From Eledone cirrhosa (Eukaryota), in contig OZ024750.1 in assembly GCA_964016885.1 (NCBI GenBank), forward strand, positions 33,294,001 through 33,358,000: DNA of 64,000 nt, written 5' to 3'. The position numbers and the translations under genes were made by a program. The notes under the pieces are model-generated. The model searched no databases and was not told the DNA's origin. It saw nothing but the letters and a program-made list of their open reading frames with translations. This document shows, piece after piece, positions 1 to 64,000 of this stretch. Positions within the stretch are counted from its first letter, which is position 1, and the number at the start of each line of letters is the position of its first letter.

Positions 1-296
1 TCTTGAGAAGCTAGGCTTCACAGGAACAGAAAGAACACAGCTAGTTAGGAAATTACAAGTACAATCCATTAATGGAACAGTAAGAATATGTAAAACATTC
101 CAAAAATTGTGCATCTAATAACGGCATATACACATGTACAGATATAAAGCATATACACATGCACACATACAACTCAAAACATACACATCGACGCATACAA
201 TAACATCCATGCATGCATACATAATCTAATTTTTAAGTTAGAAACCGACCCTCTCTGTATTGGGAAGAAATTTGTGAGATTATAAAACCAGAAGAA
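1..296 (+). mobile_element. 3' end of a restriction-like endonuclease (RLE) non-LTR retrotransposon ending in (CATA)n
   Basis: Frame 2..118 reads LEKLGFTGTERTQLVRKLQVQSINGTVRICKTFQKLCI*, resembling the C-terminal LxxLG..LQ...G.xxI tail of RLE LINEs. A ~180-nt 3' UTR then runs into (CATA)n. Confidence 0.55.
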
Positions 297-370
297 CATA
301 CATACACACATACATACATACATACATACATACATACATACATACATACATACATACATACATACATACA
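297..370. repeat. (CATA)n microsatellite; a second tract lies at 949-1031
   Basis: Directly visible tetranucleotide repeat. Confidence 0.95.
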
Positions 371-948
371 TGGTGGCTGCCAACTCGTTTTCGAGTACGG
401 CCACTACTTTATATCCATGTAGGAGAACCCCTACCGATGCGCTGAACGAGTGTGACTTTTTAGTCCAGCCAGCGACTTTAAAACTCTGGTACAAACACTA
501 CACTTGTGACAATTACTGACACATAGTGCTGGGCCCATGGTACCATGTGATGACAAGTGCAGAGAGATCTCCAGATATAACGCAATCCCTGTGCCGTGAA
601 GCTTTTATAGTGAGCAAAGGCACTGCACAAAGCCAATCCCACTCTCTTAACCAAGATGATATTTACCAAAAAGAAGAACAAGTCAACATCATTGGATACC
701 ATCAGGGTTGCAGGTGTTATATCAGAGTTTTCCTTCTCCTAGAATTCTGCCTTGACAAAGGCTAAGGGGTCATCTCTCCCGGTGATTTTGGATGGCCATT
801 GACTCTTAAGAGCTCCTTTGCCCTTTGACAGGTTTTGTTTTTAGTCCTGCAGGATGTCCAAAGTCACCCTCCTCACCAAGAAACCTTGGTAGGGTTGCCA
901 GTTCAGTTTAGTCGCCAACGACCCGACCATGGGACAGGTTGTACTGGG
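371..948 (-). mobile_element. RTE-clade LINE 5' UTR-like fragment inserted in (CATA)n
   Basis: Minus strand carries CTAGGAGAAGGAAAACTCTGA and GTCG..GGCGACTAA, motifs I recall from RTE-clade 5' UTRs. Flanked on both sides by (CATA)n. Confidence 0.5.
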
Positions 949-1001
949 ATACATACATACATACATACATACATACATACATACATACATACATACATAC
1001 A

Positions 1002-1032
<31 letters not shown>

Positions 1033-1595
1033 TTTACATTGAGTGAGCCGTTCACACATAATGTATATTGATATTAATCTATTTCAATCCCATCGAAAAC
1101 ATTTTCACATAGAAACAAACACTCACACACAATTTTGCTGGAACACACATATATAGCAAATCATATTATATGTATGTGACTGTGTGTTATTTATGGTGGA
1201 ACGATTCTCTAGCCATAACAAGTCTTACTGTTTTTACATCAATAAATTCTACATGCCCACCAGCGTTTTTAGACCTACTCGATTACGTCTTGTAAATTTG
1301 TTTCCAGCTTAATACTATTAACAATTATAGTTTTATCATGCCAAATATGGTGTTTGACGAATGTAGAGGAGGTCTGTTCCGGCAGGCATTATGCTGGAAA
1401 GTTCACGACTTACCACTGTTTAAAACAGCTGCGCATATATTTATTAATTTTCCTGGAATCTGATTAGACACATATTTGTTATATTTGACGAGAGGCACTC
1501 TGTAACAATACCCAAAATTTACAAATGAGAGAATTAGCGTAATTTACAAAAATTATATATATATCTTTGTGCGTGTATCTACGTCTGTATATGTA

Positions 1596-1798
<203 letters not shown>

Positions 1799-1875
1799 CT
1801 GTGTGTGTGTGTGTATATGTATATATATATATATTTATTATTATTATTATGTAATAAACAACATAAGGCAATTAT

Positions 1876-1933
1876 TCCATTTACCAGTGGTTTCTTAAAA
1901 GCAAAAGGTTTTGCTTTCAATCCTCAGAATGAA
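1876..1933 (-). ncRNA. Type I hammerhead ribozyme
   Basis: UUCAUU-CUGAGGA-[UUGAAAGCAAAA cc UUUUGCUUUUAA]-GAAA-CCACUGG-UA-AAUGGA: 6-bp stem I, ~12-bp stem II, GUA site. Confidence 0.85.
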
Positions 1934-2274
1934 AAAATCCTGGTTTGTTTATTGAATTTGGATTTTAAAAACAAAAATACAATCTATATGAAAGTGAGGC
2001 TGGAGAAGGAAGAAGGAAAGGAAAAATAAAATAAAACTACACATGCAAACACACACACAAAAAAAACCAGAAGCATACTTACACACACATACATATATAC
2101 ATATATATATGTACGCATACATATATACATATACACATATATATAAAACGTACACTCACATACACATACACATATATACACACATATATACACATACATA
2201 CATTAATACATATACACACACACACATACACACACACACACACACGCATACACACACACACATATATATATATG

Positions 2275-2316
<42 letters not shown>

Positions 2317-2735
2317 CACACATACACATACACACACATACACATGTGTGTACAAGCATACACATACACAAACATAGCCATACACGCACACATATATATA
2401 CACATACATACATTCACACAAACATACAAAACGTACATACATACACATACATGAATGCACTCCTCTACATATTCACACACGCAAATAAATATAAGAAAAA
2501 AATATATATATATATTAAAAATTTTTTGACACCGATACAAGACCCAGCTAACAGGACAGACACGCGTGGTAAGTAATACACACAAAAGCACGTATACATA
2601 CGTACGAAATAGTAAACACATACACACACTCTCACACATAAATATACATAAACAAATACAAAAACACATACATACACATACATACACAAACACGCACACG
2701 TATATAATATAAACACACACACATGTATATGTAAT

Positions 2736-2767
<32 letters not shown>

Positions 2768-2840
2768 ACCACACACACACATATACATAAAAATAAATAC
2801 ACACACACATATACATACATACATATATACACATATATAT

Positions 2841-3616
2841 ATAGAAGGGTAAAAATCGACAATGTCAAATTGGGTAAATCTACACTTATTTTTACCTTGT
2901 ATATTATTGAACCAAGAAATAACAGAGGAAGTATTTAGCCACTGTGAAAGGTCAGTGTTAGTTCTAATTTGGAGAATTATTTTTCTTAAGATTTTCTTAC
3001 TAGCAAGGCCAACCTCGGATTTAGCCGGGTTAATCAGTCTACAACTAGGTCGATTAGTAAAGTCCAATTTATGGTCTTTAAGGGTAATATATTCTTTACG
3101 CTTAGCTAAGCTTTCAATCCGGTTATCTATTTGTAAAGAACTAGCTAGTTCTTTAGCTTCTTTATTGATAGTATTGTAGCTATTATTATTAGTTAATTGA
3201 TATTTATTGGTAATACTATTAGTTAAAAGTTGGTTATACAAATTACTATTAACTTCAAAGAGGTTTTTAGTTTTATCAGAAAGAACGAAAGTGTTTGTAG
3301 AATTTCTAAAATTAGAAATATCGTTAGAAAGTTTAGTTTGAAAGTTATTATTGTACTTACGAAATTTGATATCACTAATTAGATTAACGAGGTCTAATTC
3401 GAAGTTGGCCATGTCTTTAATTCTAGGTGGATATTTACGGGATTTAATGTCAAAACAATCTTTAGTATCAGCGCTGAATAGTCCACCGTAAACCATTGCC
3501 TTCCATCTCATTCTTTTAACGACTTGTTCGATTTTATCTATGAGGATTTTGGTGTAAGTAGTGTTGGAAGGAGTGGGTATATTTTTGATAGAATAATCCA
3601 AATCATAAAGGTCCAT
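2841..3616 (-). pseudogene. N-terminal part of PLE reverse transcriptase ORF, truncated at RT motif A
   Basis: YSIKNIPTP, KRMRWKA, SDKTKN, ITLKDHK..CRLINPAKSEVG, FDIVDFYPSI, then runs into microsatellite. Confidence 0.85.
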
Positions 3617-4139
3617 GGTGTATGTTGGTTAAATTCCTGAAAACTGTAGAGTGCTCAACTAATCGGGCTGGAAATATATATGTGTGTGTGTGTGTGTGTG
3701 TGTATTCTTTCTTATTAGTAGTTTTCGTTTCTTTTGAAAAAGCAGAGATGAAAGGTTTATTTTCTCGTTAACAATTACAAGACGCCATATTAATATTTCC
3801 CTTAATATATATTCAATACCCACTGACCAATATATAAGGAAGCATTAAATCAAATTGTCATTCGTTTCAACAGTAACATGTATTCCTATAATATTTATTC
3901 ATTTAATATTCGCTCACAACTTGTTTCTTCATTGTGGAACGAACTGTTTATATAGATATCGGTAATATAACGCATAAAGGGTAAAGACCCGCTTTGGTTA
4001 CGAATGGCCATGGAATTTGCACCTAGAAAGTTCCCCTCTCCACAGCAGCGATGTTGTCCAAGAGGAAGACAATGGCCGATACAGCTTGGCACTAGTAAGC
4101 CATGCGCCTTTACGATATAAAGCATATGTATGTATAATT

Positions 4140-4232
4140 AAGGCGGCGAATTTGCAGAGCCTTAAGAACGTCGGATAGAATGCTTTATGGTATTCGTTAT
4201 GGCTTTCTGCTCTCTGAGTTCAAATCCCGTCA
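4140..4232 (+). mobile_element. tRNA-derived SINE family A, partial; another partial copy at ~4690-4830
   Basis: GGCGG..GCAGA head and GAGTTCAAATCCC B-box shared with the other copies. Confidence 0.7.
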
Positions 4233-4910
4233 ATATGGCGCCCCCACCTACCACTCTATCGGAAGTTACGGGACCATACATTTATATATAATTAAGATAA
4301 AGTAAGGTTCCACATTTTATTCACGGAATTGTTGTTAAATGTGATTCAAAATCTTCCTATAATTCCTCACTTCTATTTTTTTATTTATACGGCTACTTAT
4401 GAGGAATTGAGAGAGGGGAGGTTGAATTTATTACAATATATTTCTGATAATGTATTGCCTCTAGTGTTATAGAAATAGGGGGTAGATAATCAGGCAATTG
4501 ATAATTACGAGACATCAGGATAAAAATAAATATAGGAAAGTATAAATGTGCTATTTTGAAATTATAATTAGAGTTTATAATGATATCTTATAGATAATTA
4601 TTAATTAGAAAGACTACTAAATTTATTGGTATAATTAAGGTTATCATAAAAGGGAAATCATTTTCTGAAGATAATCTGATTTCTTCATTAGTAGAGCTGT
4701 TAGAAGGTCGGATAGAATGCTTTGCGGTATTCGTTGCGGCTTTCTGCTCCCTGAGTTCAAATCCTGTCGAGTCAACTTTGTCTTTTATCCTTTCAAGGTC
4801 TACAAAAAAACCTACTTTAGTACTGAGGTTTAATCTTCCTCTGTATCTCTTTTTTTGAATTCAAAACGTAGATGGACATAACCATATACTGCAAGACATC
4901 TTGTCTTCAA

Positions 4911-4971
<61 letters not shown>

Positions 4972-5000
4972 CGTGTGTGTGGTCGGTCAAGGTGATCAAG

Positions 5001-5097
<97 letters not shown>

Positions 5098-5219
5098 CAT
5101 AGATCTATATGATATACATACCAACACAAACATATATATCCTAGAAACGATCGTAAAATGATGAATTTTTTAATATAAGGAACTGTTTCTTTGTTTTTAT
5201 TCCTTATTTTTATTAATTT

Positions 5220-5278
<59 letters not shown>

Positions 5279-5375
5279 TATGTAAAGGGTAAACAGAAAT
5301 AACAACACAATCGATACAGTATATAATAGAAGGGATATATTAAGTTAACGTTTGATATAGCAGGAAGAGGGACAT

Positions 5376-5403
5376 AACGTTTCGGACGCTAGTCCTTCAT
5401 CAG
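5376..5403 (-). ncRNA. Degenerate minimal hammerhead
   Basis: CUGAUGA-a-GGAC uagc GUCC-GAAA-CG-UU. Core and stem II are intact but stem I does not pair. Confidence 0.45.
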
Positions 5404-6485
5404 AAGAAAGAATGAGAAATAAGATATATTGAGGGGACGGGCGGGATGGAATTGGAAATAATGTCTTTAGATAAAAATAGACCATGCATGTGATATAATA
5501 TTTATAATATTTATCTTTCTACCTTTGTAAATATTGATACCATATTTATAGTCGACAGAATGTGTATGTGACATAAATGTTGGTCACTCTGCATGCGATA
5601 TAATAATATAATGTGAAATAGTAATCTCATTACACATATACAAGAGGTTGTAATGACATGACAAATGGATCTTCATTTTCTGCTCACCTCATATACAGCT
5701 ACATCTAATTAGGCATGTGTATATTATTTATATATAATCCTTTCACTGGAGTTTTTTTTTTTTTTTGCACATCTCATAAAATGTAGCATGCTATCACTAA
5801 ATACAATATAAAATGATTATGAAACATTCTGCTTTATAGAATTTATTGTGTAACGCTTTCGTCTTCGACTTTCTCAAGCGGATAAGCGATGCTAGTAAGA
5901 TAAATTGGCTACGAATTCAAGGAAATATTTACATGGAGTCAATTTCTATTTTGTTTTTTGTTTTGTTTTTTATATTATTCACCCGCCCTTACTATATGAA
6001 TATTCAATATTTACTGAGACTCAACACCTGTTTCTAGAACAAGAAAGGAAAATAACAAATTGTTACACGAATAAAAAAATTGAGAAAGCATTTGAAAACA
6101 TGGAATAGAACAAACAATCCTTAAAATGAGAATATGTAAATTTTTACATGACATTACAAATAAGCGTTTTCTCCCATATTAACTTAACATCGACATTTTT
6201 ATAATCAATATTTACGCAGTGAAGGTCACAATGGCCTACCTTGTTGTTTCTTTCATCTCTCACTTTAGGATTAAATTTAATAGGTAGCAAATAATGAGAA
6301 CAATGATAAAATGATATACTATTCCCTCCATATTGTCATCTTACTGACAGCGATTTACTACTTACTACAAAACTTTCCTTTCTGGATTCAAAAGTAGAAG
6401 ACTTGATTTTGTGGAACTGTAATATAAAAGGGGCGTTACATTAGAAATAGCTCTTTCCTGTATGAATTGAAAACATTATTATACT

Positions 6486-7005
6486 GCCCCTTTACGGTCA
6501 GAGTTCAAATCCCGTCGAGGTTAACTTTACCTTTCATCCTTACGGGGTCGATAAAATAAAGTACCAGTAATGCACTGGTTAATTGCTGGCCTTGTGCCAA
6601 AAGTAGAAACAATTATTATACTATAAGAAAGGTGGTGGATTGGCAGTATTGGTAGAGCGTCAGACGCCATGTTTTGCAGCATAGGGTTACGCCCTTTAAG
6701 GTTCTGGTTTCAAATCCCGCCGAAGTTAACTTTGCTTTTCATCCTTACGGAGTCGATAAAAGAAAAAGAAAAGAAAATAAAGTACCAGTAATACACTGAG
6801 ATAATTTCTGGTAATTCATGATAGTATCGGTAGAGGGTCGGACGCCATGCTTTGACGCATAGAGTTACGGCCCTTGCCATTCTGAGTTCAAATCTCGCCG
6901 AGGTTAACTTTGCCTTTCATCCTTACGGGGTCGATAAAATAAAGTACCAGTAATGCACTGGGTAATTTTCTGGCCTTGTGCCAAAAGTAGAAACAATTAT
7001 TATAC
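6486..7005 (+). mobile_element. Three tandem copies of SINE family A
   Basis: Repeated GAGTTCAAATCCCGCCGAGGTTAACTTTGCCTTTCATCCTTACGGGGTCGATAAAATAAAGTACCAG..GGCCTTGTGCCAAAAGTAGAAACAATTATT. Confidence 0.9.
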
Positions 7006-8091
7006 TACGATATACAATAGATAATTATTGTGTAGAATTAATTGCTCATCAGCAGGTTTCTTGTTTCTTACCGATGAAAGCTGCTGATCAGCTGTTCACG
7101 TATTTAAACCCATCTATTTATCTCAACTGTGTGTTTGGAAAAAGGCCTTAATACATGTTTTCTCTGATACGTTCGAATTGATTGAATCAATTGAAAAGAT
7201 CCCTGACCTCACAAGTTTACCGAGTGGAATGGAACTCGTCAAATTGGACCATTGAAACGATGTTTCCATTCGTCTTTCCATTGCTGATACTATCTCCCAG
7301 TCATAACTCCAGGCACACCTCCTGTTATGTTAGTGTCCAGTATTATATATGATAGCACCATAATACAACTTTGCTAAGCTTTGTCACCTTCGATTCAACC
7401 TGAAACAGGTCATATGTTCTAAAACGGGCGCAATCGTTAATTCCCTTGGCATGGATAAAACTTCCAAATTACATTATTCCTTTGAAATATGTTTGATCTT
7501 TCAAACCTTTTCTTACTAGAAAATTTATGTCTATTGAGAAACCCATCTATACTAACTGCATTTGAGTTATTAGATAGAGTAGTGCTTTGATGTACACACT
7601 TCTAAAACTGTATTATTATAAATAAATATATAACTATATTATAAGAATAGAATTATATAAAATAATTATATTATGTTTATTAAAGTACATTGCAGCTGTA
7701 GTTGCATGAGAATTATTTTTATTGATATTTCAAAGTTTGTTCTACTAAACAAAATTTAAATTCTGAAATAAATCACTGCCAACTCAATGGCGAATCTATT
7801 TGTAATTACCGAATACGTCTCATTTAACTACAAATATGATTAAAAAGAAATCCCATATATTTATATATATATGTGTGTGTGTGTGTGTGTGAATCTCAGG
7901 TTTAATCGGGGAAAACCACACTAAGTAAGGTACTCAATATATTAGTAGAGTGTAAACATCAAATTTGATATAGAAATTGCTTCTACAGGCCTAGAACTGT
8001 TTCATTCCAATTTTATATTAAATTATATATATATGTATGCGCATGTGTGTGTGTGTGTGTGTGCGTGTGTGTGTGCGTGTGTGTGTGTATA

Positions 8092-8221
8092 TAGGCCCCC
8101 ATAGGCCAGTGGGGCCCATCTTTATACCCACCGCCCCATATTTTTACGATGAATTTTTCAAATGTTTGGGGCTTCATTAGCTAACTAGCACAGGGCCTCA
8201 TTTGTCCTAAATCCGGCACTG
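8092..8221. mobile_element. End of a hAT-like MITE
   Basis: Ends in TAAATCCGGCACTG, a typical CAGTGCCGGATTT-type TIR, with GGGGCCC subterminal motifs. The other end is not seen. Confidence 0.45.
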
Positions 8222-8224
8222 TGT

Positions 8225-8349
<125 letters not shown>

Positions 8350-9249
8350 TATTTTAGAAAATTGTATACTTGAAGAAATTATATAGAAAACATTTTGTTT
8401 CCTTATTTGACTAAATAATCAGAAGTATGAAAATACAGGCACGTTAGTTTGATAAACAAAGTCTTGTTCTGTGGTGTCAACGTTTTTGAAATATAGCTTG
8501 ATACTAAGTTAATCTAATCACCACACAATACTGCCAGATTCCTATAAACAAGATAAATTGTATAAACACCATTCTGGAGAATATCTTATATATGAAAGAA
8601 TGTCCACCGCTTTTAATCTAATTCGTTGCACCATAATTTCAAGAAAACATTATTCATATCTTTTCAGAGAACAATCTTTAGTATTTTTCCATCAAAACAT
8701 AAGCCCATAAAATCGATATGTCCATGCAGAAATGGGGGAATGTTCTTATCCTAAGATTTATCTATGAAATAGATTTGTTATAAGAAATGAATGCAACTGT
8801 TTTTCCAAACAATATTTCTCTGTATAACACACCATAATCAATATAATAAACAGTTACGTTATGTTTATATAAATATTGAAATATTAATGCTTTGCTAAAA
8901 ACATAACAACATTAAATGAACAGCTATTCTTGTCGCTTCTTTAATAATCAGTGGCTTACTTCCAAAGTAGTTTCATTAAAGAAGATACAAAAAAAAAGAT
9001 ATTTCTCGGTGTGTAATTATGCTATTGTTTCGTCTCAACATTTTCTAATTAGATAAATCTTGTATATATTTTCAAATGTGTCTTTTTGCCGAGTGTAGAA
9101 TTATTTTTTGAATGCTACATCTGTGTTGCTTCGTTGTGCGGCTTATTTTGTTGATTATGAAACCCCTTTGATGTTTTTTTCCGTTTGTTGTGTAAAGTAA
9201 GACTTGTATGTGTTGTGTTATAAAGTAAGACCTATGTGTGTTGATTGCG

Positions 9250-10440
9250 TTTGTGTGTGCTGCAAAAGTTTTGTAATAAACGACTGATAAGTTTCAGAAA
9301 GTCGGTTCAATGCGGTAGAAATATATAAAGAGCAAACGATGACAAATAAGATAAAATAAAATAAAGTAATGATTTCATCCAGTATATTTCATCATAATAT
9401 TTCGGGTCTAAAACCCTCTTTTCAAATGTGAAAAAGGAAGACGGCTTAAAACAAAACGAACGATCGATGTGTTGCATAGGTTTTGTGTTTAAGTGTAAGG
9501 CAGTGATATATATTACAGGGTACTGTTTGTGTATTCTATATTATTGGGTATTCATTATGTATAGTATACGTTGTGCAGGTTCCTTTTATTGTGAGTTATG
9601 TGTTATATTATATTATGTTATTGCATGTTGATTGAGTAGATTTGATGTTGTTCGGGATTCTTATGTTTTTATATTCTTTTACCCTAGCTTTACATTTATT
9701 GAATTTCCCCAATGTTCAATACTGTGAGATGTTTTCAAATAGCGTTTTGATTAGCAATCCATTCCATGGTGCATTATTTTATTTTCTCTATTTGACGTGT
9801 TTTTTGTAAATACCAGATTTACCAGTAAATGCTCTTTAGAGCCATACATTCCTTTCTGACATGTTTTCTATCCCTTGGTAACGAAGATTTTATGTTTCCA
9901 ATAAGCAGCTAGAATGTTATAGAATAAAACTGAAAGGTTCAGAAGTTTGTTTGCAAACAAGTTATAAGCCACTATTTTGTGGAGTGAGGGAATGGATTTG
10001 GTGCGTTTTGGGAGGAAATCAATATTGCTTTTCCACCAAGTTCATTTATTGCTGTTGTCACAAATTTGTGAAGACTAAACAAGTGTTTCAGTCTCAAACT
10101 CGGGTTTTGTCAGTACGGGAGATGTGGGTTAGAGTTTTCCGAAGTTTTAACATATTGGATTTCTTGAGAATTATAGTGAATCGTTTTCAATCTAGGATAA
10201 CGTAATTGATGTAATTTGTGTACAACTTCTGAAAGATATCTGTAGGGGAAATATGAACAAGTTGGAATTCTGCGACGGAAATTGGGTTGAAGTGTTTAGA
10301 AGTGAATCTTGTAGGTGATATACCTTAAACAAGACAAGAAGAGGTGTGCACATGCAGACTGAAAATATCTGTATGTCAAACATAAGATGTCCTCTAACGA
10401 GTAGAATTTCCAGTAATATCTGGATTTCTATTCCACAGTC
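9250..10440 (-). mobile_element. Highly decayed PLE-like remnant
   Basis: Minus frame EIQILLEILLVRGHLMFDIQIF..MCTPL weakly resembles PLE RT. A hammerhead-like UUGAAAA-ga-GGGU uuuag ACCC-GAAA lies at ~9390-9425. Confidence 0.3.
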
Positions 10441-10860
10441 TTCTGGAAGGGGCCGAAATATTCGATTGAGTTGGGGGGTGGGTCTTCTCTGAATACCTTC
10501 TGCTGTCCAGCGCTCCTAAGAGTTTCTCACCACCACAAATGCTACATTGTAAGCGGTTTCCACTAATGCATAATAAGTAATAATTTCTAAAGCCGAAAGA
10601 AGTAATTTGGCCATCTTGTAAACTTTAAGTTGTAATATTACTTTCACAACCAGGTAAAAGAGATTTATGGATTAGGGAAAATGAATCGTGAAAATACATT
10701 ACACTATTCATAATCTGCTTCACTTTTCTTCTTTCTAGGTTATCCATACTTTGTGAAATATTTCATCTTTTCCATGGTTTCCTTATTAACTTTGGGGCAT
10801 ATTAAATTCAATTTCATACCAAAATCATTCCATGAAAATATTATATATCAATATAATGAA

Positions 10861-11216
10861 TGGTGTGTTCATGCGCGAAGATGTTATAAAATATAGTCTA
10901 TAAAATTGGGCGAAGAGCCTTAAAGACGGAAAAAGAAGTTGTCATTGACCGCTACGAGGAATCGAACCTCCTATCTCCCAGGTACTTGCTAGAGATACCT
11001 CATATCCCCCAAATACCTAGCTGGTATCTGGAAGGTGTGGGGTTCGCTTCTTTGTAACGGCCAATGGTAACTTCTTTTCACGTCTTTAAATGTCTATAAG
11101 CTGTTTTAAATGTCTATAAGCTGTTTTATAGCTGTTGTATAGCGTCTTTAAATGTCTATAAGCTATTTTAAATGTCTATAAGCTGTTTTATAGCATCTCC
11201 GCGCAAGAGCACACCA
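10861..11216. repeat. Imperfect inverted repeat with tRNA B-box-like arms and an internal ~20-bp tandem (AAATGTCTATAAGCTGTTTT)
   Basis: 10921-10997 is the reverse complement of ~11013-11088; 10861-10891 pairs with ~11186-11216. Confidence 0.8.
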
Positions 11217-12024
11217 CTCTTTATATTAACTTTATTCCCTCAGCGCTTGGTAAATTTCCGAGAGATCAACTACATATATTCGATATTTGCTTACTATTTA
11301 TCAAATTAGGATAATCGACAGGTTTCCTCAACAGAAACTTTTGCCCTGTCATAAACAAAATAGAATTTTAAATAATCATTATTTTTATCCTTCTTAGTAT
11401 TTTATAAAACTACTGAAAGAAAATAAATACCACTGTGTCGTGGTATTTATTTTCCTTTCAGTAGAAAGCAACTTTAAATATAGTTAATAGCTCTTCTTCT
11501 TTTTTTTATCTTGGTAGTATTCACAACAAAACAAGAAAAATATATCTTAATGCAGGAAATAAATTTATTATAATGGGATAAATATTTTGAAATTGGCTTT
11601 CAAATACTTATAAACTATATTTCAATTAATTGTGTTCCGTGGTATATATATCCTCCATAAGTAAAGACAATATAACGTAGATATATAAATATTTAAGTAT
11701 ATTTAGTTGTCATCATGAATTATAATTCACATTATATGAATATATCCTTATAGGTTATATTTATTTATTAGTCCTATACTACAGTTTATGCTGACAACTA
11801 TAATTACATATTCCTGTATTATTTAAATATCAAGTAAATGATCATTTTAAAGTTAATGGATACAAAAAATGTAATGGAATTGTAACTAATTTATATTTCT
11901 TCTATCAGAAATAAAGCAATTTCTGAAAATGTATTTACTATAATTCTAGGCCAAATAAACTTGTTTATTTAGATATGGTGGGTCATATAGGAGTAATATT
12001 GGTGATAAGTAAATACCAAATCCT

Positions 12025-12190
12025 TTTCTTTGGGCGTGATGTTTGGCTTCTCACAGCTGACATGGAACAAGGAATCCAGCTATTCGGGAGCAAGTACCTC
12101 AGAAGGTTACTACACATCCAGTAAACGGAGCACAAAACAATTTCGTCAGCCAGAAAGGAAACAAATAAGCTGGCAAATAGAAACCACTCC
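12025..12190 (+). mobile_element. RTE (BovB-like) LINE fragment
   Basis: ILFFGRDVWLLTADMEQGIQLFGSKYLRRLLHIQ*TEHKT matches the RTE LLYGxExW...CLRRxLxI..EHKT region. Confidence 0.7.
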
Positions 12191-12802
12191 GACGTTCTAA
12201 CGACTCTGCCAATTCACTGCACAATAACATTTATTTAAATACTTCTGTAATTAATTATGAATTTATATAACCCAGTAAATAATTTAATTATATACGGACG
12301 CTTTACTTATATATGGGTGTGTATATCCGTAAGATTATATTTCATTTTTTTTATTTGTATTCCTCTATTCATTTAACATACATGTAAATAAAATACAACC
12401 GCCAAATAGTTTATGTTGATGGCACTTCCTTTATCCGTGATATTTGTGATATTTATATTTTGGACAGTTCTTGAGTTAAATTTGAAGACATGGTATTGCG
12501 GCTATGTATTTAATATTGCAAATTTTTAGATTTGGCTGGCACGTTAACATAACAAATTATTATTGCAATATTCTAAAATTACCAAATCATTAAAACTAAC
12601 CATTATAATAATTCTAAGATCTACATAAACGCAATCTGAAGAATCATAAAAATCTATCACCTCACTCGAGAAAGATTTATATTGACATAAATAATTTACA
12701 CTATCCTATTTCCAATTACCAAATAAAATTGGCAACGAAATTCCCCTTAAATCATAGCCTCCTGTCTAAGAATGTTATATACGCATTTATTGATTACTAT
12801 AG

Positions 12803-12840
<38 letters not shown>

Positions 12841-12867
12841 ATATATATATATTTATATATATATATA

Positions 12868-13296
12868 CAGGGTGTCCAAAATCAAATGTATATACAACAC
12901 AATATTTAAAAAATGCATTAATATAAATTCTGTTTTATATGCATTATTCAAATTACGTAAAGGGCAGTGGATTGGCAGTATCGGTAGAGGGTTGGACGCC
13001 ATGCTTTCTAACATAGTTACGGCCCTTTACAGTCTCAGTTCAAATCCCACCTGAGTTAACTTTGCCTTTCATCCATATGGGGTCGATAAAATAAAGCACC
13101 AGTAATCCACTGGGATAATTTCCGGCCTTGTGCCAAAAGTAGAAACAATTATTTAAATTATGTAAACATTTTGGGGTGTTTACATACAATTGAATTATGT
13201 CTGCAGATTATTTTATTTTTGAAAAAAGCTGTGCATTCTAATAAATATTGCCTGTACAGGTAATCAGAATGTGTATACATGTTTAGGGTCACCCTG
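12868..13296. mobile_element. Tc1/mariner-type MITE interrupted by a SINE A copy (12960-13152)
   Basis: TA|CAGGGTGTCC...GGTCACCCTG|TA terminal inverted repeats with TA target duplication. Confidence 0.75.
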
Positions 13297-13784
13297 TATA
13301 ATATATATGATGAAAGAACAAGAGGTCGTTGATGGAATATTTTTGATGATGTGTCAGCTCCGTCAGAGCCTACATAGCACTAAACAATCACATTCTCTGC
13401 TACAACATACTTAAAGACCTCCTTAGAAAATCATACAAAATCGTAACTGACAAATATTAAGTCACGAAGCTTACGTAGTGTAGAATAACATTTACCCTCT
13501 GTCAAATCTGGAATTGAGTAGTTCGAAATACTGTCCACTTATTCATACTTTCTAACGAATGATTAGACTTTTATACAACTCACAATCATGCGCACAACTA
13601 TTGCTACAGACAACATAGATTTTACTTTTGCTAGAGTTTTACTAAATGTTGCTTTGTAATTTAAACTTCAAGCGCGAAAAATGCTGTCTCTAAACATCTA
13701 AACATGTACTTTATCTTACATACATCGCCAAAGATCATCTACCACAACACCACTACCCCACATAAAAAAGGCAGACATAAAAAG

Positions 13785-14003
13785 GAACGATCGACTTTCG
13801 TCAAATCGGACCGAGGGAACAATGTTTCCGTTGGTCTTTCCAATTGCTAATACTACCTATCGGTCGCAACTCCAGGTAGAAGGGCAACGTGAAATAAAGT
13901 GTCTTGATCAAGGACATAACGCATCGCCTGGTCCAGGAATTGAACTCACAACCTTACGATTGCGAATCCAATTCTCTAACCACTCAGCCACACGCCTTCA
14001 CAA
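13785..14003 (-). mobile_element. tRNA-derived SINE family B; related copies at 25220-25370 and 52110-52370
   Basis: TGGCTGAGTGGTTAG A-box, GAGTTCAATTCC B-box, then TGCGTTATGTCCTTGATCAAGACACTTTATTTCACGTTGC core. Confidence 0.8.
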
Positions 14004-14189
14004 GGCGGACATACTACATATAAATAAAATATAAAGATAGAAACAAATACCAGATATTACCTTTTCCTCTTTACAACATTTTAAGACACACTACGTTGAT
14101 GGAAAGATGTACAAATGCACTAAGATTTACGATCACAAACAAAAACATTTTTGTTTCTCAGCTGTAAGAAGTAAATTACATATAAAGGT

Positions 14190-14520
14190 AGAGGTAAAGA
14201 CCCCCTTCGGTGAAGAATAACCATGGGATTTGCACCTAGAAAGCTCTCCTCCGAGGCGTAAGTCAGGGTAAGGTTGTTTATGGACGACCAGCAGCCGTCC
14301 ATGCATACCAGTCTTCCCTCTCCATACCCGCGATGCTGTCCAAGGGAAAGGCAATGGCCGATACAGCTTAGCACCAGTGACGTTGGAACCTATTTCTACA
14401 GCTGAGTAAACTGGAGCAACATGAAATAAAGGGTCTTGTTCAAGGACACAACGCATCACCCGGTCTGAGAATCGAACTTACAACCTCACAATTACAAGCC
14501 CAACACCCTAACCACTAAGC
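14190..14520 (-). mobile_element. tRNA-derived SINE with the family B core and a different 3' part; 3' fragment also at ~3975-4110
   Basis: GCTTAGTGGTTAGG head, GTTCGATTCTC B-box and shared core. The 3' part matches 3975-4110. Confidence 0.8.
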
Positions 14521-15097
14521 AAACAATATATGTAATTTACTCTCAATCATAGCAATGCAACCTAACCTACGTGGCCGAGAAATATATACCAGTCTAGTTA
14601 TTGATGTCTTTGCATGGTGACCATATTGTTGTTGTTTATCAGCAAGTCAGCTCGACTTCTGCCAAGTCAGCTGACTCCTGCAAACGGATGATCCAAGTCA
14701 TTTCAACCGTGGCTATCCCGTTTGTTTCTATATTAAGAAAAATGAAATTAATATTTCTTTAACATCTTCTCAACAACGGTACATCAAGTTTTGAAATAAC
14801 GTTTGTTCATTAACTTCATTGTTTGAAAGTGACAGTAAATAACATTAATATATACAATACCGCGTGTCTTTTAAAAACACAGGGTTGCGAGTGGGGAGGG
14901 CTACAGTAGGTCAAGTGATGACATGGAAGCTTGATGGGTTCACATGCAGGCTTCATGAATTCAACTTCACGTGTATTTGTGCTGCAGAATCTTCACAACG
15001 TGTACTTACAAATAGCTTCAAAATCTAACGGCTACTTGAGTAATTATCAAGTATTCTATTGATTCAGTTATCTCTGCGCTCTTAAATATATATATAA

Positions 15098-15324
15098 GTG
15101 AATGAATTCTTTGCATTCGTGAGTTTTATATCGAATAATAATAATATTCGATTCGTTTGTAAGCAAACAGCTTCATTACGTTGTGTTTTAGATGACTATC
15201 TCTGGAACAAAATATTGGAGATGGGCATCGAAAACACTCAGCGTAATGAGGCTGTTTGCTTGCAAACGATTCGAATATTATTACTATTCGATATAAAACT
15301 CACGAATGCAAAGAATTAATTTAT
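15098..15324. repeat. ~110-bp-arm foldback inverted repeat
   Basis: AATTCTTTGCATTCGTGAGTTTTATATCGAAT... pairs with ...ATTCGATATAAAACTCACGAATGCAAAGAATT. Confidence 0.9.
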
Positions 15325-17195
15325 GAATATTTTATATTTCTTAAGTACTAAACATGTTTCTGCTTAATTGATGATTGCATTATTAAATTATAGAATGTTA
15401 ACTATCTATAGTCTTCCAAACATTATTGTAAATGTGGAAATTATTATTTACTGTAAGAAACTCGGCACCGCTTTTATAACTATTCCAGACAATTCTATAA
15501 TTTTGTGAAAATTCCAATTGTATAAGACTTAATGTAATTCAGTTGTAGAAATGCCATTATATCATCAATAAAATAATTTCAAGTATCTTCTGCATTCGGT
15601 GGTTAATGTTTCGGCAGTTGTATTGCAAGTGCGTGTGTTCCAACAGATAATTGATTAACAGATATAACATGCTTTAGATTGAATATAAATATCAAATTGT
15701 GTTAGATTCTGTCAACCTGGGAAACTTTAAGTAATATTTTATGTAACCATTCGTCATCATTCTATTTTTTTTTTAATTTGTTATCTTCCTTTTAAAATGC
15801 TTTCCGTTTCTCATTCCTTTTGATGTCCAAATGAATTTCTTTATATAATATTGTAGAATTACCAACTACGTTCGTTTTATCGTAATACATTTACTTGCTG
15901 TCATAGAACTGCAAGATTATTGAGAAAATAGTTATGTTATTTAATATACCGATGGTTGCGATGGTAACATGAGAAACTAAAAAAATGTTACAATATTTAT
16001 TTCAATGGTAATGCAGTTTCTTCAATAAAGATTTACATAGTTCCACGCCTCGGAAATTTGCGTGCAACAATTAAGCACTCGTTAGTAGAATCCAAGGGAT
16101 TTAGTCATCACTCACAGCCATGACAGCAATCGTAATCTTCATTGAAATACTGTGTTTGATTATTAGAAACTCATCAACCTTTATTTTGTTTGCTATTTCA
16201 TTTTCTAATGACAATGTCAGAACCATATCCTTAGAATTAAGTGTCATTTTCTCCTGGTAGAATCTTTTTTTATTTTTACTCTTAAATATTCTTTTGGTGT
16301 CAATATTGTGATACTTGGCTCTTTTTTTGTTTTTACAATAACCTTTAATGCTTTTTTAGTGTTTATTTTTTCCAAATAACACGATAATAAAGCAGTTTGA
16401 TTTATTAGAAAACGTAATCCTACCGAATACTTTCGCATATTAACATAAAATAGAATAGAACCAAACAATGGAACTTGTATTTCTAATATCGTTGTGCAGC
16501 TGCTATTGGCATTTTGGGGGAATATCAGAATTGGAACGCTGTCTCCTGTCAATGGGAAAACTATTAATTTGAAAAGAGTTGAATTTATTATTTCCAGATA
16601 TTTCTGCTTAAAGAGAAAATCCTAGCTGTATAATTTCTATTATAAATTTATGAAACTCCAAAGTAAATATACTATATTATTTACACGATATACAAATAGT
16701 TAGAGTCTATTAATACGGTAACTGAGAATCTGTGTGTGCTACACTATGTATCTGTGGCTTCGATCCTCATAATATTGTTTATTGGCGCCAGGAGGGCACA
16801 GTAGATTGACATAAACAGGTTCTACCATCATTCAAATATGACCAGGCTTTGTGTTTATATTAACATTGTAACTGATTCCGCCATTTGATAACAGCGATAC
16901 AACAAATGCAATGTGAGTAGAAGAAGCGTAGAAACGCTCCAGAGTGATAAGGCCTGACTACATTTCATAATTTAACAAATAACAATAGGATATATCAGTG
17001 AAATCAAATTAGTATATAGTAATAGATACTTTATGTGGTTCCGAATCTCTTAGAATCTTGGTATTAATTTTTGAAAAGTTAATAGCTTTCTGTATATATA
17101 TTACTTCGTGTATAAGAAATATAATAGCAGCTAGTATATTGTGATATATTGAGATATATGCCATATAAGGTTTCAGTATTTTACTTGAACGTAAG

Positions 17196-17272
<77 letters not shown>

Positions 17273-17754
17273 ATACATACATAACATGAGAGGCATAATC
17301 CTCTTCTTTTCAGTAATACGTTAATAACAATTTATCATTGGTACAGAGAAGCGATTGTTTCATTCTTTGCAACATCCTGCGCAGCTGAATATAATAAATG
17401 CAGGAATATATAACGTCACGATTTGGGATTGTGATAGCACACATAGATATTATTGAGACAACAGCAATGGACATATGGCAATAGCTAGAGCTCCATATAT
17501 ACCACACTATTTTCTAAAATGCTATTTCATGCATGTATAATTTTGCAATATAGATTTCTACAATTTCCAAAAAGCATTCGAAAATGAATAACAAGCAAAT
17601 AAAACCGAAAGCAAGTAACAAGATGGAAGACATTGGGAATATATATTTTTCCCTTTTCAATATATATTTATGTCCTGTGATACGGCTTAGTTTTCAATTT
17701 TTTGGATCTTAGATCCTGGATTTTACCTCGGATCTATCCGATCTGCATGATTAA

Positions 17755-18032
17755 TAATCGTAACAACACATTGAGCTTCCTATCATCTTGTCTAGTGAAA
17801 ACTAAGTAGATATCTCCATTTTATAAAGCTTTATATCTATACCTATATCTATATCTATATATATATATATATATAAATGCATATGTATATACATGTATAT
17901 ATATGTATATATACATACATATATCAATATCTCTCTCTCTATATATATATATACAAAGATTTATAAATGGAGATATCCACCTACTTTTCACTAGAAAGGA
18001 TGATTGGAGACTCAATGGGTTGTTACGATTAT
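17755..18032. repeat. Imperfect inverted repeat with a (TA)-rich spacer
   Basis: ATAATCGTAACAACACATTGAG..GATATCTCCATTTTATAAA pairs with TTTATAAATGGAGATATC..CTCAATGGGTTGTTACGATTAT. Confidence 0.8.
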
Positions 18033-18038
18033 ATGTGT

Positions 18039-18175
<137 letters not shown>

Positions 18176-18732
18176 CGAAGTGATTTATAAATGGAGATAT
18201 ATGCGGTATATAGGAGTGTCTAGGAGCAGTGATACACAAAAACAATCCATTCTCAATAATACACTATTTTTAGATGCCAGAAAATTCCATTCATCTAAAC
18301 TCTATAATTACGTCATTAACAATGTAAAGAACTACTCATTGATTACTTTATTTTCTTATTGATTTTCATGTATGTTTTCCCGAGAATTCAATTTGTAAAC
18401 AATCTCAACAGGAACGTTTGTCTGTAGAATTAAGGTCAATGCAGTTTCAAGACAGAGGTTTTACAATAATAACTCCCCTTCCTAAAACACGGCGCAATTG
18501 AATTGGTTTCGAATCATTCAAAAAGTTTGTTAATTCTGATAAGATTTTATTCTCATCTTCACCACATTTCATGGAGAACCAACCGGTCATATATATGTTG
18601 TGTATTTCTCCGAGTTTAACTGCCACAATTATACACACACTTACCCAAGTCTCTCATTCACACTCACGTTCACATGCTCACACGTGCACACACATGTTAT
18701 CCCTCTTTCTCCCTTTCTCTCTCAATTTTTGT

Positions 18733-18777
<45 letters not shown>

Positions 18778-18821
18778 TGAAAAAGAACAAAGGAACTATT
18801 ATAACATTATAACAAGTTTAT

Positions 18822-18868
18822 TGCCGACAGCCGTTTCGTCCGACCATATGGTGGGACTTTTCAAGGCA
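18822..18868 (-). ncRNA. Type I hammerhead, U3-A8 variant (inverted copy)
   Basis: Exact reverse complement of 19231-19277. Confidence 0.8.
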
Positions 18869-19230
18869 TATAACATGTGATTGTAAGATCATTATTTACA
18901 TCAACGTATCACTCAAGACTAGCGGTTTGAAATTGTGGTATACATCAGCAGCTTCGCTTGTATAGTTGGGGTCTATATTCTAAGGGGGCTCTTTTATATT
19001 AGTTGTCGGGGTCAGGGATTGAAGGTTAGAAATTAGATAATAATTAGTAAATTATATATTATCTAATTTCTAACCTTCAATCCCTGACCCCAACAACTAA
19101 TATAAAAGAGCCCCCTTAGAATATAGACCCCAACTATACAAGCGAAGCTGCTGATGTATACCACAATTTCAAACTGCTAGTCTTGAGTGATACGTTGATG
19201 TAAATAATGATCTTACAATCACATGTTATA

Positions 19231-19277
19231 TGCCTTGAAAAGTCCCACCATATGGTCGGACGAAACGGCTGTCGGCA
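19231..19277 (+). ncRNA. Type I hammerhead, U3-A8 variant
   Basis: UGCC-UUGAAAA-GUCC c ACCA ua UGGU c GGAC-GAAA-CGGCUG-UC-GGCA: all stems pair, GUC site. Confidence 0.8.
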
Positions 19278-19453
19278 ATAAACTTGTTATAATGTCATAA
19301 TAGTTCCTTTGTTCTTTTTCACTAATATTTCTGCTCTGCTTACACGCATAGAGCTTAACTAGCTACCGTCACAAATTTGGTAGGTTAGACGTGATCATCG
19401 CGATTCACATACGACCTACCATACATCTTGCTTATATATATATATATATATAC

Positions 19454-19636
<183 letters not shown>

Positions 19637-19639
19637 TAC

Positions 19640-19748
<109 letters not shown>

Positions 19749-19762
19749 CATATATATACATT

Positions 19763-19793
<31 letters not shown>

Positions 19794-20031
19794 AGTAAAA
19801 GAGTGAAAAATAGTGTGGTCGGCTGGACAATAGAGTTTATTTAATGTATCAACAATTGTTTCATTAGTCCGGTGTGTCTAAGAATCGCTGATCGTTAGAA
19901 TTCATGTCATTCGATTTTAATTACAGTCGATACCCGATCAAATCATCAGAATACATGATAGAGTGCACTAGTATTTATAGATACATTGGACAATAACATA
20001 AATGAAAACAATAATAATAATAACATTAATG

Positions 20032-20067
<36 letters not shown>

Positions 20068-20139
20068 GTAGTGGTAGTAGTGGTAGTAGTAATAGTTGCA
20101 GTGATGAGGGGATAGAAACGTAAAATAGTAATGACAATA

Positions 20140-20325
20140 ATAATAATTGTTTCTACTTTAGGCACAAGGCCAGCAAATATCCAGTACATTACTGGTACTT
20201 TATTTTATCGACCCCGTAAGGACGAAAGGCAAAGTTAACCTCGGCGGGATTTGAACTCAGACTGTAAAAGGGACGTAACTATGCTAGAAAGCATGGCGTC
20301 CAACCCTCTACCGATACTGCCAATT
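20140..20325 (-). mobile_element. SINE family A
   Basis: Reverse complement of the family A consensus, in an (AAT)n context. Confidence 0.9.
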
Positions 20326-20539
20326 CAATAATAATAATAACATGGAGAAAGTGAGGGCAGTGGTATAAAGAGATGATATGATAAGGGAGATACTTGGCAG
20401 TGTAATAAAATGAGATGAGGCGATAGTGGAGACATTCAAATACAGTGGGGTGAGATGGGTTAAATAGATGAAGCGGCGAAATATAAAATAAAAAGATAAA
20501 GATAACATACGGGTGATTAAGTTTGGGGTATTTTGAAAA

Positions 20540-20730
20540 GTGTGGATTGGCAGTATCGGTAGAGGGTCGGACGCCATGCTTTGATGTATAGAGTTACGGC
20601 CCTTGCTATTCTGAGTTCAAATCCCGCCTAGGTTAACTTTGCCTTTCATCCTTACGGAGTTGATAAAATAAAGTACAAGTAATCAACTGGGTAATTGCTG
20701 GCCTTGTGCCAAAAGTAGAAACAATTATCT
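20540..20730 (+). mobile_element. SINE family A
   Basis: Matches the family A consensus. Confidence 0.9.
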
Positions 20731-20959
20731 TAATGGAGGTGAAGATTGGTGGTAGTGGTGTGTATGAGAGGGCGTGTCTATACAAAAGCTGAGGGAACGT
20801 CGATCGTTCTAATGTCAGTTGAGTCAATGTAGGTTGGTAGATGTATGAAGTTAGCGCCTATATGTGGCTGACAGTCGTAGTAAGGATGTGTAAAATTGAT
20901 TTGTTGGCGCCAGTATTGCAGACATTTTAAATCCGGGGGTTTTGTATGGATAGTGAGAT

Positions 20960-21125
20960 TGCCGGATCGAATCATGCTCGTCTCGGTTTGTAGTTAGAAC
21001 ATTTAGTGGCGGCTTTGTGCCTACAGAAGATTGTCCGCTCGATTTTGCTGTTAAGCAGCATTTTGGAGTAGTTCCATATTGCAGAGTCCACGATGGCTGA
21101 ATACAATAAATGTAATCTGAGTTTA
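20960..21125 (-). pseudogene. Decayed Naiad-like GIY-YIG C-terminus; its 3' UTR probably extends to ~20330
   Basis: GLCNMELL then, after a frameshift, MLLNSKIERTIFCRHKAATKCSNYKP. Aligns with CKLCNLEIY..LLNNRIERTLFCRHRTKTLFSHYKP at 62.9 kb. Confidence 0.75.
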
Positions 21126-21134
21126 TCGAATATT

Positions 21135-21320
21135 AATAATAATTGTTTCTACTTTAAGCACAAGGCCAGCAATTACCAGTGCATTACTGGTACTTTTATT
21201 TTATCGACCCCGTAAGGATGAAAGGCAAAGTCAACCTCGGCGGGATTTGAACTCAGATCGTAAAGGGACGTAACTATGCTGGAAAGCATGGCGTCCGACC
21301 CTCTACCGATACTGCCAATA
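21135..21320 (-). mobile_element. SINE family A
   Basis: Reverse complement of the consensus. Confidence 0.9.
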
Positions 21321-21379
21321 CAAAGGCTTTCCTGGTGATTTCCTTCGAACGAAACAGTTCTACTCCTGTAGAAACCATT

Positions 21380-21413
<34 letters not shown>

Positions 21414-21414
21414 T

Positions 21415-21460
<46 letters not shown>

Positions 21461-21464
<4 letters not shown>

Positions 21465-21740
21465 CCGGTAAATTTCCCGAGATACATGGGCGAGTTCTCT
21501 CCAGCGGTCTCTATCCCTGCCACGTCCTGCGTCTCCAAGGGACCAGGTCTGTCCTTAGGGCATCAACATATGTAAAACCTCGGTCTCCCTCTTCCAGTGC
21601 GTCCATGAAGGGGTTCCCACAGGAGCACTGTGTGCTGTGTCAACTCTGGATGTCGGTGAGCATGTCCATCTAACCTCAGTCTCCTCTATGCTGCTCTTGA
21701 GCTGACTTTTTGGAGGCTCCCGTACAGCTCTGAGTTCTCT
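21461..21740 (-). mobile_element. 3' end of an RTE-clade LINE inserted in (TA)n
   Basis: [52 protein letters not shown] matches RTE C-terminal RRLRxAGH..LWxP..RGRP. Confidence 0.8.
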
Positions 21741-21749
21741 ATATATATA

Positions 21750-21929
<180 letters not shown>

Positions 21930-21930
21930 C

Positions 21931-22057
<127 letters not shown>

Positions 22058-22287
22058 GGTGTGTGTGTGTGTATCCTCCAGACATATAAGAGCAGTATAT
22101 ACAGCCTAAAAGCAATGTGCCAATTAGATAACTTTAACATCCATTAATCCAGTTTCAAAGTGGACTGGTGGCAGAGGATCAATAATAATAAAACTTCCAA
22201 GACGGTTTTACATTTGATGCTAACACAAGTCATTAATTGCCTTATAGAGTTAATAACCTTAAAATTTGAAATATATTAAACAATATA

Positions 22288-22405
22288 GTAGCGGACATGA
22301 CTATGTGATTAAGATGTTTTCTTCACAACCCCATCGTTTCGGATTCAGCCCCACTGCGTGATACCTTAGGCATGTGTCATTTACTCTATCCATGGGTTGA
22401 TCAAC
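22288..22405 (+). mobile_element. Old tRNA-derived SINE (family C); another copy at ~34112-34215 on the minus strand
   Basis: CCCACTGCGTG..CCTT(A/G)GG..TGT motif shared between the two copies. Confidence 0.55.
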
Positions 22406-22449
22406 TGATTAATGGTCGCTGCAGTTTAATGACTAAAGCTAGTAAAATA

Positions 22450-22660
22450 ATTGCTCTTACTTTAAACACAAAGCCCGCAAATTGAAGGGGAAGGGAAAGT
22501 CGATTAAATCTATCACAGTCAATTACTGGTACTTCATTTATCGACCGCGTGCAGATGGAAGGCAAAGCTAACCTCGGCAGTATTTGTAAAGCGCAGTGAC
22601 CCTATGCCGTGATGTAGAGTGTCCGATGCTCTACCGATACTGCCAATCTACCAGCCTTAA
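22450..22660 (-). mobile_element. SINE family A, diverged
   Basis: Reverse complement of the consensus. Confidence 0.75.
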
Positions 22661-23289
22661 ATCCAGTAAAATAATAACAGAATACATTATTCCTGATTTT
22701 TGTTTGTAAAACTGATTTCAAATATTTCTTTCAGTTTCTGTCTTATAGTCATAAAGCTTCATGTGAGTAAATCTAATCTGAGCTATAAATAGAATCATAT
22801 TTCCCAGTTAAATGGCAAGGCTAATAAATTAGCAGAAAAGAAATCAATATTCAAGTTGAAAAACAACATTTGCATTAAATTTCTTCACTTTGGACACGAT
22901 TCCATCTCTAAAATAAATAGTTAAAGTTCATTCACATGCGTGCTGAAGTTTCCAACGTAGAATGTGAGAGAGATATACTCTATTTACCCCGGGAGCTAAA
23001 AGAGAAGCTGTCATTTATAACCCAACAATTAACTGTTTATTTTAAAATTGTACGCTAATTGCTTCGTGAGATATCACCGTATGATAGAAAGGTGTATCAT
23101 CATATTTTATTTAATTATATCTATTTATATTTCACCGCAGTCTGTGAACAATGGCAAAGGTGGTTCCAAGTTGATTTATGAAGATGAGATTGACAAGGAA
23201 CTGTATGCGAAAATCTGTGGAACATTTTTTAAATTATCAAATTTTTAGTTGGTACTTAACCATGAGCACCAGTGTTAACAGTAACTATA

Positions 23290-23825
23290 CTTCTTCTTCT
23301 TCTTCTCCTTCTTCTTCTTCTTCTTCTTCTTCTCCTCCTTCTTCTTCTCCTTCTCCTTCTCCTTCTTCTTCTTCTCCTTCTTCTTCTTCTCCTTCTTCTT
23401 CTTCTTCTCCTCCTTCTTCTTCTTCTTCTTCTCCTTCTTCTTCCACTTCTTCTCCTTCTTCTTCTTCTTCCACTTCTTCTTCTCCTCCTTCTTCTCCTTC
23501 TTCTTCTTCTTCTTCTCCTTCTTCTTCCACTTCTTCTCCTTCTTCTTCTTCTTCCACTTCTTCTTCTCCTCCTTCTTCTCCTTCTTCTTCTTCTTCTTCT
23601 TCTTCTTCTTCTCCTTCTTCTTCCACTTCTTCTTCTCCTCCTTCTTCTCCTTCTTCTTCTTCTCCTTCTTCTTCTTCTTCTCCTTCTTCTTCCACTTCTT
23701 CTTCTCCTCCTTCTTCTACTTCTTCTTCTTCTTCTTCTTCTCCTTCTTCTTCTTCCACTTCTTCTTCTTCTTCTCCTTCTTCTTCTTCTTCTTCTTCTCC
23801 TTCTTCTTCTTCCTCCTTCACTTCT
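23290..23825. repeat. Compound (CTT/CCT)n trinucleotide array
   Basis: Directly visible; generates the poly-S, poly-L and poly-E ORFs. Confidence 0.95.
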
Positions 23826-24205
23826 TGTGTCATCCCTCCTATCCTTTCAATGGTGACGCATTCATTTGCTTTTTCTAATGGCTAGAATATATGCGGCTCG
23901 CCACACATGCATACAGTTTCCTATTAGTTGGTCATAATATGATGAGTGGGGTGGGGTGGCTGCTGCAGCGCGTGTCGCTGGCCATTGTCTGCAAAAATAC
24001 CTTTGCCATTTTGTCCATGGGGAGCAACCGAAACACTGCTCTATCCTGGGTGTAGAGTCTGTCACGCTCTCCCCTTCGCTCTTTATTTCTTCCATTGCCC
24101 ACCTTTTCCTCTCTTTTATGGCATTTATTGTCCTTTCCAATGCTGCTTTCTTTTACTGTAAATTTGATAAATATTTAACATTTTATTATTTTTAAACAAA
24201 TATTA

Positions 24206-24740
24206 AAGGACGGTAGATTGGCAGAATCGGTAGAGCGTCGATCACCATGCTTTGCAGAATAAAGTTATGGCCCTTTACGGGGTCGATAAAATAAAGCACC
24301 ATTAAAGCACCGGGGCGATTTAATCGACTTTCCCATCACCCAAATTGCTGCCCTTATGCCTATAGTAGAAATCATTATTTTTAAACAAAAAAAGAAAAAC
24401 ATATATCTATAAATAAGTAAATAAAAAGATAAATGAAATAATAAAGATATAAAAGATATAAATATGAAGTCATATAAATATAACACATGATGGTGTAACC
24501 TTATCTTAAAATACCATGACAAGATTCTAAAAATCAGCGGCTTTTTTGATTTCCTAACAATTTTTGCAGTCTTTGTTGCTTTACAATTGGCAGAATCGTT
24601 AAGACGCCGGATAGAATGCTTTACAGTATTCGTCCCACCTCATTGCGTGCTCTGGGTTCAAATCCCGCCGAGGTCAACTTTGCCTTTCATCCTTTCGAGG
24701 TCGATAAAAAAAATTCTAATCCAGTACTAGGGTCGATTTT
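24206..24740 (+). mobile_element. Two SINE family A copies (24206-24380, 24585-24740)
   Basis: TTGGCAGAATCG heads and GGTCGATAAAA cores. Confidence 0.8.
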
Positions 24741-25555
24741 TCCTCTATAGAAAAATATCAGCAGTGTTCAGACCTGGAGATGGTTGGACTCAGCTAGGTT
24801 TTAAAACACGCCTTATGACGGTGTCTCTACGACTCCCATGAAGTTATTGGATCTTTATTCAAAGCGATATATCAAATTTCTAGAACTAGAAACATTCTCA
24901 GAGAAATTCTATTTAAATTGATTACAGAAATCGGTCAATAGAAAATAAACCAATTCAAGAGGAAATATTTGACATTGGAAAATAATTACGTTTAAATCAT
25001 ATTTCTAAGAACAGAAATGATACACTATAAACTAGTTTTAATGTTTCTATTGGTGGCATTCAGTCATGTAAAAACTGTAACACACATTATATAGATATAT
25101 ATGATATGACTATCAATTATTGTACATAGGAGACTTTTGTGCTATAGAAAAGAGTGCGCGCACACATACACACACACACTCACACATATATTTATATATA
25201 TATATATTTTTATATATATAAAAGGACGATCGACTTTCGTCAAATCGGACCGAGGGAACAATGTTTCCGTCGGTCCTTCCAATTGATAATACTATCTATC
25301 GGTCGCAACTCCAGGTAGAAGGAGCAACGTGAAATAAAGTGTCTAGCTCAAGGACATAACGCATCGCCTGTATACATACATATATGTATACAGACGTACA
25401 GTAGTATGTGTATATATATATATACATGCATATATATACGTATGGATTCACCGAACATTTATTATAATGCACGGTGTATTTGTAAACAAACATCCCGCAT
25501 TAAGCCGTAATCTCCAGCAACCATTGTTGCTCGTTTGTTCAACACTGACAAAAGA

Positions 25556-25598
25556 ACGCTGTACTAGTTTCAAGCTTATTAGCTATCGTCAGCAACGT
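25556..25598 (-). ncRNA. Minimal type I hammerhead in a short element (~25440-25684) between (TA) tracts
   Basis: ACGUUG-CUGACGA-u AGCU aaua AGCU u-GAAA-CUAG-UA-CAGCGU: 6-bp stem I, GUA site. Confidence 0.85.
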
Positions 25599-25695
25599 AT
25601 ACCTTCCTGCCAGATTGTTGAACGTATATACTTACCTTATGCATATTAACGGCTGAGTAGCCCAATTTGCATATCGCGTGGGTTATATATATATG

Positions 25696-25779
<84 letters not shown>

Positions 25780-25781
<2 letters not shown>

Positions 25782-25913
25782 TATTTCTGAAGACAGCATA
25801 TATATGTGTAGGTATGTATATTCCCTCTGATAGTTTGTTAAATGTTTACATAGATCTATAGGATATATATACCAACACACACATATATATCCTAGAAACG
25901 ATCGTAAAATGAT
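25780..25913 (+). ncRNA. Type I hammerhead with a 101-nt stem II; truncated sibling at 5098-5222
   Basis: AUUAUUU-CUGAAGA-[25794..25894]-GAAA-CGAUCG-UA-AAAUGAU: 7-bp stem I. Stem II contains AUAUAUAUGUGU/ACACAUAUAUAU and GGUAUGUAUAU/AUAUAUAUACC helices. Confidence 0.75.
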
Positions 25914-26287
25914 GAATTTTTTAATATAAGGAACTGTTTCTTTGTTTTTATTCATTATTTTTATTAATTTTATTAATTTATCTTGACTCTTTTTTTCCTG
26001 TGATTTTTATCGAAAAAAATGTTGAATACATCTTCTCTTTTTATGATATTTGGATTACATTGAGTTCTTCATACGGATTGGACAATACCGTATATTTTGG
26101 TAGATTTATCTACATATATATATATAAATATATATATATATAATAAGTTGACAGAACTAGCATAGGCATAACTACTCGGACCGGTTGTATCTCAGCGTAC
26201 TCAATAGGTAGTGTAAAATAAACTACCAGAATATACACATAGTTATTCGCTTCAATACAACACACGTAAACGGGTACCTTCAATTGC

Positions 26288-26397
26288 TCCCGAACTCGAG
26301 TTTCGGCCAAACTTAATGCAGCAGTAGAGTGCACTGCAACTTCTGTCCGCATATATTATGCAACAATGCACAATCGGCGCATGTGGCTTCATAACCT
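26288..26397 (-). ncRNA. Decayed long-stem-II hammerhead
   Basis: GUUAUGA (2 mismatches to the core)-aGCC...GGCc-GAAA-CUCGAG-UU, with internal hairpins. Stem I is lost. Confidence 0.4.
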
Positions 26398-26633
26398 AAT
26401 CAATTACCAACCAATCAACAGAATTCAACTCCGGTCCGTGCCGGCTATGACTGTATGTGACGGCTACCGGTTGATATGACTGATTGGCTACCGATTTATA
26501 AATTTACGTGATGACAGGAGACAAAATTCAAATAATTCCGCTCCCGCCAACGTATCTCAAACGCAAATTAACAAGTTAGTGAAAATTGGTTATTAGAGAA
26601 ATTCAGTCCCCTATCGCTGTACAATAGCGTAGA

Positions 26634-27004
26634 TCGCATCCGTCATCTACTACCACCTGGCCAACGTGCCTTGTCCTCAGCCTCGCCTGACTGCCCTGGA
26701 GCGTTTGCTCTTTCGCTCCTTGTGGAAGAGATCCCTTACGATGGTCAGGCGGTCCATTTGCTTTCAACACACGCTACATAGAGAACTGCGCGTGCCGTGG
26801 CTACTGATGCGCTGACATGCATCTCCACCGTTTTCTCGTCGATAATCAGGTGTGGTCGCCGTTTGCTAGACCCGTTTTTCCCAAGGTCGTCTCCTTGATG
26901 GAGCTGCAGTCCTGGGTCAAGCGAAGACCAAGAAGAAGCGCTCGGAGGCTGGAATGTCTTCAGACGCTTACGGCTTTAGACCAGTCAGGCGATGCGATCG
27001 GCGG
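26634..27004 (+). mobile_element. Tx1/L1-clade LINE ORF2 fragment
   Basis: IASVIYYHLANVPCPQPRLTALERLLFRSLWK..VRRSICFQH..LRVPWL is the post-RT FLW..GGLG region. Confidence 0.75.

Positions 27005-64000: not shown

Follow-up and report, generated by a model that had tools for sequence, protein, structure and literature searches.

A probable Hydra-clade Penelope-like element fragment carrying a predicted hammerhead with a 101-nt stem II in Eledone cirrhosa

The window, a 64-kb stretch of Eledone cirrhosa contig OZ024750.1 that was analysed as a whole, contains a non-coding element at positions 25780 to 26113 that is flanked on both sides by TA repeat arrays (Table 1). An initial annotation had placed a hammerhead with a 101-nt stem II here and had set the element between (TA)n arrays; stem I, CTGAAGA, a 101-nt spacer, GAAAC, stem III, GTA and both arrays are all in place. 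It had also called the element mostly a hammerhead, which is too strong, because the hammerhead covers 134 of the 334 nt. The second, truncated copy that it had reported was found at about 5095-5221; this copy differs by 4 substitutions, is without a 9-nt duplication present in copy 1, has no CUGAAGA owing to its truncation and stops about 4 nt ahead of hairpin 1. Both window copies are inserted in (TA)n and both are single, and no head-to-tail hammerhead units were found in the 64-kb window. An ORF-like frame on the minus strand (25683-26006) extends into (TA)n and was treated as chance. Across the same upstream array, and pointing away from the 25780 copy, sits a second hammerhead-like motif of unrelated sequence (25592, minus strand), with CTGACGA, a 14-nt spacer and a U.U base.

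Table 1. Features of the 25780-26113 element, its shorter copy and other hammerheads in the window
Feature	Position	Strand	Evidence
(TA)n array, upstream, likely insertion target	25684..25778	none	repeat annotation
Stem I, 5' strand; 5' end of truncated copy	25780..25786	+	motif search, read alignments
Catalytic core CUGAAGA	25787..25793	+	motif search, reads
Stem II, 101 nt	25794..25894	+	folding, read variants
GAAAC, palindromic stem III and cleavage triplet GUA; predicted cut after 25906	25895..25906	+	
Stem I, 3' strand	25907..25913	+	read variants
T-rich linker; proximal end site near 25981	25914..25985	+	copy 2, reads
Hydra-type bulged hairpin 1 (ACTC ... TT GAGT TCT), 83 nt	25986..26068	+	
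45-nt segment reaching distal end site (26113)	26069..26113	+	hairpin gap in relatives
(AT)n array, downstream	26114..26142	none	repeat annotation
Copy 2, shorter, in (TA)n: stem II apex to proximal end site	5095..5221	+	
Hammerhead, 91-nt spacer	60873; core again 63911, cut by window end	minus	
Hammerhead, 80-nt spacer	19949		
Hammerhead, 26-nt spacer	1927		

The motif has the make-up of a type I hammerhead (CUGANGA ... GAAA ... NUH, with three stems), and its core is kept in reads. Stem I comprises 7 bp, including one G-U; GAAAC follows CTGAAGA after exactly 101 nt, and GTA lies at 25904-25906. In stem III, a C-G pair closes a GATC loop within ACGATCGT (25898-25905), a perfect palindrome with a predicted duplex energy of -10.0 kcal/mol. 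The canonical G-C pair 10.1-11.1 that closes stem II is missing. Instead, the base of stem II consists of a C.A mismatch (25794/25894), 2 bp and a C.C mismatch (25797/25891), two irregularities that the initial annotation had omitted. Beyond them follow a 12-bp AT/GT helix (25798-25809/25879-25890), an internal loop, a second 12-bp helix (25811-25822/25862-25873) and a variable apex (25823-25861). The 101-nt spacer folds at -28.1 kcal/mol, below 500 of 500 dinucleotide shuffles. The earlier description of the helices as microsatellite-like is borne out by their purine-pyrimidine alternation, which is 0.9-1.0 in the two long helices versus 0.51 in the apical part; however, within stem II Tandem Repeats Finder reports no array, and the helices are therefore repeat-like rather than true microsatellites.

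Rfam returned no match at gathering score, and none of 22 weak matches up to E 10 was a hammerhead. For the monomer, the predicted optimum in two short contexts is an alternative fold that ties up GAAAC; the hammerhead fold is 3.1-8.4 kcal/mol less stable there, and 13.9 kcal/mol less stable when long flanks are included. The double-hammerhead dimer is predicted at -68.4 kcal/mol, compared with -59.8 kcal/mol for two monomers and -68.8 kcal/mol for the cofold optimum, placing the symmetric dimer within 0.4 kcal/mol of that optimum and 8.6 kcal/mol below two monomers. These energies fit the dimer-dependent, weak cutting reported for motifs of Penelope-like elements (PLEs) (PMC4209133; review PMC6765202), and the minimal type I hammerhead is predicted to cut only as a dimer.

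PLE hammerheads are described in PMC4209133 as dispersed, single truncated motifs for which dimer activity is predicted. The 25780 motif shares with these metazoan minimal hammerheads (Cervera and de la Pena 2014, PMC4209133) the CUGANGA/GAAA core, a palindromic stem III, an extra base after position 9, the dispersed single truncated occurrence and the predicted dimer activity. It differs in having no G10.1-C11.1 pair, which that account gives as highly conserved, and in a helix II of about 26 bp versus 7-8 bp. Within openly accessible work, mostly at title level, no PLE hammerhead is described whose stem II is about 100 nt long or consists of simple repeats, a negative limited by the supplements of bioRxiv 10.64898/2026.07.22.740005, which may list long motifs.

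Seven of 16 sequencing runs (X1, X3, X5, X6, X7, X14 and X15) were aligned to the stretch, leaving out X4 and X8-X13, which were of small share. Matches comprised 2407 (X1) and 2616 contigs from one sample, and 5648 (X14) and 5227 RAD reads from two other samples. These thousands of matches show many copies and bear out the proposal of a repeat family. We rejected read depth as a measure of copy number, as X14 and X15 are RAD libraries (150-nt reads). Other copies retain CTGAAGA and the stem I complement at the same spacing; a lack of these would have counted against the initial annotation. The X14 core is near invariant: among the variants listed (40 of 45), the only one at or above 3% is G8>C, in 56 reads with 2 read starts. 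Position H17 is A or U, with GUU in 1550 of 2898 X14 reads, and a common stem I variant, G>A at 25911, turns U-G into U-A. One contig from X6, a run with another organism code, spans 25780-25912 without a gap; none of its 7 differences falls in the core or stem I. An exact 24-nt pattern gave no match in metagenome contigs.

The initial annotation had the element start at stem I, which holds for the window copy and not for the family. Upstream of 25780, 556 X14 reads carry on with non-(TA)n sequence (consensus agreement 0.69), and one X6 contig carries on with similar letters; the window copy is thus 5'-truncated. The last upstream bases of the longer copies would add about three pairs to stem I. 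Searching the window for a 19-nt motif of this upstream flank gave 1 match where 0.61 was expected, which amounts to no real one. Fold-back joints at 25780-25784 were seen in 26 of 4013 X14 reads and one X7 contig, and none at the window locus, which suggests that this edge is a recurring 5' end, a feature for which the reading preferred below does not account. Near the proximal site, 319 (X14) and 309 (X15) reads have a loose end into (TA)n. In the RAD data, 1092 reads begin about 13 nt before 25879. These starts probably mark a restriction site, and a subfamily without the 5' half was dropped as their source. In X5, a run with another organism code, the hammerhead 3' half is abundant over 25779-25916, the 5' half barely matches and 25893 T>C is nearly fixed, which we read as a related family with a diverged stem II.

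To place the element among PLEs, we used the best 77 of at least 531 confirmed Hydra-like loci, with 10 of 28 homologous proteins as queries, and scanned them for hammerheads with spacers of up to about 250 nt. The scan found 69 hammerheads in 56 of the 77 loci, all with a stem II of 10-25 nt as against 101 nt in the 25780 motif, and none in the other 21. The published Hydra motifs are similar: counted by eye, stem II measures 12-26 nt across the 26 Hydra entries of File S2 of PMC8557442; a spike-moss motif of about 54 nt in that paper's table carries a remark that it deviates. Among 47 distinct Hydra relatives, about half have stem II flanked by an unpaired base on either side, C.A stands at its base in 2 of 50 Hydra motifs and U.U occurs there in the published Hydra table (PMC8557442). 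For Hydra, a mismatched stem II base is the normal condition.

Published Hydra families insert into (TA)n, and the marks given for the clade in section 11 of PMC8557442 are an RT with RWK and DKT and, at the C terminus, a GIY-YIG with a CxCX5C linker. Like the Hydra clade (Craig et al. 2021, PMC8557442), which includes Hydra-1_Obim, the 25780 copy combines insertion into (TA)n with a type I hammerhead, a short palindromic stem III, an unpaired base flanking stem II on both sides and a short T-rich tail before its end. Unlike the clade, it has a 101-nt stem II with a C.C mismatch, an 83-nt hairpin 1 and no linked ORF. It does not belong to the Hydra-1_Obim family, as two of its short motifs had no match in the supplement of PMC8557442. 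Naiads, reported in that paper as having no canonical hammerheads, were set aside as a source. Searching viral contigs with the Hydra protein profile gave 411 pattern matches, of which none was confirmed.

The sequence downstream of the hammerhead was compared with the same loci. A bulged hairpin motif is present in all 17 of 17 upstream pLTRs of Hydra loci, and twice in 14. In these metagenome loci (L001-L077) it is paired, takes the form GCTC ... NNGAGC ACT and lies between the hammerhead and ATG; the hairpins are 20-31 nt long and 33-56 nt apart in 14 of 17. In hairpin 1, an A-U pair replaces the outer G-C pair and the hairpin is enlarged to 83 nt, and read variants strengthen its helix. 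It starts 79 nt past the cut, versus 33-54 nt in relatives. The pattern occurs once in 25780-26113, in 31 of 20000 shuffles and in 2 of 618 window tiles (the finding included), rates that are optimistic because the criterion was drawn from the compared loci rather than a publication, was written after viewing the sequences and was broadened to ACTC/GAGT so as to take in the finding.

The stopping points of the two window copies are also those of Hydra insertions. Some metagenome Hydra copies end a few bases ahead of either hairpin, and three loci (L017, L022 and L049) end a few nucleotides before a hairpin by eye. The 25780 copy ends 45 nt past hairpin 1, where relatives carry the second hairpin. 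Given the hairpin spacing in relatives, we infer that 26069-26113 adjoined a second hairpin absent from this copy. Outside the hammerhead, 25914-26113 resembles the 5' UTR of Hydra-clade PLEs. Two end sites downstream of the hammerhead have also been described for Poseidon PAc, for which internal initiation is reported as shown (PMC11167929). The 25780 element is like PAc in its two tail-defining end sites and AT-rich targets; it is unlike PAc, whose ORF begins within stem II, in having no ORF that overlaps the motif. The PLE tail is described there as 30-40 bp, whereas the two ends are about 130 nt apart here.

Together, these comparisons lead us to regard 25780-26113 as probably a 5'-truncated piece of the pseudo-LTR (pLTR)/5' UTR of a Hydra-clade PLE, inserted into (TA)n, a reading supported by an architecture that matches the PLE minimal hammerheads (PMC4209133). 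The earlier proposal of a solo pLTR would thus be right in substance, with two amendments: the copy is truncated, and it can be assigned a place close to the Hydra clade. A Hydra RT-endonuclease would cut (TA)n and copy RNA from the distal end site; copying would pass hairpin 1 and the hammerhead and halt at the 5' edge of stem I. For copy 2, it would start at the proximal site and halt at the apex of stem II. A pair of hammerheads in the parent RNA would join via the palindrome and cut after GUA or GUU, with the long helix likely bracing the weak base of stem II (C.A, 2 bp, C.C). Selection probably acts on pairing within the basal 14 bp, and the extra length of stem II is probably tolerated, not needed. 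The lone 25780 copy is probably inactive where it lies, since no complete partner is nearby.

Neither a parent ORF nor a tandem unit was seen, which leaves room for a second account: a retrozyme-like, non-autonomous element without an ORF, which would descend from a Hydra pLTR and rely on Hydra enzymes for copying in trans, with the locus holding a truncated monomer. We consider this possible, although we do not favour it. Animal retrozymes are reported to derive from PLE pLTRs (10.64898/2026.07.22.740005), and the family resembles the animal non-LTR retrozymes (PMC7229834; bioRxiv 10.64898/2026.07.22.740005) in being non-coding, about 300 nt long and present in many copies, with a type I hammerhead and a proposed PLE ancestry. 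Its abundance in X1 contigs and X14 reads and its several variant groups fit this account, as does the enlargement of stem II together with hairpin 1, a change that could suit an RNA existing on its own. In addition, no read or contig joins the family to an ORF, at a read length of 150 nt. Against it, the hammerhead is of the minimal PLE type, the pattern of the ends is that of Hydra pLTRs, and the window has two single copies where retrozymes by definition form tandem units (10.64898/2026.07.22.740005; PMC7229834). Among the reads, no joint connecting the 3' end with stem I is listed, a weak test because a monomer could exceed the aligned stretch; the only step back listed is 26084 to 25877, in 2 reads.

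We then asked whether read variants bear on stem II pairing. Among 26 pairs of the basal and two long helices in X14, variants affect the 5' base in 8 and the 3' base in 9; 6 vary on both sides (2.8 expected, P = 0.008), the counts being unlinked and the copies related. Double variants give a new Watson-Crick pair at 5 of the 26 (P = 0.06), one by transversion, versus 0-3 in registers slid by 1-3. Read counts are roughly alike at 25795/25893 (220/200), at 25798/25890 (143/131) and for the transversion pair 25809/25879 (231/154), and matching double variants stand at both ends of the AT/GT helix. Other variants break pairs: 25880 C>A (185 of 1394 reads), most of 25888 T>C (173 reads, against only 46 for the matching partner variant), 25807 T>A and 25815 T>G. 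Read depth doubles over 25879-25916. Neither base of the C.A mismatch has a listed variant at or above 3% in X14, and variation is heaviest in the apex. RNA editing was dropped as a source of the variants, as A>G was seen at as many places as T>C, 6 each. For the covariation check that had been proposed for stem II, the variants lend modest support to selection on pairing of the basal helix. The C.C mismatch likewise has no listed variant at or above 3%, though its flanking pairs vary together; C.C at this place is absent from the 47 distinct Hydra relatives.

The initial annotation had further suggested that simple repeats were co-opted as ribozyme structure. This has partial support from the matching double variants at both ends of the AT/GT helix; on the other side, those counts are unlinked, and a second Hydra family in the window has a 91-nt stem II that lacks repeat character. 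A microsatellite origin of the helix and a need for its length are conjectural. Going further, the family could be a Hydra-derived non-autonomous RNA family in which the inverted AT/GT repeat is a required clamp for the weak stem II base, as one case of a genome-wide lengthening of peripheral helices by which Penelope RNAs escape standard searches. We offer this combined view tentatively and think it unlikely. Conversely, an ordinary Hydra hammerhead might have taken an inverted simple-repeat insertion in loop II that pairs by AT/GT self-complementarity and is unselected. The alternating purine-pyrimidine arms, the AT/GT-rich stretches that fill the 3' UTRs of Hydra elements in the window and the P value of the Watson-Crick double-variant test taken alone are compatible with such an origin. 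We nevertheless judge it improbable in view of the excess of pairs varying on both sides, the Watson-Crick restorations beyond those of slid registers, the concentration of variation in the apex and the near-fixed 25893 T>C in X5, which requires a partner. A chance match of hammerhead words in AT-rich DNA is scarcely credible: Rfam has no match and the window copy is predicted to fold best into something other than the hammerhead, but reads and an independent contig preserve the core, the palindrome, stem I and the spacing, and variants keep stem I and a valid triplet.

The preferred reading, a truncated Hydra-clade pLTR piece, also agrees with the company that the element keeps. Hydra-type elements in the window have hammerheads of the same build and (TA)n ends. 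Window ORFs carry the Hydra marks RWK, DKT and CxCX5C and are not linked to the 25780 family; among 4 ORFs Pfam names only a GIY-YIG fragment, and the other three were assigned to Hydra by motifs and alignment. By eye, the start of ORF 2840-3628 resembles Hydra-1_Obim, a likeness that together with the abundance of microsatellites would point to an octopus-like host. The 91-nt stem II is a strong hairpin without simple repeats (alternation 0.58), so that stem II length, rather than microsatellite co-option, is the shared trait; the 80-nt spacer at 19949 folds no better than shuffles. Long stem II is a trait of several families in the window, and the simple-repeat content is special to the 25780 family.

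Hammerheads in Penelope pLTRs are well known, and the element itself is ordinary; its arm is unusual, at about four times the length found in relatives. Descriptors built for short stems likely miss a 101-nt stem II motif too. As Rfam misses the motif, such genomes may contain more hammerheads than have been counted, and ribozymes may have been overlooked in some PLE families described as having none. One window offers a natural series of stem II lengths (26, 80, 91 and 101 nt) that could be used to ask whether length, the two fixed mismatches or dimer formation sets the cutting rate, a question that bears on what PLE hammerheads do.

Several other elements were noted in the window. At 60720-64000 lies a Hydra-type PLE with an inverted 643-bp pLTR copy (60784-61426 = 63358-64000, 99.8%), a 5'-truncated RT, a frameshift near 62480-62510, an EN and the 91-nt stem II hammerhead. 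The Hydra-type PLE at 1830-3690 (minus strand) has an ORF that ends at the RT motif QFDIVDFYPS, followed by about 800 nt of TG/TA-rich sequence and the 26-nt-spacer hammerhead. The 5' end of this PLE is followed after about 6 nt by a bulged hairpin situated immediately upstream of ATG. At 19800-21100 (minus strand), a C-terminal Hydra EN remnant is joined to a 3' UTR that is broken by short repeats and ends in the 80-nt-spacer hammerhead. A GIY-YIG fragment at 28950-29962 has a CX4CXXC linker and a short inverted copy. The hammerhead at 29016 (minus strand) has a 49-nt spacer and a G-C closing pair, from which longer stem II may not be limited to Hydra.

Adjoining (TA)n, a 558-bp near-perfect palindrome (18771-19328, 97.5%) contains a hammerhead with a U3-A8 core (TTGAAAA) in each arm, and fold-back palindromes of 250-280 bp lie at 15084-15339, 17754-18032 and 60363-60607. 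Degenerate (TA)n fills about 4.8 kb at 54211-59024, with a 200-N gap. Finally, a SINE-like repeat of about 190 bp is present in at least 9 copies that are 80-96% alike (6823-7003, 12968-13153, 20138-20328, 20543-20728, 21134-21323, 38473-38635, 42089-42268, 51515-51702 and 53106-53296).
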